DNA from: an uncultured Clostridia bacterium
Lineage (GTDB): Bacteria; Bacillota; Clostridia; Christensenellales; UBA1242
Assembly (NCBI GenBank): GCA_947588355.1
Contig: CANPYI010000007.1
Coordinates: 601-64,600 of the forward strand
Direction: 5' to 3'
DNA length: 64,000 nt
In this document: positions 1 to 64,000 of the stretch, in pieces
How the letters are laid out: every line of letters begins with the position of its first letter
How positions within the stretch are numbered: the stretch's first letter is position 1
Made by a program: the position numbers and the translations under genes
Notes under the pieces: generated by a model
Told to the model about the DNA's origin: nothing
The model's database searches: none
The model's input: only the letters and a program-made list of their open reading frames with translations

Positions 1-56
1 AAGACGAAACAAAAAAAATGGAAAAAATATTGAATATCATCAGTGACAAAGCATAA
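1..56 (+). CDS. 3' end of an unidentified CDS truncated by the window edge (...DETKKMEKILNIISDKA-stop)
   Basis: Open frame from window start to TAA at 54-56, followed directly by a hairpin terminator; too short to assign. Confidence 0.25.
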   Translation, partial: DETKKMEKILNIISDKA

Positions 57-85
57 AAAAAATCACCAGAAAGGTGATTTTTTAT
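55..85. terminator. Bidirectional rho-independent terminator
   Basis: AATCACC-agaaa-GGTGATT hairpin flanked by an A-run and a T-run, between convergent gene ends. Confidence 0.7.
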
Positions 86-753
86 TGATCATAGTTTTTC
101 AGTTTAAGCACAGCATCTTTTTTGTTTTTGCTTGAATAAACAAAATTTCCACTCACAATTATGTCTGCACCATTTTCGACAATTTGACGAACATTCTGTT
201 CGTTGACACCTCCATCAAATTCTATCTTGAAGGCAAGATTGTTGCTTCGTCGAAATTCGTCAATTTCTTTCACCCTGTCAATCATTTCAGGCAAAGTTGT
301 TTGCCCACTTGCACCAGGCTCAACACCCATCACAAGCACCACGTCACAGCCAAACACAAACGACTTTATCTCCTTGAACGGTGTGGCTGGCTTCAAAGAA
401 ATCCCCGCCAAAGTGTGACTATCTTTGATAAATTTGAGTGCAGCAACAAGATCCTCTTTGTTTTCAAATGCTTCATAGTGCACAGTGACAATGTTTGCAC
501 CCGCCTGAATATATTTTGAAATGTCTTCACTTGGCTCATTTTGCATAAGATGGACATCAAGCATGATTACACTGCTTCTGTTTATGCTTCCGACCAAAGA
601 GTAGTCAAACGTGTTTTTCTTGACAAAATTTTCATTCATAATATCGCAATGCAAAAACTCTGCCACCCCTTGCATTGAGCGAGCATATTCCACAATGTTT
701 TGATAATCTTCAATCGGCTCGGTTGAAACAGATATGTCCACATTTTTTTTCAT
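82..753 (-). CDS. rpe: Ribulose-phosphate 3-epimerase
   Basis: 223 aa; TIM-barrel Rpe-like sequence (LHCDIMN, LDVHLM, VMGVEPGASGQ, EFDGGVN); sits beside rsgA as in many Firmicutes. Confidence 0.85.
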   Translation of the reverse strand: MKKNVDISVSTEPIEDYQNIVEYARSMQGVAEFLHCDIMNENFVKKNTFDYSLVGSINRSSVIMLDVHLMQNEPSEDISKYIQAGANIVTVHYEAFENKEDLVAALKFIKDSHTLAGISLKPATPFKEIKSFVFGCDVVLVMGVEPGASGQTTLPEMIDRVKEIDEFRRSNNLAFKIEFDGGVNEQNVRQIVENGADIIVSGNFVYSSKNKKDAVLKLKNYDQ

Positions 754-811
754 AGTTCTGTCCTTTCAAACAAAAAGATTTTAGCAAAAAAATCCAAATT
801 TTCAAAATAAA

Positions 812-1657
812 TCAGTACTTTTTTATATTTTTTAAAATTTCATAAAGTTTCAAGTAGTTTGAATATCTTTCTTTTGATATCTTTCCGTCTTCAACTGCTT
901 TCGCAACACCGCAATCTTTATCTTTGATATGTTGGCAAGAAGAATATTTGCAATCGCTTGAAAATGGAAGAAACTCTTGAAAATAATTTTTTGCTTGACG
1001 GCAATCAAGATTAAGCAAATGCTCGTCAAGTTTGGAAAAACCCGCCGTGTCTGCCAAAAAATTACCGCGATTTATGTTGTAAAGTTGCACCGTGCGTGTG
1101 GTCTGTTTTCCTCGCTCAATTTTTTTGCTGAAAGTGTCAATTTTTGCGACATTTTTTCCCAAAATTGCATTTATGATAGAAGATTTCCCAACGGCACTTT
1201 GTCCAGCAAGAGCACAAACGCCTTTTATTTGTGGAACAATCTTCAAAACACTGTCGTCAATTGTGGAGAAAATAATTGTTTTTGCCAGATTTTTGTAAAT
1301 TTTTTCAATTTCCTTGCAATATTTTTCATCTAAGTCTCGTTTGTTGACACACAAAATTGGCTCAATATTGTTCAATTTGCAAAAAATAAGCAATTTGTCA
1401 AGTGTATATAGGTCGGCCTTTGGCACGGGAGCGACAACAATAAACATTCTGTCAACGTTTGCAAGTGGCGGTCTTACAAGCAGATTTTTGCGATGTTGAA
1501 TTTGACTGATCATATTTTCATCGTCCAAAACAACATGGTCACCAACAAAAACGCCATCTTTTTTGAGATTTTTACGTGCTTTTGTGACAACATTTTGCCC
1601 GTTTTCAAGACAGACAACAAATTCGTCCGCTTGTTTTTTCAAAACGAGGCCGTTCAT
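812..1657 (-). CDS. rsgA: Ribosome small-subunit-dependent GTPase A
   Basis: GQSAVGKSS P-loop and C-terminal Cys cluster CKYSSCQHIKDKDCGV; start set at MNGLVLKK behind GGAGGTG, overlapping the rlmN stop. Confidence 0.9.
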   Translation of the reverse strand: MNGLVLKKQADEFVVCLENGQNVVTKARKNLKKDGVFVGDHVVLDDENMISQIQHRKNLLVRPPLANVDRMFIVVAPVPKADLYTLDKLLIFCKLNNIEPILCVNKRDLDEKYCKEIEKIYKNLAKTIIFSTIDDSVLKIVPQIKGVCALAGQSAVGKSSIINAILGKNVAKIDTFSKKIERGKQTTRTVQLYNINRGNFLADTAGFSKLDEHLLNLDCRQAKNYFQEFLPFSSDCKYSSCQHIKDKDCGVAKAVEDGKISKERYSNYLKLYEILKNIKKY

Positions 1658-2679
1658 TTTGCACCTCCCAAGCGATTGCGAAGTTGTCCACATGCACCGT
1701 CAATGTCTTCGCCCAAACTTCGGCGAACGGTGGCACTTACGCCCAATTTTTGAAGTTTTTCTGCAATAGCATATGCTCTTTTGCGCGTAACTCCCAAAAG
1801 TTTTTTCTCCTTAACGGAATTAAGGGGTATCAAGTTGACATGGCACGTTCGCCCTTGAAGGATTTTTGATAACTTTAAAATACAATCATCTGTGTCATTC
1901 ACGCCTTCAATCAGGGAATATTCAAAGCAAATTCTTCGACCCGTCTTGTTGAAATAATAATCGCATGCTTGCAAAATTTCCTCAATTTTGTAAGCGTTGG
2001 CAATTGGCATTATTGTTTTTCGCAAATCATCATCAGGTGCGTGCAAAGAGATTGTCAACGTGACAGAAAATCCATCGTCAGCAAGTTTGTATATGTTTGG
2101 AACAAGTCCGCAAGTAGAAAGTGAAATGTTGCGTTGACTGACATTCAAACCATCTTCGGCACAAACAAGCCTCAAAAACTTTGTCACATTGTCATAATTG
2201 TCCAAAGGCTCGCCGCATCCCATAAGTACAATATTGGTGATTTTACGTTCCTTAAGTGTCCCACCAAGATAAGCGTTGAAAAAGAGTACTTGAAGCAAAA
2301 TCTCTCCAGAGGTCAAATTGCGCTGCAGACCATTTAATGTGGAGGCACAAAATTTGCACCCCATTCTGCAACCGACTTGCGTTGAAACGCAAACTGTATG
2401 GCCATATTTGTAAGAAAGCAGCACGCTTTCCACAACACTGCCGTCGGAAAGTTTGATTGCCACTTTTTCTGTGCCGTCTTTGGACTTTAAGTGAGCCAAA
2501 ACTTCATACGAAAAATAGTCTTTTTGCACTTTTTCCTTAAATGATTTTGAAAGTGTGGAAATATCTTGCAAATTTTTCAGCATATAGGCGCCCTCAAAAA
2601 GTTGTTTTGCACGGAATTTTTGCTCGCCCAAACCACAAACATATTCTTCCATTTCTTTCAAACTTAAATCCAAAATCAT
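1654..2679 (-). CDS. rlmN: 23S rRNA/tRNA (adenine-C2)-methyltransferase, radical SAM
   Basis: GCRMGCKFCAS radical-SAM motif, RlmN-like length; start set at MILDLSLKE behind GGTGGTGGA. Confidence 0.9.
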   Translation of the reverse strand: MILDLSLKEMEEYVCGLGEQKFRAKQLFEGAYMLKNLQDISTLSKSFKEKVQKDYFSYEVLAHLKSKDGTEKVAIKLSDGSVVESVLLSYKYGHTVCVSTQVGCRMGCKFCASTLNGLQRNLTSGEILLQVLFFNAYLGGTLKERKITNIVLMGCGEPLDNYDNVTKFLRLVCAEDGLNVSQRNISLSTCGLVPNIYKLADDGFSVTLTISLHAPDDDLRKTIMPIANAYKIEEILQACDYYFNKTGRRICFEYSLIEGVNDTDDCILKLSKILQGRTCHVNLIPLNSVKEKKLLGVTRKRAYAIAEKLQKLGVSATVRRSLGEDIDGACGQLRNRLGGAK

Positions 2680-3611
2680 ACGTCCACCACCATTTTTGTG
2701 AAATGAAAACCATTCAAAAAAGAAGAAGCGTCCAAAATTTTGCCGCCGGCTGACTGACATTTCAAAATCTCAAAAATGCCATTTTGTGTATTTATCAAAA
2801 ATCGCTTTTTTGTACACAAAATCTCGCCAAAAACAGTGCTTCCTTGCAATTTTTTTGCAAATTCATCTTCTGCAGATTTGGCTTTGAAAACCTTTATACG
2901 CTCGCCGCCAACAAAAAAGTATGCCACCGGCCCGCCAACAAAAGCACGGACCTTGTTCACAAGTTTTTGTGCAGACTGCGAAAAATCCAAAAGTCCATCT
3001 TCTTTGTATATCGGTTTCACAAAGGTTGCTTTCAAACTGTCTTGAGGCGTTCTTTTTGCAGTGCCGTTTTCCAATTTTGCCAAGGTTTCAAGCAAAAGTT
3101 TTGAGCCAACTTCTGCAAGTTTTGGAAGAAGTGTGTTGTAATCATCATCTGGCAAAATTTCCACTTTTTGTTGCGAAAAAATGTCGCCATCATCCATGCC
3201 AACCTCAGTCTTCATAATGGAAACACCTGTGATTGTGTCGCCATTTAATAGCGCACTTTGTATAGGCGTTGCGCCACGATATTTTGGAAGAAGTGACGGG
3301 TGAACATTTATGCAAAGTTTGAGGTCCAAAAGTGCCTTTGGCAAAATTTTTCCATAAGAAGCCGTGACAAAAATGTCACAATCAATTTGTTTAAACTGTT
3401 CAAGGTGCTGTGACAATTTTTCAAACTGAAAAACAGGAATATTGTGAGCCTCCGCCAAAGATTTGATGTGCGGAGAAACAAGTTTGTTCCCTCGCCCTGC
3501 CGGTTTGTCCGTTTGACAAACCACGGCCACAACTTTGTGAGTGGAATTTATCAATTTTTCAAGCACAATTTCGGCAAAAATAGGCGTTCCAAAAAATAAA
3601 ATCTTCATCAA
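2676..3611 (-). CDS. fmt: Methionyl-tRNA formyltransferase
   Basis: 311 aa; N-terminal KILFFGTP, HPSLLPKYRG motif; classic def-fmt adjacency. Confidence 0.92.
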   Translation of the reverse strand: MMKILFFGTPIFAEIVLEKLINSTHKVVAVVCQTDKPAGRGNKLVSPHIKSLAEAHNIPVFQFEKLSQHLEQFKQIDCDIFVTASYGKILPKALLDLKLCINVHPSLLPKYRGATPIQSALLNGDTITGVSIMKTEVGMDDGDIFSQQKVEILPDDDYNTLLPKLAEVGSKLLLETLAKLENGTAKRTPQDSLKATFVKPIYKEDGLLDFSQSAQKLVNKVRAFVGGPVAYFFVGGERIKVFKAKSAEDEFAKKLQGSTVFGEILCTKKRFLINTQNGIFEILKCQSAGGKILDASSFLNGFHFTKMVVDV

Positions 3612-4084
3612 ACAACTCCATGCGACTTTTTGTATTCTTTTCCTTCGTCAGTAAGGTCAACAAACAAAACACCATTAAGGTGGTCAATCTCGTGGCATAT
3701 GCAACGTGCAACATAGTCCTCACCTTCAAATTCAAAAGGCTTGCCATTGCGGTCAAACGCCGAAATTTTGACATAGCGCGGACGTGTGACATCACAATAA
3801 AAACCTGGCACACTCAAGCAACCCTCGCTGTCGGTGACTTTGCCTTTTGTTTTGATAATCTCGGGATTGATAATCTCCAAAAATTCGTCATCTCCCAAAT
3901 CAATGACAATAGCACGGCGCAAAACTCCAACCTGAACAGCAGAAATTCCCATGCCTTTTTTTGACAGCATGGTGGCCTTCATATCGTCCAAAAGTTGCCC
4001 CAAAGACTCATCAAAACTCACAACCGGCTTGGACTTTTTTCTTAATGTTTCATTTCCCAAAACAACAATTCTTCTGGTGGTCAT
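3608..4084 (-). CDS. def: Peptide deformylase
   Basis: EGCLSVPG and HEIDHLNG motifs; start set at MTTRRIV behind AAGGAGA. Confidence 0.93.
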   Translation of the reverse strand: MTTRRIVVLGNETLRKKSKPVVSFDESLGQLLDDMKATMLSKKGMGISAVQVGVLRRAIVIDLGDDEFLEIINPEIIKTKGKVTDSEGCLSVPGFYCDVTRPRYVKISAFDRNGKPFEFEGEDYVARCICHEIDHLNGVLFVDLTDEGKEYKKSHGVV

Positions 4085-4098
4085 AAAAATTCTCCTTT

Positions 4099-6270
4099 TC
4101 AACTCAAATTGTTTGGATTTATCTCAAAAAACACCGAACTTTTGCATTTTTGGTCAATGCAATCAAAAACTTGTTTTTCAAGTTGGTCGGCTTTTGAAAG
4201 TGCAAAACGCATCATAATTTGATAGCGAAATTTGTTTTTAATTTTGTTGAGCGGTGCTTTCATAACATCAAGATAAACAAATTCCTCGGGTGAAGCATCT
4301 TTGATTTGCTTGATTTTATTATAGCACGCTTTACACTCATCGGCAACTGTCTTTTCGTTTTCATGAGAGAACAATATTCTGACAATTCTTGCGTAAGGCG
4401 GAAATTTGGTAACCTTTCGCAAATTAGTTTCCTTTTTGAAAAAACCTTTATAGTCATAGTTTGTTGCAAAACGATAAACATAGTGCCTTGGCGAATATGT
4501 TTGCAAAATCACCTTCCCTTGAGTTCCGCTTCTGCCAGCCCGCCCCGCAACCTGCGTGATAAGTTGAAAAGTCCTTTCGATCGAACGAAAATCCGCCTGA
4601 TACAAACTTTGGTCGGCATCAACAATTCCAACAAGCAACACATCTTCAAAATCATGCCCTTTTGCAATCATTTGAGTGCCAACAAGTATTCCGGGCTTGC
4701 AATTTCGGAATTCATTCAAAATTTTTCGGTGACCATTTTTTTGAGAAGTGGTGTCGTTGTCCATTCTCAGCACCGGAACATCTGGAAACATCTTGTGAAG
4801 TTCTTCCACCACTCTTTCGGTGCCAATTGCGCCCTGCTTTATATCTCGGCTTCCGCAACTTGGACAGACATCAAGCGCGTGATAACGTTTCCCGCAATAG
4901 TGACATTTCAAGCGATTTTCAAAGCGGTGATAAACAAGTGAAACATCACAATCGCTGCATTTTGCAACATAGCCACACTGTCTGCACCTTTGAAAAGAGG
5001 AAAAACCACGGCGGTTGATAAAAATCATTGCTTGTTTTTTCTTTTCAACGATATCTTTAAGTTCAAATATCAGCGGAAGAGAAAAAATGTTGTTGTTGCC
5101 GTGCCTTAGTTCCATAAGCATGTCAATAATTTGTATTTTTGGCATGTCCATACCATTCACGCGTTCCGGCATTTCCACAAGAGTAAACTCTCCGTCAATC
5201 GCTTTGGCATAACTTTCAATAGACGGCGTGGCACTTCCAAGCACCAAAGTGCAGTTGTTGTATTTTTGTCTAAACTGCGCAATATCTCGGGTGTCATATC
5301 TTGGATTGCTCTCCGAAACATAACTTTGGTCATGCTCTTCGTCAATGATAATAATTCCAAGATTTTCTATCGGCGAAAATATTGCTGAACGCGCACCAAC
5401 AACAACGCGTGCTTGTCCAAAGAAAATACGCTTCCATTCGTCAAATCTCTCGCCTGCGGAAAGGCCGCTATGAATAAGTGCCACTTGCCCACCAAAGCGT
5501 GCCTTGAAATTTGAAACAACTTGTGGCGTAAGCGAAATTTCTGGCACAAGCATAAGTGCTGTTTTTCCGGCAGCAAGTTGCCTTTCAATCAAGTGCATAT
5601 AAACTTCCGTTTTTCCGCTTCCTGTCACGCCATGCAAAAGATAGGTTTTGTTTTCGCAGATGGTGTCCACTGCCCTCTGTTGCAAGGCAGTAAGTTTGTG
5701 TTGAGCATTTTGAACAACATCGATTTCAGGATTTCTGTTGATTTGCTCATTTTCAACGACAACCGTTCCATTTTTCACCAAAGCACTCAATGGCGCATAG
5801 CCAAACTGTGCCGAAATATCCGAAAATTTCTGACGGCCATTTTTTTGCAAAAACTGAACAATTTCAAGTTGTTTTTTTGCACGATTTGACGGCATCTGAA
5901 AATTTTCTGCCAAAAAAACATATCTGACGACAAGTTCCTTAACTTTGTCCGTGCGCATTTCTGCCGGAAGAAACAGTCGTAAACAACTTGCAAGTTTAAG
6001 ATGCAATTTGTCTGCCATGTAAAACATAAGTTGCAACATCTCGGGCTTGATTACAGCAAAATCCTCTATCTTTTGAGAGATTTCTTTAAGTTTTTTCTCG
6101 TCATATTCGCACTTTTCGGAAAGTCCAACCACAAAGCCTTGCAAAAGTCTGACGCCAAAAGGAACAAGCACGCGTTCGCCAACGCTTACTTGCAAATCAT
6201 GTGGCACAATGTATTCAAATTCTCGGTCAAGCGCCTTTGCGTCTTGGTCGATTATCACTTTTGCAAACAC
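4099..6270 (-). CDS. priA: Primosomal replication restart helicase PriA
   Basis: 723 aa; GVTGSGKTEV Walker A, DEEHD box, Cys-rich zinc-binding insert (CRQCGY..CSDC..CHYCG..CPSCG). Confidence 0.93.
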   Translation of the reverse strand: MFAKVIIDQDAKALDREFEYIVPHDLQVSVGERVLVPFGVRLLQGFVVGLSEKCEYDEKKLKEISQKIEDFAVIKPEMLQLMFYMADKLHLKLASCLRLFLPAEMRTDKVKELVVRYVFLAENFQMPSNRAKKQLEIVQFLQKNGRQKFSDISAQFGYAPLSALVKNGTVVVENEQINRNPEIDVVQNAQHKLTALQQRAVDTICENKTYLLHGVTGSGKTEVYMHLIERQLAAGKTALMLVPEISLTPQVVSNFKARFGGQVALIHSGLSAGERFDEWKRIFFGQARVVVGARSAIFSPIENLGIIIIDEEHDQSYVSESNPRYDTRDIAQFRQKYNNCTLVLGSATPSIESYAKAIDGEFTLVEMPERVNGMDMPKIQIIDMLMELRHGNNNIFSLPLIFELKDIVEKKKQAMIFINRRGFSSFQRCRQCGYVAKCSDCDVSLVYHRFENRLKCHYCGKRYHALDVCPSCGSRDIKQGAIGTERVVEELHKMFPDVPVLRMDNDTTSQKNGHRKILNEFRNCKPGILVGTQMIAKGHDFEDVLLVGIVDADQSLYQADFRSIERTFQLITQVAGRAGRSGTQGKVILQTYSPRHYVYRFATNYDYKGFFKKETNLRKVTKFPPYARIVRILFSHENEKTVADECKACYNKIKQIKDASPEEFVYLDVMKAPLNKIKNKFRYQIMMRFALSKADQLEKQVFDCIDQKCKSSVFFEINPNNLS

Positions 6271-6281
6271 AAAAACTCCTT

Positions 6282-6310
6282 AAAAAAATCACTGAAACTG
6301 CTTTCAGTGA
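6282..6310 (-). terminator. Rho-independent terminator downstream of rpoZ
   Basis: TCACTGAAA-gcag-TTTCAGTGA followed by T7 on the minus strand. Confidence 0.75.
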
Positions 6311-6349
6311 CATTTTAACATAAAACAAACAAAAACTCAAATAAAAACT

Positions 6350-6553
6350 TCAGTCGTCAATTTCGCTTGGAACAATTTTGCCTTCATATATCTCATCAAG
6401 AGCGATACTGATCGCCTTTTTGTCGGCGGTGGCAAGTTCGCTGCGACGAGTTGTTTCAATCTCTTTTGCGCGCTTTGCTGCCAACACAGAAAGAACATAT
6501 TTGTTTCCGCCAGTCTTTTGTGCAAGTTCGTCAATAGGTGGTTCAATCATCAT
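6350..6553 (-). CDS. rpoZ: DNA-directed RNA polymerase subunit omega
   Basis: MMIEPPIDELAQKTGGNKYVLSVLAAKRAKEI is a typical RpoZ N-terminus; start behind AAGGAGA, and the longer ORF-track start is rejected. Confidence 0.85.
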   Translation of the reverse strand: MMIEPPIDELAQKTGGNKYVLSVLAAKRAKEIETTRRSELATADKKAISIALDEIYEGKIVPSEIDD

Positions 6554-6642
6554 AAGCCAAAAATCTCCTTCAAAATAAATCTTTGCCATTTTAACACAAA
6601 AAAAAAGAAAAATCAAGTATTTTTCTTAAAATATAAACAAAA

Positions 6643-6999
6643 TCAACTTACAAAGCCCAAAGAAATCAAAAGGGCACGGTTGACCTCTTTCATTTTGTGA
6701 GCATCAAGGGTGGTCACTTTTTCCTTCAAACGTCTTTTGTCAAGTGTGCGAATTTGTTCCAAAAGAACAACCGAATTTTTTGGAAGTTTGCTGTCGTCGG
6801 CAGGAAGTTCGATATGAGTTGGAAGTTTTGCCTTGCCAAGTTGACTTGTTATGGCAGAAACAATCACTGTTGGAGAAAATTTGTTGCCAACATCGTTTTG
6901 AATGATAAGCACAGGACGCGTTCCACCTTGCTCACTCCCAACAACGGGACTAAGGTCAGCAAAATATATTTCTCCTCGTTTAAAAATATTCTCCATCAA
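6643..6999 (-). CDS. mazF: MazF/PemK (EndoA-type) mRNA interferase toxin
   Basis: 118 aa; [29 protein letters not shown]...[11 protein letters not shown] matches the MazF/EndoA fold signature. Confidence 0.88.
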
Positions 7000-7261
7000 A
7001 CCTACCGTTCTTTAAATCGCACAAATCGGCAAGTTCAAGTTCGTGAAGTTCCTTTTGCAAGGTTCTATCCAAAAGAAAATCAAAATCCTGGACGTCAATT
7101 TGTGAATAAATTTCCGAAAGAGACTTCTGTCTCATTCTCATATTATGCTCGTCTTTTGAAATTGTTGAAAAGGCGGCAAAGTCTTGAAGACTGCCAAAAA
7201 TTCTTTCGATTTTTTCTGCTTTTTCAACAAGTTTTCTGTATGCTTCTTGCATAATTTTCAC
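6980..7261 (-). CDS. Putative cognate antitoxin (no recognisable family)
   Basis: 93 aa ORF overlapping the mazF start by 20 nt; acidic C-terminal half; no obvious ribbon-helix-helix N-terminus; start is GTG 7261 or ATG 7252. Confidence 0.55.
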
Positions 7262-7280
7262 CCGTATTCCAAGATTTTAA

Positions 7281-7297
7281 ACTTATTTTAAATAAGT
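7281..7297. promoter_or_regulatory. Perfect palindrome upstream of the toxin-antitoxin pair (candidate operator)
   Basis: ACTTATTT-T-AAATAAGT, 8-bp arms, about 20 nt upstream of the antitoxin start. Confidence 0.4.
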
Positions 7298-7328
7298 ATA
7301 AAAAATTTATTCATTTGTAAAAAATTTT

Positions 7329-7679
7329 TTAGTCAGCAATGGCAACCGCTCCAACAATGTTTTGCTGATGAGAGATTGAAATTTCAATTTTCTTCAAATT
7401 CAACCTTTTAAACTGCGCTTTTGCCTGCCCGTGCAACAAAACATATGGAGTACCAGATTTTTTGTGACATAGTTCAATTTCCTTGTAAGAAATTTGACCA
7501 CTTTGCAAGTCTAAAGCCTTGAAAACTGCCTCTTTGACCGACCACAAGGACGCCACATGCATAGGAAAGTCTGTTTTGTATTTTTGTATGTAGGCTATCT
7601 CGCTTTCGCATGCAATTTTTTGGAGCAATTTTTCCGCATCTTTAATTTTTGCAACCTCTTGCAAGTCAAATCCAATCAT
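7329..7679 (-). CDS. acpS: Holo-[acyl-carrier-protein] synthase
   Basis: MIGFDLQEV N-terminus and WSVKEAVFKA motif; start behind GGAGGAAACA. Confidence 0.88.
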   Translation of the reverse strand: MIGFDLQEVAKIKDAEKLLQKIACESEIAYIQKYKTDFPMHVASLWSVKEAVFKALDLQSGQISYKEIELCHKKSGTPYVLLHGQAKAQFKRLNLKKIEISISHQQNIVGAVAIAD

Positions 7680-8301
7680 TTGTTTCCTCCTCAGTAAAAG
7701 CAAAAATCTTGTCGGTCACTTTTTTTGCCACAGAATAATCATATCCTTTGTAAATCAAATGAGCAAGGCATTTTTGCTTGTTTTTTGCCGTTTTTTCACG
7801 ATTTTTTGCGAATTTTTCGCCCAAAGTTAAGGCATTTTCAATTTGGCTGTCTTCTTCAACACCTTCCAAAATGTTGTCAACAATCTCTTTGGGCACCCCT
7901 TTTTCCAAAAGTTTCCTGGCAATATTTCTTTTTCCATGACCTGTTGAAAGGCTGTCAAAATAATTTTTTGCAAATTTTTCGTCGTCAATCATGTCATATT
8001 CTTTAAGTTTTTCACAAGTCTTTTTTATCGTTTCAAATGAAAAGCCCTTCTTTTTCAGATAATCCTTCAATCCTTTCTCACTGACGACATATTTTTCAAG
8101 ATAAGTGACTGCCATATCAAAGGAAACTCTTTCATCGTTTTCTGCCTTGATTTTTTTGAAAATTTTTTCGTCAATTTCTTGCCCGGTTTTTAAGGCATAC
8201 TTTGCCAAAATTTCGTCAAGAAAAACACCCGACCACTGTTCGTCAAGATACAAATGAAAACGGTTTGTTGTGCCTATGCGCTTTATTTTTGTGATTGTCA
8301 T
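7666..8301 (-). CDS. recX: Recombination regulator RecX
   Basis: 211 aa with repeated three-helix RecX-type modules (YLKKKGFSFETI, RKLLEKGVPKEIV). Confidence 0.8.
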   Translation of the reverse strand: MTITKIKRIGTTNRFHLYLDEQWSGVFLDEILAKYALKTGQEIDEKIFKKIKAENDERVSFDMAVTYLEKYVVSEKGLKDYLKKKGFSFETIKKTCEKLKEYDMIDDEKFAKNYFDSLSTGHGKRNIARKLLEKGVPKEIVDNILEGVEEDSQIENALTLGEKFAKNREKTAKNKQKCLAHLIYKGYDYSVAKKVTDKIFAFTEEETNDWI

Positions 8302-8654
8302 GACAGCACCTCGCTTGTCACTTTTGTGTATGCTCGCACAAGTCCGCCCGCGCCAAGTTTTATCCCGCCAAAATATCTGACCACAAAAACACAGGCATCT
8401 TTCACCCCTTTCTTTTGCATTACAGAAAGTATTGGCCGACCAGCCGTGCCACCCGGCTCACCATCGTCAACCGCTTTTTCCAAAAACGGAAATTTTAAAG
8501 AATAAGCATAGCAAATATGCGTTGCTTTTTTGTGCAGTTGTTTTAAATAATTCAAGGCATTTTCAATTTCATCGACAGTTTGACAATGCAAAAGAAAACC
8601 CAAAAATTTGGATTTTTTCTCGATAATTTCAACTTCTTTAGCAAACTTTGGCAT
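8298..8654 (-). CDS. IMPACT/YigZ family protein (N-terminal domain only)
   Basis: KSKFLGFL...HICYAY...GEPGGTAGRPIL...VVRYFGGIKLGAGGLVRAY signature; lacks the usual C-terminal domain. Confidence 0.75.
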   Translation of the reverse strand: MPKFAKEVEIIEKKSKFLGFLLHCQTVDEIENALNYLKQLHKKATHICYAYSLKFPFLEKAVDDGEPGGTAGRPILSVMQKKGVKDACVFVVRYFGGIKLGAGGLVRAYTKVTSEVLS

Positions 8655-8656
8655 GT

Positions 8657-9889
8657 TTAAACCACTTTAACTTTTACAAAACTTTTTTTGCCTTTTTTAA
8701 GTAGTGAACCATCAACTTGCTCGGCAGTCAAATTTAAATTAAAATCGGCAACTTTTTCATTTTTGAAAGTTATTGCTCCGCCTTGAATCAGTCTTCGAGC
8801 CTCACTTTTTGATGGTGCAAGATTTGTCTTGAAAAGCAGGTCACAAATGCTCATAGGAAATTCCGATTTTTCTATTTCAACTTCCGGTGCATCATCGCCG
8901 CCCTGCGAAAACAAGTTTTCGCTCATTTTTTGTGCCAAAAGGGCATCTTGCTCGCCTCGAACAAATTTTGTCACTTCAAAAGACAATGTTTTCTTTGCAG
9001 AAACTATATCCGCTTTTATCATTGTGCGAACTTCTTCCATAGGAATATCTGTGAAAAGTGCAAACATCATTTCAATGCATGCATCTGGTGTTTGGTAAAC
9101 GCCTTGATAAAAATCATAAGCGGAAATTTTTTCACGATTTATCCAGATAGCACCCTTTTCGGTCTTGCCCATCTTTTTGCCTTCTGGAGTCATCAAAAGC
9201 GGATTTGTTGCACCTATCAAATTTATGTCAGTGCCGTTGGCAAAATTAAGTTTACGTTGCAATTCACACCCAGCAGTGATATTTCCCCACTGATCTTGAC
9301 CACCAAATTCCAACACACAGTTGTATTTTCGATTTAAGTGCACAAAATCATACGCCTGCATAAGCATATAGCCCATCTCAAAGAAAGTCAACCCACCTTC
9401 CTCCAAACGATTGGCATAAATCTCGTTGGTCAGCATTTTGTTGACGTTGAAATGCACACCAACATCTCGCATGAAAGAAACATAATCATAACTATCAAAC
9501 CATTCCGCATTGTTGACGATGATTGCAGGATTTTCGCCGTCAAATTTCAAGAAAACTGAAAGTGTTTTTTTGATGCTTTCTATGTTTTTGTCAATCTCTT
9601 CCTTTGACAGCATCTTTCTGATTTGGTTTCTGCCGGAAGGGTCACCAATTCCTGCCGTTGCACCACCCATCAAAAGCAAAACCCTGTGCCCTGCTTGTTG
9701 AAAACGACGCAAGATGCAGTAAGGCACACAGTGACCAATATGCAAACTGTCAACTGTAGGGTCTGTTCCTTCGTACAAAGTGATTGGCTTGCCACTTTCA
9801 AGCAATTTTTTAAATGCAGGCTCATCGGTGCATTGATACAAAAGCCCTCTTTGCTTCAAAACGTTATACAAATTTGTGTCAACTTTCAT
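8657..9889 (-). CDS. tyrS: Tyrosine--tRNA ligase
   Basis: 410 aa; HIGH motif (HIGHCVP), KMGKT motif, C-terminal S4-like domain (SEARRLIQGGAI). Confidence 0.93.
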   Translation of the reverse strand: MKVDTNLYNVLKQRGLLYQCTDEPAFKKLLESGKPITLYEGTDPTVDSLHIGHCVPYCILRRFQQAGHRVLLLMGGATAGIGDPSGRNQIRKMLSKEEIDKNIESIKKTLSVFLKFDGENPAIIVNNAEWFDSYDYVSFMRDVGVHFNVNKMLTNEIYANRLEEGGLTFFEMGYMLMQAYDFVHLNRKYNCVLEFGGQDQWGNITAGCELQRKLNFANGTDINLIGATNPLLMTPEGKKMGKTEKGAIWINREKISAYDFYQGVYQTPDACIEMMFALFTDIPMEEVRTMIKADIVSAKKTLSFEVTKFVRGEQDALLAQKMSENLFSQGGDDAPEVEIEKSEFPMSICDLLFKTNLAPSKSEARRLIQGGAITFKNEKVADFNLNLTAEQVDGSLLKKGKKSFVKVKVV

Positions 9890-10027
9890 AAAAAACTCCT
9901 ATTTGAGAAATTGTAACTCACAACCTCTTTTCAAGTCAAGAAAAATTGGCAAAGGTGTTTTTTTGTTTTGAAAATCCCTCAAATATTGATATAATATCCC
10001 AGTAAAAAAACAAAAAAGGAGAAAAAA

Positions 10028-10705
10028 ATGGAAGAATTTAATTGCGTAAAAAATATGCCCGGATATGGTCCATCTCCAATTCCACAAGAAGGACATTGGG
10101 ACCAAACCAAAGAAATAACACAAATTTCTGGCTTTTCGCATGGATGCGGAATGTGTGCTCCTCAACAAGGCGCTTGCAAACTGACCTTAAATGTGAAAAA
10201 TGGAATTATCAAAGAGGCACTTGTGGAAACTATTGGCTGCTCTGGAATGACTCATTCCGCAGCAATGGCGGGTGAAATTTTGATTGGAAAAACCCTTTTG
10301 GAGGCATTAAACACCGACCTTGTGTGCGATGCCATAAACGATGCCATGAAAAACATCTTTCTGCAACTTGTGTATGGCAGAAGTCAGTCAGCATTCTCTC
10401 TTGGCGGACTTCCTGTAGGCACAAGTTTGGAGGATTTAGGAAAATACAAAACAAGTCAAGTTGGCACAATTGTTTCAACCGACAAAGGCGGTGTAAAATA
10501 TCTCAACTTGGCAGAGGGCTACATCACAAAAATGGCTCTTGACAAAAATGGCGAAACGATAGGCTATGAATATGTCAACCTTGGACTTTTGCTGAAAAAT
10601 TTGCAAGACGAAAAACTTTCAAAAGCGAAAGCAATTGAAAAATCGACAAAGCGATATGGTCGTTTTGACGAAGCAGTGAAAGTTGTAAATCCACGGGAGG
10701 TGTAA
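10028..10705 (+). CDS. NifU/IscU-like scaffold-domain protein, partner of the GGGtGRT gene
   Basis: 225 aa; GCGMC...LNVKNGIIKEALVETIGCSGMTHSAAMAGE...GKTLLEAL resembles the IscU/NifU N-terminal domain; strong RBS. Confidence 0.6.
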   Translation: MEEFNCVKNMPGYGPSPIPQEGHWDQTKEITQISGFSHGCGMCAPQQGACKLTLNVKNGIIKEALVETIGCSGMTHSAAMAGEILIGKTLLEALNTDLVCDAINDAMKNIFLQLVYGRSQSAFSLGGLPVGTSLEDLGKYKTSQVGTIVSTDKGGVKYLNLAEGYITKMALDKNGETIGYEYVNLGLLLKNLQDEKLSKAKAIEKSTKRYGRFDEAVKVVNPREV

Positions 10706-10707
10706 TC

Positions 10708-11694
10708 ATGGATGAACTTAAAAAATACGAATATTTGCCAAAAAAGTTGAAAGAATATGGCTTCAAAAACATTGATGAAGCAAAAGAATTTTGCCTAAAA
10801 GCAGGCATTGATGTAGAAAAAACAGTGCGTGAAATCCAACCAATATGCTTTGACAACGCAGTTTGGGCATACACCCTTGGCACAGCGATTGCATTGAAAA
10901 GCAACTGTAAAAATGCCAGCGAATATGCCGAAAAGATTGGTGAAGGTTTGCAGGCATTTTGCGTGAAAGGCTCGGTGGCTGACGAACGTCAAATCGGGCT
11001 TGGACATGGCAGACTTGCCGGCAGGCTTTTGGACGAAAACACAAAATGTTTTTGTTTTTTGGCAGGACACGAAAGTTTTGCGGCTGCAGAAGGTGCTATG
11101 GGAATAGCAAAAACAGCAAACAAAATCAGAAAAACACCCCTCAAAATCATTTTAAACGGGCTTGGCAAAGATGCTGCCTACATCATCGCTCGCGTGAATG
11201 GTTTCACTTATGTCAACACACAATTTGACCATAAAGAACAAAAACTGAAAATTTTGCAAGAAATCCCATTTTCAAAGGGCGAACGCGGAAATGTGAAGAT
11301 TTATGGCGCTTATGACGTTTCGGAAGGCGTTGCAATTATGCAGCACGAAGGCGTTGACGTGTCAATCACAGGAAATTCCACAAATCCAACGCGTTTCCAA
11401 CACCCTGTTGCCGGAACTTACAAAAAATGGTGCTATGAGAATGGCAAAAAATACTTTTCAGTTGCCTCTGGTGGTGGAACAGGCAGAACGTTGCACCCAG
11501 ACAACATGCATGCCGGTCCAGCAAGTTATGGCATGACAGACACAATGGGCAGAATGCATTGTGACGCACAATTTGCCGGTTCATCTTCCGTTCCCGCCCA
11601 TGTTGCGATGATGGGCTTTATTGGTATGGGAAACAATCCAATGGTTGGTGCAACGGTGAGTTTGGCCGTTGCAGTTGCCATGGCAAAAAAATAA
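10708..11694 (+). CDS. GGGtGRT family protein (function unknown)
   Basis: 328 aa containing the family-defining SGGGTGRTLHPDN motif; translationally coupled to the upstream NifU-like gene. Confidence 0.8.
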   Translation: MDELKKYEYLPKKLKEYGFKNIDEAKEFCLKAGIDVEKTVREIQPICFDNAVWAYTLGTAIALKSNCKNASEYAEKIGEGLQAFCVKGSVADERQIGLGHGRLAGRLLDENTKCFCFLAGHESFAAAEGAMGIAKTANKIRKTPLKIILNGLGKDAAYIIARVNGFTYVNTQFDHKEQKLKILQEIPFSKGERGNVKIYGAYDVSEGVAIMQHEGVDVSITGNSTNPTRFQHPVAGTYKKWCYENGKKYFSVASGGGTGRTLHPDNMHAGPASYGMTDTMGRMHCDAQFAGSSSVPAHVAMMGFIGMGNNPMVGATVSLAVAVAMAKK

Positions 11695-11893
11695 AGCCCA
11701 TATGGCCGAGTGAAACGAGGACATATGACAAACATTTGGTATGGGGAACAATCCAATGGTTGGTGCAACAGTAAGCCTTGCGGTCGCAGTGAGTTTGGCG
11801 AAAAAGTGAATAAAGCCCATATGGCCGAAACGAAGTGAGAAACAATCTTGCAACGGTTTCACTTGCCGTTGCGGTTGCTATGGCAAAAAGTGA
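11623..11893 (+). repeat. Three tandem copies of the 3'-terminal coding segment of the GGGtGRT gene (in-gene copy plus two orphan copies)
   Basis: Units start at 11623, 11738 and about 11837. Each encodes (GMGNNPMVG)ATVSLAVAV(A/S)(M/L)AKK; the first two are followed by stop + AAGCCCATATGGCCGA, while copy 3 lacks that 16-mer and has lost its stop through a 1-nt A-run deletion. Confidence 0.9.
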
Positions 11894-11912
11894 ACGAAAT
11901 TTGACTTATAAA

Positions 11913-11946
11913 ACAAAAAAAAAGCGAGATTTTCGCTCCTTTTTTA
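11913..11946. terminator. Bidirectional terminator between the GGGtGRT locus and the thyX-like gene
   Basis: AGCGA-gattt-TCGCT hairpin flanked by A9 and T-runs. Confidence 0.55.
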
Positions 11947-13062
11947 TATCAATCTTTCACCGGTCACGCCCTCTTTAAAACCGCATGGATGCTCGCATTT
12001 GTAGTCTGGAAATGTGCAACGTGACCCATGTGTGTAAGGCTCCAATTCCTTTGCTGCAGGATGATTTTGTGCCTTCAAGGCTTCAAGCATTTTCTTTTCA
12101 GTGGCAACCGTTTGTCTGTTTATTTCAAGTTGAGCCATAGTGCATTTTCTTTCTTTTGTCTTTAAGATAAAGTTTTCAAGTGTGCCGCGCTCGTTTATCT
12201 TGACAAGCATTCCTTGTGGAAAATTGTCCGCAAGTTTTTCGCAGTCGCTCTTCCATTCCTTAACCAAATTTGGATATTTTTCAAGGATTGGTGGCACAAA
12301 AAATTGAGGTTTTTCAAGCATTTCCATTGAATAATCTATGGTCCTGTGGCGGTGTGCTTGTGCAAGCTCGGCAAATGAACCCAAATAAGATGTGCAATAT
12401 GTATCTCCAAATTGTTCAATCATAGGTCTGCCGCGATGAATGAGTGACAAATTTCTGTTTTTTCTGTTGTCGGCAAGTTCTGTGTCGTAATAGCCAAGTT
12501 TTTTGAGATCTGCATTAAGTTCTTGCAAATTTTCCGCCAATTTAAGTGCAAATGGCGTGTTTTCGCTTCTCAAAACACTCACTTCTTTGTCCAAAAGTCC
12601 ATGCAAAACATTAAGTTGTCCGTATGGCAAGGAATATATCATTGAAGTTGGTGTGAAAACAGAGGTCAAATATCTGGCATTTTCTTGAGCCAATTTTGTG
12701 ATTTTGACATCATTGAAAAATTCTGGACATTTGTCCTTATATTCTTTTTCAATAAGGTCTTTAAAAATTTCCAACCATTTGTCATAATAAACTTGCTCGT
12801 TTTCCGGCAATGCCATACGTTTGTATCTTGCAGATTTTTCGCTTGTGGTGTAAAATTTTTCATTATTGAGCGCCATTGCCACAATTTTTGGAATGTTGTC
12901 AAGTTGTATTGTCAACTGCGGATGGCCAAATGGACTGTGATGCCCGCTTTGCTTGATGCTGCCCTCACGACGAATAGTCTTTTCTTCTGGCTCATCAAAA
13001 AGGGTTTCTATCGTGTCTGGCAAATAGCAAACACCAGCAGTAAGCCCTCCTATTTTGTCCAT
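11944..13062 (-). CDS. ThyX-like flavin-dependent thymidylate synthase family protein (long, rearranged form; 5' end probably extends to 13120 across a frameshift)
   Basis: SGHHSPFGHP, SEKSARY, AHRHRTIDYS and AQLEI resemble ThyX motifs in unusual order; a strong RBS+ATG at 13120 lies out of frame by 1 nt. Confidence 0.55.
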   Translation of the reverse strand: MDKIGGLTAGVCYLPDTIETLFDEPEEKTIRREGSIKQSGHHSPFGHPQLTIQLDNIPKIVAMALNNEKFYTTSEKSARYKRMALPENEQVYYDKWLEIFKDLIEKEYKDKCPEFFNDVKITKLAQENARYLTSVFTPTSMIYSLPYGQLNVLHGLLDKEVSVLRSENTPFALKLAENLQELNADLKKLGYYDTELADNRKNRNLSLIHRGRPMIEQFGDTYCTSYLGSFAELAQAHRHRTIDYSMEMLEKPQFFVPPILEKYPNLVKEWKSDCEKLADNFPQGMLVKINERGTLENFILKTKERKCTMAQLEINRQTVATEKKMLEALKAQNHPAAKELEPYTHGSRCTFPDYKCEHPCGFKEGVTGERLI

Positions 13063-13261
13063 TTCTTGCTTAGGTGCAACATATCCTAATTTTGAAGATG
13101 CAACTATTTTTTGCTTCCATAAAATTCTCCTTTCTGGAAAATTGTATCATAATCATTACCAAAAAGTCAACGCCAAATTTTATGTTTTTGTACGATTATT
13201 TTTTTTATTTTTGCACACAATAAAATAAGAAAGTGGGCACACTTTCAAAAAGGAGGAAAAA

Positions 13262-13456
13262 ATGCAAAATCAACAAAAATATCGTTCTGGTGACGTTGTG
13301 CCAATGAGTTGCAGATACAAAGCATATGACCAAAACGGCGAAAGCAGAGATGACGAGACAACCTATCTTGAAAAAGGAAACAGATTTCCACCAACACAAC
13401 ACGAAGGCTCTTACTGGGTTATGGATATGACCAAAAAGAATGTAAGAAACAAATAA
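13262..13456 (+). CDS. YjzC-like small protein
   Basis: 64 aa; pattern YRSGDVVP...YLEKGNRFPPT...W resembles the YjzC family; AGGAGG RBS. Confidence 0.55.
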   Translation: MQNQQKYRSGDVVPMSCRYKAYDQNGESRDDETTYLEKGNRFPPTQHEGSYWVMDMTKKNVRNK

Positions 13457-13469
13457 ATAAAAATAAAAG

Positions 13470-13499
13470 CAAAAAAGAGCGGAAGACACGCTCTTTTTT
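13470..13499. terminator. Bidirectional terminator
   Basis: AGAGCG-gaagaca-CGCTCT hairpin with flanking A and T runs between convergent genes. Confidence 0.7.
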
Positions 13500-14334
13500 A
13501 TTTCTTTTTATCGTAAAGTTGATTGAAATCATACTCCTCATCTTGATATTTCACACCAACAAGTGTGTCCAATTGGACGTTGTGAATACTTTTGAAAATA
13601 TGGTCCTCCACTTCCGGAATTTGGCCTTTCAAAGTTTTGATAAGTTCTCGCGTTTGAACTCTTGCACTTTCGTCCGGCTCAGTTTGACAGTTTTCCGTGA
13701 AACGACACGCACAATTCAAAAACTGCAACTTGTTGTAATTTTGCCAAGCCACAATATCGTCCAAATGCACACAATAAAGCGGCCTAATGAGTGTCATTCC
13801 GTCAAAATTCTTGGATTTGAGTTTTGGCGGCATGGCCTGAATCTGCGCTCCGTACAACATTCCCATAAGTGTGGTTTCAATAACATCTGAAAAATGATGT
13901 GCCAAAGCAATTTTGTTGCAACCACGTTTTTGAGCCTCACTGTAAAGATATCCCCTCCTCATTCTGGCACAAAGATAACATGGATTTTTTTGAACATTTA
14001 CAACACTGTCAAAGATATCTGTTTCAAAAATTTGCAGCGGAATTTCCAGAAGTTTGGCATTTTCTTCCACTTTTTTGCGATTTTCAGCCGAATATCCCGG
14101 GTCCATGCACAAAAACACAAGTTCAAACTTTGTGTCGCTGTACCTTTGAAGCATCTGCATAAGTTTGGCAAGCAAAAAACTGTCCTTGCCACCAGAAACA
14201 CAAACGGCAATCTTGTCACCGTCTTCCACCAGATTATATCTTTTGAGTGCAAGAATAAACTTTGTCCAAATTTGTTTACGATATTTTTTCATCAGACTTC
14301 TTTCAATATTTTGCACACGCGAAAGTTCTTTCAT
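13498..14334 (-). CDS. TtcA-family PP-loop tRNA thiolation ATPase
   Basis: VCVSGGKDS PP-loop and TtcA-like layout; start uncertain (ATGs at 14346, 14334, 14292). Confidence 0.75.
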   Translation of the reverse strand: MKELSRVQNIERSLMKKYRKQIWTKFILALKRYNLVEDGDKIAVCVSGGKDSFLLAKLMQMLQRYSDTKFELVFLCMDPGYSAENRKKVEENAKLLEIPLQIFETDIFDSVVNVQKNPCYLCARMRRGYLYSEAQKRGCNKIALAHHFSDVIETTLMGMLYGAQIQAMPPKLKSKNFDGMTLIRPLYCVHLDDIVAWQNYNKLQFLNCACRFTENCQTEPDESARVQTRELIKTLKGQIPEVEDHIFKSIHNVQLDTLVGVKYQDEEYDFNQLYDKKK

Positions 14335-14475
14335 ATAAGTTATCATAACACAATTCAACAAAAAAGAAAACAAAAACAACCTATTGACAATCACCAAAAA
14401 ATGTGATAGATAATAGACTTACCATAGTTTTTTATTTTTTTTAGATTTGTGCACAAAATAAAAACATGAAAAAGA

Positions 14476-14504
14476 AAAAAAAGAAAAAGTCCACTTTCGT
14501 GGAC
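14476..14504 (-). terminator. Terminator downstream of degV
   Basis: GTCCAC-gaaa-GTGGAC followed by a T-run on the minus strand. Confidence 0.65.
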
Positions 14505-14591
14505 AAAAATGACCCATTGGGTGCTTATACTGGCACTCCAATTGATGGGCAAACACCCGTTCAAGATGCAGACGACCTGTGAAAAAGTTTT

Positions 14592-15443
14592 TCAGTCAAC
14601 CTTTGCGCCGTCGTTGATATACAAAATTCCAAGTGTGTGCTCTCCGCAATGGCTGGCAATTGTTCCGCCTGCACGTGTTTCCAAAATCGTTCTGAATCCT
14701 CGATTTTGCAAAGCGCGTTTTGCCGCCTCAACCATCTCTGGTGTGGCAGTGGTATATGTGACAAAGGCAAGGTCAAGGTCAGGAGTGTTAAATTCGTTCA
14801 AAGTGTCAGTGCAATAGTTTTCCACAACTTTGCCAATATTTCCGCGATATTTTTTGTAACTTCCCATTTTACCGTCTTTGACCAAAATTTGTGGACGAAT
14901 ATGCATCAAGTTTGCACCAAAGTAAGCAAGAGCACTGCACCTGCCACCCTTGTAAAGATAGTCCAATCTTTCGATGACAAAACTTGCCTGAACATTTGGC
15001 ACACGCCTTTGCACCCTTTTTGCTATTTCCTCTGCCGTAAGGCCATTGTCAGCAAGATTGCGTGCGTAAATTGCCAAAAGTGCGATGCCGGTTGAAAGCG
15101 ACATGCTGTCCACGACATAAACATTCTCAAGTTCCGCTGCTGCGTCTTTTGCGTGCTGACAAGCAGAAGAAATTTGCGAGGAAAGACTGATATGCACAAC
15201 GGCATCAAAACTTTTCAGTTGTTCCTTAAAAAACTGCAAATACTGCTCTTTGTTTATCGCAGAAGTTTTTGGCAAGACCTTGTTTTGCTCAACAAACTTG
15301 AATATATCTTCCGAAGTGACTTGTCCGTCAAAATATTCCTTATCACCCAAAATGACCATAAACGGAATTGTGTTTATGTTGTATTCTTCCAAAATTTGCT
15401 TTGGCAAATCGATTGTTGTTTCGGCAGTGACGGCAATTTTCAT
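14592..15443 (-). CDS. DegV family fatty-acid-binding protein
   Basis: 283 aa; MKIAVTAETT..DLP N-terminus and overall DegV-like sequence. Confidence 0.85.
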   Translation of the reverse strand: MKIAVTAETTIDLPKQILEEYNINTIPFMVILGDKEYFDGQVTSEDIFKFVEQNKVLPKTSAINKEQYLQFFKEQLKSFDAVVHISLSSQISSACQHAKDAAAELENVYVVDSMSLSTGIALLAIYARNLADNGLTAEEIAKRVQRRVPNVQASFVIERLDYLYKGGRCSALAYFGANLMHIRPQILVKDGKMGSYKKYRGNIGKVVENYCTDTLNEFNTPDLDLAFVTYTTATPEMVEAAKRALQNRGFRTILETRAGGTIASHCGEHTLGILYINDGAKVD

Positions 15444-15544
15444 AAAAACCTTCCTTAAAAAATATTTTCAAGCAAAATTATATCACAAAAACAAAAAGTA
15501 TCCAAAACTTTGCATAAAAAAACGCTCAAAAACGAGCGAATTTT

Positions 15545-16327
15545 TTATTTTTTGTTTCTTTCCAAAATTCTGGCAACAAATTTGAGAACTGTCCAAATTA
15601 TATACAAAAGTTCCGATATGAATTGCAGCCAATAATCTGTCAAATAAGTTTTGTAAAGATGTTTTGCGTCTTCAATTTCTTCTTCGGTCAACAAATTGAT
15701 TTTTTGCATATATTCAACAGCGGTTTTGCAAGCACGTTTTTCAATTTTTATATTCAAGATAACGACAATAAATGATGAAAGATAGTAAAGCAAAGCGACA
15801 GCAGCAAAAACAAATGAAAAGATATTTAATTGTTGCCAAATAACATAGTCAAGCAAAAAGCCAATGACAATAAGAGGCAACACTGCAAAAGGAGCAAAGT
15901 AACCCATTGCCATAAAAGTGGCGCGCGCACCGATTTTTTTGTCACCTTCGTGATGGCGTTGTGCAATAGCAACTTTTTGCGCTGCCAAAGCAACTGCGGT
16001 CAAACTTGCTGTGTTGTAAATATTTTTGCGCAAACGAATGGTCTTTTTTCTTGGGCTGTAAGAGTTTCCAAAAATCATTGACCTAAACCAACCGATTTGC
16101 TCCACTTTGACATCTGTAAGACCCAAGCCTTCCAGCATCTTTTCGGCAACTTGTCTGCCTGTCATGTTGACAGCAACTTTTTGCTTGTTGTATCTGCGAT
16201 AGCGAAAAGCAAGAACCCATTTCCAGATTGCTGCAATCAAGGAAAATGTTAAAAATATCAAAGCAATGCCAATTGCGATGAAAGCCCAAATACTCAGTTG
16301 TGTAAAAATTCCCTCTATTGTGTTCAT
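15545..16327 (-). CDS. YugP-like membrane 'zinc metallopeptidase' homologue lacking the HExxH motif
   Basis: MTGRQVAEKML..VKVEQI...YSPRKKTIRLRKNIY aligns to the YugP family, but the AAHExGHAxQ site reads AAQKVAIAQ. Confidence 0.7.
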   Translation of the reverse strand: MNTIEGIFTQLSIWAFIAIGIALIFLTFSLIAAIWKWVLAFRYRRYNKQKVAVNMTGRQVAEKMLEGLGLTDVKVEQIGWFRSMIFGNSYSPRKKTIRLRKNIYNTASLTAVALAAQKVAIAQRHHEGDKKIGARATFMAMGYFAPFAVLPLIVIGFLLDYVIWQQLNIFSFVFAAVALLYYLSSFIVVILNIKIEKRACKTAVEYMQKINLLTEEEIEDAKHLYKTYLTDYWLQFISELLYIIWTVLKFVARILERNKK

Positions 16328-16396
16328 ATTCCTCTCCTTTTTTTTGAAAATATCTTAACATAAATATTACTTTTTTCAAAACAAATTTTAAATAAA

Positions 16397-17158
16397 TTAC
16401 TTTTTGAGTTTTGAAAAGTCAACACCGGTGTTTTGCTGCTCTGTATTTTCAACAGGAGGCTCTTCAAGTTTTTCCTTTTTTTGAACATTGTTGATTCCGT
16501 TTAAATTGTCAAAATTTGGGCCATGATAAGTTTCGCTATATTCTTCCATTTTCGCCGTCTGATATTTTTTGAGACGTTTTTTCGTCAAAACAACATCCAC
16601 TATTTTGAAAATAAACCCCAGCACCAACAGACAGGACAAAACAATGCAAACCAAATTGCTTGCTTCCCCGCTTGTTATCGAAGCAAATATAATCACAAAA
16701 ACAAGCAAAAGCATGTCAAAAACAGCTGTGGCAATGATAAGGCCATTGTTGTTTTTTCGGTCACTCTTGAATGAGGAGACAATGGTTGAAATCCCGCCGA
16801 TCAAAAACAAGATTGCTGTGACCGCCATAATCGCAATCATCAGAATGAGAAACGGCCACATTATGACTCCAAACAAAAAACCTTCAAGGTTGTTGTGCGA
16901 GACAAAATCAATAAATGAAACATAAATATAAAGACCCATCCCGATAACTGCTGCAAAAAGGACAAGGTCAAAAATGCCGGAGAAAAACGCAAATGGTTTG
17001 AGCCCATGTTTTGCCTTCACTTTTTTCTTTGGCTGCTCTTGTGCATGCTCCGAAGCGGTGTCATTAACCTCCACCTGAGGGTCATTTGCCACCAAATCAG
17101 TTTTTGTTTTGTTCTTTTTTCTTTTGTCAATGACAGGAGAAAATTCTTCGTTATCCAC
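16397..17158 (-). CDS. Hypothetical multi-pass membrane protein
   Basis: Lys/Glu-rich N- and C-termini around about 4 hydrophobic helices; GTG start 5 nt after AAGGAG preferred over the ORF-track ATG. Confidence 0.6.
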   Translation of the reverse strand: MDNEEFSPVIDKRKKNKTKTDLVANDPQVEVNDTASEHAQEQPKKKVKAKHGLKPFAFFSGIFDLVLFAAVIGMGLYIYVSFIDFVSHNNLEGFLFGVIMWPFLILMIAIMAVTAILFLIGGISTIVSSFKSDRKNNNGLIIATAVFDMLLLVFVIIFASITSGEASNLVCIVLSCLLVLGFIFKIVDVVLTKKRLKKYQTAKMEEYSETYHGPNFDNLNGINNVQKKEKLEEPPVENTEQQNTGVDFSKLKK

Positions 17159-17268
17159 CTTCACTCCTTTACAACTTGTTTTAAATATATCATATTTTAT
17201 TAAATTTCCAAACAAAAAACGCTTTATACAAAAAAAACTTCCTGTCAAAACAGAAAGTTTTTACACTG

Positions 17269-18600
17269 TTATTTTGTCACCGTCAAGCGATAGCAAGTTG
17301 GAGAATTTTCGTCAACGCGCACTTTTTCACTGACCTCCACACCGGCAATCACATACACCTCGTTTCCGCTTGCAAGCACCGGAATGTAGTCCCTAACGCG
17401 CACCGGGATTTTTCGGTCAATCAAAAACGACTTTAATTTTTTTGTTCCGCCGCCAAACTTTTCAAAAACATCGCCGTCTTCACGATAACGCCATTTTGCA
17501 TCTTTTGGCAATTTTCTTTGGTCAAAATAAAGAGCATTTTCTTCGCGCGGCCTTTTGGTGCTCACACGATTTATTGTCACTTTGCCAAAACCTTTTGCTT
17601 CAAATTCGCCAATTTCCAAAGATTTTGAAAGTGTTGGCTTTTCAACGTAATTGTTGACAAAAGTCAAGAAATCATATTCTTTGCTAACTGTCACATCAAA
17701 AGGCAATTTTATTTTTTTGCCATTCTCTGCAAAAGCAAGTTCTTTAATCATTTCAATATGCACGCGCTCAATATCTTTTTTAACGCCAATCAATGAAAAC
17801 ACTTGAAACAAAATCCTGCTGTAAATGGCACTACTCAAATTGAAGTAACTGCACGGCATCTGCACAACTTTGTCATCAACAATAAGCGAATTTGTGTCCA
17901 AACGCGACTTGATATAGTCGTCGTCCTCACACACTGCTTTGGCAAAATTGTTGATTGCTTCGATGGCATTTGGCCATTTTTTCAGCACTTCTTTCATGAC
18001 AACATTTCGGATAAAGTTGCGAGAATAAGAACTGTCCTTGTTGCTGGAGTCCTCCACAAAATCAATGTTGTTTAAAGATGCATAATTTTCAATTTCCTCT
18101 TTTGAAACAGGCAACATAGGTCGAATATAAATATTGTCCCGAATAGGCTCCATTCCCCTCGCGCCAGAAAGTCCGCTTCCACGGAAAATGTGCATCAAGA
18201 TTGTTTCGGCCTGATCGCTTTGATGATGCGCCAAAGCAATTTTGTCCACGATATCCTTTCGCACCAAGGCATCAAACACGCCATATCTTCCGTCACGTGC
18301 CGCCGTTTCAAGCGAAACATGACGCTCTTTGGCAAGTTTTGGAGCGTCTATACTGAACTTGTAAACATGCACGCCCATTTCTTTGCATTTTTGCACAACA
18401 AAACGCGCCTCATCATCACTCTCTTCCCTTATGCCGTGATTGATATGAATTGCCACCACGTCGATGTCAAGCACCTGCTTGTTGGCATTCAAAAAATGAA
18501 GCAAACACATACTGTCAATGCCACCGCTCACACCAACACCCACAACTTCGCCCGGCTTTATCAATTTTTTTTCTTTAACAAAATCCAATATCTTTTCCAT
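17269..18600 (-). CDS. tilS: tRNA(Ile)-lysidine synthase
   Basis: GVGVSGGIDS PP-loop, TilS-like length and C-terminal domain; start at MEKILDF behind GAGGAAA. Confidence 0.9.
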   Translation of the reverse strand: MEKILDFVKEKKLIKPGEVVGVGVSGGIDSMCLLHFLNANKQVLDIDVVAIHINHGIREESDDEARFVVQKCKEMGVHVYKFSIDAPKLAKERHVSLETAARDGRYGVFDALVRKDIVDKIALAHHQSDQAETILMHIFRGSGLSGARGMEPIRDNIYIRPMLPVSKEEIENYASLNNIDFVEDSSNKDSSYSRNFIRNVVMKEVLKKWPNAIEAINNFAKAVCEDDDYIKSRLDTNSLIVDDKVVQMPCSYFNLSSAIYSRILFQVFSLIGVKKDIERVHIEMIKELAFAENGKKIKLPFDVTVSKEYDFLTFVNNYVEKPTLSKSLEIGEFEAKGFGKVTINRVSTKRPREENALYFDQRKLPKDAKWRYREDGDVFEKFGGGTKKLKSFLIDRKIPVRVRDYIPVLASGNEVYVIAGVEVSEKVRVDENSPTCYRLTVTK

Positions 18601-18786
18601 TGCTTTCCTCAAAATTTCAATAAAAATTATACAACAATTTGCACACAAAAACAATACTATTTTCAAAAAAATAGCAAAAAATCAACTTTTTTGCTTGATT
18701 TTAAGCACTTTTTTCAAAAAAAATCGCAAAACATCTTGACAAATTTTTTTTAAGTGATAAAATTACCCTAGAAATAGGGGGATAAT

Positions 18787-19209
18787 ATGAACACAAAAGT
18801 TGAAGAAGCGAAAAAAATCAGAAATTCACTGATAAGACAAAACTTGAGATTATTTCACGAAATCCAAAGATTAACTTCCAAAGATCACAGGGTGATTGAC
18901 AAAATTGAAGAAACTCTTGGCGAAAATTACAATATGTCTTTAAAAAACAGATCAATATCTTTGGAAAATGGAATATTGTCCTTTAATGGCAAAAAAATGG
19001 ACGAAAATGCTCGAAATTTTTTGAAAAATAAAAAAGAAATCAATCAAAACACTGAAAGAGTGGACGAAGACACAAAAAAATCCAGTGAAATTTTGAAAGA
19101 TCTCAAATCAAAATTGAAAACATACCAAGAAAACAACAATAGAATTAAAGAACTTGAAAAAACAATAGCGGCAGAAAAGCCTGCCAAAATTTCAGCAAGA
19201 AATTTGTAA
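18787..19209 (+). CDS. Hypothetical coiled-coil protein (orphan; ends in the shared hairpin)
   Basis: 140 aa, Lys/Glu/Asn-rich; own TTGACA...TAAAAT promoter; inserted antiparallel between tilS and spoIIE. Confidence 0.6.
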   Translation: MNTKVEEAKKIRNSLIRQNLRLFHEIQRLTSKDHRVIDKIEETLGENYNMSLKNRSISLENGILSFNGKKMDENARNFLKNKKEINQNTERVDEDTKKSSEILKDLKSKLKTYQENNNRIKELEKTIAAEKPAKISARNL

Positions 19210-19238
19210 AAAAAGCATATCACCCGATATGCTTTTTA
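19209..19238. terminator. Shared hairpin terminator, copy T1 (GCATATC-ACCC-GATATGC)
   Basis: Stem 19215-19221/19226-19232 with flanking A and T runs; same sequence as T2-T4. Confidence 0.8.
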
Positions 19239-21530
19239 ACTTTCCAAAATCTTTACAACCAGCACCGTCATATCGTCAACCGCATAACCATTGTTGCAAG
19301 CAAGCGCACGCTGTAAAAGTTCCTCGGAAAATTCCTGAGGATTTTTTGTTTTTATAGATTTTATGCACGAAACAAGTTCGTCATCACTTTCAAAACTATC
19401 TGCAATTCCGTCAGACACCAAAATTACAAAATCTTGTGCAGAGATGACATTTTTGTTTGTGAGTGGTTTGGAATTTTCCACAATGCCGATAGGAAGCGAC
19501 CCTGTTTCCACTATTTTACACTCATCTTCACTTAAGATAAATGATTTTGGTGCAGCCATTTTAATAAAATCTGCAAGGCCGTTTCTTTCATCAATCACGC
19601 AAATGTCCATAGCACTGAAAATTTCTTCCTTGTGAAGTGCAAGCAGTTTATTTACGGTAGACAAAATAAGTTCGTTGTCAAAGCCTGCACGATAGAAGTT
19701 TTCAATAAGTGATATTGAAAGTTCGCTGGCATTTTCTGCTTTTTCGCCACTGCCCATGCCGTCACTTATCACAAACAGCAGTCTGTCGCTGTCAAGTTTG
19801 ACCACACTGTAGGTGTCACCACTGACTTTGCTGCCATTTTTTGTGTGTTGACTTACACCAAACAAGCAGTCGTATTTTGGTGCGGTGCGAAGATTAAGCA
19901 CGGTGTAGCCCGGTCGCACAGAAGAAAAACTTTCAAAAACGCTCATTTTTTTGCCACAAACTTTGCTGACAACATCGCAAATACGCAGTTTTTCCGCATC
20001 TTCGTTTCGCACAACCACTGATGTTTCCATTGTCCAAATATCCTTTTCAAAAACAACGGCGTCTATACATATTATATTGTGATAAGTCAGTTCGTCCAAA
20101 ATTTTATTTTCACGCGCCGTGTCAAAAGAAATATTTGTTTCCACTTCTTTGGAAAGTTCGCCCATAATTTTGGAAACGCCCAAAAGTTGATCGGCAATGA
20201 TGAGTTTGCTGGTGTCAACATCATGTGTCATACTGATATATTTTTTGTACTGAGCAGTCAGTGTGTTTATGCTGCCCAAAATCGCAGTTGTTTGTTTGCA
20301 ACGTGAGGTCAGATAAGACGGAATGTCCAACAGTGTTGCACGACCTTTTTCGAAAGAGATTTTTATCAGGTCATCAAACACTTTTCGCGTGCTTTCCGCG
20401 TGAGTGCGATGACAATGATTTTTTTCGGGACAAAAAGAACAAATTTTTTCGGAGATTTCCTGAAAAAGCACACCCTGAACCTCTTGCAAAGTCATGCCCG
20501 ACTTCAAAAGTCGTCTGTAAAGCAAGTTCATGTCATTGAAAATTTCACTCAAATTGCCCAAACGTTTGTGCAAGATTTCTCGATTGCGATTGACAACATT
20601 TTTCATCGCAATGCGGTCTTTTGAAAGGTTGAAAATTATGGAAACTTCCTTCATGACATTTTTTGGTAGCACAAGAAAAACAGCGCATGAAATAAGAAGC
20701 GGCAAAATTTCTATTATGCCAAACGATGTGTACAATTTGAAATAGTAGCCGATGATGATTTCTATGCACAGCAGCGAAACGACCATAAAAATGCGAAAAC
20801 GTTTTTTAAACAGCAAGCAAACAAGCGCCCAAATCAAAAATGGTGCAACAAAAATAGGGTTGTTTGTGGCAACAAGCGCGCCAATTCCGCCTATTGCCGC
20901 CACTAAAACTGTCAGAAGAGGAGTGGAACAAAATGCAAATATCAAAAGCACAAAACTCATAAAAAGTTTCAAAAAACTGAAATTTTGTATATTCAAAACC
21001 ACAAGACCGCCACAAAAAACGCCGATCACCGCAAAAAGCGAAACTGTTTCAAGAATTGTCAATTTGTTTGTAAATCCCCGAATGATAATTGCCTCAAAAA
21101 TATTCATGCACGCCAACATAAACACAACGCCCACAACAACACTGACAAGAGAAAGTATTGGCGAAAAACCATTCACGCAGTCAAATGCCACCACAGCAGT
21201 TTGGCTCAAGATGGCAAAAATTATAAATTCCCATTTTTTCATCGTTTTTTTTGCCAGAATATGTGCAAAATATGGCACAATGAGGCAAAAAACAGTCACA
21301 AGCATGCAAATAGCAAACTCCAATGTTGGCTCAAACACCACCCCTGCCAAAATATATGCCGGCACAAGCAACCAAACTTTTTGATTTGCCCACAAAAGTG
21401 CAAACAGCATTCCAAAGGCAAACGGAAAAATGACCATATTGACGCTGGCGTTGAAAAGAACAAAAAACAAGCCAAAAAACACGGCAAATTGCAAAACAAA
21501 AAGCAGATATTTGTTTATTTTCAAATTCAT
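19236..21530 (-). CDS. spoIIE: Stage II sporulation protein E (membrane PP2C phosphatase)
   Basis: About 10 N-terminal TM helices plus C-terminal PP2C domain (ISDGMGSGEKA, VLVSDGI); start at MNLKINK behind AAGAGGA. Confidence 0.88.
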   Translation of the reverse strand: MNLKINKYLLFVLQFAVFFGLFFVLFNASVNMVIFPFAFGMLFALLWANQKVWLLVPAYILAGVVFEPTLEFAICMLVTVFCLIVPYFAHILAKKTMKKWEFIIFAILSQTAVVAFDCVNGFSPILSLVSVVVGVVFMLACMNIFEAIIIRGFTNKLTILETVSLFAVIGVFCGGLVVLNIQNFSFLKLFMSFVLLIFAFCSTPLLTVLVAAIGGIGALVATNNPIFVAPFLIWALVCLLFKKRFRIFMVVSLLCIEIIIGYYFKLYTSFGIIEILPLLISCAVFLVLPKNVMKEVSIIFNLSKDRIAMKNVVNRNREILHKRLGNLSEIFNDMNLLYRRLLKSGMTLQEVQGVLFQEISEKICSFCPEKNHCHRTHAESTRKVFDDLIKISFEKGRATLLDIPSYLTSRCKQTTAILGSINTLTAQYKKYISMTHDVDTSKLIIADQLLGVSKIMGELSKEVETNISFDTARENKILDELTYHNIICIDAVVFEKDIWTMETSVVVRNEDAEKLRICDVVSKVCGKKMSVFESFSSVRPGYTVLNLRTAPKYDCLFGVSQHTKNGSKVSGDTYSVVKLDSDRLLFVISDGMGSGEKAENASELSISLIENFYRAGFDNELILSTVNKLLALHKEEIFSAMDICVIDERNGLADFIKMAAPKSFILSEDECKIVETGSLPIGIVENSKPLTNKNVISAQDFVILVSDGIADSFESDDELVSCIKSIKTKNPQEFSEELLQRALACNNGYAVDDMTVLVVKILES

Positions 21531-21625
21531 ATAAAAATCCTCTTTTTGATTGTAAAACACATTTCAAAAAGAGGAATAATCAAATTTTGTCATAAAAGGC
21601 AAAAAAATGTCACTTTTTGCATTTT

Positions 21626-22315
21626 TTAAGCAAACCGATAAAATTGCAATATGCCACAAAACAGATGATAGCAAAACTTGTGCATGTATTCTCTGTTTTG
21701 CAAAAGCAGTTCTTCATTTGGATTGGACAAAAAACCGCACTCCACCAAAATGCTAGGACACGGCGAAACGTTCAATACATAAAAATCGCCGACCTTGGAA
21801 GTGAGTTTGGCGTTATCAAAATTGTCATGCAAATTTTTTGAAACACTGTCGGCAAGCGCCTGACCACTTTCACTTCCGTCAGCATAATAAACCTGCGCAC
21901 CGCACGCCTCTGACGACGGAAAACTGTTCATGTGAATGCTGACAACAATATCTGGATTGCTGTTTTCAATCACCTGCTTGCGTTTTTCCATCTCGCTTTT
22001 CTTTTTGTTTGGCGCAAGAGGGTCATACAGCCCCGCCATACTCTCCCTTGTCATCACAACTTCAAATCCATATTGCTCGCATATGCCCGCCAACGTTTTG
22101 GCATACTCCAAATTTAAGTAACTTTCAGTTGCCTCAGTCGTCTTTCCAACCGCCCCGCCGTCCTTTCCGCCGTGCCCAGCATCAATCACAATCACATGCT
22201 CCGGCTTTGGCATAAAGGTCGGCCGAATTGCCGTGAAATACACCACCACACTTGCCAAAACAAGCAAGAAACATAAAACAATCAAAATCCACTTTCGTTT
22301 TAAAGTTAAAAACAT
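21626..22315 (-). CDS. cwlD: N-acetylmuramoyl-L-alanine amidase, CwlD-like
   Basis: 229 aa; signal-anchor then VIDAGHGGKDGGAVG, SIHMNS and LVECGFLSN amidase_3 motifs. Confidence 0.85.
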   Translation of the reverse strand: MFLTLKRKWILIVLCFLLVLASVVVYFTAIRPTFMPKPEHVIVIDAGHGGKDGGAVGKTTEATESYLNLEYAKTLAGICEQYGFEVVMTRESMAGLYDPLAPNKKKSEMEKRKQVIENSNPDIVVSIHMNSFPSSEACGAQVYYADGSESGQALADSVSKNLHDNFDNAKLTSKVGDFYVLNVSPCPSILVECGFLSNPNEELLLQNREYMHKFCYHLFCGILQFYRFA

Positions 22316-22385
22316 ATGATATTTTATGAAAATCTCACAAATTTAAGAACAAAAAGGCATTTTTATCAAATTTTTTAAAAAAGGC

Positions 22386-22412
22386 TTGACAAACGCCCCC
22401 CCGTGTTAAAAT
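22386..22412 (+). promoter_or_regulatory. Promoter of the ankyrin cassette with a C7 tract in the spacer
   Basis: TTGACA(22386-91)-15 nt including C7 (22396-22402)-TGtTAAAAT extended -10. Confidence 0.6.
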
Positions 22413-22444
22413 GACCTTGTAAACAAAATTTTTTGGAGGTATAT

Positions 22445-23449
22445 ATGAAACAAGAATTGAAAGACAGCATTTATAATCTTTTCAAACAGGCACTCTCTTT
22501 GGGAGAATTTGAACAAGCAGAGCAAATCTTAAAATCGCTTAATATAGATGATGCCATGTTAAACGCTGCAGTAGACGATCAACTGGATTTCGAATCTCCC
22601 GACATTAAAAGCATAAAATGGTTGCTTGCACACGGCGGAAACTTCAAAGATGACGCTTTATTTAAAATCGTGAGAAAAGACAGTAAAGAATTGATTGACT
22701 TGGCTTTAAAACAAGGTGTCAACATAAATGCTCAAGATGAAAATGGTCGCACGCCCTTGTTCGTTGCTGCGCTGTTTGGAAAAGCCGATATTCTTGATCT
22801 GTTACTTAAAAATGGAGCAGATCCAAATGTTAGAGACAACAGTGGCCAAACCGCGATGTTTTCTTGCGCCGCCACTTATGTTGCTTACAGCACCGAACAC
22901 GTGAAAAAGATTAAACTGCTTGCCAAAAGTGGCGCAGATGTAAATGCCAAAGATAATCAAGGCAGAACTCCAATAATGTTTGCAGACAAACATGGAGTTG
23001 AAGCATTATCTTCATTGGGCGCCGATGTAAACGCCAAAGATAATGATGGCAAAACAGCATTGCTGCATATCTTATCCACCAACGTAACCACTTCTACCAG
23101 GCAAATATTCGTGAAAGATTTCTCAGAAATAGTTCCCGCTGCAAAGATGTTGATAAAAAATGGCGCAGATGTCTTTGCAACAATAGATTGTGTGGACGAA
23201 CAAAATATCCTCTTCCAAAGAAACTTGTTTGATATTGCCAAAGACAATCATAATTTGGACGTCTTAGAAGAGATAGTTGGAAAAAATTTATATAAAAAGT
23301 TGTTTGAAGCAAGCAACCGCTTAAAATATGCTCATCAAACAGCAGAGTCTCCAACATCAAAGCTTAGTGCTACTGGAGAAAGATGTCTTGCTGTCTGCCA
23401 AGACCCGCCATCTGAACATAAAATTCAAAACAAAGATAAAACAAAATAA
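22445..23449 (+). CDS. Ankyrin-repeat protein
   Basis: At least 5 ANK repeats (GRTPLFVAALFGKADILDLLLKNGADPN, NQGRTPIMFA, GADVNAKDNDGKTALLH); ATG 22445 behind GGAGG. Confidence 0.85.
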   Translation: MKQELKDSIYNLFKQALSLGEFEQAEQILKSLNIDDAMLNAAVDDQLDFESPDIKSIKWLLAHGGNFKDDALFKIVRKDSKELIDLALKQGVNINAQDENGRTPLFVAALFGKADILDLLLKNGADPNVRDNSGQTAMFSCAATYVAYSTEHVKKIKLLAKSGADVNAKDNQGRTPIMFADKHGVEALSSLGADVNAKDNDGKTALLHILSTNVTTSTRQIFVKDFSEIVPAAKMLIKNGADVFATIDCVDEQNILFQRNLFDIAKDNHNLDVLEEIVGKNLYKKLFEASNRLKYAHQTAESPTSKLSATGERCLAVCQDPPSEHKIQNKDKTK

Positions 23450-23455
23450 AATTTT

Positions 23456-23483
23456 AAAAGCATATCACCCCGATATGCTTTTT
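23456..23483. terminator. Shared hairpin terminator, copy T2
   Basis: GCATATC-ACCCC-GATATGC + T5. Confidence 0.8.
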
Positions 23484-23500
23484 AATTGCTTTTAATTTCT

Positions 23501-23692
23501 CTACAGTCCTAACTTGACATCCAACCCGCCGTGGCCGGCATCAATAACAATCACCTTTTGCGTGTTTGGACGAAATGTCGGCTTTATGGCAGTGAAATAA
23601 ACAACGGCTGTTGCAATCGCAAGCAAAAAACAAGTCGCCAAAACAAAATATTCCTTTTTCAAAACAAAAAATCTGTGTTTTTTAGAAAACAT
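23501..23692 (-). pseudogene. Truncated 5' fragment of cwlD (copy B)
   Basis: 63 codons; ...VVYFTAIKPTFRPNTQKVIVIDAGHGG then LDVKLGL-stop; matches the cwlD N-terminus and breaks at the same point as copy C. Confidence 0.85.
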
Positions 23693-23745
23693 AAGATATT
23701 TTATTTTTCAAACATTTCACTTATAACAAAAATTTGGCACAAATG

Positions 23746-23775
23746 ATTGAAGCCCTAAATTTTTGATGATACAAT
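23746..23775 (+). promoter_or_regulatory. Promoter of the MuF-motif/DUF4926-like cassette
   Basis: TTGAAG-18 nt-TGaTACAAT extended -10. Confidence 0.5.
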
Positions 23776-23804
23776 CACCGAAAATATTATCAAAGGAGAA
23801 CATT

Positions 23805-24376
23805 ATGAATATTTTTGATTGGTTGTTTAATTGGGTCAAAAAATAATTGGTGGCTTTGGTGGGGATTTTATTCAAAAAATAAGTTTAAGCAGTTTGGATT
23901 TGGAAAAATGTAATGGAGAAGCAATATCTGATGAATTAACTAACACTTGTGAAATATGTGTCGCTTTAAACAAAACTGTTTTCAAAAGTAATAATAGTCC
24001 AACATACACACATCCCCATTGCAAATGCATTCAAATTCCAACAACTTTATCATCGCCTTCGCTCATATTTGATATGAGGAAAATAACAGATTATCTTTTT
24101 ATTGACAAAAGCAAGTCAAGAATGATAAAATCAATGGGATTTTATCCAGAAGATGCACAATTCCTATATGATTATGTATCTTTAAATGTTACAAAAGAAT
24201 TTGTAAATGGCAACTACATATTAAAGAATTTAAATAAAAATGGTCAACATTTTCAAATTAATTATAATATTAATGGTAAACGAGACCATTCAAACGAGAC
24301 TTTTCAATGCTATGCGGGTTGTATTGCATATCCAAACGGAAAAATTAAAATTGCAACACCTTTAGTAAAAATATAG
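23805..24376 (+). CDS. MuF-type zinc-motif + DUF6883-like protein, interrupted by a -1 frameshift at A6 (23838-23843)
   Basis: ATG 23805 behind AAAGGAGA stops after 13 codons; one extra A would join it to the 23831..24376 frame; CEIC..x20..HPHCKC motif; KITDYLF...GFYPED... C-terminal domain. Confidence 0.6.
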
Positions 24377-24387
24377 GAGAGATGAAC

Positions 24388-24717
24388 ATGAAACTATACG
24401 ATGATGTCAGAGTCATAAATGACAAATATGAAAACATTGGCATAAAAAAGGGCAGCCATGGTGCAATTGTTTTGGCTGAAATCCGAGGACACAGTGTGGA
24501 AGTGGAATTTTTTGATCTTCCAAAAGATGTTTTTGCTCTGCAATGCATAGACATCGAAGATTTGGAAGTGACGCATGAATCTGCGGTAACAGATGAGCAT
24601 ATTTTGGACGAACTCCCCTCACATGACAAACGATGGTGGTGCAAAGTCGAAAATGGTTACATCGTAAATTTGCTTGGTGAAAAGAAAAACAAAATGCCAT
24701 ATGATTACAATTCATAA
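24388..24717 (+). CDS. DUF4926-like small protein (candidate antidote/immunity partner)
   Basis: MKLYDDVRVINDK...GSHGAIVLAEIRGHSVEVEFFD resembles DUF4926; its AGGAGA RBS overlaps the upstream stop codon. Confidence 0.6.
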   Translation: MKLYDDVRVINDKYENIGIKKGSHGAIVLAEIRGHSVEVEFFDLPKDVFALQCIDIEDLEVTHESAVTDEHILDELPSHDKRWWCKVENGYIVNLLGEKKNKMPYDYNS

Positions 24718-24746
24718 AAAAGCATATCCCATGATATGCTTTTTTT
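24716..24746. terminator. Shared hairpin terminator, copy T3
   Basis: GCATATC-CCAT-GATATGC + T7. Confidence 0.8.
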
Positions 24747-24927
24747 ATTTCCAATACAGCCCTAACTTGACATCCAACCCACCGTGCCCAGCATCAATCA
24801 CAATAACATGCTCCGCCTTTGGCATAAATGTCGGCCGAATCGCCGTGAAATACACCACCACGCTTGCCACAACAAGCAACACACATAAAACAATCAAAAT
24901 CCACTTTTTCTTTAAGGTCAAAAACAA
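24745..24927 (-). pseudogene. Truncated 5' fragment of cwlD (copy C)
   Basis: 60 codons; MFLTLKKKWILIVLCVLLVVASVVVYFTAIRPTFMPKAEHVIVIDAGHGG then LDVKLGLYWK-stop; start codon is TTG instead of ATG. Confidence 0.9.
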
Positions 24928-25008
24928 ATGATATTTTATGAAAACAGCAGAAAAATAAGAACAAAAAGGCGTTTTTTATAAAAAATATAAAAATTTTTGA
25001 AAAAGGGC

Positions 25009-25036
25009 TTGACAAGTCCCCCCCCCGAGTTATAAT
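25009..25036 (+). promoter_or_regulatory. Promoter of the third cassette with a C9 tract in the spacer
   Basis: TTGACA(25009-14)-16 nt including C9 (25018-25026)-TATAAT(25031-36); paralogous to the 22386 promoter. Confidence 0.65.
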
Positions 25037-25069
25037 GATCGCGAAAATTGAAAATGAAGGAGAAAAATT

Positions 25070-25693
25070 ATGAAATTTGAAAACGAAATTTATATGGTTG
25101 TTAATAAAAGCAACCTTGCACAAGGTGGAACAACAAAAATAGGAGCAGACGACGACCTTCTTGAAATCGAAATCCAGAATGATTACAATATGGGACACTT
25201 CCGCACAAAATGTTCATTAAGTGACCTTATTGGGCTACTAAAAATTTGGGAATTCGACTTCAAAACTCAAACACCAAATTGTTTTTCTCGTGAACCAATA
25301 ATTATTTTAGATCCTAATGATACTGAAAATATAGCAAGACGGCAAGAAAATCAGAAAATAGATTACAGTTTAAAAAGTTCTAAAGTTGAAAAATTTTTGA
25401 GTTGCTGGGATGGCAGTATAACAATTCAATTCGGAGAACAAAAATATTTAATCGCATTTCCTGCTAAAGATTTGTCCAATGATTTTCAAAGTGTTGTAAA
25501 AGATTTAAAAGATAAATCTGTTGAATTTAAAGAAAATGTTAATCTTCGCCCCTCACTCACGATCACTGGAGATGATTGTTTTGAAAAATTTATTAATTTA
25601 TCGCTAGAAACTCAAGAAAGACTAGAGAAAAGAGTGGCTGAAAGCAAAGGCAAAAGCGGAAATAAACACAAATCCAGAGAAAAAGAAAAATAA
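25070..25693 (+). CDS. Hypothetical protein (orphan cargo of the third module)
   Basis: 207 aa, no recognisable motif, Lys-rich tail; AAGGAGA RBS. Confidence 0.6.
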   Translation: MKFENEIYMVVNKSNLAQGGTTKIGADDDLLEIEIQNDYNMGHFRTKCSLSDLIGLLKIWEFDFKTQTPNCFSREPIIILDPNDTENIARRQENQKIDYSLKSSKVEKFLSCWDGSITIQFGEQKYLIAFPAKDLSNDFQSVVKDLKDKSVEFKENVNLRPSLTITGDDCFEKFINLSLETQERLEKRVAESKGKSGNKHKSREKEK

Positions 25694-25703
25694 ATTTTCA
25701 TTT

Positions 25704-25734
25704 AAAAAAGCATATCACCCGATATGTTTTTTTT
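25704..25734. terminator. Shared hairpin terminator, copy T4 (slightly decayed)
   Basis: GCATATC-ACCC-GATATG + T8. Confidence 0.7.
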
Positions 25735-25870
25735 GTGGTCGTTACGTATAATTTTGCGTGGAGATTTGTTATGGGTGTTTTTACATGATTTGATGGCTCT
25801 GTGTAAGATTGTGGTTTGAGTTTGTTAAAAAATTTGGCGGATTTATGAAAAATGTGATAAAATGATATAT

Positions 25871-26542
25871 ATGAAAAAGATTTTGCTTGTTTTGTCATTT
25901 TTTTGCCTTGTTTTGACATTTTTTATGCCAACAAATTTTGCTTGCGCACAAGAAGACAACACATCATCAAACTATATTGTCACGGCGGACTATGCGATTG
26001 TTTTTTCGGAGGCAAATTTTGCGTCAGGAAAACTTGCCACTTTATCTCACAAACACGACGTCAAAATTTTGTTAGAAGACAACTCCCCCGTCTGCGAAAA
26101 ATACGGTGAATTTGTTTTTTATAAATTAGATTTGCAAGAAAATGATATACAAAATTCCGATTTTCAATTTGGCTACATTTTGTCTGACTTGATTGTCGAA
26201 AAAACTGCTGAGATTGTGGCATATCCAAACTTTAATGCAAGCACAAATCAAGAATGTGTGGTTTTTGCTCTGCGCGGACAAGAATATGTTGAAACAAACA
26301 ATGTTTTGCCACAAAACACAAAAATATTTCTTTATCGTGGCTTCAACAAAAAACTGAATTATACTGCCATTTGTTTTGTTGCCAACGATTCTGTTGAATA
26401 TGGATATCTCAAAACAGACTGTATCAATCCCAATGGCATAAATCCGGTTCTTATCACTTGTGTGGTTTTGATTGTGGCAATTCTTGGAATAATATTTGCG
26501 TGGATATTTATGAAAAACAAACGCGTGAAAATAAAAAAATGA
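25871..26542 (+). CDS. Secreted, C-terminally membrane-anchored hypothetical protein
   Basis: Signal peptide MKKILLVLSFFCLVLTFF..ACAQ and C-terminal TM helix + KNKRVKIKK; alternative ATG at 25862. Confidence 0.6.
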   Translation: MKKILLVLSFFCLVLTFFMPTNFACAQEDNTSSNYIVTADYAIVFSEANFASGKLATLSHKHDVKILLEDNSPVCEKYGEFVFYKLDLQENDIQNSDFQFGYILSDLIVEKTAEIVAYPNFNASTNQECVVFALRGQEYVETNNVLPQNTKIFLYRGFNKKLNYTAICFVANDSVEYGYLKTDCINPNGINPVLITCVVLIVAILGIIFAWIFMKNKRVKIKK

Positions 26543-26605
26543 CACAAAAAATTGAAAAAAGAAAAATTACTCCTTACAATTAAAAAAAACTAAGGAGTAT
26601 TTTTT

Positions 26606-27415
26606 ATGACAAAAATAGAAGACATGGAATTAGACGTCGAAAATCTGAAAGAATTTTTTAAAGAGATGTCTCAATTTATGAAAAAGTGGAGTTCAAATGA
26701 CCCAAACTTGTTGCAAGAATTGGCAACTCAGTTGAGCAATCTTTCAAAAAGTTTTTCGGATTTTCAAGAACAAAACAAAACTTTTCAGCAGCAACTGAGC
26801 GAAATTTCCACAAAACAGGCAAATGTTGATTCGCGGCTAAATTCACTTGAAAACAACTGCTCCAACCTGGCGACAAATTTAGGTCAAATGACGGAAGTAT
26901 TGGACAGTTTGCAAACTTCGGTGACAAACATAACCGACACCGTGATACCAGAACTTGAAAACAAAATCGAACAATCTGGCGGAAGTTCGGGCTCTGAATG
27001 GACGTTGATTTATGACATGGACAGCCCAGACCCCGAAATCAATCGTGGAGAGACTGGAGGTGTGGGATACAATGAAGCAATCACTGCATTTAAGGGCATA
27101 AACATGATGCCATATAATTACATCCGACTGAAATTAAAATTTGGTAGTTATTTTAGTTATTTTGTTATTTACATTGGCGAGTTGAAAACAAGCGACCGAA
27201 CAGAATACAACAGATTTTTTGCTATCAATGAAGAAGCAATCATAATTTATGCTGGCTCTTTGAAAACAAACAAAATTGCAGAAGATAATCTTGAAATTTC
27301 TTTATCTTCCATCTACAAATTAGTATATTCAACTTCAGCAAAAACTTGGAAACTTACAAAAACTTCGGACGATATTACAGATTATCATGTATGCAAAATT
27401 GAAGCAAAAATTTAA
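26606..27415 (+). CDS. Hypothetical protein: N-terminal coiled coil + beta-rich C-terminal domain
   Basis: 269 aa; heptad-like Leu/Gln/Ser/Asn-rich first 120 aa, GGSSGS linker, then aromatic beta-strand-like region; AAGGAG RBS. Confidence 0.6.
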   Translation: MTKIEDMELDVENLKEFFKEMSQFMKKWSSNDPNLLQELATQLSNLSKSFSDFQEQNKTFQQQLSEISTKQANVDSRLNSLENNCSNLATNLGQMTEVLDSLQTSVTNITDTVIPELENKIEQSGGSSGSEWTLIYDMDSPDPEINRGETGGVGYNEAITAFKGINMMPYNYIRLKLKFGSYFSYFVIYIGELKTSDRTEYNRFFAINEEAIIIYAGSLKTNKIAEDNLEISLSSIYKLVYSTSAKTWKLTKTSDDITDYHVCKIEAKI

Positions 27416-28350
27416 TTTAATGTTGTGCGGCTTTTAATAAAATCAAAGACTTTTTTCTCATACAATATTCCCGCCACAGAATAAGAAAGAATGTGTGTAG
27501 CGCCGTCAACAACAAATTTGTCACGTAAATTTTTTGGCGTTGCTGAATACAGATTATTCAGGTTTTCAACCGGAACAAAATCATCTGCATTTCCATGAAT
27601 AAAAAGTATAGAAATTGTGGTGTTTTTCACTTGTTTTATCGCGTCAGCCTGCATGATATCAAAATTGTAAAGTCTTTTTGTGTAACTGTAAACAAACTTT
27701 TTTAATAATTTAAGTGAAAATTTGCGTTTTTTCATAATAAAATCAATTTCACGATTGGCGTTGTCAAAAGCACTGTCGCTGACAATCGCAACAACATTTT
27801 TCAAATTCTTTTCACCCGAAGTCATACACACCGCACTTGCACCCATAGAAACTCCAAACAATAAAATTTTGCTGTTTGGAGTTTTTTCATTCAGATATGC
27901 CACCCACTTCAATATATCCAATCTGTCAAGCCAACCAAAACCAACGCAGTTTCCCTCGCTTTGTCCATGAGCACGGCAATCCACTGCCAAAACGTTGAAG
28001 TCACGCTCCTGAAACATCTTGCAATATGGTTGCATTTCCAAGTAACTCCCGCCAAATCCGTGAACTATAAGGGCAGTTTTTTCAGATTTTGCATCATAAT
28101 ATCGACCGGCAAGTTTCAGCCCGTCAAAACTTTCAATAAAAACTGTTTGAAAATCAACTTTTTGCCACCAACACAAATCTATTTTGTTTTCTTTTATTCT
28201 TCTTTCGGTGTCTTTGCGTAAAACTCGTGCCGAAATGCTTTTTCTTGAAAACAGTGCTTTAAAAAGTATGGCACCAACAACAAGATACAGTATAAGCGCC
28301 AAAAAAATAAAAGTTATTATTCCAAACACAACCCACGCAAATATTTTCAT
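27412..28350 (-). CDS. Membrane-anchored alpha/beta hydrolase
   Basis: N-terminal TM helix, HGFGG oxyanion region, GVSMGAS nucleophile elbow, late HGNADDFVP and H (THIL). Confidence 0.8.
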   Translation of the reverse strand: MKIFAWVVFGIITFIFLALILYLVVGAILFKALFSRKSISARVLRKDTERRIKENKIDLCWWQKVDFQTVFIESFDGLKLAGRYYDAKSEKTALIVHGFGGSYLEMQPYCKMFQERDFNVLAVDCRAHGQSEGNCVGFGWLDRLDILKWVAYLNEKTPNSKILLFGVSMGASAVCMTSGEKNLKNVVAIVSDSAFDNANREIDFIMKKRKFSLKLLKKFVYSYTKRLYNFDIMQADAIKQVKNTTISILFIHGNADDFVPVENLNNLYSATPKNLRDKFVVDGATHILSYSVAGILYEKKVFDFIKSRTTLN

Positions 28351-28361
28351 TTACACCTCTT

Positions 28362-29285
28362 TTAGTCCAAGATTGCTTTTATTGGTTCTCCCGTTGTGGC
28401 ATCTTGATATGTCATCCAATAGCCAAAGCCTTTTTCCTCTGCAAGAGGAAGCCAAATTGGATAGCCGTCAAGTTCCTCCGGCGGTTGTTCGTCATAAACT
28501 GACGGAACACCATAACAAACATATTTCACTTGTCCAATGTCGTCATAAATCAAACCAAACACAAAAAAATCACCTTCATCTTCATATTCCACCCTCACCC
28601 ATTTTGAAGAAGGAAAAATTTGTTGCAAATTGTTTTCGGCTGGATTGTTTTCAAACAGTTTGTCAATTTGCGGCTTGAGTTTGTCAAAAAAAACAACCTT
28701 TTGAGAAGTTTTTTCTTCTTTCAAATCGTTTTCTTGTTTTACACTTTCTGTTTCAACATTGTTTGAAGAGGGATTTTCATAAAAATATTTTTTGTAAATG
28801 CAGTTTTCACAATCTAAATGACAAAGGGCATCATCAATATCCTTCTCGATTTCTTTTTTGTCTTCTTCTTCAAATTCAACACCATATTTGTCAAGTGTGT
28901 TTTTAGTGTTTTCAATAGAATTATTTTCGGAAATTGTGCTGATTATATCGCCATAAATATTGTCGTCGTTGCCTTCACTTGAACCAAAAAGCACCGGTTT
29001 TGCCTCAGCATTTTGAAAATTGACAACGGCACAAGAAAAAACTTTTGGTATGTTTTTAAGATTTACAAAAAATTCATACAACATATGATTCTTCAGTGTC
29101 AGACCTGCTTTGTACACCTGCTTGTCGGCATATATGCCAAGCGACAATATACCGTCTGGCTCATTCGGAAAATTATACAACCTGACCGTTCCCGAAATTC
29201 CAGATTTTTCTTCATTAAGTGACAAAACGGCTTTCTTGTTGGAATTTGAATTTGTGTCACTTAAAACAATACATTTTTTCAACAT
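28362..29285 (-). CDS. Hypothetical protein
   Basis: 307 aa ORF with GAGGTG RBS; acidic middle region; no motif recognised. Confidence 0.55.
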   Translation of the reverse strand: MLKKCIVLSDTNSNSNKKAVLSLNEEKSGISGTVRLYNFPNEPDGILSLGIYADKQVYKAGLTLKNHMLYEFFVNLKNIPKVFSCAVVNFQNAEAKPVLFGSSEGNDDNIYGDIISTISENNSIENTKNTLDKYGVEFEEEDKKEIEKDIDDALCHLDCENCIYKKYFYENPSSNNVETESVKQENDLKEEKTSQKVVFFDKLKPQIDKLFENNPAENNLQQIFPSSKWVRVEYEDEGDFFVFGLIYDDIGQVKYVCYGVPSVYDEQPPEELDGYPIWLPLAEEKGFGYWMTYQDATTGEPIKAILD

Positions 29286-29365
29286 AACACCTCACTTATG
29301 TATATTTTATAAGTTCAGTTTTTATGTTGATAAGATTTTAAACGCAGAATAATGTCGAAAAATGC

Positions 29366-31336
29366 CTATTTTTGTGATTTTATTTTGTTTTCTACAAATT
29401 TTACAAGATTTTTCACAGTAAAGCCAGCGCCTGCATAAACTTCGTCGCCGCTTCCACTTTTTTGATAATCTTCCACTCCAAACAAAACTGTTTTTTCTCC
29501 TAAAACTTTCAGCCACTTGCAATCATTGCTTGCTTCGATTGCCACAATAAGTTGTGCATCTTTGCAAATCACTTTGTTTTTGTATTGAGTTGTCTGTTTT
29601 TCAAAAACTTCCAACGAAGGCATGGAAACCACATTAACTGAAAACTTTTTCTTAAGTTCGGCAGCCGCATTGACAGCAAGAGGAACTTCTGAGCCGCTTG
29701 CCACCAATATTATTTGTGGCTTTGAACAATTGTTATCCAAAATATAACCGCCACAAAGAGCACCTTCAAACGAGGTGTTGTCAATATGTGCAATATCCTG
29801 TCTTGAAAGAGCAAAAACCACTGGCATATATCCTTTTATTGCTGTGTGATAGCCGGCCACCAATTCTTTGAAATCACACGGACGGAAAACTGTGTTGCCA
29901 ATGATAGAGCGAAGTTGTGCAAGTTGCTCAATAGGTTGGTGAGACGGACCGTCTTGACCTACCGCCAAAGAATCGTGTGTGAAGAAAGACATGACTGGAA
30001 GTTTCATAAAACTTCTCATGCGTAATGCCGGGATAGCATAGTTTGAAAAGCACAAAAAAGTGCTGTCAAAAGTGATAAAATCTTCATAGAGTGCAATTCC
30101 GTTGGCAATTGCAGACATGGCATGCTCTCTGACACCAAAATGAATGTTTTTCCCTCGTCGATAGCCAGCCGAAAAGTTTCCGGCATTGTCAATTGTTGCA
30201 AGTGTTGACGGCCCGACGTCCGCTGTTCCGCCAATAACTTGCGGACACTGATATGCAAGTTCGCTGATAGCGTGATGATTCACCTTTCTCAAACTTTCAC
30301 CGTCATATTTGGAGATATTTTTCAGAATTCTTTCAAAGTTTATTTTTTTGCGGTCGAAAAATGCCATAAACGACTTGTAAAGTTCTGGATGAGTGCTGGA
30401 ATACATAGCCAAATTTTGATTCCACTTTTCGTGATTAAGTTTCCCGCGTCTTGTTGTCGCCATGCAAAGTTCTCGAACATCAGTTGGAATAAAAAAGTTT
30501 TCCTTTACGCCCAAATTTTCCTTGAAAACAGCAAGTTCTTCCGCAGAAAGCACGGCAGAGTGCACAGCAGATGTTCCCTCTTTTTGAGTGCCTATACCAA
30601 TTGTGGTGTTGAAGATGATGATTGTCGGCTTTTTGCTGTGTTTTGCTCGTGAAATCGCATGTGTGCAAAAATAATAACTGTTGCCTTGTGGCACGCGAAT
30701 GACATTCCAACCCATTGCAGCAAATTTTTTGGCAACATTTTCTTTGTTTGCAAGACCAAGTGCACCGTCTATGGTCACGTCATTGCAATCATAAAGCAAA
30801 ATGAGCCTTCGAAGGTTTAAAGTGCCTGCCAAACTGCAAGCCTCTTGTGCGACACCCTCCATAAGACAACCGTCACCAACAAAACAATAGGTGTAGTTGT
30901 TGATAATATCAAATCCAACAGTGTTGAATCTTTCTTCCATGACTGCTTCCGCAATAGCCATGCCAACAGCGTTTGCAACACCCTGTCCGAGTGGACCTGT
31001 GGACACCTCCACGCCATCAGTTGTGCGATATTCTGGATGACCAGGTGTTTTTGAACCGGTTTTACGAAATTCCTTCAAATCTTGCAAAGAAACATCAAAT
31101 CCAAACATGGACAAAAGCGAATAATATAATGCACTTGCATGACCAGCAGACATGACAAGCCTGTCACGATTTAAAAAATCTGTGTCGGAAACATCAAAAT
31201 TGTAGTGGTCTTTGAAAAGTGCAAACAAAATTGAAGATGCCCCCAAACTTATGCCCAAATGACCTGATTTTGCATTGGTGATTGTTTCTGCTGACAGCGC
31301 CTTCAAGTAATTTATTGCTTTCTGGTTTATATTCAT
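29366..31336 (-). CDS. tkt: Transketolase
   Basis: 656 aa; GHLGISLGAS, TGPLGQGVANAVGMA, VGDGCLMEG thiamine-diphosphate motifs. Confidence 0.93.
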   Translation of the reverse strand: MNINQKAINYLKALSAETITNAKSGHLGISLGASSILFALFKDHYNFDVSDTDFLNRDRLVMSAGHASALYYSLLSMFGFDVSLQDLKEFRKTGSKTPGHPEYRTTDGVEVSTGPLGQGVANAVGMAIAEAVMEERFNTVGFDIINNYTYCFVGDGCLMEGVAQEACSLAGTLNLRRLILLYDCNDVTIDGALGLANKENVAKKFAAMGWNVIRVPQGNSYYFCTHAISRAKHSKKPTIIIFNTTIGIGTQKEGTSAVHSAVLSAEELAVFKENLGVKENFFIPTDVRELCMATTRRGKLNHEKWNQNLAMYSSTHPELYKSFMAFFDRKKINFERILKNISKYDGESLRKVNHHAISELAYQCPQVIGGTADVGPSTLATIDNAGNFSAGYRRGKNIHFGVREHAMSAIANGIALYEDFITFDSTFLCFSNYAIPALRMRSFMKLPVMSFFTHDSLAVGQDGPSHQPIEQLAQLRSIIGNTVFRPCDFKELVAGYHTAIKGYMPVVFALSRQDIAHIDNTSFEGALCGGYILDNNCSKPQIILVASGSEVPLAVNAAAELKKKFSVNVVSMPSLEVFEKQTTQYKNKVICKDAQLIVAIEASNDCKWLKVLGEKTVLFGVEDYQKSGSGDEVYAGAGFTVKNLVKFVENKIKSQK

Positions 31337-31806
31337 AAGATTCCTCCAATGGATTTTATTATTTTATCACAAACAAAATCTACGTTTGTGTTTTGAATTT
31401 TTTCTGTTATATCTGCAATTTGCTCCAAACGCTTTGACCTTACATCAAATGCAAGACTGTTTACACTGCTTTCATTTTCTTTGACATATTTTTTTGTTAG
31501 CCTCAAAAAAACAATCAAACTTTTTTCATTTAGTGTATTCAAGTTGTGCGTCAAATAATCAAAATTGATTGCAACGACAACATTTTCAAAAGAAGAAATA
31601 TGTTTTATTACTTTCTTTTCGGCATTGTCCAGATATTCTTTTGTGGAAAATTTTTTCAACCTTTCCCTGTCAATAAGTTCGTACTCAACCAAATCTTTGG
31701 TGTCACAAAACATCATGTCAAGACTTTGTGACAAGGCTTTTCCGATTTTTTTTGAAAAATCATCACAAAGTGACACTATGACAATTTTGTTGAAATCTTT
31801 TCTCAT
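31333..31806 (-). CDS. Shikimate-kinase-like protein lacking the P-loop
   Basis: 157 aa; layout resembles AroK, but the GxxGxGK(S/T) position reads SLCDDFSKK; ATGA overlap with tkt. Confidence 0.4.
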   Translation of the reverse strand: MRKDFNKIVIVSLCDDFSKKIGKALSQSLDMMFCDTKDLVEYELIDRERLKKFSTKEYLDNAEKKVIKHISSFENVVVAINFDYLTHNLNTLNEKSLIVFLRLTKKYVKENESSVNSLAFDVRSKRLEQIADITEKIQNTNVDFVCDKIIKSIGGIL

Positions 31807-31829
31807 GCCTATATTTTATCACAAAGTTC

Positions 31830-32921
31830 TTATATTACAAAATTTTTTAAACTATTATTTGCAAAAGCAATTTTCGGAGATTTGTAAACAAATTTCAACA
31901 AAACAAACAACGCACATGTGAATATCACGACAAAAAGTGGAATATCCACAAAAACATCAAGAGTGCAGATGACAAAATGTCCACCGACCGAAACTCCAAC
32001 ACCTATCATGCCATCAGTTTTTGTGACATAAACATCTTGAACTTGGACATTTTGAAGTCTTTTCAAAACTTCGTGTGACGGGTGAGAAGAATCGCCCGCA
32101 CTTACAAATGCAAATTTTGGCGAAATTGCCTGCAAAAATTCCGGAGTTGAGGAGTATTTTGACCCGTGATGTGCAACTTGAAAAAAATCTACACACAAAG
32201 TTCGACTTTGCATTGAAAGTTCTGTCAAAAACTCTGTTTCGCGTTCTTGTGTGGCATCGCCAGTAAACAAAAATGTGCGATTTGAAATTGTCAAGACTAT
32301 GTAAGGAGAATAAGAATTTGTGTCAGAATATCTTTCCTCGTTTGCAGCAAAAATTTCCAAAGAATAATCATTTTCAAAAAATTGTTTATCCTCAACAAAC
32401 GAGATTTGACAGTCAGGCTCGCTGCTTATTGCGTTTATGACGTTTTTGTATGTTAAAGTTGTTGAAATACTATAGTCGAAATCGTTTTTTTCATCAGCGG
32501 ACAAAATTTTGGGCCTGTAAACATTGTTGACTTGAAAACTCTCAAAAACAGAAACCGCTCCGCCGACATGGTCGGCATCTGAATGGGTCAAAATCAACAG
32601 GTCAATATCTTTCAAATTGTTTCTATTCAGCAAAAACTTGACATCAGAAACAAAATCATTTGCACTGTCTGTGCTTCCGGTGTCAATCAAAAGTGTTTGG
32701 TCGTTTGGAAAAATCACAAGAGTTGCACTTGCCTGCCCAACGTCAAGGAAATAAACCTGAAGATCACTTTGTGTGACATTTTGAAAGCCATTAAATAAAA
32801 ATTGTATGTTTTGTTGATTTATGACAATCAAAATCAAACAACAAAACAAAATCAACAGCAATGTCGCCTTGAAAATTGAAACATTTTTAATTTTGTTTAA
32901 ATTTTTCCTTAAATTTTCCAC
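31830..32921 (-). CDS. ComEC/Rec2-related metallo-beta-lactamase-fold protein
   Basis: N- and C-terminal TM helices; LILTHSDADHVGG and VAHHGS motifs. Confidence 0.7.
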   Translation of the reverse strand: MENLRKNLNKIKNVSIFKATLLLILFCCLILIVINQQNIQFLFNGFQNVTQSDLQVYFLDVGQASATLVIFPNDQTLLIDTGSTDSANDFVSDVKFLLNRNNLKDIDLLILTHSDADHVGGAVSVFESFQVNNVYRPKILSADEKNDFDYSISTTLTYKNVINAISSEPDCQISFVEDKQFFENDYSLEIFAANEERYSDTNSYSPYIVLTISNRTFLFTGDATQERETEFLTELSMQSRTLCVDFFQVAHHGSKYSSTPEFLQAISPKFAFVSAGDSSHPSHEVLKRLQNVQVQDVYVTKTDGMIGVGVSVGGHFVICTLDVFVDIPLFVVIFTCALFVLLKFVYKSPKIAFANNSLKNFVI

Positions 32922-32976
32922 ATCTTTTGTCTTTATTTTTTTATTCGATTTTATCTAGCGAAAAAACACTTGAAAA

Positions 32977-33816
32977 TTATATAAAATCAATCTCACCTTT
33001 ATCAAAATCCTTCAAATGTTTTTTCTTTGCTTTTCCCTGAAAAATTTTGATAATCTGTGGCATAAGGTCAATAGCATTGTGATAACCTGCCTCCACCATT
33101 TCGTCAATTCCTTCCAATTTTGTGGACTTGAATCGTTTGTTGTCAGTGGCGATCATCACATCGGCACACATATAGCCCTTCACCGCATTACTTTTCATCA
33201 AAGTACGGATTGTGCAACCAAGCACGTCCAAAACTTTTGTGCTGTCAGTGCCATAAGTCCTTGTGCTGTTGCAATCAACCGCAATCACATAGTCGCAGTC
33301 AAAATAACGTGGAATGTTTGCAGGAATTGTGTTTTGCAATCCTCCGTCACACAAAAGTGCATCTCCAAATTCCACCGGCTGAAAAATCCCCGGCACACAA
33401 CAACTCCCTGCAACCGCTTTTGCAAGATTGCCATGGCTTATGCAAAGTTCTTTTGTAGTTTTTATATCCACAGCAACTGCCGAAAAAGGTGTTTTAAGGT
33501 CTTCGACGTTTATGTCGCCAAGAGTGTCCACCATCAAACTTTCAATCCCCTCTGTTTTGGATGGAACAAAAAAAACTTTGCTTGTTCGGATATCACTCAC
33601 CTTAAGGGTTTTGGCAATGTGGTACAGTTCTTTCCAAGTTTTTCCGCTTGCATATGCCGCCCCGATAATACTTCCAACACTTGTGCCACAAATATAGTCA
33701 AACTTCAGACCATATTCCTCAAAAGCCTTAATCACTCCGATGTGAGACATTCCCCTTGCTCCGCCTCCACCAAAGGCAAGCCCGATTTTCAGTTTTTTTC
33801 TGCCAAAAATATTCAT
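32977..33816 (-). CDS. Patatin-like phospholipase
   Basis: GGGGARG oxyanion motif, GTSVGS serine motif, DGG aspartate motif. Confidence 0.88.
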   Translation of the reverse strand: MNIFGRKKLKIGLAFGGGGARGMSHIGVIKAFEEYGLKFDYICGTSVGSIIGAAYASGKTWKELYHIAKTLKVSDIRTSKVFFVPSKTEGIESLMVDTLGDINVEDLKTPFSAVAVDIKTTKELCISHGNLAKAVAGSCCVPGIFQPVEFGDALLCDGGLQNTIPANIPRYFDCDYVIAVDCNSTRTYGTDSTKVLDVLGCTIRTLMKSNAVKGYMCADVMIATDNKRFKSTKLEGIDEMVEAGYHNAIDLMPQIIKIFQGKAKKKHLKDFDKGEIDFI

Positions 33817-33921
33817 GTTTGTATTATATCAAAAAACGGTCCAGATTAAAAACAAATTCTTGTAATAATTTAAAAAAGTGGTTTATGCATACCTTTTTAA
33901 CTCACAAAATACAATAAATGT

Positions 33922-34647
33922 ATGAAAAAATTTTCACCACTTACATTTTTTATTATTATCATAGGATTCTGTGTGGCGGTGTCGTGTGGAAGTTTGCTTT
34001 CAAACGCCTTAATCTCCACGGGAATAATAACAAATATGGAAATTAGCACTCCGCAGTGTAATTTTTTTGCAATTTCCACTGCAAATTGTCAAAAAAGTGA
34101 GGACCTGAACGAACAAAAAAATTTTTTACAACAAAACACTGGTGCGGGATATGTGAAACAGTTGAATGAAACTTTTTATCTTTTGTCGGGAGTGTATGCC
34201 AACAAAGCAGATGCCGAACTTGTCAAAAACAACTTATCACAAAACATTGAATGTGAAATACTTACAATTGCTTTTCCAAAAATAAAAATAGATGGCAATT
34301 TCAACTCAAATGAAAGATTGGTTCTTTCCAATTGCGTAAACTCACAAACAAGCATCTACACTGCACTTTATGATGTGGCGATAAGTTTGGACACGGGCGT
34401 GTTTGATTTGGAAAAGGCAAAACTGCAATGCAACACGATTTACTCCAATTCGATTTCAACAAAAGCAAACTTTGAAACTTTTTTCAAAAACAAAACTGAA
34501 AAAAATGATGATTTAAAGCAATTATATGAAATTTTACAGAACAATGAAAAATGCTTGTCAAATCTAGTTTCAGAACAATATGAATCCGAAAATCAAACTT
34601 TTTCTTCACTCATAAAATTGACCTATTGTAAGATTTTGTTCCAATAA
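33922..34647 (+). CDS. Hypothetical membrane-anchored protein (possible SPOR-like domain)
   Basis: N-terminal TM helix; GAGYV..FYLLSGVYANKADAELVKNNL is reminiscent of SPOR. Confidence 0.5.
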   Translation: MKKFSPLTFFIIIIGFCVAVSCGSLLSNALISTGIITNMEISTPQCNFFAISTANCQKSEDLNEQKNFLQQNTGAGYVKQLNETFYLLSGVYANKADAELVKNNLSQNIECEILTIAFPKIKIDGNFNSNERLVLSNCVNSQTSIYTALYDVAISLDTGVFDLEKAKLQCNTIYSNSISTKANFETFFKNKTEKNDDLKQLYEILQNNEKCLSNLVSEQYESENQTFSSLIKLTYCKILFQ

Positions 34648-34661
34648 AAAAGGGCCCAATT

Positions 34662-35543
34662 TCAGCCCCTAAATTCATCTACGAAAATATTTAAATTTTT
34701 GTCAGCAAGCACACGTACGCCAAAAACTTTTTTGTTGATACAAAATTCAACTTCCTTGGCAAATTTGTCGACCATCTCCAATTCTGACCTTGTTGGTTTT
34801 CCACCTCGTTGTGTTCTGCCAACAATTTGATATTTCACATTTTCAAAACCCAATATTTCATTAAGTTTGTTGGCAATTTCGTCAACTTTTTTGATATTTT
34901 CTCGCAAAATAATGCAAGTGCTTTGTGATCTTATGTAGTTTTGCAAGATGATATTTTTAATTTTTTCAAAATTCAAATCATCTTTTTCGCCCACAACATA
35001 GTCTGCGCCAACTTGTTTTGCCACTTCTTTTGCAATCATAGGACATTTGCGCCCCATAACTTCAAAAATGCACGAATTTCCCATCGTTTCTATGCTTGGC
35101 ATAATATTTCTTACGGCATATATGCCCTCGTTTACGGCCGTGAAAAATCCAACTGAATAAAAACTATCCAAAACATCGTTGTCTATTGTCATAGGAACAA
35201 AAATTGTGTTTACGCCATTTTCAAAAAGTTCTTTGGCACCATTTTCACTGCCGTTTCCGCCCATAACAATAACACAATCAAATTTTTTTGCATTTTCGAG
35301 GGCTATTTTAAAATATTTTCTTTCTTTAAACTCTGGGCATCTTCCACTTTTTATAACAGCACCCGCTTCATCTTTTTTGTTTTTGTCAAAAACTTGGTCA
35401 AGTGGAAAAATTTGATTGTCAATAAGTCCGCGAAAGCCAGAAAGGGCAAAAAACACATCATGTTTAAATTTTATAAAAATGTTGTAAATAAATCGGTTTG
35501 TGCCTGGTGCATCGCCGCCACTACAAATCAATAAAATCTTCAT
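34662..35543 (-). CDS. pfkA: ATP-dependent 6-phosphofructokinase
   Basis: MKILLICSGGDAPGTN, VMGGNGS, MTIDND, VMGR motifs; start behind GAGGAG. Confidence 0.88.
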   Translation of the reverse strand: MKILLICSGGDAPGTNRFIYNIFIKFKHDVFFALSGFRGLIDNQIFPLDQVFDKNKKDEAGAVIKSGRCPEFKERKYFKIALENAKKFDCVIVMGGNGSENGAKELFENGVNTIFVPMTIDNDVLDSFYSVGFFTAVNEGIYAVRNIMPSIETMGNSCIFEVMGRKCPMIAKEVAKQVGADYVVGEKDDLNFEKIKNIILQNYIRSQSTCIILRENIKKVDEIANKLNEILGFENVKYQIVGRTQRGGKPTRSELEMVDKFAKEVEFCINKKVFGVRVLADKNLNIFVDEFRG

Positions 35544-35553
35544 ACTCACTCCT

Positions 35554-38500
35554 CTATCCAACCACAATATTTTCATTTCCAATAATTCCGGAAAGTTCAT
35601 TTAAAAGATAGTTGTTTATTTGAACTGTTTGTTGATAAACAAAAGTTTTGTCAGTGTAGGTGCATTTTATCACAACCTTGCAATCGCCTGGATAAGATGC
35701 AATGGAATTTTTGACACGTGTGTAAATATCCGGGTCTTTTGTGTTGAAACGCAAACAAAGTCTTTCAGTTTTGTTTGTTTGTGCAGGGCTTTTTTCGTCG
35801 TCTTCTTTCCAAAGAACAAAATTGTCTGCCACAAGCGATGGTGCCATTCCGTCCCGAATGTTTATTTTGCCACGAATTGTCACAAGATTGTCCTCCTCAA
35901 GTATAGAACGATATCTTGTGAAAGCATTTGAAAACACCGTAACTTCCATTGTGCCTTTAAGGTCCTCAACCTTTAAATAGCACATTTCTTTGCCGTTTTT
36001 GGAACGCTTGCGATTCACTTCAGTGATTATTCCGCCGCAAATCACTTGTTGGCCGTCATAAAGGTCAAACTCATTTGCCAACTGTTGTTCTTCATTTTCG
36101 TCGTCGATATTTTCTTCGTTGTCGACATGCAACATCTCTGACGAAAAATTAAAGTCGTCAAATTTTTTCAAGTATGATTGCAAAGGGTGGCCGCTCATGT
36201 AAACGCCTATGATATCACGCTCATTTTTAAGCAAAGTTTTTTTGTTAAATTCTTTTATATTTGGATAATCAACGGTATCAACAATTTGATTTTCCCCAAA
36301 GAAAGATATTTGGCCAAGTTGTCCACTTTTTTTGTCTTTGACTGCTCGGTCAATTATTTTTTCATACACTGCCATGTATTGCGAACGATTATATCCAAAG
36401 CAATCAAATGCCCCGCTTAAAATCAAACACTCAATCGCTTTTTTGTTTATGCCGCCAACAGAAACAGCGCGCGTCAAAAAGTCCTCAAACGATTTATATT
36501 CGCCGTTTTGCTCTCGCTCTTTGATTATGCTTTCAGTGACCGCCAAACCCACATGCTTAAGTCCTGCAAGCCCAAATCTTATTGCATGACCTTCGGTCTT
36601 AAAGTAGGAGCCGGATTTGTTGATGTGTGGTGGCAAAGGTTCAATACCTTCACTGCGTGCAAAAGAGACATATTTTTTAAGTTCATCTGCTTTGTCGATA
36701 CGGTTGTTTAGGACTGCGGTCAAAAATTCAGTCTCATAATAGCACTTCAAGTAGGCAGTTTGATATGCAACATATGCGTAAGCCGCCGCGTGAGATTTGT
36801 TGAACGCATATTTGGCAAATTCTTTCATCTCATCAAATATTTTTTCAGCGACCTCTTTTTTGTGGCCAAGTTTTATCGCACCAGGAATGGAATGCTTGCC
36901 ACTTGGATCTTCCCAGCCATTGATAAACTTCACTCGCTCGGCATCAATCTTGTCGACTTGCTTTTTGCCCATAATACGCCTGATGTTGTCCGCTTGTCCA
37001 AGACTGTAGCCTCCCATAACCTGAACGATTTTCATGACTTGCTCTTGATAAACTATACAGCCATATGTGACGTTCAAAATATCTTCCAAACATGGATCGT
37101 CATATGTGACTTGGTCTGGATTTGCCTTGTTTTTGACAAATTTTGGAATGGAATCCATGGGCCCTGGTCGATACATCGACACACCGGCGATGATATCTTC
37201 CAAACAGTTTGGTTTGAGGTCTCTCATAAACTTTTTCATGCCGGCACTTTCAAGTTGAAACACCGCATCAGTTTTTCCGGCAGCAATCATGTTGTACACA
37301 TTTTGGTCGTTGTACTCCATGTTGTAAAAATCGATTTTGATATTGTGATTTTCATAAATATAATCACACGCTTTTTTTATATCGGTTAGGTTGGCAAGCC
37401 CCAAAAAGTCCATTTTCAAAAGTCCAAGGTGCTCAAGTTCTATCATGCTGTATTGTGTCACGCGCTCGTTGTCAGTTTTTGCAACCGGGACATAGTTTGT
37501 GACATCTTCGGGCGCAATCAAAATTCCGCAAGCATGCTGAGAAGTGTTTCTTGGAACGCCCTCAAGTTTGTTGGCGATATCAATGATTTTCCTCATATGA
37601 GGGTCGTTGTCATAGACCTCTCTAAGTTCCGGAATGATAAACTTATCGTTTTCCGGCTTGCCTGTAAGTCCAAAATAATATTTCAGTACTGGTGGCTTTT
37701 TTATGCCATCTGGCAATTTGTTTGGTATCAGTTTTGTCAAACGCATAACATCTGGAATAGGTGTTTTCATAACGCGTGCCACATCGCGAATGGCATTTTT
37801 TGCTTGCATACAACCAAAAGTTCCAATGCCGGCAACATGACTTTCGCCGTATCGGCGTTTGACATATTCAACAACTTCTCCACGACGTTCAGTACAAAAA
37901 TCGACGTCAAAGTCGGGCATAGAAACACGTTCTTTGTTGATAAAACGCTCGAAGAACAAATTATAACGCATTGGATCAACGCGCGTAATTCCAGACGTGT
38001 ATGCCACCAAACTTCCGGCACCGCTTCCACGACCCGGCCCAACAGGAATGCCAACTTGATTGGCGTAGTTGATGTAATCCCACACAATCAAAAAGTACTC
38101 CACAAATCCTTGGTCATTGATTATTTTCAGTTCCATTTCAAGACGGTCAATAAGTTCTTGTGTGATTGTTTTGTAATTTTTGTGCAAGCCCTCATAAGAA
38201 ATCCTGCGCAAAAACTCATAAGGCTCTTCGCCGGTGCTTGTAACGTACTTTGGAATGTGGTTTTTGTTTGAAGGCAGTTTATATTTTTCGTCTATGCCAT
38301 AAACTTCTCCCAAAGATTTTGTTTGAATGACAACATCGCACTTTTGGGCAATTTCAAGTGTTGTTTCAAGAGCCTCCTCGTATCCAGCCATCGCTTCCAG
38401 CATTTCGTCATATGTTTTCAAATAAAATTCGTTTGTGGGAAATTTCATTCGGTCTTCGTCATCAACAAATTTGCCCATTTGGATACACATCAAAACATCT

Positions 38501-39150
38501 TGAAGTTCGGCATCATCTTTATTGAGATAATGCACATCGTTTGTGGCCACAAGTTTTATGCCAAATTTTTTTGATATTTCAGAAAGATATTGATTGACAA
38601 TTTTTTGCTCAGGTATGCCATGATTTTGCACTTCAAGATAAAAATCTCCGTCGTCAAACATGCTTTTAAGTTTAAGTGCCAACGCATCTGCTTCGTCAAA
38701 ACGACGCTGCAAAATAAGATTTGGAATATGCCCTGCAAGACAAGCAGAAAGACAAATCACTCCTTTTGAATGCTGTGCAAGTGTTTGGTAGTCAATACGT
38801 GGCTTGTAATAAAAACCATCACAAAAGGCGATTTCATTAAGTTTCATCAAGTTTTTGTAGCCTTCGTTGTTTTTTGCAAGCAAAATAATGTGTCCGATAT
38901 CATCTTTTCCTTGTTTTCTGGTCAAATCATTGCAGATATAAAACTCGCAGCCCAAAATAGGCTTTATGCCCGCCTTTATGCATTCTTCATAAAAAGCCAA
39001 AGCACCATACATATTGCCATGGTCAGTGATTGCCACAGCGCTGTATCCACGCTCTTTTGTATAGTCCACAAGTTTGTTTATGCGGGCAATTCCGTCAAGC
39101 AAAGAATATTCCGTATGTACATGCAGATGCACAAAATCTTTTTTATCCAC
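35554..39150 (-). CDS. dnaE: DNA polymerase III alpha subunit
   Basis: 1198 aa; N-terminal PHP domain (HLHVHTEYSLLDG), PDFDVDF catalytic motif, C-terminal OB fold. Confidence 0.95.
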   Translation of the reverse strand: MDKKDFVHLHVHTEYSLLDGIARINKLVDYTKERGYSAVAITDHGNMYGALAFYEECIKAGIKPILGCEFYICNDLTRKQGKDDIGHIILLAKNNEGYKNLMKLNEIAFCDGFYYKPRIDYQTLAQHSKGVICLSACLAGHIPNLILQRRFDEADALALKLKSMFDDGDFYLEVQNHGIPEQKIVNQYLSEISKKFGIKLVATNDVHYLNKDDAELQDVLMCIQMGKFVDDEDRMKFPTNEFYLKTYDEMLEAMAGYEEALETTLEIAQKCDVVIQTKSLGEVYGIDEKYKLPSNKNHIPKYVTSTGEEPYEFLRRISYEGLHKNYKTITQELIDRLEMELKIINDQGFVEYFLIVWDYINYANQVGIPVGPGRGSGAGSLVAYTSGITRVDPMRYNLFFERFINKERVSMPDFDVDFCTERRGEVVEYVKRRYGESHVAGIGTFGCMQAKNAIRDVARVMKTPIPDVMRLTKLIPNKLPDGIKKPPVLKYYFGLTGKPENDKFIIPELREVYDNDPHMRKIIDIANKLEGVPRNTSQHACGILIAPEDVTNYVPVAKTDNERVTQYSMIELEHLGLLKMDFLGLANLTDIKKACDYIYENHNIKIDFYNMEYNDQNVYNMIAAGKTDAVFQLESAGMKKFMRDLKPNCLEDIIAGVSMYRPGPMDSIPKFVKNKANPDQVTYDDPCLEDILNVTYGCIVYQEQVMKIVQVMGGYSLGQADNIRRIMGKKQVDKIDAERVKFINGWEDPSGKHSIPGAIKLGHKKEVAEKIFDEMKEFAKYAFNKSHAAAYAYVAYQTAYLKCYYETEFLTAVLNNRIDKADELKKYVSFARSEGIEPLPPHINKSGSYFKTEGHAIRFGLAGLKHVGLAVTESIIKEREQNGEYKSFEDFLTRAVSVGGINKKAIECLILSGAFDCFGYNRSQYMAVYEKIIDRAVKDKKSGQLGQISFFGENQIVDTVDYPNIKEFNKKTLLKNERDIIGVYMSGHPLQSYLKKFDDFNFSSEMLHVDNEENIDDENEEQQLANEFDLYDGQQVICGGIITEVNRKRSKNGKEMCYLKVEDLKGTMEVTVFSNAFTRYRSILEEDNLVTIRGKINIRDGMAPSLVADNFVLWKEDDEKSPAQTNKTERLCLRFNTKDPDIYTRVKNSIASYPGDCKVVIKCTYTDKTFVYQQTVQINNYLLNELSGIIGNENIVVG

Positions 39151-39153
39151 TGC

Positions 39154-40122
39154 CTACTCCTCCAAGTTTTCTGCAATTTTAATTAGTTTTCTAAATCTGT
39201 GTGCAAGTCCCGACCTTGTCAACTTGATTGTGGAAAGTTTCAGTAGTTCGTCCAAACTTTCTTCGGGATTGGCGAGTCTTAAAACAGCAACCTCTTGCAA
39301 ATCTTCCGGCAAACTTTCCAAGCCTATGGTTTCCTCAATTGCGTTGATTGCTGACGTTTGCTTAAAACTTGCCTCAACTGTTTTGTTTATGTTGGCATTT
39401 ATGCAATTCACCTGCCTGTTGACCTTGTTTCTAAGTTCTCGCGTCACAATTTCGTTGGAAAGTTGCAAAACACTGTTGTTGGCGCCCAAAAGAGCCAAAA
39501 GGTCTTGAATTGTTTGAGCATCTTTGATATAAAGCACAAACGAGTTTTTGCGCTCAAAAATTTTTCCGATTATACCATATTCGGCCAAAATGTGAGAAAG
39601 TTCGGTCAAAAATGAATGACTTTGACTGGAAAATTCCATATGATATCCCGATCCGCAACTTTGCGCTACACCGTCTGACAACTTTATACTCGATGTGCCA
39701 GCACCTATGTATGCTCCACGCAAAAAAGCACGTTTTGTTTCATCTTCAAACAAAAGATTCTGGTCAAGGTCAAGTTTCAAACTTATTTGCCCGTCCAAAA
39801 CATCTATAATGCCAACATTCAAAAGCATATTCTTAAATTTTTCAAGTTCAAATGAAATTTCATAGTAAGTGTTTTTGTTTATGTTGTAATTTTCTGAAAT
39901 TTCTGGAGAAATGGTCTGTCCAAAGTATTTTTTCAAAAGTTTATTGACAAAATCAAAAAGTTGCTCAACGTCTGAAACGATTTTAAAAAACAGTTTGCCA
40001 TCTTTCTTTTCAATTTGTCCACAAGAATGAAAAAGTCCAGACAAAAAAGCAAGTGCCTGTGAGTCGTCCTCAACAACCGTTGTTTTTATTATCTCAACTT
40101 TTGAATCTCTTGAAAAACTCAC
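39154..40122 (-). CDS. whiA: DNA-binding sporulation/cell-division regulator WhiA
   Basis: 322 aa; MSFSRDSKVEI N-terminus, LAGLIDADG-like core, C-terminal HTH (LTRSGLAHRFRKL). Confidence 0.88.
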   Translation of the reverse strand: MSFSRDSKVEIIKTTVVEDDSQALAFLSGLFHSCGQIEKKDGKLFFKIVSDVEQLFDFVNKLLKKYFGQTISPEISENYNINKNTYYEISFELEKFKNMLLNVGIIDVLDGQISLKLDLDQNLLFEDETKRAFLRGAYIGAGTSSIKLSDGVAQSCGSGYHMEFSSQSHSFLTELSHILAEYGIIGKIFERKNSFVLYIKDAQTIQDLLALLGANNSVLQLSNEIVTRELRNKVNRQVNCINANINKTVEASFKQTSAINAIEETIGLESLPEDLQEVAVLRLANPEESLDELLKLSTIKLTRSGLAHRFRKLIKIAENLEE

Positions 40123-40132
40123 TTATTTCTCC

Positions 40133-40897
40133 TTAATTTCCACGTTTTTTGTGAAATTTTGGTAATTTGTCTATATTTCCGACCTGCGAAAGAGGTATTC
40201 CAAGCCTGTAAATCAAATTCATGGCACTGTTCACTTCGCCAACTCTTTCTGGACGATGTGCGTCACTGTCGCAAATAAATTTCACACCTTCGCTTGCCAT
40301 AATCTGCATTTCCTCATCTGTAAAATTGATGTGCTTGCCGTTGAGTTCAACGTACACACCCTTTTGTTTTGCCATTTTTGCCACGGCAATAGTGTCAGTT
40401 TCAAATCCATAATTAAGATGTGTGATAATATCGATTGGATACTTGTCCAAAGTTTTTAAAAATGCGGTCGTGTTGCGATTTATTCTTTCCTTGCTTGGAC
40501 GAAACACTTCGCTATATATGTTTGCCCAATTCAGGAGAGCCTTATCCCGCAAAGAATTCATATGCGCAAAGCGGTGATGCCCGACCAAAAGAATATCCAA
40601 AAATTCATAATCCTCTTCTTTGATATCTATATCGCCATCAAGCGAAATAAGATTGGCTTCCACGCCAAGCAAAATATCCACGCCTGTGATTTCTTTGGCA
40701 TTTAATATATCTTCTTGCAGTTGTGGAATTTTGTTGCGACGAACAGAAAAAAATTCGTGATTAAAGCCATGGTCTGTGATGGCGATTTGCTTCAGCCCTT
40801 TATCAGCAGCAACTGAGGCATTTTCAAGCACGGTTCCTTTTCCATGATTAAATCTTGAATATATCGTGTGTGTATGATAATCTCCGTATAAAAGCAT
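40133..40897 (-). CDS. PHP-domain phosphoesterase
   Basis: YGDYHTHTIYS, ITDHG, SDAHRP metal-binding motifs. Confidence 0.8.
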   Translation of the reverse strand: MLLYGDYHTHTIYSRFNHGKGTVLENASVAADKGLKQIAITDHGFNHEFFSVRRNKIPQLQEDILNAKEITGVDILLGVEANLISLDGDIDIKEEDYEFLDILLVGHHRFAHMNSLRDKALLNWANIYSEVFRPSKERINRNTTAFLKTLDKYPIDIITHLNYGFETDTIAVAKMAKQKGVYVELNGKHINFTDEEMQIMASEGVKFICDSDAHRPERVGEVNSAMNLIYRLGIPLSQVGNIDKLPKFHKKRGN

Positions 40898-40945
40898 TGC
40901 TTTTCCCTTCTATTTTTATTTTTTCAATTTTTACAATAAATAAGA

Positions 40946-41401
40946 TTATTCTTTCGTCAAATCGTCATATTTTATCAATTTCACGCCTGCCTCATCACAG
41001 ATTTCACGCGCAAAATCGTCTGGATATCCCTCTTTGTAAATAACTTCCTTTATTCCTGCGTTTATGATCATCTTGGCGCAAACAACACAAGGTTGATGTG
41101 TGCAATAAAGTGTGCAGCCCTTCAAACTTATCCCCTCGCGTGCTGCTTGAATGATGGCATTTTGCTCGGCATGTGCGGCATAACAAGTTTCCGCATGAGT
41201 GCCACTAGGAATATTAAGTTTTGTCCTTAAACAAAAGCCACGTTCAATACAAGTTTTCACTCCCGCAGGTGCGCCATTATAGCCTGTCGTCATGATACGC
41301 TTGTCCCGAACAATAACCGCACCAACTTGACGCCTTATACAACTTGACCACGTTGCAACATGTTCTGTCAGCTCCATAAATCTTTTATGCCATTTGTCCA
41401 T
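40946..41401 (-). CDS. comEB: dCMP deaminase (ComEB-type)
   Basis: HAEQNAI and PCVVCAK zinc motifs; start at MDKWHKRF behind AAGGAGG. Confidence 0.85.
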   Translation of the reverse strand: MDKWHKRFMELTEHVATWSSCIRRQVGAVIVRDKRIMTTGYNGAPAGVKTCIERGFCLRTKLNIPSGTHAETCYAAHAEQNAIIQAAREGISLKGCTLYCTHQPCVVCAKMIINAGIKEVIYKEGYPDDFAREICDEAGVKLIKYDDLTKE

Positions 41402-42278
41402 TTTGTTCCTCCTTAAGCACCACAATTTCTCTTTCAACATTCACTCCAATTTCGGCAAGTTTCTGCTCCAAAAAAACGATTAAATTCAAAACATCGGCAC
41501 TTGTGGCGTTTCCACAATTTACAATAAAACCGGCATGTTTTGTTGAAACCTCTGCTCCCCCTATTTTAACACCTTTTAGGTGCATTTTGTCAATCAATTT
41601 GGCAGGGTGAATTTCAGGTTTTGTTTTTATCACTTTAAACACACTTCCAAGCGAGGGCATTTCACACGGCTGTTTTTCTCGCTTCAAATTTAAGTAAAAA
41701 TCCATATTTTGTTTTATTTTGTCGGGTTTTTCCGCAAAAAGTTGCAATTTTGCGCTCAAAACAACGCAATTCTGCAAATTTGAATGCCGATAAGAAAAGT
41801 CACAATCCTCTGCTTTTAAGACAAAAATCCTGTCGTTTTTAAGCACTTTGACTTCTTGAACAAATTCGCAAATTTCGTGTTCAAAACAGCCGCCATTCAT
41901 CACCAAAAAACCACCTATGGTTGCAGGAATTCCATAACAAAATTCCAATCCCGACAAACCATGTTTGCAAAGCGCCATATTCAATGCAAAAAGATTGACC
42001 CCTGCCGACACTTCAACAACATTATTTTCCAAAAAGGTGATATCTTGCATTTTTTTGAGGCAAATTATCGCTCCGGAAAACCCCTTATCATCAAACAAAA
42101 CATTGCTTCCGTTACCTAAAATAAACGTTTTTATGTCATTTTTGCGGCAAATTTGCAAATTTTTTTTTATTTCATCAGCATTTTTTGGAAAAATAATATA
42201 TTTTGCTTTCCCGCCAACTTTCATTGTAGAGAAGTCCTTGAGGTCAGCATTTTCAATAAAATCAAATTTTTCAAACAT
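41385..42278 (-). CDS. murB: UDP-N-acetylenolpyruvoylglucosamine reductase
   Basis: FSTMKVGGKAKY, ILGNGSN, GLSGLEF, SLGSVFK motifs; start taken at ATG 42278, no clear RBS. Confidence 0.85.
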   Translation of the reverse strand: MFEKFDFIENADLKDFSTMKVGGKAKYIIFPKNADEIKKNLQICRKNDIKTFILGNGSNVLFDDKGFSGAIICLKKMQDITFLENNVVEVSAGVNLFALNMALCKHGLSGLEFCYGIPATIGGFLVMNGGCFEHEICEFVQEVKVLKNDRIFVLKAEDCDFSYRHSNLQNCVVLSAKLQLFAEKPDKIKQNMDFYLNLKREKQPCEMPSLGSVFKVIKTKPEIHPAKLIDKMHLKGVKIGGAEVSTKHAGFIVNCGNATSADVLNLIVFLEQKLAEIGVNVEREIVVLKEEQNGQMA

Positions 42279-42340
42279 AAAAATATATATGATTTTTTTA
42301 AAAACTTTACCTAAACACAAATTTAGACGTAAATATAAAT

Positions 42341-42371
42341 AAAAAAAATCTCTTTTTCAAGAGATTTTTTG
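42341..42371 (-). terminator. Terminator at the end of the alpha operon (after rplQ)
   Basis: ATCTCT-tgaaaa-AGAGAT followed by T7-8 on the minus strand. Confidence 0.75.
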
Positions 42372-42881
42372 TTACACCAATTCAACAACTGCCATCTGTG
42401 CAGCATCACCACGACGAGAGCCAAGTTTGATAATTCTTGTGTAGCCACCGCCTTGTCCAGAAGTTTTTGCACGTTCAGCATATTTTGGTGCATAAACATT
42501 GAATATCTTCTCCAAAAGTGGATGATTGATACCTTCAATACGAGCCTTGTACGCTTGCATACTTTCTTTTGGCTTTCTTTGTTCTTGCACGTCATAAACA
42601 TAGCCCATAATCTTTCTGCGAGCAGCAAGTTTTTTTGGACCGTCATTAAGAACTTCTTTTTTCACTTTTTTGCCGTCAGCACCTTTGATGTCCTTGACAA
42701 CTTTCAAAGTGTCTTCATAAGAATTGATTGCCAAAGTGATGATTTTTTCAGCGATTCTTGCAGTTGATTTTGCTTTTGCAAGAGTTGTTTCAAGCCTTCC
42801 GTTCCAAAGCAGAGCGGAAACTTGACCGCGAAGCATTGCATCTCTTTCTTTTGAAGGTCTGCCTAATTTATCGTTAGCCAT
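42372..42881 (-). CDS. rplQ: 50S ribosomal protein L17 (with internal insertion)
   Basis: KLGRPSKERDAMLR...GGYTRIIKLGSRRGDAAQMAVVELV; about 50 extra residues in the middle compared with Bacillus L17. Confidence 0.9.
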   Translation of the reverse strand: MANDKLGRPSKERDAMLRGQVSALLWNGRLETTLAKAKSTARIAEKIITLAINSYEDTLKVVKDIKGADGKKVKKEVLNDGPKKLAARRKIMGYVYDVQEQRKPKESMQAYKARIEGINHPLLEKIFNVYAPKYAERAKTSGQGGGYTRIIKLGSRRGDAAQMAVVELV

Positions 42882-42958
42882 TATTTTTCTCCTTACGGGC
42901 ATTTTGCCCTTTTTTTATTGTTTTGTTGGAAACAAACCAACATAAAGTGAAATTTCAC

Positions 42959-43912
42959 TTATTCTTCTTCTTTTCGAAGTGAAAAACCATAACTTTCAAG
43001 TTTTTGAATGACTTCTTCAACAGATTTTGCACCCAAGTTGCGAACCTTGAACATGTCGCTTCTTGTCTTTTTCAACAAGTCTTGAATAGTGTTCAAACCT
43101 GCACGTTTCAAGCAGTTGTAAGAGCGAACTGAAAGGTCCATTTCTTCAATAGGAAGTTCCATAAGTTTCACTTGTTTGTCTTCTTCACGAGAAAGCAAGA
43201 TTGTCATATCGCTCATCTCGGCACAAAGTTCGATAAACAAATTTACGTGTTCGTTGATGATTTTTCCCGCCAAAGAAACGATTTCACGAGCGGTTGTTGT
43301 GCCATTTGTGGTCACTTCCAAAGTGAGTTTGTCGTAGTCAATGCTTTGTCCAACACGAGTTGCACTTACATTGAAGTTGACTTTTTTGACTGGTGAAAAG
43401 ATACTGTCAACAGCAATAAAGTCAATATCATCAAATTTTGCTTTATTTTCTTCGGAAGGAACATATCCACGGCCGTTGCCAATCATAACATCAAGGTCAA
43501 ACACGGCGCCTTCGTCCATTGTGCAGATGTGAAGGTCAGGATTGAGCACTTCAACTTGGTCGTTGCTTTCAAAATCTTTTGCAGTAACCTCTCCCGCTTT
43601 GTTTTTACGAAGTTTAAGGTAGGTGACAAAATTTTTGTCTTGATTTGAGCATTTTACTGCCAAACTTTTAAGATTCAAAACAATGTCAACAACATCTTCA
43701 GTAATTCCGCGAATTGTAGAAAATTCGTGTGAAACGCCTGCAATACGGAATGCAATCACAGCGGAACCAGGAAGTGAGGACAAAAGTGTTCTTCTCATGC
43801 AGTTTCCAAGAGTGATGCCGTAACCCTTTTCAAGAGGCTCTACCACAAATCTTGCAAAATTGCCTCCGTCTGTTTCTTCACAAGTGATTTTTGGTTTTTC
43901 CATTTCCATCAT
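42959..43912 (-). CDS. rpoA: DNA-directed RNA polymerase subunit alpha
   Basis: 317 aa; typical RpoA N-terminal domain and C-terminal domain (LSVRSYNCLKRAGLNTIQDL). Confidence 0.95.
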   Translation of the reverse strand: MMEMEKPKITCEETDGGNFARFVVEPLEKGYGITLGNCMRRTLLSSLPGSAVIAFRIAGVSHEFSTIRGITEDVVDIVLNLKSLAVKCSNQDKNFVTYLKLRKNKAGEVTAKDFESNDQVEVLNPDLHICTMDEGAVFDLDVMIGNGRGYVPSEENKAKFDDIDFIAVDSIFSPVKKVNFNVSATRVGQSIDYDKLTLEVTTNGTTTAREIVSLAGKIINEHVNLFIELCAEMSDMTILLSREEDKQVKLMELPIEEMDLSVRSYNCLKRAGLNTIQDLLKKTRSDMFKVRNLGAKSVEEVIQKLESYGFSLRKEEE

Positions 43913-43932
43913 AATTATATTTTCCCCCTATT

Positions 43933-44553
43933 TTATCTTGAATACAACTCGACAATCAGTTGTTCTTTGATGTCGCTGTCAATATCTTCACGCGTTGGAT
44001 TTGCCAAAACTTTTCCTGTCAAGGTTTCGCTGTTGAATTCCAACCATTTTGGCATAACAATCTTCATTCCCTTAAGACCTTTAAACATCTCAAGTTGTTG
44101 TTTGTTTTCCTTAACTGTGATAACGTCACCAGGTTTAACCCTGAAAGATGCGATAGAAACGCGTTTTCCGTTCACACAGATGTGTCCATGATTGACAATC
44201 TGACGGCACTCTGCTCTGGAAGCACCAATGCCCATACGATAAATCACATTGTCAAGACGTCTTTCAATCAAAGAAAGCATTGTTTCGCCGGTTGCACCTT
44301 TACTACGTGAAGCATCTTCAAAATATTTTTCGAATTGTCTTTCCAAAATGCCATACATTCTTTTTACTTTTTGCTTTTCGCGAAGTTGGAGTCCGTATTC
44401 AGTAACCCTTTTACGAGAAGCACCATGTTGGCCAGGAATGACAGGTCGTCTTTCCATAGCACATTTTTTGGTCAAGCATCTTTCTCCCTTAAGAAAAAGT
44501 TTGCGACCTTCTCTACGGCATTGACGGCAATCTGGTTCAATAGTTCTTGCCAT
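43933..44553 (-). CDS. rpsD: 30S ribosomal protein S4
   Basis: 206 aa, CRQCRREG zinc-type N-terminus, S4 domain. Confidence 0.95.
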   Translation of the reverse strand: MARTIEPDCRQCRREGRKLFLKGERCLTKKCAMERRPVIPGQHGASRKRVTEYGLQLREKQKVKRMYGILERQFEKYFEDASRSKGATGETMLSLIERRLDNVIYRMGIGASRAECRQIVNHGHICVNGKRVSIASFRVKPGDVITVKENKQQLEMFKGLKGMKIVMPKWLEFNSETLTGKVLANPTREDIDSDIKEQLIVELYSR

Positions 44554-44568
44554 TTGTCTTTTCTCCTT

Positions 44569-44982
44569 TTAAACTCTTCTTCTTTTTGGAGGTCTGCAAC
44601 CGTTGTGAGCGATTGGAGAAACATCCTTGATAAGTGTGACATTAAAGCCCAATGTGGAAAGAGCACGAATAGCATTTTCTCTGCCATTTCCTGGACCTTT
44701 AACATAAACTTCAACGGATTTCATACCGTTGTCCAAAGCAACTTTACCTGCTTGCTCAACGCAAGTTTGAGCAGCAAATGGAGTGCTTTTCTTGGAGCCT
44801 TTCAGCCCAAGTCTTCCAGATGAGCATGAAGAAATAACATTGCCGTTCATATCTGTGAACACAATGATATTGTTGTTGAAAGAAGTTGTGATATGAACTT
44901 GACCTTTTTCAACATTTCTTGAAACTCTTTTTCTTGTCTTTACAGTTTTCTTTTTTGCTGTAGTTTTAGTGTTTGTTGCCAT
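44569..44982 (-). CDS. rpsK: 30S ribosomal protein S11
   Basis: 137 aa, [14 protein letters not shown]...[13 protein letters not shown]. Confidence 0.95.
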
Positions 44983-44992
44983 TGCTCACCTC

Positions 44993-45370
44993 TTACTTAC
45001 CTTTCTTTGAGCTTCCGCTCACGATTCTCTTTGGACCTTTTCTTGTACGTGCGTTGTTTTTTGTGCTTTGTCCACGAACAGGAAGTCCTTTTCTGTGACG
45101 AATACCACGATAGCACCCAATTTCGTTGAGTTTTTTGATATTCATGCTTACTTTTCCTTTAAGTTCGCCTTCCACAACAAGATTATGGTCGATATAGTTA
45201 CGAAGTTTGGCTATCTCATCTTCTGTCAAATCTTTGACACGAACGTCCAAAGAAATTCCTGTCTCTTTGCAGATTTTACGAGATGTTTCAGGTCCAATTC
45301 CGTAGATGTATGTCAAACCATATTCCAACCTTTTTTCTCTTGGAAGGTCAACACCAGCAATTCTCGCCAT
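44993..45370 (-). CDS. rpsM: 30S ribosomal protein S13
   Basis: [14 protein letters not shown]... 125 aa. Confidence 0.95.
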
Positions 45371-45418
45371 TTAATTTTCTCCTTGAAATTTTGTTTTTTT
45401 TGTTTGACAATTTGATTG

Positions 45419-45535
45419 TCAGCCCTGTGTTTGTTTGTGTTTTTTGCTCTTGGAGCAAATAACCATCACTTTGCCATCTCTTTTGATGACTTTGCATTTA
45501 TCACACATAGGCTTTACAGATGCTCTAACTTTCAT
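45419..45535 (-). CDS. rpmJ: 50S ribosomal protein L36
   Basis: Not in the ORF track (38 aa): [38 protein letters not shown], in the expected position between infA and rpsM. Confidence 0.9.
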
Positions 45536-45546
45536 TTTTTGCTCCT

Positions 45547-45771
45547 TTACTGTCCCTTTTCTCGCCAAGTGATGCGTCCCTTGGTGAGATCGTACGGGCT
45601 CATTTCAATTTTCACTTTGTCACCTTCGATAATACGAATGAAATTTTGACGCAGTTTGCCCGAAATGTATGCCGTGATGACATGACCATTGGAAAGTTCT
45701 ACCTTAAAGGTCATGCTTGGCAAAACCTCAATCACCTTTCCTTCAAATTCAATCACATCTTCTTTCGACAT
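45547..45771 (-). CDS. infA: Translation initiation factor IF-1
   Basis: [18 protein letters not shown]...74 aa. Confidence 0.95.
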
Positions 45772-46028
45772 AAGTTTGTCTCCTTCAAAAAATTTCTGAT
45801 GGCCGCATTGACATTCTCTTGTTCAGATGCAAGTTTTGTTTCGTCAAAACCCACTTTCAAAGCCTTCTGAACATGTTTGAGGCTCTTTTTTTTCGGTTTG
45901 CAAAGTTTCAAGCGGTCACCGTCCACCAAAAAGCAATACTTTTCGTCCAAATCTTTGACCACAAAAAACTGATTTTTTTCTTTTCCCGCAGTGGCAATGA
46001 CCACATCACCTTTTTTGATGTTCATCAT
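45753..46028 (-). CDS. KOW-domain RNA-binding protein
   Basis: 91 aa, [24 protein letters not shown] motif; position between map and infA as in many Clostridia. Confidence 0.7.
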
Positions 46029-46776
46029 CTGCCTCCAAAGTCAAGATTTCCAGCCCACTTCGCGTAAACAAAACTGTGTTTTCGTAGTGAGCAGAGGGTT
46101 TTCTGTCTCGTGTGACAATCCCCCATCCATCACTCAGCATTCCAATTTCTTTTTTTCCGGCATTTATCATAGGCTCTATGGCAAGCACAGCATTTTCGGT
46201 GATAATTGGACCATCAGTTTCTTTGCCATAGTTTAGCACTGATGGTGCTTCGTGCATTTTTCGACCTATTCCATGTCCACAAAGTTCTCGGACAACCGAA
46301 AATCCGTTTCCTTCGGCATGAGTTTGAATAGCATGTGAAAGTTTTCCAAGTCTGTCACCAATACGAATGTTTTCAATACCCTTAAAGAAACATTCTTTGG
46401 TCACACTGATGAGTTTTTGCTTTTCTTCGCTCACATTTCCAACAGGATAGGTCCTTGCCGCATCGCCGTGATAACCTTTGTAGGCCACAACAATGTCGAT
46501 GCTGACAATATCGCCCTCTTTCAAAATGATGTCTTTACTTGGAATACCATGGACAACCATTTCGTTGACCGAAATGCAAGTTGCGGCAGGATATCCCTCG
46601 TATCCAAGGCACGCTGGGCGTCCACCACTTTCAATTATAAACTTTTCTATGGATTTGTCAAGATCATAAGTGGAAATTCCCGGTTTTACAAGTGTTTTTG
46701 CAAACACAAGTGCATCTCTGGTGAGTTGACACGCTTTTTTGATCAAGACAATTTCCGCAGGAGTTTTTTGAATCAT
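46006..46776 (-). CDS. map: Type I methionine aminopeptidase
   Basis: 256 aa; DIVSIDI, GYHGD, GHGIG, EPM metal-ligand motifs. Confidence 0.93.
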   Translation of the reverse strand: MIQKTPAEIVLIKKACQLTRDALVFAKTLVKPGISTYDLDKSIEKFIIESGGRPACLGYEGYPAATCISVNEMVVHGIPSKDIILKEGDIVSIDIVVAYKGYHGDAARTYPVGNVSEEKQKLISVTKECFFKGIENIRIGDRLGKLSHAIQTHAEGNGFSVVRELCGHGIGRKMHEAPSVLNYGKETDGPIITENAVLAIEPMINAGKKEIGMLSDGWGIVTRDRKPSAHYENTVLFTRSGLEILTLEADDEHQKR

Positions 46777-47397
46777 TCAAATTTTCCCTTTCAAAAAGTT
46801 TTTGACGATTTGATATGTCGCATCTGCGTCTTTTTGACCCTTCACGACAAACAACCGTTCAGCGTAGAAGTCTATGAGTGGTGCTGTTTGATTTGCATAG
46901 ACTTCCAGACGAGCATTTACTGTTTCCAGATTATCGTCATCTCTTTGGAACAGTGGTGAACCGCATTTTTTGCAGGTAGGTTTATCATAGGTCGACGTGT
47001 TGTAAATTTCACCACATTTACTGCACGTTCTTCGACCTAAGGCGCGACGTCTGATTTCATCAAACGGAACGTCAAGTTGAATGACAGTGTCTATTTCAGC
47101 AATTTTTTTCAGCGCTTCTGCCTGTGGAATTGTACGAGGAAAGCCGTCAAGGATAAAACCTTTTTGGCAGTCCTTTTGTGCGATGCGTTGTTTCAACATC
47201 TCCACCGTCACACTGTCCGGAACAAGTTGTCCTTTGTCCATAAAACTTTTTGCCAACATTCCGACATCTGTTCCATTTTTTATATTTTCGCGGAAAAGGT
47301 CACCTGTGGAAATTTGCACAAGACCAAAGTCCTCTGTTAATTTTCTTGCCAAAGTGCCCTTTCCCGAAAACGGAGCACCAAGTAAAATGATATTCAT
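46777..47397 (-). CDS. adk: Adenylate kinase (zinc-lid type)
   Basis: MNIILLGAPFSGKGT P-loop; CSKCG...CKKCG lid; start behind AAAGGAG. Confidence 0.93.
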   Translation of the reverse strand: MNIILLGAPFSGKGTLARKLTEDFGLVQISTGDLFRENIKNGTDVGMLAKSFMDKGQLVPDSVTVEMLKQRIAQKDCQKGFILDGFPRTIPQAEALKKIAEIDTVIQLDVPFDEIRRRALGRRTCSKCGEIYNTSTYDKPTCKKCGSPLFQRDDDNLETVNARLEVYANQTAPLIDFYAERLFVVKGQKDADATYQIVKNFLKGKI

Positions 47398-47412
47398 ATA
47401 AACTCCTTTCAC

Positions 47413-47645
47413 TTGTTTTTGCTTTATAAACTTCTTTCAATATCATGTTTGCATTTGCTTTCATACTCCAACCAAAATTTTGTAGTGACAAGGCTTCGCC
47501 CGCTCTCAAAATTTTGGTGGCACCTCTCTCGCAGCAAAATGTCCAGCGGAATTTTGCAAGAGGCGAAAAGGGGTCCGCGGGAAAAACGAATTTTAGCGGT
47601 TAGCGTGAGCGTGTCCGCGTCAAAAAATTCTAGTTGTCTCCGCGA
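47413..47645 (-). other. Unusually long, locally GC-rich, hairpin-rich secY-adk spacer (candidate structured RNA element)
   Basis: Hairpins at 47472-47517 (11-bp arms) and 47521-47565 (nested stems, better with G-U pairs on the minus-strand transcript); CGCGGA repeated 3 times. Confidence 0.4.
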
Positions 47646-48947
47646 TTAGTCGAGAAATCCCTTATAGTTTCTCATAAGCATTTGTGCTTCCAGGCTCTTG
47701 TCAAATTCAAGAGCAACCGAAACTATAATCATAAGCCCTGTGGTTGAGAATGCGTTTACAAGTGTTGCAAGTGTGTAGTCATCAATCGCTTTAAAGGCAA
47801 GTGACGGCAACAGTGCAATTATCGCCAAGAACACTGCACCAAAAAGTGTGATACGCTTTGAAATCTTTTTCAAATAGTCGCCTGTGGTTTTCCCCGGTCT
47901 TATGCCCGGAATAAATCCACCTTGTTGTTGCAGCCTACGTGAAATATCGTCGGTGTCGAAAGTGATTTGTGCATAGAAGAATGCAAAAGCAAAAATCAAA
48001 ACTGCAAGGAAAACTATATAAACCCAAGAACTTGTGCCCATATATGTTTGATACCAAATATAAGCATCAGAATTCGGCCAGAATATACTCATAACCAATT
48101 GAGGCAGTGTCAAAAGAGATGTCGCAAAAATGATTGGCATAACCCCTGACGCATTCAATTTGATTGGAATAAATGTGTCTTGTCCACCATACATTCTTCT
48201 GCCTTTGATTTGTTTGGCATACTTAACACCAACACGACGCTCTGAACTGTCGATAAACACGATAAGTCCAAACACAAGCACCAATGCAACGATGTAGATG
48301 ATCACACTCCACAAATTGTTTATATCTTCACCAACTTGCAAGAAAGCATTGTAAATTCCGTTTGAAGCGGACGAGATAATGCCGACAAAAATCAACAAAC
48401 TCATACCATTTCCAACGCCAACTTGTGTGATTTTTTCACCAAGCCAAACTGTGAACATTCCGCCTGCTGTAAGCATCAGCACAATGCCGGTGCAAATCAA
48501 CCATTGTGGCAAATTGAGTACATTTGTGGCAACATAGCCTTGAAAACTTACAACAATTCCGATTGCCTGTGCAAGAGCAAGCACAAGAGCGCAAATTCGA
48601 GTGTAAAACTGAATTTTTCTTCTGCCGTCCTCACCTTGTTTTGACAACCTTTCCAAAGCAGGAATTGCAACTGTCAAAAGTTGTATAACAATTGATGCCG
48701 TAATGTAAGGCGAAACACCAAGTGCAAGGATTGAGCCGTTTGAGAGTGCGTCACCGGACAAAAGGTTCATCAAGGAAAAGAATGTCGTTCCACTTGACGA
48801 GCCTGCAACTGCGTCCTTAAGGTTGAAACCCGGGCAAACAAGTGCGCAACCAACACGGAACAATATCAAAAGCCCCAAAGTAATGAGGATTTTCTTTCGC
48901 AATTCCTTTATTTTAAAGGCATTTGCAAGAGTTTTAAACATATTCAA
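47646..48947 (-). CDS. secY: Preprotein translocase subunit SecY
   Basis: 433 aa, 10 TM helices, typical SecY sequence. Confidence 0.95.
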   Translation of the reverse strand: MNMFKTLANAFKIKELRKKILITLGLLILFRVGCALVCPGFNLKDAVAGSSSGTTFFSLMNLLSGDALSNGSILALGVSPYITASIVIQLLTVAIPALERLSKQGEDGRRKIQFYTRICALVLALAQAIGIVVSFQGYVATNVLNLPQWLICTGIVLMLTAGGMFTVWLGEKITQVGVGNGMSLLIFVGIISSASNGIYNAFLQVGEDINNLWSVIIYIVALVLVFGLIVFIDSSERRVGVKYAKQIKGRRMYGGQDTFIPIKLNASGVMPIIFATSLLTLPQLVMSIFWPNSDAYIWYQTYMGTSSWVYIVFLAVLIFAFAFFYAQITFDTDDISRRLQQQGGFIPGIRPGKTTGDYLKKISKRITLFGAVFLAIIALLPSLAFKAIDDYTLATLVNAFSTTGLMIIVSVALEFDKSLEAQMLMRNYKGFLD

Positions 48948-48994
48948 CTCCTCCGAAAATTTTTATCTTCATTTTTATTGAAATGTGCAAGTGA

Positions 48995-49441
48995 TCACTC
49001 TAAAACGATTTTTCCGCCTGCTTTTTCAATCTTTTCTATTGCGGACTTTGTTGCTTTGGCTGCATGGATTGTGTATGGTTTTGTCACTTCTCCGTCACCC
49101 AAAACTTTCAAGCCATATGGTTGTCTTTTGCCAATAACACGTGTTTCGTACAAAAGTTCTTCAGTAATCTCTGCGTTTGCCTCAAAAATTTCAAGGTCGC
49201 CAACATTGACTGTGGAGTAAACTTTTGCAAAATTTTTGTTGTTGAATCCTCTGATAGGAATCTTTCTGATCATCGGAATGTTTCCGCCCTCAAATCCGGC
49301 TTTAACACCGCCACCACTTCTGGCATTTTGACCTTTATGACCTTTTCCAGAAGTTTTGCCAATTCCAGAACCAATTCCACGTCCGATACGTACTTTTTTT
49401 GTTTTTTCACCGACTGCCGGTTTCAGATTTTCCATTTTCAT
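48995..49441 (-). CDS. rplO: 50S ribosomal protein L15
   Basis: 148 aa, GRGIGSGIGKTSGKGHKGQ. Confidence 0.95.
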   Translation of the reverse strand: MKMENLKPAVGEKTKKVRIGRGIGSGIGKTSGKGHKGQNARSGGGVKAGFEGGNIPMIRKIPIRGFNNKNFAKVYSTVNVGDLEIFEANAEITEELLYETRVIGKRQPYGLKVLGDGEVTKPYTIHAAKATKSAIEKIEKAGGKIVLE

Positions 49442-49641
49442 AACTGCACCTCACTTTCTTCTACCACTCTAACGAGGTGTGCAACATGGTGCAAACTTCC
49501 ACGAACGCTCTCGTTGTCTGGCAAAATTCTTGTTTGATGAAGTTTCTTAAATCCAAGTGCTTCCATAATTTTCATTTGGCTTTTGTTGTAGCCAATAGCA
49601 CTGCGAATCCAAGTTACTTTCAATGTTTTTTCTTTGTTCAT
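49438..49641 (-). CDS. rpmD: 50S ribosomal protein L30
   Basis: 67 aa, LKVTWIRSAIG... Confidence 0.9.
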   Translation of the reverse strand: MNKEKTLKVTWIRSAIGYNKSQMKIMEALGFKKLHQTRILPDNESVRGSLHHVAHLVRVVEESEVQL

Positions 49642-49653
49642 ATCACCCTCCGC

Positions 49654-50274
49654 TTAAATTTCCTCGGGCTTTTTGCCACGACGAGCAGCAATTTCTTCGC
49701 GAGTTTTCAAAGTGTTAAGTCCGTTTAATGTTGCTTTCACAACATTGATGCTGTTTGTTGAGCCATGAATCTTTGTCACAATGTTGCTTATTCCAGTAAC
49801 TTCCAAAACTGCACGCGCGGCACCACCGGCAATAACACCGTGACCTTGTTCTGCTGGCATCATCAAAATGTTTGTTGTGCCAAATTTTCCATTTGTTTGA
49901 TGAGGAATTGTTCCGTCAACAAGTGAAACTTTTTTCATACTCTTTTTTGCAGCAACAGTGGCTTTGTCGATAGCGATAGGCACTTCATTTGCCTTTCCAA
50001 TACCCATTCCAACACTTCCTTTGTGGTCGCCCACAACAACAAGTGCGGAAAATCTGAGTGTACGTCCGCCTTTGACAACCTTTGTTACACGGCGAACAGA
50101 CACCATTCTTTTATCCAAGCCATCATCTTCACGTTTTTGAGAACGCTCTCTGTCGCGACGTCCGTCACGGCGGTTGTTTTGGCTTCTGCCTTCACCACGG
50201 TTTTCTGCTCTGTTAGGTTTGCTGTTTTCAGTGTTTTGTGTTTCAACAGGCTTCTTTTCAATTTCTTCTGCCAT
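49654..50274 (-). CDS. rpsE: 30S ribosomal protein S5 (with Arg/Glu-rich N-terminal extension)
   Basis: RVTKVVKGGRTLRFSALVVVGD core; about 40 extra N-terminal residues. Confidence 0.93.
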   Translation of the reverse strand: MAEEIEKKPVETQNTENSKPNRAENRGEGRSQNNRRDGRRDRERSQKREDDGLDKRMVSVRRVTKVVKGGRTLRFSALVVVGDHKGSVGMGIGKANEVPIAIDKATVAAKKSMKKVSLVDGTIPHQTNGKFGTTNILMMPAEQGHGVIAGGAARAVLEVTGISNIVTKIHGSTNSINVVKATLNGLNTLKTREEIAARRGKKPEEI

Positions 50275-50283
50275 AACGTCCTC

Positions 50284-50652
50284 CTAAAATTTCAAGCCTG
50301 CTGACCTTGCTCCGTCAGCCAATGCTTGAACACGTCCTGTATAAAGGTAGCCACCTCTATCAAAAACGACTTCTTTGATTTTCTTTTCAACGGCTCTTTG
50401 CCCCAAAATTTCGCCAACGATTTTTGCGGCTTCGGTTTTGGTTTTTCCCGCAACTTTTGCTGCAATTTCTTTTTCGCGAGTGGAAGCAGAAACAATAGTG
50501 TTTCCTTTGACGTCATCAATAATTTGAGCGTAGATGTTTGACAAACTGCGATTTACACACAAACGTGGGCGATCAGCAGTGCCAGAGACAGTCTTACGTA
50601 CTCTTTTGTGACGAATTTGTCTTTCTTGATTTTTGTCTTTAACGTTTATCAT
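50284..50652 (-). CDS. rplR: 50S ribosomal protein L18
   Basis: 122 aa, ...[26 protein letters not shown]. Confidence 0.95.
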
Positions 50653-50668
50653 CTATCTTTCCTCCCGC

Positions 50669-51208
50669 TTACTTTTTCTTTCCTGCAGCCTTGCCGACCT
50701 TGTGAATAAGTTGTTCGCCTTCAACATGGATACCATAGCCATGATAAGGTTCATAAGGTCTTTTTGCACGAATAACAGCACAGAACTGTCCGACTTTTTC
50801 TTTATCAATGCCCGAAACAACAACTTCGGTTGGTTGAGGGCAATTTAATTTAAGTCCTTCTGGAATTTCAACTTCCACTTGGTGAGAAAGTCCAAGACTC
50901 ATAACAAGTTTGTTTCCAGAAACCTGTGCTTTCCAGCCAACTCCGGCAATAACAAGTTTTTTCTCCCAGCCCTTTGTCACTCCAATAACCATATTGTTTA
51001 CGAGTGCACGAGCAAGACCTTGTTTTGCATTTAGGTTTTCGTCTTCATAAGTGAAATGTACAAGTCCGTCTTTCACTTCTGTCTTGACGCCTTTGTCGAT
51101 ATAATGAGTGAGGGTGCCTTTTGGTCCAGTCACCTTAATTTCGTCGCCATCACGTACAAATGTGACGCCTGCTTCAAGTTTGATTGGTTTGTTTCCTATT
51201 CTTGACAT
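50669..51208 (-). CDS. rplF: 50S ribosomal protein L6
   Basis: MSRIGNKPIKL start chosen; typical L6. Confidence 0.93.
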   Translation of the reverse strand: MSRIGNKPIKLEAGVTFVRDGDEIKVTGPKGTLTHYIDKGVKTEVKDGLVHFTYEDENLNAKQGLARALVNNMVIGVTKGWEKKLVIAGVGWKAQVSGNKLVMSLGLSHQVEVEIPEGLKLNCPQPTEVVVSGIDKEKVGQFCAVIRAKRPYEPYHGYGIHVEGEQLIHKVGKAAGKKK

Positions 51209-51221
51209 CTTCTCGCCCTCC

Positions 51222-51626
51222 TTACCATACATACGCCAAAACTTCACCACCAACACCAAGGTTTCTTGCAACTTTGTCAGTTACAATTCCTTTGTTTGTG
51301 GAAATAATGGCAATTCCAAGGCCGCTAATAACCTTTGGAAGATTTTGCTTTTCAGAATAAATACGAAGGCCCGGTTTTGAAATTCTTTTCAAACCTTGAA
51401 TGACACTTTGTCCTTCTTCATCATATTTGATAGAAATTTCAATGTTTTTAAATTTGCCGGCGTCAACAAGTTTGTACTCGTTTATATATCCTTCGTCTGA
51501 AAGAATCTTAGCGATTTCAACTTTTTCTTTAGATGCAGGGATTTGCACAGTGTTGTGTTTTGCTTGAATAGCATTGCGCAATCTTGTAAGCATATCTGCA
51601 ATTGGATCTGTTGTAAATGTAGACAT
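51222..51626 (-). CDS. rpsH: 30S ribosomal protein S8
   Basis: [19 protein letters not shown] start chosen. Confidence 0.93.
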
Positions 51627-51640
51627 TCTTTCTCCCCTCC

Positions 51641-51826
51641 TTACCAACTTGACTTTTTGACACCAGGGATTTCCCCACGGTTTGCCATTTCTCTGAAACA
51701 AATTCTGCAAATACCATACTTGCGAAGCACAGCATGAGGTCTGCCACAGATAGAGCAACGAGTGTACGCTCTTGTCTTGTATTTAGGTTCTCTTTTTTGC
51801 TTTGCAATCAAAGATTTTTTTGCCAT
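51641..51826 (-). CDS. rpsZ: 30S ribosomal protein S14 type Z
   Basis: 61 aa, [23 protein letters not shown] zinc form. Confidence 0.93.
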
Positions 51827-51838
51827 AACTTATTCTCC

Positions 51839-52387
51839 TTATCTATTGAAAGGCAAGCCAAGTGCCTTCAAGAGTGCTTTTGCCTCTGCATCAGTTTTTG
51901 CAGTGGTGATGAACGAAATGTCAAGCCCTCTGATTTTTTCGACTTTATCATAAGAAATTTCAGGGAAAATCAACTGTTCTTTGATGCCCATAGAGTAATT
52001 TCCACGACCATCAAAAGATTTGTCAGAAATTCCGCGGAAGTCACGTACACGTGGAAGTGCAATCGCCGTCAATCTGTCAAAAAACTCATACATTCTTGTG
52101 CCACGAAGTGTCACTTTTGCACCAATTTTCATGCCAGCACGAACTTTAAAGTTTGAAATTGCCTTTTTCGCTTTTGTGGTGACAGGTTTTTGTCCTGCAA
52201 TAAGAGCAAGTTCGTCAACAGCGATATTAAAACTTTTGGAATTGTCCTTAACATCTCCAAGTCCCATATTAAGCACAATTTTTACAAGTTTTGGAACTTC
52301 GTTGATGTTTTTGTATCCAAACTCTTTGATAAGTTCTGGAACAATTTCCTCTTTATAACGCTTTGCGGTTTGATTTTGTTCTTTCAT
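51839..52387 (-). CDS. rplE: 50S ribosomal protein L5
   Basis: 182 aa typical L5. Confidence 0.95.
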
Positions 52388-52405
52388 TTTTCGGCTCCTT
52401 GCGTC

Positions 52406-52978
52406 TTACTTTGATGCCTTGTTTGTTTTGGCATTCGACTTTTGTGCACTTGTGGTTTTTTCAGTAGTTTTTGATGCTACTTTTTTTTCTGCAGGTTTTT
52501 CTGTTTTTGCAGTTGTCTTTTTGGTTTCAGTTTTTGGTTTTGAAACTGTTTTCTTTTCTGCAACTTTTGTTTCTGCAGGTTTTGCCTCAGCTTTTTCTGT
52601 TTTTGTTTGTTTTACTTCGGCCTTTGCAACTTTTTTGGCTTCTTTCTTGGTGCTTTTTACAAATTCTTTATCCAAACTTCCGCCACATTTGCAAACGCGA
52701 ACTTTTTTGCCATCAATTTCTTTGTGATGTACTCTTGTCGCTTTGCCGCATACGGGACAAACAACCATAACATTTGAAGCATTGATTGGAGCAGGCTTTT
52801 TGACAATTCCGCTCTTTTCTTGTTGATTTCTTGCTTTTTGATGACGAGAAACTATGTTCACTCCGTCAACCAAAACTCTGTTTTGTTCGGGAAAAACTTC
52901 CAAAACTTTGCCGGTTTTGCCTTTTTCTTTTCCGGTGATAACAACAACGTTGTCACCTTTTTTTATTGTCATTCTCAT
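52406..52978 (-). CDS. rplX: 50S ribosomal protein L24 with zinc ribbon and about 85-aa Lys/Ala/Thr/Glu-rich C-terminal tail
   Basis: KOW IKKGDNVVVITGKEKGKTGKV; CPVCGK...CKCGG; tail KKEAKKVAKAEVKQTKTEKAEAKPAETK... Confidence 0.9.
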   Translation of the reverse strand: MRMTIKKGDNVVVITGKEKGKTGKVLEVFPEQNRVLVDGVNIVSRHQKARNQQEKSGIVKKPAPINASNVMVVCPVCGKATRVHHKEIDGKKVRVCKCGGSLDKEFVKSTKKEAKKVAKAEVKQTKTEKAEAKPAETKVAEKKTVSKPKTETKKTTAKTEKPAEKKVASKTTEKTTSAQKSNAKTNKASK

Positions 52979-52991
52979 GTTTCAGCCCTCC

Positions 52992-53360
52992 TTAAATAAC
53001 CTCTGGAGCAAGGGAAATAATTTTCATATAGCCCTTGTCACGAAGTTCTCTTGCGATTGGTCCAAACACACGAGTGCCTTTTGGCTGTTTTTGATTGTCG
53101 ATAATCACAGCTGCATTGTCGTCAAAGCGAATATGCGAGCCATCATTTCTGTTGAGACCTTTTGTTGTACGCACAACAACTGCCTTGACAACATCACCTT
53201 TCTTTACGCTTCCACCAGGAATGGCTTTTTTGACAGATGCCACAATAACATCACCAATATTTCCACTTCTTCTGAAAGAACCGCCAAGCACTCTGATACA
53301 CATAATTTCTTTTGCACCAGTGTTGTCAGCAACTTTAAGTCTTGTTTGAGGTTGTACCAT
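52992..53360 (-). CDS. rplN: 50S ribosomal protein L14
   Basis: [18 protein letters not shown]... Confidence 0.95.
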
Positions 53361-53372
53361 ATTCCACTCTCC

Positions 53373-53630
53373 TTACTTAGCCTTTTCGACGATTTTGACA
53401 ACTCTGTGATATTTGTCTTTTGAAAGTGGACGGCATTCTTCAATCAAAACTGTGTCGCCCATTCCGCAGATGTTTTCTTCGTCGTGTGCCTTAAATTTTT
53501 TTGTTCTTTTTACGACTTTTCCGATTTTTGGAGCCTTAACATTGCTTGTTACTTCAACAACAACGGTCTTGTCCATCTTTCCAGCGCTGACAACAACACC
53601 TTGTCTTGTGTTTCTTTTATTTCGTTCCAT
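53373..53630 (-). CDS. rpsQ: 30S ribosomal protein S17
   Basis: [15 protein letters not shown] start chosen. Confidence 0.93.
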
Positions 53631-53838
53631 TGTTGTTTCCTCCATTTGATTTTTCTTTTATAGCAGTTTGCACTCTTGCGATATCACGTCTTACATTTCT
53701 GATTGCAAGCGGATTTGAAAGGTTGCGAGTTGCATGTGAAAAACGAAGATTGAAAAGTTCGTTTTTAAGTTCTTTGAGTTTTGCATTCAGTTGTTCTAAA
53801 GACAAAGTTTTGATTTCTTCATTCTTCATTTTGTTCAC
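53617..53838 (-). CDS. rpmC: 50S ribosomal protein L29
   Basis: [23 protein letters not shown]; start uncertain by 3 codons. Confidence 0.9.
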
Positions 53839-54262
53839 CTACTTTTTCTTCAACACCCTCTTTCTTTATGAATTTGGTTTTGCAAGGAAGTTTGTGTCCA
53901 GCAAGACGAAGTGCCTCACGAGCAGTTTCCTCTGCAACACCTTCGATTTCAAAAAGAACTCGACCAGGTTTTACAACTGCCACCCAAAATTCTGGATTTC
54001 CTTTACCGGAACCCATTCTGGTTTCAGCAGGTTTCTTTGTGACAGGCTTGTCTGGAAAGATTTTTATCCAAACTTTTCCGCCACGTTTGATATATCGAGT
54101 CAGCGCAATTCTGGCAGCCTCAATTTGATTTGATTTAATCCAGCAAGGCTCTGTTGCCACGATTCCGAAAGTGCCATAAGAAAGAGTGTTTCCTCTTGTG
54201 GCCTTTCCGGTCATACGACCGCGCATAACCTTTCTTCTTTTAACTCTTTTAGGCATTAACAT
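53819..54262 (-). CDS. rplP: 50S ribosomal protein L16
   Basis: [17 protein letters not shown]... Confidence 0.95.
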
Positions 54263-54926
54263 TGTTCTGACCCTCCTTTATAGGATTTTTAGACAGAATT
54301 TCGCCTTTGTAAATCCAGCATTTGATGCCAAGTTTGCCATAGTTTGTGTAAGCAGCGGTCTCAGCATAGTCAATATCTGCACGAAGAGTGTGAAGTGGAA
54401 GACTTCCTTCCATATACTTTTCTGTTCTGCCGATAGTGTTTGCACCGTCAATAACACCACTCACCTGAACTTTGCAACCTTTTGCCCCTGCCTTCATAAC
54501 TCTTTGAAGGGCAGACTTCAAGGCACGACGCCATTGAATACGCTTTTCAAGTTGTTGAGCAATACTCTCTGCAACAAGTTTTGCATCAAGGTCCGGCTTT
54601 TTTACTTCTTTGACATTCAACACAAGATTTTTTACTGGGCGAACAAGAGTGTTGAGTTCTTTTTTAATTTGTTCGATGCCTGCACCCTTTGTTCCGATAA
54701 TCATTCCAGGTTTTCCTGTGTAGATATCAATTTCAAGTTTGTTTTCTGTTCTTTTGATTTCAACTTTTGCAATAGCAGCATTTGAATGCTTTTTTGCAAA
54801 AAATTGACGAATATCGTGGTCTTCTTTGATGTTTGCGGCAAAATCACCTTTCTTGGCATACCATGTTGATTGCCAATCTTTGTTTATTCCGATTCGAAGT
54901 CCATACGGATTAACTTTTTGTCCCAT
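54249..54926 (-). CDS. rpsC: 30S ribosomal protein S3
   Basis: [20 protein letters not shown]... Confidence 0.95.
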
Positions 54927-55324
54927 TATTTTGCCTCCTTTAATTCGTCAAGGATTATTGTGATATGACAACTTCTTTTCAAAACTCTGTTGTCAACACG
55001 ACCACGTCCTCTGAATGTCACGCGGCGCATCATAGAACCGCTGTTTGAAAAGCATTCTGCAACATAAAGATTGTCAGATGAAAGTCCTTTGTTGTTTTCT
55101 GCGTTGGCAATAGCACTTTTCAAAACTTTCAAGGCTTCTGCTGCACCCGCTTGTGGCATGTATGAAAGTATCGCAACCGCTTCATTTGCTTTTTTGCCAC
55201 GAATTTCGTCCAAAACGATTCTGACTTTTGAAGGGCTCATGCGAACACCTTTTGCAACTGCAAATGGACGTTTATCTTTTTCGGCTGCTCTTTTTTCTGC
55301 TTTTTGTCTAATTCTTGTAGCCAT
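54926..55324 (-). CDS. rplV: 50S ribosomal protein L22
   Basis: 132 aa, typical L22 with a short N-terminal extension. Confidence 0.93.
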   Translation of the reverse strand: MATRIRQKAEKRAAEKDKRPFAVAKGVRMSPSKVRIVLDEIRGKKANEAVAILSYMPQAGAAEALKVLKSAIANAENNKGLSSDNLYVAECFSNSGSMMRRVTFRGRGRVDNRVLKRSCHITIILDELKEAK

Positions 55325-55332
55325 ACTTCACC

Positions 55333-55614
55333 TCAACTATTCTTTGCGGTTTCTTTCTTTTGACCCGCATGTCCTTTGAAAGTTCTTGTGAGTGAAAACT
55401 CTCCAAGTTTGTGACCAACCATATCTGCTGTAACGTAAACAGGAATGTGTTTTTTACCGTTGTGAACAGCAAATGTAAAGCCGACAAATTCTGGATAAAT
55501 GGTCGAACGTCTTGACCATGTTTTGATAGGTTTTTTAACGCCACTTTCAGCCATCTGATTTACTTTTTTCATAAGTTCTGGGCTGACATAAGGCATTTTT
55601 TTCTCGTTACTCAT
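55333..55614 (-). CDS. rpsS: 30S ribosomal protein S19
   Basis: 93 aa, ...[23 protein letters not shown]. Confidence 0.95.
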
Positions 55615-55625
55615 TTCTCGACCTC

Positions 55626-56453
55626 CTAGTTCACTCTCTTAACCATCAAACGGTTAGATTTGTTTTTCTTCTTTCTGGTCTTAAGTCCAAGTGCTGGCTT
55701 ACCCCAAGGTGTTTGAGGAGATGCCATACCAACTGGGCTCTTTCCTTCACCACCGCCGTGTGGGTGGTCGTTAGGGTTCATAACAACACCGCGGACTGAT
55801 GGTCTTACACCCATGTGTCTTGTTCTTCCGGCCTTGCCAAGAGATACAAGTTCGTGGTCCAAATTTCCAACAGTTCCAATAGTTGCTCGGCAAACAAGCA
55901 AAACTTTTCTCATTTCGCCTGAAGGAAGTCTCAAAGTTGCAAATTTTCCTTCTTTTGCCATAAGTTGAATCTCAGCACCTGCAGCACGTCCAAGTTGTCC
56001 GCCTTTTTTAGGCTCAAGTTCGATGTTGTGAACCAAAGAACCAACTGGAATGTCTGAAAGTGGAAGATTGTTTCCAACTTTGATTTCGCTGCCGCTTCCG
56101 CTCATAACAATGTCACCAACTTTCAAGCCAACAGGTGCAATAATGTATCTTTTTTCACCGTCTTTGTAAGAAAGAAGTGCAATGTAAGCAGTACGGTTTG
56201 GATCGTATTCAATGGCAGTAACTTTTGCAGGAACGCCGTCCTTGTTGCGTTTAAAGTCAATGATACGATATTTTTGTCTGTTTCCGCCGCCATGGTGACG
56301 AACGGTCAATTTGCCCTGATTGTTTCTGCCTGCATGTTTTTTCTTGACATCAAGCAAAGATTTTTCAGGTGCTTTTTTTGTCAATTCTTCGGTGGAGAGT
56401 TTGGTATAAAATCTTCTTCCTGCCGAAGTTGGATTACTTTTTACAATAGCCAT
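55626..56453 (-). CDS. rplB: 50S ribosomal protein L2
   Basis: 275 aa, ...[16 protein letters not shown]. Confidence 0.95.
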
Positions 56454-56468
56454 TTTTTCCTCCCACCT

Positions 56469-56771
56469 TTATGACAAACTTTCAAAGAACGCAATAGGTT
56501 TTGATTTTTCGGTCAAGGTTACTATCGCTTTTTTATAGTCACTTGTACGACCTTCCGTTCTTCCTTGTCTTGTGTTTTGAGATTTTTTGTGCCCTTTCAT
56601 AACAAGGGTGTTGACTTTTGCCACTTCAACATTAAACATTGTTTCAACTGCACGAGCAATTTCAACTTTGTTTGCATCTTTGGCGACAATAAAGCTGTAG
56701 ATTTTGTTTTGTATTCCGCCGTAAGATTTTTCAGTAAGAAGTGGACGAATGATGATTTCGCTTGCTTCCAT
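56469..56771 (-). CDS. rplW: 50S ribosomal protein L23
   Basis: 100 aa typical L23. Confidence 0.93.
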
Positions 56772-57394
56772 TATTCTGCACCCTCCTCTAAGAATTTGAT
56801 TGCATCAAGTGTGAGAACAATATTTTTGTTTGCAACAACTTCATATGTGTTGAGAAGTTCCACATTCACAACGTTGATTGTTGGGATATTGTCAGTTGCT
56901 CTTAATGTTTTGTCTGTGCTGTTTGTGGAAACAACCAAAACAGAGCCATTAAACTTGAAAGCATCCAAAAATTTTTGAGCATTTTTTGTTTTTCCGTCTT
57001 TGATATCAAATTTGTCAAGTACGGTCAGATTTTTGTCCGAAACTTTTGCAGAAAGTGCGCTCACCAAAGCGCCATATTTTTTCACTTTGTTCACTTTCTT
57101 TGAAAAATCTCTTGGTTTTGGAGCAAAAACAACTCCGCCGCCTCTGAATTGTGGCCCTTTTGTTGAGCCTTGTCTTGCATTGCCTGTGCCTTTTTGTCTG
57201 TAAGGTTTTGCAGAATGACCTCTCACTTCACTTCTTGTCAAAGTGCTTTTGTTGCCCTGTCTTTGATTTGCATTGTAAGCAACAATCACTTCATGAATCA
57301 GAGGTTCGTTATATTCAGCGCCAAAGATTTCTTTTTTAAGGCTAACTTCGCCAACTTCTTCGGCTTTCATATTGAAAACTTTAACCTTTGCCAT
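56771..57394 (-). CDS. rplD: 50S ribosomal protein L4
   Basis: 207 aa, ...[15 protein letters not shown]. Confidence 0.95.
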
Positions 57395-57408
57395 TTTTAT
57401 CTCCTAAA

Positions 57409-58026
57409 TTACTTTACAGATTGTCTGATTGTAAGGATTGCGCCCTTTGCACCAGGAACATTACCTTTGATCAAAAGCAAGTTTCTGTCTGCATCGACTT
57501 TTACGATTTCCAAGTTTTGAATGGTCACTCTTTCGTTGCCATATTGTCCTGGCATGTGTTTGTTTTTAAACACTCTTGATGGAGATGAGTTTGCACTCAT
57601 TGATCCAACTTCTCTGTGAACAGGGCCAGTACCGTGTGTCATCTTAAGACGATGTTGATTCCATCTTTTGATAACACCTGAAAATCCGTGACCTTTTGTG
57701 ATGCCAACAACATCAACTCTGTCCTTTGCAGCAAATGTGTCTGCTTTGACAACACTGCCAACTTCCAACTCGCCGTCAAGAGCAAGTTCTTTCAAAACTT
57801 TGCAAGGTTCAACCTTTGCTTTGTCAAACAAGCCTTTTTCAGGTTTTGTGACATTTTTCTTTTTTTGATCGAAAGCACAAACGTATGTGTTGTAGCCATC
57901 AACCTCTTTTGTCTTTTTTTGAACAACTGTTATTGGACCAGCCTCAACAACAGTCACTGGAATGACCAAACCGTCTTCGGTGAAGACCTGAGTCATGCCA
58001 AGTTTTTTACCAATAATTGCTTTCAT
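57409..58026 (-). CDS. rplC: 50S ribosomal protein L3
   Basis: MKAIIGKKLGMTQVF start chosen. Confidence 0.95.
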   Translation of the reverse strand: MKAIIGKKLGMTQVFTEDGLVIPVTVVEAGPITVVQKKTKEVDGYNTYVCAFDQKKKNVTKPEKGLFDKAKVEPCKVLKELALDGELEVGSVVKADTFAAKDRVDVVGITKGHGFSGVIKRWNQHRLKMTHGTGPVHREVGSMSANSSPSRVFKNKHMPGQYGNERVTIQNLEIVKVDADRNLLLIKGNVPGAKGAILTIRQSVK

Positions 58027-58036
58027 GTCTTCCTCC

Positions 58037-58345
58037 TTACAGTTTGATGCTAATCTCAACGCCGGCAGGAAGTTCCAACTTCATAAGAGCGTCAACTGCC
58101 TTGGCATTTGGACTATAGATATCAATAAGTCTTTTGTGGGTTTTGCTTTCAAATTGTTCTCTTGAATCTTTATCCTTGTGAGGAGAACGAATCACAGTGA
58201 CCACTTCTCTGTCTGTTGGAAGTGGAATAGGCCCAGAAACCTTTGCACCGTTCTTTGCAGCAGTGTCGATAATTCTTTTGCACGCTTCATCGATAAGTGT
58301 GTGTTCATAGGCTTTAAGTTTGATTCTCATTTTTTGATTTGCCAT
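58037..58345 (-). CDS. rpsJ: 30S ribosomal protein S10
   Basis: 102 aa, [15 protein letters not shown]... Confidence 0.95.
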
Positions 58346-58625
58346 TTTTGTTTTTTACCTCCATGTAATGTTGCTTACCAACAGTGTTGCATTTTCTTTG
58401 CGGATTTGTGTTTTTGCAACTTGTTCCCACAAACAAGTGTTGCTCCGAACACTACCCCGTGTGTGTCATGCTGTTTGACTTAAAAAAATGTCACTTTGGT
58501 CGCCTCAGGTCGTTGCCCGAAACTTGGTCCACGCAAATTATCTTCTCACCGCTTGAATAGGTGTAAGCAACCTTGCGTTTCGCACCCGATGACCATTACG
58601 CGATACACTCGCATAATTGACAGCA
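58346..58625 (-). promoter_or_regulatory. Long (about 280 nt), comparatively GC-rich 5' leader of the S10 operon (candidate r-protein autoregulatory leader)
   Basis: Lies between a consensus promoter and rpsJ; contains local hairpins and a 9-nt 5' segment (GUUGCUUAC) complementary to GUAAGCAAC, whose 3' end lies 10 nt upstream of the GGAGG SD. Confidence 0.45.
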
Positions 58626-58630
58626 CGCTT

Positions 58631-58659
58631 ATTATAACACACACCCCACCGCTTGTCAA
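58631..58659 (-). promoter_or_regulatory. Consensus sigma-A promoter of the S10 operon
   Basis: Minus strand TTGACA-17 nt-TATAAT (exact consensus). Confidence 0.75.
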
Positions 58660-58748
58660 CCGTTTTATAGAACTTTTTCAAAGTTTTTTCTTACAATTTT
58701 GCGTTGAAATAGAGAATATCAAAAAAGTAAAAAATTTTGTGAAATTTA

Positions 58749-58777
58749 TTGACAAAGCAAAACTTATTTGCTAAAAT
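58749..58777 (+). promoter_or_regulatory. Promoter of tRNA-Asn
   Basis: TTGACA-17 nt-TAAAAT about 30 nt upstream of the tRNA. Confidence 0.7.
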
Positions 58778-58808
58778 ATTGCAGTATCTTGTTTGAAGAT
58801 GCATATAT

Positions 58809-58883
<75 letters not shown>

Positions 58884-58890
58884 AAAAATT

Positions 58891-58912
58891 ACTGCGGAGA
58901 CGCAGTTTTTTT
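58891..58912 (+). terminator. Terminator after tRNA-Asn
   Basis: ACTGCG-gaga-CGCAGT + T7. Confidence 0.8.
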
Positions 58913-58932
58913 GTTCTAAAAACCTTGTGTTT

Positions 58933-58994
58933 GCATCGCAAAGCGATGCACTTGCTATGCAAGTAACAGCCACCAGTGGCGGAACGCAAAGCGT
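58933..58994. repeat. Cluster of four short perfect hairpins with a recurring GCAAAGCG core
   Basis: GCATCGC-aaa-GCGATGC, ACTTGC-tat-GCAAGT, GCCAC-ca-GTGGC, ACGC-aaa-GCGT back to back. Confidence 0.6.
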
Positions 58995-59055
58995 AACGGA
59001 GCAAAGCGGAGGAATAAACAAGGTGATAACCTCAAATCAGGTGTGCAAGTAAACT

Positions 59056-59083
59056 AAAAAAGCAAGGCAAAACCTTGCTTTTT
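59056..59083. terminator. Terminator downstream of the ABC exporter gene
   Basis: AGCAAGG-caaaa-CCTTGCT with flanking A5/T5. Confidence 0.75.
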
Positions 59084-60961
59084 CTATATGTTTTCTGCCA
59101 AAAACATGGCTTTAAACTTTTCATTACGCGCAAACAATTCGTCAAATGTTCCTTCATCAACAATAATGCCGTTGTCAAGAAAGAATATGTGGTCAACATT
59201 TTTGATTGTTGAAAGTCTGTGTGCAACAATGACAATTGTGCTTTTGCCCTTCAATCCGTCTATACTTTTTTTCACTTCGTTTTGAGCAAAGTTGTCAAGA
59301 GAAGATGTACTTTCATCAAAAATAATGATATTGGAATTTCTTAAAAGTGCCCTTGCAATAGCCAAGCGCTGCTTTTGACCGCCGGAAAGTTTGATACCGC
59401 TTTCGCCTACCTGCGTGTCAATCCCTTTTGGCAAACTTGAAACAAATTCGTCCAAACTTGCCTTTTTGATGCTGTCCCAAAGTTCTTCATCTGTGGCATC
59501 GGCCTTTGCAAGCAGCAAATTTTCTTTTATAGTCATGTCAAAAATGTAAGGAAATTGATTGACAAGTGAAATTGTGGAACGCAAAGTTTGTTTGTCCAGA
59601 TCTTTTATATCCACACCATCAATCAAAACTTGACCGCTGTCCGCCTCGTACATTTTGCTCATAAGATTGAGGATTGTCGATTTTCCGCTTCCACTTTTTC
59701 CAACAAATGCAACTGTGGTGTTTGGAGAGATTTTGAAAGACAACTTGTCAAAAATTTTGTTTTCAGAGACCAATTCTTTTTTCTTAGGTTGTTTTGTATG
59801 CTTTTTAAAAAATCCCCCCCCCGCATTTTTCTGCGGCTGGTTCATACTTGGATATTCATATTCACGGAAAGTGTAGGAAACATCTTTAAATTCGATTGTT
59901 CCTACAACATTTTCAAGTTTTTCAACTCCAAAACGTTCAGTAACAAATTCATCTTCGTCAAAAAGTGCCGCCATACGCTTGTGACTGACTTTTATGTCCA
60001 CAATGCTGTTTGTAACGCTTCCAATACCCGAAATGAGTGTCCATAACGATCCACGATTGGAATAAATTATCATAAATGTAGCCAAAGTCAAAAGTCCAAG
60101 ATTCATAAGATGAATTCCAAGCAACAACACCAACATTGTTCCTATGCCAATAACAAAGTTTCGTGAAGACCAAAATTTTAAATCAGAAAGATCCATTTTG
60201 TATCTTGCTTTGCGATAATCTTCGTAATTTGTCCTGGAAACGTCCGAAAGTTTTTGCTCCAAGCCTAAAGATTTTATGTCTTTTTCACTTCTGACAATTT
60301 CGGTGGTCAGAGAGTTGATTTTATCATTTTTTTGACGAACAACAAATCTGTTTTTACGGCGAATTTTCACACGATAGTATTCCAAAACAAAGCCAATCAG
60401 CACAATCGCCAAAAGACACAGCGACACCCAACCATTAAGTGTGGTTATATAAATCAACATAACCACAGATGTGATCATTTCAAACAAAATGTCCACAACT
60501 GTTGCAAGTTGATCAACGATTCTGGCAGGATCCTCAACAATTCGCATAACAAATGTACCGGTGTCGTGGTCGTTGTAGGTCTTTGAATTCAGTTTGAAGG
60601 CTTGCTTTGCAAGGTCAAGATTAAGATTTGCCATTATTTTGTTGGAATATTTGAAATAAATCCAAGATATTGTATACCAACAAAAACGTTGCAAAACAGC
60701 TATTGAAATTGTAATCAAGCCTGTGATAAGCGCTTTGTGAAAGTCGGGTGGAATCGTGACTGTTTCGCTGACAATCTGTGGAGTCACATACACAATAACT
60801 TGTGCAAGCAAAATAGTGAGAAGAATGTCACAAACGCCTGCAACAATTGTCAAAAAGAAATACAGAAAAATCCAGAATTTGTATTTTGATAAATATTTTC
60901 CGAGTTTAAATTCGTTCTGCTTTTTCTGTGTTTGATTGTTTTCAATAATATTTTTACTCAT
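59084..60961 (-). CDS. ABC exporter, fused permease/ATPase (MsbA/multidrug type) with an insertion at the start of the NBD
   Basis: 625 aa; 6 TM helices, GKSGSGKST Walker A, LSGGQKQR signature, IIIFDESTS Walker B; contains a G9 tract (plus-strand C9 59814-59822). Confidence 0.9.
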   Translation of the reverse strand: MSKNIIENNQTQKKQNEFKLGKYLSKYKFWIFLYFFLTIVAGVCDILLTILLAQVIVYVTPQIVSETVTIPPDFHKALITGLITISIAVLQRFCWYTISWIYFKYSNKIMANLNLDLAKQAFKLNSKTYNDHDTGTFVMRIVEDPARIVDQLATVVDILFEMITSVVMLIYITTLNGWVSLCLLAIVLIGFVLEYYRVKIRRKNRFVVRQKNDKINSLTTEIVRSEKDIKSLGLEQKLSDVSRTNYEDYRKARYKMDLSDLKFWSSRNFVIGIGTMLVLLLGIHLMNLGLLTLATFMIIYSNRGSLWTLISGIGSVTNSIVDIKVSHKRMAALFDEDEFVTERFGVEKLENVVGTIEFKDVSYTFREYEYPSMNQPQKNAGGGFFKKHTKQPKKKELVSENKIFDKLSFKISPNTTVAFVGKSGSGKSTILNLMSKMYEADSGQVLIDGVDIKDLDKQTLRSTISLVNQFPYIFDMTIKENLLLAKADATDEELWDSIKKASLDEFVSSLPKGIDTQVGESGIKLSGGQKQRLAIARALLRNSNIIIFDESTSSLDNFAQNEVKKSIDGLKGKSTIVIVAHRLSTIKNVDHIFFLDNGIIVDEGTFDELFARNEKFKAMFLAENI

Positions 60962-60987
60962 AAAAAAACCTCCGCTGATTGATTTTC

Positions 60988-61051
60988 GCGAAGGTTAGAT
61001 GTCTTTTTTTTCCCCCCCCCGCAAAGAGAGGAATTTTTGGCACACCTTCGC
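60988..61051 (-). promoter_or_regulatory. Leader inverted repeat enclosing a G9A8 tract (candidate attenuator) upstream of the ABC exporter
   Basis: GCGAAGGT (rc of 61044-61051) pairs with ACCTTCGC (rc of 60988-60995); plus-strand T8C9 at 61004-61020 lies in the loop. Confidence 0.4.
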
Positions 61052-61052
61052 A

Positions 61053-61094
61053 TCAAGAAATATAAGAAACATAAACATTTTCTACTATTTCCAC
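61053..61094 (-). CDS. Candidate 13-codon leader peptide (MEIVENVYVSYIS)
   Basis: GTG start 9 nt after AAGGAGG; stop codon ends 1 nt before the 5' arm of the leader inverted repeat. Confidence 0.35.
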   Translation of the reverse strand: MEIVENVYVSYIS

Positions 61095-61129
61095 GAGAGT
61101 GCACCTCCTTTTCAACAAATTATGTTATA

Positions 61130-61159
61130 TTTATATCAAAATACGCCAATATTTGTCAA
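61130..61159 (-). promoter_or_regulatory. Promoter of the ABC exporter leader
   Basis: Minus strand TTGACA-18 nt-TATAAA. Confidence 0.55.
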
Positions 61160-61176
61160 TACTTTTTTCAAAAAAA

Positions 61177-61851
61177 TTAAATCTCTCTGTTTTTATCTTC
61201 GTTGATTTCTTGAGTCTTTTCCAAGTCTGCACACATTTTTTCTATTTTATCTTTTTTGTCATATACCTTTTCTTTGATAAATTTTGTCAAATCTGGAAAC
61301 CGTACAAACAAATCATTGTTTATTTCGCCTAAATCGGATTCTGGATTTTTTGCATAATAGTCAGCAATTATCTCTTCAATTCTCACAGGGTCACAATCCT
61401 GGTTTCTGTCCTGAGCAAAATATGCCTCTTTTGGCAACAAGCCATTCATGTTTGGATAGTAATGTCCTTTTCCTTGCATATCAAAACGGCCTATCACCAC
61501 CCCGCCATCGTTTAAGATGTCATAAACCTCGTTTTGTCTGTGAGCAATATACAAACCTTCGCCATAGATTGTTTTGTCAAGAGACAAAATTCTGTCATAT
61601 GGTATATCTTTGATTTCTTCCTTAAATAAGTTCCCTCTTGAGCGAATTTTTGACACCGATTCAGTTCGTTCAACAAGAACTTCTTTTTTCTGCATTTTTT
61701 TGTGGAATTTGAAAACAGAAAAAAGTTTTGCAATCCCGCTGCCTTTAGTTTGCACTTGCTCTGTCACTATGTCGAAAAATCTGTAATGTATATAAACTAT
61801 TCCGTTGTTTTTTAAGGCATTTTGTATGTATTTTATGTCAATCCGTTCCAT
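61177..61851 (-). CDS. Hypothetical protein
   Basis: 224 aa ORF, no recognisable motif. Confidence 0.55.
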   Translation of the reverse strand: MERIDIKYIQNALKNNGIVYIHYRFFDIVTEQVQTKGSGIAKLFSVFKFHKKMQKKEVLVERTESVSKIRSRGNLFKEEIKDIPYDRILSLDKTIYGEGLYIAHRQNEVYDILNDGGVVIGRFDMQGKGHYYPNMNGLLPKEAYFAQDRNQDCDPVRIEEIIADYYAKNPESDLGEINNDLFVRFPDLTKFIKEKVYDKKDKIEKMCADLEKTQEINEDKNREI

Positions 61852-62034
61852 ATTTCACTCTTTTAAAAGCGATAAATTATATCATTTATTGTTTTCTATG
61901 TCAATATAACGTCGAATTTAAAAAAAATATATCAATTTTTTACATAAAATTTAAAAAAAATTGCAACTTAATAATAAATCCTTAAATTTCTTGCGATTTT
62001 GCTGAAAAAAGGAAAAAAATAAAAGGAGAACAAT

Positions 62035-62562
62035 ATGAAAAGAAACTTGCTTACAAAATTTGCTTGTCTTGCATTGGTGGTGCTTGCAACGTTAAGTTTT
62101 GCCGGCTGCGGAGAGATGCAAAACTACATCACAACAGAAGGAGCAACACTTTCAGATGTAAAATTTGAAAACTCATCAGATTTTCAAATCAAGAAAGTTG
62201 ACGAAAAAACCTTCAAAGCAACCGGCTCTGCATCAAAATTCAGTCAAGAACAAGCAAGTGCATTCGGCGGCTCAGTTACAACAGACAATTATTACGTTGT
62301 TGTGACTGTAAAAGCAGAAGAGGGACAAACTGTAAAAGAAAAGTTCTTTAAAGCGGAAGATGTGACTGACGGCAACTACGACATGACAAAAGCAAAAACC
62401 GACACCGCAGATGAAACGGGCTCTCACTGGATTTTAAACCTCAACTCAACATCTGAAAAGTGGCTTTGCGTGTTTGAAGTTGAGCCTACCACAGAAGGCG
62501 AGCCAACCATCTACACAATTGATTTTTCTGGCGTGAAAGACTCCCTCAAAAAGCAGGCCTAA
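62035..62562 (+). CDS. Lipoprotein, function unknown
   Basis: Signal peptide with lipobox LSFAGC; AAAGGAGA RBS. Confidence 0.75.
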   Translation: MKRNLLTKFACLALVVLATLSFAGCGEMQNYITTEGATLSDVKFENSSDFQIKKVDEKTFKATGSASKFSQEQASAFGGSVTTDNYYVVVTVKAEEGQTVKEKFFKAEDVTDGNYDMTKAKTDTADETGSHWILNLNSTSEKWLCVFEVEPTTEGEPTIYTIDFSGVKDSLKKQA

Positions 62563-62564
62563 CC

Positions 62565-62598
62565 AAAAAACATATGTCGATATGACATATGCTTTTTT
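62565..62598. terminator. Bidirectional terminator
   Basis: CATATGTC-gatat-GACATATG hairpin with flanking A6/T6. Confidence 0.7.
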
Positions 62599-63151
62599 AT
62601 TTGACAACTCTCAGGTCACCGCGTTGATACAAACTTTCCTTATTTGAAAAATCCTCACCTTTTTTGTAACTTTCATTGATACCCCTGACATCTTCTGCAA
62701 ATTTGCTTGAAAGTTCTTTGTAGTATTTAATTTCGTCAATGAAGGCTTCACAATTCAAATCAAAATAATCTAAACAATTGTCATCTAATTTCTTAAGATG
62801 TGTGAAGTCTGTGCAAGAGATTGTGCCTTTTTTGGTTATTCTTCCAAGAAAACGAACTTCTTCACAAACTTCTTTGTAAAACAAGAACATATTTTTGTAA
62901 AGATTGTTGAAATTTATGTATGTGTTTTCCAAAAGTTCGCCAAAAGCCTTGTATTTTTGACTGATAGTGTTTGTTTTGTCTTTTGCAACAATATTAGAAA
63001 AAAGTTTAAGTACCTTAAAAAGCAAGCCATTGACATCATCAGCCAAATCGAAGGCGTTTTTTAAATCTTTTTTTATATCGGCGAAATACTCTTCAGTTTG
63101 CGAAACATACAAGTGATTTGCCGCATAGTCGATATTATAAATCTCTGCCAT
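62597..63151 (-). CDS. Hypothetical helical protein
   Basis: 184 aa from MAEIYNIDY behind AAGGAAGGA; no recognisable motif. Confidence 0.55.
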   Translation of the reverse strand: MAEIYNIDYAANHLYVSQTEEYFADIKKDLKNAFDLADDVNGLLFKVLKLFSNIVAKDKTNTISQKYKAFGELLENTYINFNNLYKNMFLFYKEVCEEVRFLGRITKKGTISCTDFTHLKKLDDNCLDYFDLNCEAFIDEIKYYKELSSKFAEDVRGINESYKKGEDFSNKESLYQRGDLRVVK

Positions 63152-63349
63152 ATTTATCCTTCCTTTGAAGGATTGTAGCATACCTCCCCCGATTTGTCAA
63201 TACCCAAAATTCAACTTTTTTTCGCCAGTCATCGACACCCTCACGCTTTGACTGTTTTTCTCGGACTCGGGAAAATTGTTTTGCAACACAAAACGGCACA
63301 CTTTGTGTGCCAGAACACTGCGTTTTTGAAAAAGAAAATGTTTTTGCAA

Positions 63350-63375
63350 CAAAAAAGCAACCTCGTGCGGTTGCT
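63350..63375 (-). terminator. Terminator at the end of the rRNA operon
   Basis: Minus strand GCAACC-gcacga-GGTTGC + T6 just downstream of 5S. Confidence 0.75.
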
Positions 63376-63383
63376 TTAATGAT

Positions 63384-63500
63384 AACCAGCAGTGTTCTAT
63401 TTTCCCGGGCCGTCGCCAGCCAAGTATCTTCGACGATGAGAAGCTTAACTTCTGTGTTCGGGATGGGAACAGGTGGACCTTCTCTCTATCGCCACTGGTT
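63384..63500 (-). rRNA. rrf: 5S ribosomal RNA
   Basis: Reverse complement reads ...CCAGTGGCGATAGAGAGAAGGTCCACCTGTTCCCATCCCGAACACAGAAGTTAAGCTTCTCATCG...; ends approximate. Confidence 0.9.
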
Positions 63501-63649
63501 TGGTATTATTTCAACTTACGTTGGAATAAACAAGTATAATTGAATATTGCCTTAAAAAGAAAGGAGGATAGGATAACAGACAATATTCAATCAGAGAAAA
63601 AGTTCTCTGACAACTACATATTGGAAGAAAGAAGCCTAATGCTAAAATC

Positions 63650-64000
<351 letters not shown>

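Follow-up and report, generated by a model that had tools for sequence, protein, structure and literature searches.

The question raised by this locus is how a protein gene comes to be followed by two further versions of its own end. In a stretch of 64,000 nt from an uncultured Clostridia bacterium (the window), a gene of the GGGtGRT family is closed by its stop codon, and its last 23 codons then recur twice downstream. The most likely answer is a known process, integration with a replacement gene end, acting at a gene not reported for it before.

The array behind the GGGtGRT gene

The GGGtGRT-family gene is located at 10708..11694 on the plus strand and codes for 328 aa. Its match to PF14057 (E 1.5e-181) spans profile positions 11-326 of 327, so the protein is full-length. 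GGGtGRT is a conserved protein of unknown function, recurrent in gut and rumen metaproteome studies; a look-up of the window's exact protein in public assemblies returned no record. The operon gene upstream (10028..10705, plus strand) has a weak match to the NifU N-terminal domain, below the cutoff (Pfam PF01592, E 3e-4, 21.3 bits against 22), and this gene precedes GGGtGRT in every related locus. Downstream, the genes vary among relatives. In the window this position is taken by a convergent thyX-like gene (11944..13062, minus strand; PF02511, E 6e-12), and elsewhere by different genes; with no PHROG match, it was rejected as a prophage remnant. An A-run, GC hairpin and T-run at 11915..11946 (no strand assigned), with a terminator-like site at 11923-11937 in a terminator scan, is likely the shared terminator of the GGGtGRT transcript and the thyX-like gene, and the two extra copies would lie in the 3' UTR of the former. 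They do not represent a known structured RNA, as Rfam gave no match with E below 0.26 over 11300-12100 and its weak matches sit on the terminator.

The 3' segment of 23 codons was recovered three times by sequence reading, by a repeat finder, by TRF (period 115, 1.8 copies, 79% match) and by tblastn with the C-terminal peptide, all on the plus strand and separated by spacers of 43 and 31 nt. Copy 1 (11623..11694), the gene-proximal of the three direct repeats, completes the 328-aa ORF and is the functional gene end, GMGNNPMVGATVSLAVAVAMAKK plus stop. Copy 2 (11738..11809) is an intact orphan end in the +1 frame, GMGNNPMVGATVSLAVAVSLAKK plus stop, with a tblastn E of 2e-16 over 11738-11806. Copy 3 (about 11841..11888; tblastn E 3e-7 for 11850-11888) is truncated and decayed, and reads NN-LATVSLAVAVAMAK in the codon table. 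It has lost its 5' end and has a 9-nt gap, and its stop codon is absent because its tail is the tail of copy 2 minus one A. As small ORFs in their own right the orphans were rejected, since no consistent ribosome-binding site precedes their ATG and their frames vary among genomes.

Copy 1 is followed by the 20-mer AATAAAGCCCATATGGCCGA (11690..11709, direct repeat D4), 100% identical to 11809-11828 after copy 2. It contains the stop codon, the 3' arm of a long-range inverted repeat and the left arm of a spacer hairpin. The first-pass annotation had described this shared stretch as a 16-mer; the 16-mer is present, and only at these two places in the window, but the identity extends to 20 nt. The second 20-mer continues into AACGAAGTGAG (11809..11840, by reading and repeat finder), where the hairpin has its left arm and loop but no right arm, and copy 3 lacks its start; this segment is homologous to the post-stop sequence of L004, a single-copy relative. 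Directly 5' of copy 2 is the junction CAAACATTT (11729..11737), where relatives carry (A)AACCATT; if the copies are att sites, this would be the P-arm side.

Between copies 1 and 2 there are 15 nt differences in 12 codons, 10 synonymous and two non-synonymous. The latter exchange A-M of copy 1 for S-L in copy 2, and S-L is the in-gene allele in many relatives. None of 3000 random-substitution simulations gave two or fewer amino-acid changes (P<1/3000). Copy 3 differs from copy 1 in five codons, all synonymous, including AGT/TCA. When 14 within-genome copy pairs were pooled, 69 synonymous codon differences were counted against eight non-synonymous. These copies and their statistics are observed directly, and the earlier description of two repeats past the stop, of ten silent changes in 12 codons, and of the gap, silent codons and lost A of copy 3 is borne out in each particular.

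Third-position identity between species is already about 0.6, and for this reason, together with the synonymous bias, copies so diverged cannot be old non-coding relics. The synonymous divergence of copies 1 and 2 is at the level of orthologues from different species and both encode known functional alleles, which agrees with the earlier argument that they are not local duplicates in decay. Comparison of gene end with gene body is uninformative on end replacement, since synonymous change between species is almost saturated. The first 32 nt of copies 1 and 2, noted before as nearly identical, differ in one base only; as a crossover core they are a plausible candidate.

Recurrence in related genomes

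A comparison with relatives, which had been proposed earlier as a check, revealed two to three copies in each of about a dozen related uncultured Clostridia from independent assemblies, among them L002, L003, L005, L006, L007, L010, L011, L013, L015, and L029. The architecture is identical in four samples of one species (L268-L271), and one array is common to L013 and L234, two samples of another species. That such arrays recur across species and samples is a direct observation. P0020 and P0033 are single-copy in all places listed and therefore uninformative.

Strain haplotypes of one gene end laid in tandem by the assembler are a very improbable source of the array. The relatives are metagenome-assembled genomes and the copies differ as alleles would. 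The longest exact repeats between array units are, however, 23 and 20 nt, which we infer to be shorter than usual final assembly k-mers, and the junction sequence GAGTGAAACGAGGACATATGACAAACATTT must be present in reads. The same architecture was found in contigs of many studies, both of SPAdes style (NODE_) and of MEGAHIT style (k127_, k141_), as well as in the replicate samples above, and the assembly-collapse alternative of the first-pass annotation is therefore rejected.

Even less probable is its other alternative, a functional reserve of silent C-terminal cassettes for protein variation, or a template/variable pair like that of a diversity-generating retroelement (DGR). Silent copies behind a gene, each followed by a hairpin, superficially resemble pilin-type cassettes or a DGR VR/TR pair, but the peptides of all intact copies are identical or almost so, and no diversity would be gained. 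Mismatches are not restricted to adenines in either direction, and the frame of the orphans relative to the gene differs between genomes, with no consistent ribosome-binding site in front of them; on the near-identical peptides and varying frames the reserve was discarded. A DGR proper was rejected too, because the 15 differences span all four bases in both directions and synonymous change is the opposite of DGR output; no reverse transcriptase was found among the neighbouring genes scanned.

In the window, L002, and L011 it is the distal copies that are damaged. Decay is mostly greater farther from the gene, the pattern predicted by addition of new ends beside it. In several genomes the orphan shares 92-98% identity with the in-gene copy of the same genome and less with any other species, which indicates concerted evolution; many arrays look homogenised by gene conversion. 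Between L013 and L234, which diverge by 1.3% overall, the differences are concentrated in two places, the copy 1 core and copy 2 (three synonymous, one towards consensus), with none in the 80-nt spacer. The arrays are partly vertically inherited and homogenised within genomes.

The gene end as an attachment site

At least 120 viral contigs match the core. Among 69 distinct contexts, at least 47 lack the gene upstream and carry the 3' fragment only. In 41 of these the similarity sets in 0-4 codons ahead of the M of MGNN, or 0-12 nt before ATGGG, approximately where the copies of the window begin. A tyrosine integrase lies within about 300 nt of the fragment in the contigs examined; all six neighbouring ORFs sampled are tyrosine integrases (PF00589), five of which also match arm-binding domains. 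L139 has two tandem elements, each bounded by a copy, and the copies are 6 kb apart in L198 and 12 kb apart in L137. The GGGtGRT gene end is a real phage attachment site (attB) in other host clades, where use of the exact site and boundary is directly observed.

With three sequence patterns, no viral contig was found to carry the gene-end version of the present clade or a ACCATTGG-type junction, and one metagenome scan returned only the same miniature arrays and no element. With four integrases as tblastn queries, no homologue was found in the 64-kb window, nor in 80 related genomes at up to 6 kb from the gene. The 16-mer, which was to be sought elsewhere, has 15 matches in viral contigs, all in unrelated contexts and, by a rough estimate, at about chance level. 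The earlier proposal that integrative elements target this 3' end and carry a surrogate end is therefore largely supported, by tyrosine-integrase phages of other clades that use the exact gene end, but no such element was found for this clade; likewise, the search for an island or prophage between copies succeeded in L139, L198, and L137 and yielded only miniature arrays here. The added statement that the elements have since been lost does not account for the spacers. Random prophage decay should leave remnants of many sizes, and none of kb scale was seen between copies, where in about a dozen species a single conserved hairpin family of 30-90 nt is found instead.

Copies 2 and 3 have, in our estimate, about an even chance of being displaced former GGGtGRT ends, attR-type relics of site-specific integration. 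The attachment site would lie within the last 70 nt or so of the gene, and tyrosine-integrase elements (temperate phages, small islands) would recombine within ...ATTGGN-ATGGGNAAY-AAYCCAATGGTT... Such an element would bring its own version of the remaining 20-odd codons, by which the gene would stay intact, and would push the previous end downstream. Repeated integration would stack the old ends with the newest adjoining the gene. Until displaced, each end would have served and evolved as the end of a functional gene, in a host or an element, which would explain why the copies differ almost only at synonymous sites. Unequal crossing-over, gene conversion between copies and small deletions may have reshaped the array later. 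We infer the integrative origin of this clade's arrays, the crossover position and the order of events from the comparisons given here.

One of the closest known systems is icd of Escherichia coli, into whose 3' end e14 and phage 21 integrate. There the crossover by a lambdoid-type tyrosine integrase falls within the 3' end of a protein gene, the alternative end of the element differs mostly synonymously, and the original end persists at the far junction as an orphan fragment. At icd, however, a prophage of many kb separates the ends and there is one orphan, whereas the GGGtGRT array has two orphans, spacers of 31-43 nt and no element. The known examples of cis-mobilizable elements (CIMEs) are several kb long and still carry genes; in the GGGtGRT arrays, by contrast, the 'element' is a hairpin of 30-90 nt and the arrays are conserved across the whole clade. 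Both tandem accretion and CIMEs are established for streptococci, at the 3' ends of genes that include fda and tRNA-Lys, where successive integrations at one gene end lead to arrays of att repeats and decayed elements keep attL and attR and lose the integrase (PMC5704250). In the ssrA islands of Dehalococcoides, over a dozen direct repeats of the gene 3' end are stacked downstream and mark tandem islands, with a conserved motif directly upstream of each repeat (PMC3146451). The stacking of 3'-end repeats downstream of one gene is alike, but the Dehalococcoides islands target an RNA gene, have a 20-bp repeat and a CcrB-like integrase of the serine type, and are themselves kb-sized, integration modules included.

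No paper in the literature searched ties the GGGtGRT gene to integration. In gut anaerobes, phages and islands make wide use of its 3' end as an attachment site; this end can serve as a landmark for prophage boundaries in metagenomes, and its use explains the frequent contig breaks there.

Spacer hairpins and inverted repeats

The first spacer of the window folds as DNA into the hairpin CCATATGGCC - GAGTGAAACGA - GGACATATGA (11698..11728, plus strand), and a homologous hairpin is present in relatives, with compensatory changes at four of eight consensus pairs. Spacers always belong to the one conserved family, which roughly tracks the host and gene tree. Between L007 and L029 they are 90% identical, and the third positions of the gene 62%. 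This pattern points to old vertical inheritance and constraint, not to repeated recent insertions. No plus-strand terminator was called in the spacer by a simple terminator scan. On the minus strand the hairpin is followed by a T-run as judged by eye, which the scan did not support.

A second feature, absent from the first-pass annotation, is long-range complementarity. The in-gene arm ATGGGCTTTATT (11611..11622, plus strand, codons M-G-F-I; inverted repeats I3 and I4) is perfectly complementary to the 12 nt over each stop codon, AATAAAGCCCAT at 11690-11701 and 11809-11820. Array-bearing relatives have complements of 8-12 nt with species-specific compensating codons, and most array-less relatives 4-6 nt. 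The putative recombination core of copy 1 (11616..11646, plus strand) consists of CTTTATTGGTAT as presumed left half-site, the overlap GGGAAAC and AATCCAATGGTT as presumed right half-site, with an ATTGG / CCAAT dyad visible. The left half in the orphans of L005, L006, L010, and L015 is a perfect inverted repeat, 8-10 nt long, of CCAATGGTT. Putative half-sites of the form AACCATTGGA-N11-TCCAATGGTT are perfect in L010 and extend over 8-9 nt in L005, L006, and L015 but over only 4-5 nt in the window. The registers of the inverted repeats differ in L013 (GCCAACC/GGTTGGC) and L268 (CCCACCA/TGGTGGG). In 45 phage attP regions of other clades the fragment flanks have no systematic mutual complementarity, and flank complementarity was rejected as a general property of attP.

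An origin with no mobile element, rather unlikely in our view, would start from the quasi-palindromic gene end itself (ATTGG...CCAAT, GCAACGG...CCGTTGC) and its hairpin. Template switching or unequal exchange would have duplicated gene end plus hairpin once in the ancestor of the clade. The array would then have been inherited, and gene conversion together with rotation of copies into the gene would have maintained the similarity of its copies. Divergence would arise where one copy was overwritten by homologous recombination with DNA of another strain or species, and the covariation of inverted repeats would stem from templated correction of the quasi-palindrome. Consistent with this are the single homologous spacer family that roughly follows the host tree, the array constant in every assembly found for two species, and the failure to find an integrase or element for the clade. 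The orphans of L007 and L029 are each 98% identical to their own in-gene copy and differ from one another only synonymously. Identical 3' halves and hairpins beside decayed 5' halves in L003 fit unequal crossing-over, and L006 has a secondary duplication of about 244 nt. The upstream inverted repeats in their varied registers track orphan-specific codons, which templated copying fits better than protein-binding sites do.

Against such an origin, the 5' boundary of the copies is within a few nt of the boundary of the phage fragments, which would be rare for a random start unless the palindrome sets both. With drift in place about one third of codon differences should be non-synonymous; for the four most divergent arrays this is a rough expectation of about 14, and four were observed. 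Foreign functional alleles would still have to be imported into a patch of about 40 nt, and the persistence of identical tandem repeats against deletion is left without a reason. Displaced ends of former integrations remain the preferred reading. In the miniature arrays, nature has recorded in compact form how gene ends are replaced, how copies evolve in concert and how hairpins covary.

Two further classes of element were compared. Integron cassette arrays with their attC hairpins are alike in proximal growth and in imperfect inter-unit hairpins conserved in structure and not in sequence. The GGGtGRT array has, however, no intI and no RYYYAAC/GTTRRRY boxes, and its units are fragments of one gene, not independent ORFs. 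Integron cassettes were rejected on the lack of attC boxes at the hairpin bases (GTTGGTG, which comes nearest, does not fit the consensus) and of an integrase. A dispersed repeat (REP, MITE, PATE) was rejected as well, because in the window the 16-mer occurs at its two array sites only and the hairpin loop motif at chance frequency.

It is improbable that the unit of 105-160 nt, surrogate end plus hairpin, is a miniature non-autonomous integrative cassette spreading within the clade, inserted by an integrase acting in trans or via a folded single-strand intermediate. It is implausible that an integrase would act on a double-stranded circle of about 115 bp, and one array period folded as a circle gave only moderate z-scores of -1.4 to -4.0. 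Between L007 and L029 the coding part that adjoins the conserved spacer has diverged to the same degree as the remaining gene, so spacer and gene end did not arrive together recently. Presence/absence polymorphism within species was not seen, and the unit occurs nowhere else in the window. In its favour, the spacers retain only the conserved, covarying hairpin and junction sequence, the post-stop sequence fits the codons that the host itself carries 5' of the target, and the newest copy adjoins the gene. If the spacers prove functional or mobile, the lower size limit of integrative elements will be extended.

The parallel drawn earlier with a second pile-up in the same window, at the 5' end of cwlD, is real. 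There, 1.3-kb cargo cassettes share a foreign junction and are integrase-less, each with a promoter, a surrogate 5' end and one cargo gene. This pile-up speaks for the integrative origin of the GGGtGRT array as well as for the miniature cassette. It is conceivable, at a similarly low probability, that the gene-free unit of 105-160 nt is the smallest kind of integrative cassette, placed beside a conserved coding motif, and that the cwlD cassettes are larger representatives of one common cassette traffic. In L002 the two systems lie directly next to each other.

Gene-end copies in the window and in related genomes

The window is chromosomal DNA from a spore-former of low GC content, and its genes include tyrS, recX, spoIIE, and cwlD; judged by a run of short minus-strand ORFs, it looks like it also holds a candidate ribosomal-protein operon. 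The full-length GGGtGRT protein is encoded at 10708-11694 (PF14057, E 1.5e-181). Its last 23 codons (copy 1, in the gene at 11623-11694) are repeated as copy 2 (11738-11809; tblastn with the peptide, E 2e-16) and, truncated, as copy 3 (about 11841-11888; E 3e-7). The copies, which start with TTGGTATGGG, were found by direct reading, a repeat finder, TRF (period 115, match 79%), and tblastn with the peptide. The first-pass annotation had described them accurately, but it missed that the 12 nt preceding the repeated segment are the perfect complement of 12 nt across each stop codon. This was revealed by the repeat finder, as was an identical 20-mer directly 3' of both intact copies. Between copies 1 and 2 there are 15 nt differences spread over 12 codons. 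Ten of these codons still encode the same residue, and the remaining two (AM vs. SL) correspond to the in-gene allele of many relatives. In 3000 simulations of random substitution, the peptide was never conserved this well. Copy 3 lacks a stop codon, contains a 9-nt gap, and differs synonymously at five codons, AGT/TCA among them.

A scan of one genome per species recognized 80 related loci. Their sources are without exception uncultured Clostridia from human and animal guts, and a few records bear the label Christensenella or Catabacter. Two or three copies are present in ten of them (L002, L003, L005, L006, L007, L010, L011, L013, L015, and L029), and the remaining loci have a single copy. 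Collapse of strain variants during assembly, an alternative offered in the first-pass annotation, was rejected: the array-bearing contigs come from various studies and assemblers, the two-copy array of one further species is identical in four separate samples (L268-L271), that of another is present in two (L013 and L234), and the window's units share exact repeats of at most 23 and 20 nt, which would be too short to mislead a modern assembler. Functional reserve C-terminal cassettes, also proposed there, were rejected.

Divergence of the copies and the attachment site

Species of this clade are near saturation at synonymous sites, with third-position identity of about 0.6 even at 96% protein identity. 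Window copies 1 and 2 are as divergent as orthologues from different species, and both code for functional alleles; an equally old non-coding relic would be unrecognisable. Of the codon differences counted in 14 within-genome pairs, 69 are synonymous and eight non-synonymous. Drift in place should give about one third non-synonymous codon differences. By a rough hand estimate from counts, the four most divergent arrays have four against about 14 expected, and therefore one copy or both in each divergent pair evolved under selection on the protein, whether in another lineage or in an element. Divergence under such selection elsewhere had been claimed from the sequence alone and is borne out. 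Decay mostly grows with distance from the gene (window, L002, and L011), which is consistent with addition at the gene-proximal position; L006 is an exception, accounted for by its secondary duplication.

The best-supported reading, to which we give about even weight, is that the copies are att-type relics: integrative elements would target the GGGtGRT gene end and bring a surrogate end, and the arrays would then be reshaped via unequal crossing-over, gene conversion, and deletion. Integration of e14 at icd is a known case of such an event. The kind of event is already known, and GGGtGRT as the target gene is new; a literature search found no link of this gene to integration. Other known instances are CIMEs and accretion (PMC5704250) and the Dehalococcoides ssrA islands (PMC3146451).

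Viral contigs were scanned with a degenerate pattern for ...MGNNPMVGAT..., and at least 120 matched. Among the matches listed there are 69 distinct contexts; the whole gene lies upstream in 22, which are host flank or attL, and a 3' fragment alone lies within phage DNA in 47. In 41 of these 47, similarity to the gene starts 0-4 codons ahead of the M of MGNN, only a few nt from the start of the window's copies. In the contigs examined, the fragment is typically downstream of a holin/endolysin-like module and is followed 3' by a terminator, short repeated motifs such as TTGTCCAC, and a tyrosine integrase ORF identified by Pfam (PF00589 in 6/6, arm-binding domains also in 5/6). Viral contig L139 carries two tandem integrase-bearing elements, each bounded by a gene-end copy, and such copies are spaced 6 kb apart in L198 and 12 kb in L137. 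Therefore, the GGGtGRT 3' end is a genuine, much-used attB, and the elements supply a surrogate end. The motif could mark prophage boundaries.

Many of the matches in viral loci L081-L200 are no more than about 100 nt from the end of the contig (e.g., L085, L131, L137, L139, L143, L146, and L153), as expected if assemblies break at sequence common to phage and host.

Spacers and inverted repeats

The integrative-element footprint seen by the first-pass annotation stood as to the gene end being the attB of elements with a surrogate end, but no element or integrase was found for the window's clade. Four integrases gave no tblastn homologue in the window or the 80 loci, three viral scans did not turn up the clade's own version of the end or junction, and a metagenome scan returned miniature arrays only. 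If prophages decayed at random, remnants of every size would be expected, but in the roughly 30 species examined none reached kb scale. All complete spacers are hairpins of 30-90 nt that belong to a single homologous family (CCA, one mismatch, stem, loop, then TATGG), with compensatory changes at four of eight consensus pairs, and the family roughly tracks the gene tree. Hairpin-only spacers are a peculiarity that the integration model leaves unexplained. In sister species L007 and L029 the spacers are 90% identical vs. 62% for gene third positions, and the adjoining coding copies have diverged to the same extent as the gene body, which means that the spacer is under constraint and did not arrive recently. 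A genuinely miniature mobile cassette is weakly supported and quite improbable.

The main rival to the att-relic account is endogenous duplication at a palindromic hotspot, kept up by concerted evolution, with foreign alleles brought in from time to time by homologous recombination; we consider it rather unlikely. Several genomes have an orphan that shares 92-98% identity with the in-gene copy of the same genome and resembles any other species less closely; by sequence reading, the L007 and L029 orphans differ from each other purely synonymously. This pattern is concerted evolution, and L003 and L006 show clear unequal-crossover products. Complementary segments that covary with species-specific codons fall into three sets. 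In the first, in-gene ATGGGNTTYATH is complementary to post-stop sequence over 8-12 nt in array-bearing genomes, 8-9 nt in hairpin-remnant loci L004, L014, and L016, and 4-6 nt in most array-less genomes. The second comprises both arms of the spacer hairpin. In the third, found in about half of the arrays and in varying registers, sequence just 5' of the orphan complements its own CCAATGGTTGG. The segments could be recombinase half-sites, selected RNA/DNA structure, or neutral templated quasi-palindrome correction. In 45 phage attP regions from other clades, the fragment's flanks were not systematically complementary to each other.

Viewed on the minus strand, the spacers (window 11698-11728 and homologues in relatives) have a hairpin with a T-run immediately after it; the run is complementary to Lys-Lys-stop, AAAAAAATAAA. 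Judged from this arrangement, they could terminate antisense transcription entering from downstream; a simple consensus scan did not call them because the loop exceeds 8 nt. Past the second copy of L029 (7105-7260) there is an inverted motif pair, GTCATTCTGAACGAAACGAAGTGGAGTGAAGAATCTC ... GAGATCCTTCACTGCGTTCAGGATGAC, whose core GAACGAAGTGA resembles the spacer-hairpin loop motif GAAACGAAGTGA (window, L002, L004, and L014); both may belong to a wider repeat family.

Rearrangements and the cwlD pile-up

The region just 3' of the GGGtGRT end (window 11895-13260 and the corresponding place in relatives) is a rearrangement hotspot. The gene that follows varies among close relatives: it is thyX-like in the window, L002, and probably L005; in L001 and L003 the sequence reads as a probable short-chain dehydrogenase; and others have galU-like NTP_transferase, YjzC, or Ser_hydrolase. 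The thyX-like protein (372 aa) had no PHROG match, and its Thy1 profile match is limited to the first 144 residues. In L268-L271 (the species of P0024), tyrS, a NifU-like gene, and GGGtGRT form a block whose orientation with respect to its flanks (YjzC at one end, Impact_N/RecX at the other) is the reverse of that in the window. One breakpoint coincides with the two-copy array; the gene after it begins 1 nt past the orphan's stop codon.

The first 52 codons of cwlD (21626-22315, minus strand; pile-up region 22076-24927) are present three times in the window, in the gene and as two orphans. Relative to the in-gene copy, codons of the orphan at 23674-23519 differ synonymously in 13 cases and non-synonymously in 22; for the orphan at 24927-24772 the counts are 10 and six, respectively. 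In both, the match ends directly after ...VIDAGHGG and is followed by a shared foreign tail, GTCAAGTTAGG(G/A)CTGTA, and a terminator hairpin. A single cargo ORF lies between each pair of copies: an ankyrin-repeat protein gene (22433-23449) and an ORF at 23831-24376. No integrase homologue was found in the window by tblastn, and the units appear to be integrase-less cassettes, each about 1.3 kb long, supplying a promoter together with a surrogate 5' end.

At 7225-7300 of related locus L002, the third GGGtGRT end copy, which is truncated, runs straight into a cwlD-type junction (...VIDAGHGGLD, GTCAAGTTAGGGCTGTAG, terminator), and therefore the two pile-up systems touch in a related genome. A 17-mer of this junction is absent from the other loci compared except viral contig L274, presumably a chance match. 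The fused junction is followed by a 191-aa ORF and then by a thyX-like gene.

Follow-up and report, generated by a model that had tools for sequence, protein, structure and literature searches.

Results

The cwlD locus and its repeated 5′ modules

The window analysed here, a stretch of 64,000 nt from an uncultured Clostridia bacterium, contains a cwlD-like gene for an N-acetylmuramoyl-L-alanine amidase (Table 1). Its reading frame is complete (229 aa) and spans the entire Amidase_3 profile (Pfam, 4.5e-42). The top NCBIfam match was spore_cwlD (1.5e-48, under the curated cut-off), and spoIIE and tilS are syntenic with cwlD, as in relatives; cwlD is likewise intact in the relatives L081, L001 and L003. 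The 5′ ~150 nt of the gene plus the upstream intergenic region form a repeat unit that occurs three times in the window (modules A, B and C), with start-to-start distances of 1359 nt and 1253 nt. A preliminary description of this DNA had reported three copies of the cwlD promoter and ~50 codons, with copy C about nine-tenths identical and copy B more diverged. The repeat comparison bore this out: the identity of A to C was 87% across 215 nt and 90% within the last 152 nt, and B was 63-65% identical to A or C. The described change of ATG to TTG at the start codon of copy C is seen in the sequence, in a fragment 90% identical to module A, and the peptides given for the three copies agree with our translations. 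The N-terminus of fragment B (MFSKKHRFFVLKK) resembles CwlD of another species (L001) and is unlike the resident CwlD.

Table 1. Features at and near the cwlD array (positions in the window)
Feature	Position	Strand	Evidence or composition
Single-gene unit related to the cassettes, outside the array	18667..19235	+	promoter, ORF140 and same hairpin
Promoter of this unit	18736-18763		TTGACA-16-TG-TAAAAT
ORF140	18787-19209
Hairpin of this unit	19215-19232		loop ACCC, as at 25710
cwlD-like amidase gene, functional, 229 aa	21626..22315	-	Amidase_3 profile, best NCBIfam spore_cwlD, synteny
Putative attB-like site	22140..22195	-	cwlD homology ends here in 14/14 truncated copies
DAGHGG codons of cwlD	22167-22183	-	candidate crossover at or next to last GG (22167/22166)
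Cassette 1 (presumed newest)	22167..23525	-	1359 nt, equal to repeat spacing
Module A, functional copy	22167-22444	-	repeat comparison
Bidirectional promoter region	22316-22444
Module A cargo promoter	22386..22412	+	TTGACA, 15-nt spacer with C7 tract (22396-22402), TAAAAT
Ankyrin gene, cargo of cassette 1	22445-23449	+	ankyrin match
Hairpin of cassette 1	23460-23478
Junction of cassette 1	23502-23525
Cassette 2	23526..24778	-	1253 nt
Module B	23526-23830	-	repeat comparison
Displaced cwlD 5′ fragment B	23526..23692	-	part of ORF 23501-23692, ending DAGHGG/LDVKLGL-stop
Module B promoter	23747-23775		TTGAAG-17-TACAAT
MuF-motif protein ORF, cargo of cassette 2	23831-24376	+	phrog_1657, 2.4e-5, weak
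DUF4926-like 111-aa ORF, cargo of cassette 2	24382-24717	+	1.4e-4, weak, under cut-off
Hairpin of cassette 2	24722-24739
Junction of cassette 2	24755-24778
Cassette 3 (presumed oldest)	24779..25735	-	module C, orphan ORF and hairpin
Module C	24779-25069	-	repeat comparison
Displaced cwlD 5′ fragment C	24779..24927	-	ORF 24745-24927, ending DAGHGG/LDVKLGLYWK-stop
Module C promoter	25009-25036		12/12 consensus TTGACA-16-TATAAT, C9 tract 25018-25026
Orphan 207-aa ORF, cargo of cassette 3	25070-25693	+
Hairpin of cassette 3	25710-25727
Vestigial region	25736..25861	.	separates the array from the conserved 226-aa gene (25862-26542)

Each cassette would express its cargo from its own predicted sigma-A-type promoter within the repeated module. 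The promoters directly abut the cargo start codons, and the window cassettes are small (1.25-1.36 kb). Poly-C tracts lie in the promoter spacers of modules A and C; that of A reads C7 in the window and C8 in two other samples (L097 and L098), which is their only indel. As for the cargo labels proposed earlier, the ankyrin assignment stands and the MuF and DUF4926 matches are weak, but DUF6883 gave no match in the family search of the cassette 2 cargo. The window's cargo genes are not paralogues of one another, which favours the cassette reading. Past the hairpin of cassette 3, neither a junction nor a cwlD fragment was found. In alignments, a trace of the bidirectional promoter, similar to TTTTCATAAA / TGTGATAAAAT, survives in the vestigial region beyond it. 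This region probably represents the original upstream DNA of cwlD, with the first displaced 5′ end since deleted. Outside the array, the ORF140 unit is placed between spoIIE and the old spoIIE terminator/tilS; it is missing in L081 and L001, where tilS directly follows spoIIE.

All truncated copies end at one breakpoint

As had been claimed, both truncated copies in the window stop at the same codon, exactly after GAYGCNGGNCAYGGNGG (DAGHGG), and both read into a common ~24-nt junction followed by a hairpin with an A-tract, a 7-bp stem and a T-tract. The 25-mer GGTTGGATGTCAAGTTAGGRCTGTA has just two occurrences in the window, both on the minus strand (23502-23526 and 24755-24779; 0.00 expected in shuffles). 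The hairpin (GCATATC-N4/5-GATATGC; AAAAAGCATATC-loop-GATATGCTTTTT) has a GC-poor stem lengthened by A/T runs and is the sole hairpin type of the cassettes. Its folding energies lie between -12.5 and -13.6 kcal/mol (z between -4.3 and -8.9); as judged from its sequence, it is shaped like a bidirectional intrinsic terminator. It is present three times in the array, and a fourth copy, after ORF140 between spoIIE and tilS, had been missed in the preliminary description.

The same breakpoint was found in other genomes. In all 14 truncated copies, from at least nine genomes (two in the window, three in L083, two in L084 and one each in L081, L001, L085, L089, L090, L091 and L092), cwlD homology is lost directly after GGNCAYGGNGG. 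Beyond it follow, again in 14/14, four variable nucleotides and then GATGTCAAGTTAGGRCWGTA or a near variant. This junction is nearly invariant, with the neighbouring cwlD 5′ coding DNA 50-65% identical between lineages and the core genes of those lineages ~68-73% identical, and it does not stem from cwlD or the neighbouring genes. A symmetry scan around the breakpoint gave 3-7/22 matches at every centre, approximately chance, and no clear dyad.

The array is fixed within the species and variable among relatives

The window array was recovered in contigs from six other samples at 99.9-100% identity. All six are independent metagenome assemblies that agree with the window in order; L093 and L094 cover the array in full, the others in part. 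The array is thus invariant in at least six samples of the species and gives no sign of current mobility.

The preliminary description had proposed comparing this locus between relatives and searching for the junction and hairpin elsewhere. Arrays in related uncultured Clostridia do vary in cassette number and content, with one to at least three cwlD fragments, a common junction and differing cargo, and junction and hairpin recur beside cwlD 5′ fragments in at least nine other contigs. In L081, L082/83, L084 and L003 the array slot has cwlD-spoIIE-tilS on one side and a gene block (a/b-hydrolase/269-aa/226-aa) on the other, and in L003, L081, L083 and L084 the array is delimited by homologues of the 226-aa gene; the array of L085 adjoins cwlD, and that of L001 is without the hydrolase-side block. 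Cassettes measure 1.25-2.6 kb overall, with one to four genes. Among the cargo of the relatives are Cys_rich_CPCC, EamA, an mTERF-repeat protein, DUF4417, HNH, LRR and a barnase-type RNase with a putative partner (barstar-like by eye, no family match). L083 holds three fragment-bounded cassettes plus one running off the contig, and its fragments fall in two sequence clusters, in the order II, III, II. The 5′ ends of fragments match cwlD of other lineages, as fragment B of the window does with L001, and the presence of such fragments within one array suggests a horizontal origin. In L001, L084 (site 1) and L003 the junction persists, but the fragment is gone or reduced to 12-35 nt. A ~60-nt junction-spacer-hairpin block (GATGTCAAGTTAGGACAGTATATAAAACAAAAAAGCATATC) is almost identical in L083-1, L084-1 and L085, which belong to different species and carry unrelated cargo.

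In relatives the junction adjoins genes of one recombinase clade

We searched for a large serine recombinase (LSR), covering the 64-kb window of this genome. An LSR query gave no tblastn match there, and Pfam assigned the window's 30 non-ribosomal large ORFs to housekeeping families or to none, with no recombinase among them; the domain set of Resolvase, Recombinase and zinc-ribbon was likewise absent from the window and present in relatives. An ORF of L084 carries Zn_ribbon_recom (2.3e-10) and DUF4368. Its closest relatives (P0005, P0007, P0008 and P0009) are 44-50% identical in the common C-terminal part, and in P0006, a longer relative, the Resolvase domain completes the LSR set (PHROG integrase, 1e-79). 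At the loci of five of the six closest clade members, the LSR gene and the junction are convergent, with 50-130 nt separating the stop codon from the junction, and in 4/5 of these junction-linked loci a broken cwlD fragment is attached. Each LSR-bearing element is seen from one end only, at short contigs or stretch ends. Two of the junction-linked genes are damaged, by an in-frame stop (L089) and by 5′ truncation (L090). The junctions next to LSR genes continue into other terminators, not into the cassette hairpin block. Searches for the attP-like module found no circular form, empty site, phage or plasmid copy.

Discussion

A model of serial insertion into cwlD

We consider it likely that the array represents the scars of serial, LSR-catalysed insertion of small elements at an attB inside cwlD, each rebuilding the 5′ end of the gene. 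As the junction of relatives lies directly beside the genes of one LSR clade, the window array is best read as attL-type scars, and we infer that this clade was the catalyst. A dedicated clade (Resolvase + Recombinase + Zn_ribbon_recom + DUF4368) would recombine the DAGHGG site of cwlD with the attP of small elements. One attP arm would be the conserved ~24-nt junction (NNNN-GATGTCAAGTTAGGRCWGTA) and the other the element-borne cwlD promoter with the first ~50 codons; LSR-bearing elements are putative carriers of such a cwlD 5′ mimic. Integration would supply cwlD with a new promoter and 5′ end, which in the window would be the ~150 nt of module A brought by the newest cassette, and because the element brings these parts the gene would stay whole. 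The old 5′ end would be shifted upstream and joined to the junction, with the bidirectional terminator hairpin as insulator. The rebuilt cwlD would hold the target anew, so that more elements could insert and stack by arrival; the orphan-207 cassette would have come before the MuF-like/DUF4926-like pair, and the ankyrin cassette last.

Canonical LSR systems have unlike half-sites in attP and attB. At cwlD the attP-like and attB sites apparently share their left arm. This is atypical, and it counts against the LSR reading that one arm would serve, unusually, as both attP and attB.

The array had been described as integrase-less and its architecture as one without a known described counterpart. 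An integrase-less system or an undescribed mechanism finds no support: no recombinase lies in the 64-kb window, but the linkage of the relatives' junction to LSR genes makes ordinary site-specific integration the best reading. Of the proposed insertion of small circles, the geometry (junction, hairpin, cargo, bidirectional promoter, cwlD 5′ end) and the serial displacement of the old 5′ end hold, but a Campbell mechanism by plain homologous exchange is disfavoured by the one fixed breakpoint at 14 sites and the conserved non-cwlD sequence after it.

Alternative explanations

Lacking a recombinase and sharing a conserved junction-hairpin "chassis", the window cassettes are either non-autonomous or fossil. 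They would form a recombinase-less family with a conserved junction-spacer-hairpin end that was moved in trans by an LSR, and the small cassettes may themselves have moved; or full-size LSR elements inserted serially and later shrank by deletion until one or two genes were left of each, in which case the small units never moved and are inert today. The latter is possible though rather unlikely. Junction-linked LSR genes at stages of decay (the stop codon of L089, the truncation of L090), the decaying fragments and junctions of L001, L084 (site 1) and L003, and the fixed state of the window array in at least six samples all fit such a history. However, the ~60-nt block is common to recombinase-less cassettes and differs from the terminators at LSR-adjacent junctions, and separate deletions would not repeatedly regenerate the same end. 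The tightly small sizes of the cassettes, with promoters abutting the cargo start codons, also speak against deletion.

An origin by homologous recombination alone, either Campbell-style through the ~300-nt homology or by unequal crossing-over, appears improbable. This is close to the earlier integrase-less reading, and the long direct repeats (A versus C) and the recombinase-free window agree with it. Yet it would neither make 14 copies from nine or more genomes end at one point nor add a conserved non-homologous 24-nt junction that is physically linked to LSR genes, and module B would be a poor substrate at its identity to A and C. Still less credible is a single ancient tandem duplication with vertical divergence and independent cargo insertions: the arrangement is fixed within the species, but fragments within one array are closer to cwlD of other lineages than to the resident gene, fragment number (0-3) and cargo vary among related genomes, and the junction source is neither cwlD nor its neighbours. 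That the array is a collapsed or mis-joined repeat can practically be dismissed. Contigs of relatives (L001, L002 and L087) do end in or near the repeated module, but six independent assemblies agree on the order and the copies, differing by 10-37%, are readily distinguished.

Comparison with known systems

By analogy, the closest known kinds to an LSR-built cwlD array would be SCC composite islands and the tandem accretion of integrative elements. SCC elements form composite islands at rlmH (orfX) of staphylococci and are moved by the large serine recombinases CcrAB/CcrC; the arrays also include recombinase-less pseudo-SCC members, presumably mobilised in trans. As in the model for cwlD, the LSR target lies inside a conserved housekeeping gene that remains functional after insertion, elements stack in tandem (three units in the window, and in L083 three plus the one off the contig), a repeat of the target bounds each element, and some members are recombinase-less. 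In contrast, SCC inserts at the 3′ end with ~15-20 nt repeated, the cwlD elements at the 5′ end with ~300 nt; SCC measures 20-60 kb, the cwlD elements 1.25-2.6 kb with 1-4 genes. Instead of Ccr at rlmH in staphylococci, a DUF4368-type, XisF/TnpX-like LSR clade is linked to cwlD of uncultured gut Clostridia.

CIMEs are cis-mobilisable elements without an integrase, for example beside ICESt1/ICESt3 at fda, and islands in tRNA genes restore the gene end. These systems share with the cwlD array a target regenerated by site-specific insertion and a displaced gene fragment at the far end, and ICEs and CIMEs also share serial accretion with integrase-less derivatives bounded by att sites. They differ in using tyrosine recombinases, restoring 3′ ends and being large, with no single promoter-gene-terminator units. 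Integrons resemble the array in their small, mostly single-gene cassettes at one recombination site, with diverse cargo including toxin/immunity-like genes. However, the window and the called genes of L081, L082 and L083 showed no tyrosine recombinase such as IntI, and the hairpin is a 7-bp-stem intrinsic terminator and not an attC site. Integron cassettes share a Pc, whereas each cwlD cassette has its own promoter inside, and a housekeeping gene serves here as the platform, exchanging its 5′ end with each insertion.

The skin element in sigK, SPbeta in spsM and gin in gerE are serine-recombinase elements in the coding sequences of sporulation genes; they split the host gene, so that mother-cell excision is needed to rebuild it, and gin shows that gene-intervening elements can be non-phage (PMC5595907, PMC4191935, PMC5499854). 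The cwlD array would share with them the serine-recombinase targeting of a sporulation gene's coding sequence in endospore formers, but the reading frame of cwlD is uninterrupted. As every insertion would bring a new 5′ end, cwlD would never be interrupted and developmental excision would be unneeded.

Repeated cwlD 5′ ends and a common junction

In the window (GC content 31-44%), about 150 nt of the cwlD 5′ end and about 130 nt of upstream sequence are present in three copies, with start-to-start distances of 1359 and 1253 nt. The functional copy A is 87-90% identical to copy C, and copy B is 63-65% identical to A or C. Copy C starts with TTG, not ATG. Both truncated copies, B and C, break exactly after the DAGHGG codons and then continue into GTTGGATGTCAAGTTAGGRCTGTA, the junction. 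Together with the preceding G, this sequence forms a 25-mer that occurs at two sites only in the window, where 0.00 are expected by chance. At 10-21 nt past the junction lies a AAAAAGCATATC-loop-GATATGCTTTT hairpin (folding energy about -13 kcal/mol, z -4 to -9), flanked on both sides by A and T runs, the form of a predicted bidirectional intrinsic terminator. The three repeats, the DAGHGG breakpoints and the TTG start had been recognised in the preliminary description, and all were confirmed. The hairpin does recur next to the array genes, but its total is four and not three, as it is found 3′ of the ankyrin gene, the 111-aa gene, the orphan 207-aa gene and also ORF140, in the spoIIE-tilS gap.

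Features of the window and of related loci
Feature	Sequence	Position	Strand	Detail
tilS	window	17269-18666	-	
ORF140 unit	window	18667-19235		
apparent original spoIIE terminator	window	18672-18700		
spoIIE	window	19236-21560	-	
cwlD-like amidase gene	window	21626-22315	-	
cwlD 5′ copy A, functional	window	22167-22444		
cwlD 5′ copy B	window	23526-23830		
cwlD 5′ copy C	window	24779-25069		
cassette 1	window	22167-23525		ankyrin
cassette 2	window	23526-24778		MuF-motif ORF + 111-aa ORF
cassette 3	window	24779-25735		orphan-207
ankyrin-repeat ORF	window	22445-23449		
MuF-motif gene start region	window	23806-23850		
A6 run	window	23838-23843		
6-nt deletion site	window	24610-24615		compared with L086/L093
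module A promoter	window			TTGACA-15-TAAAAT
module B promoter	window			TTGAAG-17-TACAAT
module C promoter	window			TTGACA-16-TATAAT, 12/12 consensus matches
ankyrin promoter tract	window	22396-22402		C7, 15-nt spacer; same in L093, L094
ankyrin promoter tract	L097	~452-459		C8
ankyrin promoter tract	L098	~32-39		C8
module C tract	window	25018-25026		C9
module tract	L081	10683-10690		C8
promoter tracts elsewhere	L002	3547-3554, 13026-13033		two TTGACA-...G8-TACAAT
fragment + junction	L084	5333-5511		
mTERF-repeat ORF	L083	5783-7192		469 aa
genes 3′ of recombinase	L088	1460-2990		
junction-like remnant 1	L003	7995-8050		ATGTCAAGTTTAG
junction-like remnant 2	L003	8885-8935		ACTGTCAATAGCAGT
additional genes	L001	2294-3661		between cwlD and spoIIE
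diverging contig end	L087	1-29		

An assembly artefact, raised earlier as a possible cause of the repeats, is not the explanation, since contigs from six other samples (ERZ27249236, ERZ27249433, ERZ27060014, ERZ27249426, ERR10663689 and ERR10663687) match the window at 99.9-100% and reproduce the array in the same gene order: cwlD, ankyrin, fragment B, 181-aa, 111-aa, fragment C, 207-aa. Between the window and L086/L093 only three differences were seen across 7.8 kb, one of which is an in-frame 6-nt deletion in the weakly DUF4926-like 111-aa gene in one sample.

Arrays in related genomes

A scan of species-representative genomes gave CwlD relatives with 67, 57 and 55% amino-acid identity (L001, L002 and L003, respectively). 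When the protein of fragment C was used as query, other short ORFs were found that end in DAGHGG followed by LECQFG or VDVKLGQ. Their contigs (L081 and L082/L083) represent the chromosomal slot of the window, with the order transketolase, 307-aa gene, a/b hydrolase, variable region and cwlD-spoIIE-tilS; this last side was reached in L081, and L082/L083 end inside the array. Scanning metagenomes for the junction plus hairpin pattern yielded two further loci, L084 and L085. The two elements, suggested previously as a pattern to be sought beside cwlD 5′ fragments, recur there in at least nine other contigs.

Truncated cwlD 5′ ends, counted by tblastn and motif scans, number two in the window, one in L081, three in L083, two in L084 (one down to ~12 nt), one in L085 and one in L001 (down to ~35 nt). 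L003 has none, and harbours two decayed junction-like remnants instead. The breakpoint is identical in every counted copy and is followed by four variable nucleotides and then GATGTCAAGTTAGGRCWGTA or a near variant. The insertion geometry that was originally proposed is supported. The junction is almost invariant, whereas the adjacent cwlD 5′ coding sequence is 50-65% identical between clusters and the core genes of these genomes are ~68-73% identical, a contrast that points to selection acting on the junction itself.

The first L003 remnant lies with a different hairpin 3′ of an ankyrin gene, and the second, with a degenerate GCATATC/GATGTGT hairpin, 3′ of an RNase and 107-aa ORF pair. No cwlD fragment is left at either, and both are probably very old, eroded cassettes. 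In L001, two additional genes (one of 284 aa without family match, one of 164 aa that is GNAT-like by eye) separate cwlD from spoIIE, and upstream of the array remnant a C-terminal fragment of a 4-alpha-glucanotransferase replaces the hydrolase block, so the flanks of the locus are fluid too.

The cwlD 5′ modules form clusters that cut across genomes. Cluster I contains window copies A and C, both L081 copies and L001, with window copy B more distant; cluster II contains the L003 full gene, L083 fragments 1 and 3 and the L084 fragment; and cluster III contains L083 fragment 2 and the L085 full gene. The start of window fragment B, MFSKKHRFFVLKK, is like that of the L001 CwlD (MFSKKHGFFVLKK) and unlike the resident MFLTLKRKWILIV, and the L083 array alternates clusters II, III and II. 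A single array thus combines fragments of more than one lineage, and this rules out a simple duplication in place. We also considered that junction and hairpin are a relic of the spoIIE 3′ end and terminator, left by tandem duplication and internal deletion. The idea was rejected: the two have no more than the hairpin and a TTGGAAA word in common, and the hairpin at 19215 belongs to the inserted ORF140 unit, which is missing in relatives. Nor is the window cargo simply an ancestral neighbourhood shared with L003, as neither the ankyrin nor the MuF-motif proteins are orthologous: the former are 30% identical via generic repeats only, and the latter have a CxxC...HPHCxC stretch alone in common.

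A clade of large serine recombinases adjoins the junction

In L084, the 3′ end of a convergent ORF lies within ~50 nt of the fragment and junction. This ORF, which runs beyond the sequence examined, carries Zn_ribbon_recom (2.3e-10) and DUF4368 and is the C-terminal half of a large serine recombinase (LSR). A profile search recovered its clade. One member, a 461-aa protein from a Christensenellales MAG (P0006), contains Resolvase, Recombinase, zinc-ribbon and DUF4368 domains and matches a PHROG integrase (1e-79), with a weaker match to XisF. Four of the five closest relatives of the L084 LSR are arranged as in L084. In L089, the LSR stop is followed by a terminator and then, on the opposite strand, by KEHSIVIDAGHGG running into IDVNIRHKVF-stop, with the junction GATGTCAATATAAGACACAA. 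The fragments at the LSRs of L091 and L092 read VHTIVIDAGHGG followed by LDVKLGHTFF-stop and YTVVIDAGHGG followed by LDVK-stop, respectively, and L090 has the junction GATGTCTAATTAAGACTGTA, preceded by GG, at the contig end. L088 is the sole exception among the relatives looked up; downstream of its LSR come a pair of ThsB-type TIR genes, of a Thoeris-like defence kind, and a 144-aa ORF.

The same junction thus lies beside five of six members of one LSR clade, from different samples and with ~44-50% pairwise protein identity. This linkage across diverged LSRs speaks strongly for use of the cwlD site by this clade, with the junction as the putative recombinase-proximal attP arm. Two of the junction-linked copies are decaying: that of L089 has an in-frame stop, and in that of L090 all sequence preceding the middle of the recombinase domain is missing. 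The loci are partial, as the 47-kb contig ULSO01074728.1 was examined for 6296 nt, a stretch that stops halfway through the LSR gene, and the remaining LSR contigs measure 1-3 kb.

The array had been called integrase-less. This holds for the window, in which tblastn with P0006 gave no match and the Pfam matches of the 30 large ORFs lying outside the ribosomal-protein cluster, where there were any, were to housekeeping families and never to a recombinase; it does not hold for the relatives, in which we have very probably found the recombinase that is missing. A phage, plasmid or viral origin was rejected, as the LSR, the junction plus hairpin pattern and the attP-like module had no match in IMG/VR, INPHARED or PLSDB. 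Among the papers searched, none connects cwlD to a serine recombinase or to an attachment site.

Cargo genes and their promoters

The cargo varies between genomes. The window carries an ankyrin protein, a MuF-motif protein with a small partner and an orphan protein; other array-bearing loci also hold Cys_rich_CPCC, EamA, a 469-aa mTERF-repeat protein, DUF4417, HNH and LRR types. In L003 a MuF-motif barnase-type RNase gene precedes the 107-aa ORF, which is barstar-like by eye and has no family match. Taken together, these cargo genes resemble toxin/immunity genes and genes for repeat proteins (ankyrin, CPCC, MuF-motif toxin pair, RNase/barstar-like). Repeat types usual in eukaryotes are represented by the mTERF repeats of L083 (7e-38) and the ankyrin repeats of the window.

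For the MuF-motif ORF, a good ribosome-binding site accompanies an ATG at 23806, in a frame that closes after 13 codons; the long ORF lies in another frame, with a TTG start and without ribosome-binding site. One A added to the A6 run, which is found in all six samples, would join the two frames. The putative toxin gene may thus be inactivated, with the small partner gene intact.

The ORF140 unit is located beside tilS, between the spoIIE stop codon and the apparent original spoIIE terminator. It comprises a promoter (TTGACA-16-TG-TAAAAT), ORF140 (no family match) and a GCATATCACCCGATATGC hairpin as in the array. Relatives L081 and L001 have no gene at this position. As the unit has neither junction nor cwlD fragment, it arrived by another route.

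Each module carries a predicted strong sigma-A-type promoter facing the cargo. Homopolymer tracts lie within the spacers of consensus promoters, and C7 to C8 in the ankyrin promoter is the sole indel in L097 and L098, which are otherwise 100% identical. The tracts look like sites where slipped-strand events tune the promoter or cause phase variation; the length differences may instead stem from homopolymer errors at low coverage. On the cwlD side, a Shine-Dalgarno sequence is missing from the gene and all displaced copies (window 22316-22335 and the same position in every module). A conserved CATAAAATA(T/C) 4-6 nt before the start codon in all modules resembles a -10 element positioned for a leaderless transcript, possibly made from a sporulation sigma factor promoter.

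Insertion and mobility of the cassettes

We read the array as the product of site-specific tandem accretion in which a serine-recombinase site is the target, the 5′ end of the gene is replaced and the cassettes are very small and integron-like, and we consider it likely that it consists of the insertion scars of an LSR system. In the proposed mechanism, a circular element would carry an attP made up of the promoter and cwlD codons 1-50, the crossover and the 24-nt junction, and would recombine with the DAGHGG site of the chromosomal cwlD. In the attL product, the old promoter and 5′ end would be joined to the junction, followed by the terminator hairpin and the cargo on the other strand; in the attR product, the promoter and 5′ end of the element would be joined to the cwlD body, leaving the gene intact. 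As attR would hold the target again, the next element would enter there and the array would grow from the cwlD side. Past cassette 3, the first displaced cwlD 5′ end would have been lost; a vestige of the bidirectional promoter remains before a conserved 226-aa gene. The hairpin would end transcription from both sides, that of the truncated cwlD copy and that of the cargo converging on it. Compared with a textbook serine integrase it is awkward that the same left arm would serve in attP and attB. Dyad symmetry around the breakpoint of the att site was not above chance.

The small cassettes could be debris of large elements, cut down by independent deletions. However, the junction-spacer-hairpin block of ~60 nt is almost identical between cassettes with unrelated cargo in different species (L083-1, L084-1 and L085 all have GATGTCAAGTTAGGACAGTATATAAAACAAAAAAGCATATC, and the window copies are close variants), and independent deletions would not remake one identical end repeatedly. 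At the LSR-adjacent junctions other terminators come next. This common end, not seen at the LSR junctions, favours a putative family of recombinase-less cassettes that share one chassis over the debris explanation.

That members of such a family move as units in trans is conceivable, if on balance doubtful. Cassette polymorphism, proposed for checking in the preliminary description, was not seen within the species, the array being invariant in the six other samples, and searches for a circular form, an empty site in a close strain and an extrachromosomal copy found none. A 1283-nt contig of sample ERZ27060014 (L087) matches cwlD and 67 nt upstream and then diverges for 29 nt that match no other sequence compared; the contig end may be chimeric, or it may stem from a minority variant whose upstream neighbour differs.

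Rather unlikely, in our estimate, is the joint reading of the array as an LSR-based, integron-like gene-capture platform, with cassettes shuffled in trans at the cwlD target, free of a directionality factor and tuned by poly-C. A cassette would then consist of its own promoter, one to four genes, its own terminator, the 24-nt P′ arm and a cwlD 5′ mimic. The P arm of the element would copy the B arm of the host, so that attL would resemble attP and attR would resemble attB. With such sites, either reaction, insertion or excision, could proceed unaided by a directionality factor. Cargo expression would be adjusted through the poly-C tracts of the promoter spacer.

Relation to known systems and significance

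In logic, the closest analogue is the SCC composite island at rlmH, which shares the LSR, a target inside a housekeeping gene that is kept intact, tandem stacking and recombinase-less members. It differs in the gene end targeted and in recombinase clade and hosts; moreover, each cwlD element brings a promoter and 5′ module of ~300 nt, and the cwlD units are very small, like expression cassettes. The skin, SPbeta and gin intervening elements, which split their sporulation gene (PMC5595907, PMC4191935, PMC5499854), are similar in recombinase type and kind of target gene, whereas the cwlD array never interrupts its target. The likeness to integrons is limited to the look of a cassette array, as none of intI, attC and Pc, the features that define them, turned up when looked for.

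If the model is true, it would account for short "orphan" ORFs that end in DAGHGG-LDVKLG and for assembly breaks upstream of cwlD. LSRs are much wanted for genome engineering; cwlD would be a natural target new to them, and the clade itself would be new as well, with ~14 natural attL-type and four sequenced natural attB sites (intact cwlD) for site definition. Insertion at the 5′ end of a gene would be harmless, since the element brings the promoter and first 50 codons. Tandem accretion at a serine-recombinase site could then yield an integron-like store of single-gene expression cassettes, here in uncultured gut Clostridia.

Follow-up and report, generated by a model that had tools for sequence, protein, structure and literature searches.

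Poly-C tracts in promoter spacers of a cassette locus from an uncultured rabbit-gut Clostridia bacterium: candidate phase-variable promoters

The porA (poly-G) and opc and fetA (poly-C) promoters of Neisseria meningitidis, as well as the vlp promoters (poly-A) of Mycoplasma hyorhinis, carry a homopolymer within the -35/-10 spacer, the length of which determines expression in a graded manner. The textbook cases of such spacer-homopolymer switches come from Proteobacteria and Mollicutes, and phase variation in gut Firmicutes is mainly due to invertible promoters and methyltransferase switches. To our knowledge no spacer-homopolymer switch has been described in Clostridia, and a narrow literature search found no report of one in that group. 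Single-C changes in the poly(C) spacer switch the fim2 and fim3 promoters of Bordetella pertussis by altering the spacing, and several tract lengths coexist within one culture (PMC10172299).

The locus described here is located in a 64,000-nt stretch of DNA (the window) and resembles the fim2/fim3/fimX system of B. pertussis in that paralogous promoters have an unbroken stretch of C between the -10 box and the recognition element upstream of it, with run lengths differing by paralogue (PMC10172299). The tracts measure 11-16 C in Bordetella and 7-9 C here. The Bordetella promoters need the activator BvgA~P, whereas those of this Firmicute appear to be activator-independent consensus sigma-A promoters. 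Mixed lengths in a single culture and effects on expression have been demonstrated for Bordetella, whereas a single tract is seen to vary here. With the Neisseria and Mycoplasma systems the locus shares the homopolymer inside the -35/-10 spacer. Those systems control surface antigens of host-adapted pathogens and their switching rates have been measured, whereas the cargo here consists of cytoplasmic-looking accessory genes (for an ankyrin-repeat protein and an orphan 207-aa protein) of an uncultured gut commensal. The host bacterium lives in the rabbit gut. The locus is a plausible further case of the known mechanism of the Bordetella fim or Neisseria porA type, and we give about even chances to the view that its poly-C spacers are phase-variable promoters altered by slippage.

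Promoters and cargo of the cassettes

The ankyrin promoter (22386-22412, plus strand) is formed by a -35 box TTGACA (22386-22391), a 15-nt spacer reading aacg-C7-gtgt, with the C7 tract at 22396-22402, and a -10 box TAAAAT (22407-22412). A TGn extended -10 element (TG at 22404-22405), absent from the first-pass annotation of this DNA, is present as well. A consensus promoter scan did not list this promoter because the scan covered spacers of 16-18 nt. Downstream is the cargo of cassette 1, a gene for a 334-aa ankyrin-repeat protein (22445-23449, plus strand; Pfam Ank families, E down to 6e-28), for which no close orthologue was found among 5.8 billion clusters. The cassette ends in a conserved bidirectional terminator hairpin, AAAAGCATATC-loop-GATATGCTTTT (23456-23482, assigned to neither strand). 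Divergent from the promoter lies the intact cwlD gene (21626-22315, minus strand), encoding a 229-aa Amidase_3 protein (E 4.5e-42).

Cassette 3 has a promoter (25009-25036, plus strand) with TTGACA (25009-25014), a 16-nt spacer reading agt-C9-gagt (C9 at 25018-25026) and TATAAT (25031-25036), thus matching the consensus at 12 of 12 positions. Its gene (25070-25693, plus strand) encodes a 207-aa protein belonging to no family, with a single homologue found (68% identity), and is followed by the conserved terminator hairpin (25706-25731, neither strand). The uninterrupted C7 (TTGACA-15-TAAAAT) and C9 (TTGACA-16-TATAAT) tracts therefore occupy the spacers of functional-looking promoters, both very good ones of sigma-A type, with perfect or near perfect hexamers and an RBS and ATG 25-35 nt downstream of the -10 box. 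All tract coordinates and sequences reported in the first-pass annotation agreed with the DNA on re-check.

Between these two cassettes lies cassette 2, whose promoter (23747-23775, plus strand; TTGAAG-17-TACAAT with TG) has no poly-C tract. Its gene (23805-24376, plus strand) encodes a MuF/head-morphogenesis C-terminal motif (CxxC...HPHCKC) and is frameshifted in the window at an A6 run (23838-23843), which is A7 in other strains. Residues 44-83 of the protein resemble the end of head-morphogenesis families (PHROG 1657, E 2.6e-5), and a DUF6883 match, considered for a MuF-type toxin/immunity assignment, was weak (E 0.02, below the curated cut-off). The second gene of the cassette is a small DUF4926-like gene (24382-24717, plus strand; 111 aa, E 1.4e-4, under the Pfam cut-off), and the conserved terminator hairpin follows at 24718-24743 (neither strand). 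Searches of Pfam, NCBIfam and PADLOC with the cargo proteins gave nothing specific beyond generic ankyrin and coiled-coil matches.

Cassettes 2 and 3 are each preceded by a cwlD' fragment on the minus strand. Fragment 1 (23501-23692) covers the first ~51 CwlD codons, with 59% identity to CwlD, and after GHGG continues as LDVKLGL before a stop; fragment 2 (24745-24927) covers the first 52 codons, with 88% identity, and after the same junction reads LDVKLGLYWK before its stop. The two share one junction, TACAGNCCTAACTTGACATCCAAC. The 3' tail of spoIIE was considered as the source of the residues beyond this junction (LDVKLGLY and a stop) and rejected, as local alignment scores were 12-15 against a mean of ~14 for shuffles; on that reading each module would have been a collapsed duplication in the order hairpin-spoIIE-cwlD-promoter.

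The tracts had been placed in a shared divergent region from which they might also affect a cwlD-side promoter. The first tract does face intact cwlD, but that of cassette 3 faces a 52-codon cwlD remnant. An effect on the cwlD side found no support: the tract is 81 nt from the cwlD start codon, on its upstream side, and falls outside the block adjoining that codon, which recurs beside each cwlD' fragment.

Abundance and length variation of the tracts

The window contains three C9 tracts and one C7 tract, all on the plus strand, and long C runs are in excess, as the first-pass annotation had claimed. The two remaining C9 tracts are not in cassette promoters. One (59814-59822) is read on the minus strand as G9, in frame in the ABC exporter ORF 59084-60961, and specifies Ala-Gly-Gly-Gly in the linker that precedes the ATPase domain; the other (61012-61020, G9 on the minus strand) falls in the 5' leader of the exporter gene, a structured region in which it forms a stem with CCUCUC, outside any promoter spacer. 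An Rfam search identified a known RNA family at none of the tracts, and only rRNA and tRNA elsewhere in the window. The C7 pattern had 10 matches versus 1.29 +/- 1.53 in shuffled sequences, and none of 100 shuffles reached 10. Runs of G or C numbered 411, 51, 7, 0, 1, 0, and 3 for lengths of 3 to 9, respectively; with three 9-mers, one 7-mer and zero 6- or 8-mers, the long tracts are far off the decay curve, an over-representation of roughly 50-1000 times. Long tracts exceeding genome composition, the signature of contingency loci, thus occur in the window, and in the related sequence L122 a C9 is the sole G/C run of 6 or more within 9.3 kb.

The gap in this run spectrum suggests that long uninterrupted runs are maintained, which argues against a possible, though less than probable, alternative. 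According to it, the promoter is conserved and horizontally exchanged with the homopolymer as a fixed component, and length differences are ordinary rare indels that segregate among strains and matter little or not at all for regulation, with no contingency switching. A static tract could be leftover filler from past length adjustment, or it could have a structural or regulator-binding role; neither role is known to us for poly-C in the spacer of a sigma-A promoter.

It had been reasoned that a tract which changes between otherwise conserved paralogous modules must be mutable. The lengths do differ (C7 versus C9), but the modules share 87% identity and also differ in the bases next to the tracts, so the paralogue comparison by itself is weak evidence of hypermutability. 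Comparison across strains is more direct for the ankyrin tract, and its alleles were read from assembled contigs (Logan contigs for all 13 runs found), at a coverage of ~3-5x. The tract is C7 in the window, L003, L004, X1, X2, and X6, and C8, giving a 16-nt spacer, in L005, L006 (the same as X4), and X7. One extra C in the tract is the only difference between the window and L005 (over 2,841 nt) or L006 (over 1,139 nt). Within sample S1, runs X1 and X2 have C7 and run X4 has C8; in a separate study X6 has C7 and X7 has C8, both with an A>G change at 22414. No single run yielded contigs with both alleles, and a search for RNA runs containing the region found none. The ENA assemblies were probably built from the four runs that also underlie the Logan contigs, and L005 and L006 may be two assemblies of one run; given this overlap, the coverage and the use of contigs, the C7/C8 support amounts essentially to two independent contrasts.

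A static promoter is poorly reconciled with tract length as the sole difference in 1.1-2.8 kb between one-sample assemblies, and with C7 and C8 each being seen in two unrelated studies, which implies repeated mutation. In its favor, A/T homopolymers differ between strains as well, namely A8/A9 at 18716-18723 and A6/A7 in cassette 2, so the C run is not alone in differing between strains. Among the S1 runs no further homopolymer differed in length.

It is quite unlikely that faulty sequencing or assembly at a homopolymer produced the C7/C8 difference, in which case it would say nothing about mutability. The low coverage, the reliance on assembler output throughout, a possible common run for L005 and L006, and contig breaks at or near tracts in some runs (such as X3 at 22379 and X2 and X4 at 59814-59822) are consistent with an artefact. 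However, an erroneous C8 needs a majority of a run's reads, and Illumina indel errors at 7-8-mers are much too rare for this; C8 is also present in two contigs of the unrelated study (X7), from a strain with its own SNPs; the S1 runs agree at all other homopolymers; and the C9 tracts, expected to be more error-prone, were reproduced identically in every assembly.

The cassette-3 tract is C9 in the window, L087-L090, X2, X3, X5, and X9, that is, in every assembly found (at least eight), and C9 is retained in L122. This constancy, among assemblies and across organisms, favors a static promoter and counts against switching, since the longer tract is expected to be more prone to slippage. Tracts of C7-C9 are at the low end of the lengths of fast-switching tracts in Neisseria, Campylobacter, and Bordetella. 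The phase-variable reading of the first-pass annotation, for which it had proposed a cross-strain comparison as a check, has thus fared unevenly: the spacer position of the tracts and the C7 or C8 alleles of the ankyrin promoter, in otherwise identical DNA, speak for it, and the invariable C9 of cassette 3 speaks against it.

Conserved promoters and portable units

The lone homologue of the cassette-3 protein led to L122, the source of the cross-organism promoter comparison, whose core genes are 72-73% identical to those of the window. Between the two, the promoter is 91% identical (52/57), the gene 80% and the 5'UTR 69%; the promoter as the best conserved part of the unit is what a static element predicts. 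Homology starts ~30 nt upstream of the -35 box and ends after the hairpin. In this one clean comparison the tract is inside the unit and not at its edge, which speaks against the idea, very improbable in our judgment, that the tract is a recombination boundary of portable units (by template switching or illegitimate recombination at homopolymers, for example) and not a regulatory element. Consistent with a boundary, in many contigs from other rabbit-gut runs the match is confined to the promoter core (~24972-25053) and is lost to either side of it, in some of them within or just after the C run, and L002 departs from the window just upstream of the -35 box; but short 90% matches to an A/T-rich consensus promoter are partly non-specific.

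A sister unit occupies the slot between tilS and spoIIE (18736-19236, plus strand). Its promoter reads TTGACA-aa-T8-aagtga-TAAAAT, with a 16-nt spacer and T8 at 18744-18751, and is followed by an ORF of 140 aa (18787-19209) and the same hairpin (19211-19236). A relative, L008, has G8 at the same place, and neither the T8 nor the G8 varied where checked, again as expected of a static promoter. Elsewhere the same promoter core has C9 in L104 and L122, one C8 contig and one C9 contig in X9, and C6 followed by longer filler, giving a 17-nt spacer, in X5 and X6. Spacers of the family cluster at 16 nt (cassette 3, L122, L104, the T8 unit, and the L008 G8 promoter), with 15 nt in the C7 allele and one C8 copy, so that the C8 allele of the ankyrin promoter restores the usual spacing. 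Homologous promoters of module 2 and of the relative L007 are devoid of poly-C, and the tract is thus dispensable for promoter function. The best CwlD match among GTDB representatives, 67% identical and from a rabbit Clostridia MAG, has a homologous promoter without poly-C. A GC-rich organism offers an independent analogue, with one lipoprotein gene behind homologous promoters having C7, C7, C9, and C12. In unrelated phage promoters with C7-C9 spacer runs the length is fixed within each family, and the fixed C7 promoters among them add to the case for a static tract.

The portable unit consists of an A/T-rich upstream tract, CTTGACAA, the homopolymer, (G)TGT or GAGT, TAnAAT, the RBS, the gene, and the conserved terminator hairpin, of the form GCATATC-N3-5-GATATGC. 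Such units are stacked next to cwlD, where each comes with a duplicated 5' piece of that gene, and also in the tilS-spoIIE interval; their content differs between strains. Each stacking on the cwlD side would have left an in-frame 51-codon cwlD 5' fragment with one identical junction. No recombinase was found near the units, which are flanked by tilS, spoIIE, cwlD, a hydrolase, transketolase, and similar housekeeping genes.

Orphan toxin/immunity arrays of polymorphic toxin systems (CDI, Rhs, and MuF-type) similarly contain tandem, small, strain-variable cassettes, each lying behind a displaced piece of a conserved gene, and here one cassette has a MuF-domain C-terminal motif with a small gene after it and an ankyrin-repeat protein is encoded by another. 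In contrast to those systems, the displaced fragment is the opposite-strand 5' end of a housekeeping sporulation gene and does not come from the conserved part of a toxin gene, a strong promoter of its own drives every cassette, and toxin/immunity assignments rest on the weak matches of cassette 2 (E 2.6e-5, 0.02, and 1.4e-4). The units also recall integron cassettes: they contain one or two genes, close with a conserved sequence able to form a hairpin, are stacked in one orientation at a fixed site, and vary in content between strains. However, no IntI tyrosine recombinase adjoins the array, with no integrase within ~8 kb; the 3' element is a 26-nt terminator-like stem-loop and not an attC site; and integron cassettes are promoterless, whereas each unit here has its own consensus promoter.

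An identity of 80-91% for the unit, against 72-73% for core genes, would fit exchange between species. We tentatively suggest, as a rather unlikely option, that the cassettes represent an undescribed, recombinase-free kind, in which species of an uncultured gut Clostridia lineage pass self-contained promoter-gene-hairpin units to one another and the units stack at fixed slots, with expression level set by the length of the spacer homopolymer (C, G, or T).

Proposed switching and its significance

If the poly-C promoters do switch, slipped-strand mispairing in the C run at replication would lead to the gain or loss of one C. The spacer would then shift by one base pair, between 15 and 16 nt at the ankyrin promoter and possibly between 16 and 17 nt at that of cassette 3, rotating and displacing the -35 box relative to the -10 box and thereby altering promoter strength. 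Expression of the cargo gene would change in a heritable and reversible way, as with a volume control ("dimmer switch") rather than a strict on/off switch. A graded effect would be expected especially at the ankyrin promoter, since its TGn extended -10 element should leave residual activity; on the static reading, the same element would buffer a one-base spacer change. Frequent reversible length change within a clone, altered transcription, and selection for it are what we infer.

If confirmed, such switching would mean that uncultured gut commensals diversify the expression of rare, horizontally exchanged accessory genes through slippage, and CTTGACAA-N2-4-C(7-9)-N4-TAnAAT would provide a simple signature for spotting such loci in metagenomes. 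The cassette architecture, if it is a real exchange system, would constitute a new route for moving ready-to-express genes between related gut bacteria.

Poly-C spacers in the cassette promoters

The window derives from a spore-forming Clostridia bacterium, uncultured, from the rabbit gut. Every sequencing run with the region is a rabbit-gut or gut metagenome, and the closest CwlD among GTDB species representatives (67% identical) belongs to a Clostridia MAG from rabbit ("Lapin"). Genes along the locus are, in order, tilS (minus strand), a small plus-strand gene, spoIIE (minus), cwlD (minus) and three plus-strand cassettes, which carry an ankyrin gene (cassette 1), MuF-like and DUF4926-like genes (cassette 2) and a 207-aa gene (cassette 3). 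The surrounding genes are housekeeping genes, and no recombinase was found within ~8 kb.

The two poly-C promoters described in the first-pass annotation match the window exactly in sequence and position. The ankyrin-gene promoter (plus strand) reads TTGACA (22386-22391), aacg, CCCCCCC (22396-22402), gtgt and TAAAAT (22407-22412), with a 15-nt spacer and a TGn extended -10 (TG at 22404-22405). The cassette-3 promoter (plus strand) reads TTGACA (25009-25014), agt, CCCCCCCCC (25018-25026), gagt and TATAAT (25031-25036), has a spacer of 16 nt and scores 12/12 against the consensus. Both are followed 25-35 nt downstream by a good RBS and ATG. The promoter of module 2 contains no poly-C.

Long G/C runs were described as over-represented in the window, and shuffles and the run-length spectrum bear this out strongly. 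The C7 pattern has 10 matches, against 1.29 +/- 1.53 in dinucleotide shuffles, and G/C runs of 3, 4, 5, 6, 7, 8 and 9 nt number 411, 51, 7, 0, 1, 0 and 3, respectively, with ~0.06 nine-mers expected at C = 0.21 and G = 0.17. The two further C9 tracts on the plus strand (59814-59822 and 61012-61020) are not promoter tracts; both are tied to an ABC exporter gene, one being coding and the other lying in the 5' leader. The former (G9 on the minus strand) is in frame in the exporter ORF (59084-60961, minus strand) and specifies Ala-Gly-Gly-Gly immediately ahead of the ATPase domain; slippage at this point would cut the protein short. Contigs break at this coding tract in two of four runs. The latter, likewise G9 on the minus strand, pairs with CCUCUC as a stem within a highly structured leader (60962-61125, minus strand; z = -3.7), which also contains a 13-codon upstream ORF (MEIVENVYVSYIS) and a hairpin sequestering the RBS, and looks like a translational attenuator. 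Both G9 tracts were invariant, with no length variant seen, in the assemblies covering them.

Tract length among assemblies and strains

Tract lengths were compared in all other reachable assemblies of the locus, as contigs only and at 3-5x coverage. The ankyrin tract is C7 in the window, in two other assemblies of the locus (L003 and L004), in sequencing runs X1 and X2 and in the divergent strain of run X6. It is C8 in assemblies L005 and L006 (the latter equivalent to run X4) and in two contigs of run X7. The extra C is the sole difference from the window in L005 (2,841 nt) and L006 (1,139 nt). Since X1, X2 and X4 are runs of one sample, both alleles are present there, and no homopolymer but the ankyrin tract differs among the runs of this sample. 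In another study, X6 and X7 have a nearby SNP in common (A>G at 22414) yet unlike tract lengths, indicating a second, independent change. The four runs behind the Logan contigs are probably also the source of the ENA assemblies, which leaves about two truly independent C7/C8 contrasts. An artefact of sequencing or assembly is an unlikely source of the difference, given that the more error-prone C9 tracts were reproduced perfectly and that C8 was seen again in an unrelated study.

The cassette-3 tract was C9 throughout, in the window, four other assemblies (L087, L088, L089 and L090) and runs X2, X3, X5 and X9. The length variation proposed for the promoter tracts is seen in these data at the ankyrin tract and not at that of cassette 3. 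Two A runs also differ between strains, A8/A9 at 18716-18723 (A9 in X5) and A6/A7 at 23838-23843 (X5 and X7).

Modules, portable units and their cargo

The same module precedes each cassette and consists, in order, of a terminator hairpin (AAAAGCATATC-loop-GATATGCTTTT), a 24-nt junction (TACAGNCCTAACTTGACATCCAAC, only at 23502 and 24755), a cwlD copy, a block of sequence adjoining the cwlD start codon, and the cassette promoter. The cwlD' copies (23501-23692 and 24745-24927, minus strand) comprise the first ~51 cwlD codons in frame, are 59% and 88% identical to CwlD, and end at one junction, between ...DAGHGG and LDVKLGL. The spoIIE tail was tested as the source of this junction and rejected. 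Identity to the region before the real cwlD is 87% in module 3 and 64% in module 2. In L007, the closest reference relative, cwlD, promoter, cargo, hairpin and a decayed cwlD' remnant are arranged in the same way, without poly-C.

The terminator-like hairpin, whose stem (GCATATC / GATATGC) is identical throughout and whose loop varies, ends every cassette unit in the window (19211-19236, 23456-23482, 24718-24743 and 25706-25731) and in related loci (L007 692-709; L008, from another relative, 126-144; L122, from another organism, 6611-6628). It was not found in ~1.2 Mb of unrelated loci. For terminators, it is unusual that the stem is conserved when the cargo genes are unrelated.

A single homologue of the cassette-3 protein (68% identity) was found among 5.8 billion protein clusters. 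It lies in L122, in the tilS-spoIIE slot and not beside cwlD, behind the promoter TTGACA-agt-C9-gcgt-TATAAT and with the same hairpin at its end. Homology with the window extends from ~30 nt upstream of the -35 to just past the hairpin, the flanks being unrelated. Identity is 91% in the promoter (52/57, C9 intact), 80% in the gene and 69% in the 5'UTR, against 72-73% in the adjacent core genes tilS and spoIIE. Judged from these limits and identities, the unit appears to have been transferred horizontally, and purifying selection appears to act on its promoter, covering both the uninterrupted run and the exact length of that run.

The tilS-spoIIE slot of the window itself holds a sister unit (18736-19236), with the promoter TTGACA-aa-T8-aagtga-TAAAAT (16-nt spacer with TGn), a 140-aa ORF for which no family was found, and the shared hairpin. 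Its T8 run, just downstream of the A8/A9 run, was constant in runs X1-X5. In L008 (CwlD 57% identical), a TTGACA-16-TACAAT promoter with G8 in its spacer lies next to cwlD, with no ORF for ~370 nt downstream; the long intergenic region after this cwlD (3237-3929) also contains several DnaA-box-like motifs (TTATCCACA / TGTGGATAA). A nearly identical module, tttttttaaaaaagGGCTTGACAACT-C9-GTGTTATAAT, precedes a small Cys-rich gene in a further, different context (metagenome contig L104), and contigs from other rabbit-gut runs have the promoter core alone in common, with C6, C8 or C9. Tract length thus varies among paralogous and xenologous copies.

Array content (22200-25300) is also strain-variable in runs X5, X6, X7 and X8: X5 has cassettes 2-3 and lacks the ankyrin unit; X6 has the ankyrin gene and lacks units 2 and 3. 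Several contigs of these runs join module sequences in other orders. One contig (L002, positions 1-33) has an identical cwlD and departs from the window a short way upstream of the ankyrin -35 (22381 onward); the 33 nt beyond the divergence match nothing in the window, and represent either an alternative cwlD neighbour in that sample or an assembly chimera.

Family and protein-cluster searches gave no informative relatives of the ankyrin-repeat and 207-aa proteins. The first protein of cassette 2 matches, over residues 44-83, the C-terminal end of phage head-morphogenesis (MuF-like) families (E 2.6e-5); a weak DUF6883 match comes next, and the gene after it is DUF4926-like. This arrangement is faintly reminiscent of orphan MuF-toxin/immunity modules. 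The MuF-like gene is frameshifted in the window at the A6 run 23838-23843: the ORF starting at ATG 23805, which has a good RBS, is 13 codons long and stops at 23844 (region 23805-23846). A6 is shared by every assembly of the window's own strain; A7 in X5 and X7 contigs joins this ATG to a 181-aa ORF (23831-24376). A 6-nt in-frame deletion in L003 (window 24609-24614) leaves the DUF4926-like protein with 109 aa in place of 111.

Spacer homopolymers as candidate length adjusters

The best-supported reading, which retains that of the first-pass annotation in qualified form, is that the spacer homopolymer may act as a slippage-prone length adjuster of a sigma-A promoter. The commonest spacer in the promoter family is 16 nt. 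The C7 allele, with 15 nt, would be weaker, the TGn element should partly rescue it, and C8 restores 16 nt. A similar mechanism operates at Neisseria porA/opc. The candidate promoters would also parallel those of Bordetella fim, in which expression is switched by changes of a single C in the poly(C) tract and one culture can contain tracts of several lengths (PMC10172299). The mechanism is itself of a known kind. The promoter anatomy, the enrichment of long runs, one real polymorphism and the spread of lengths among copies are shown here; switching is a candidate, and its rate, reversibility and effect on transcription are what we infer.

The main rival takes the run as a static, conserved promoter component and C7/C8 as an ordinary rare indel. 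Its strongest argument is that the longer C9 tract does not change at all, even between organisms; equally strong is the finding that C7 runs keep a constant length in unrelated phage promoters. Such phage promoters, with C7-C9 spacer runs, occur on viral contigs L123-L130, and run length is the same within each family (L123/L125/L126; L127-L129).

An independent and clearer-looking case of variable-length poly-C spacers is provided by one lipoprotein gene (signal peptide ...LAGC) on four contigs of metagenome Ga0256839 (L095, L097, L099 and L109; GC 0.59-0.68). Its homologous promoters, GGGGGGCTTGACAACT-Cn-GTGGTATAAT, have n = 12, 7, 7 and 9, respectively, and homology ends exactly at the promoter, the upstream sequences being unrelated.

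To our knowledge, the setting is new: the organism belongs to an uncultured gut Clostridia lineage, the promoters match the consensus and look activator-independent, and the units of promoter, gene and hairpin are portable. As a tentative and rather doubtful suggestion, the units could be cassettes that need no recombinase, bring their own promoters, pass between species and are tuned by homopolymers in the spacer.
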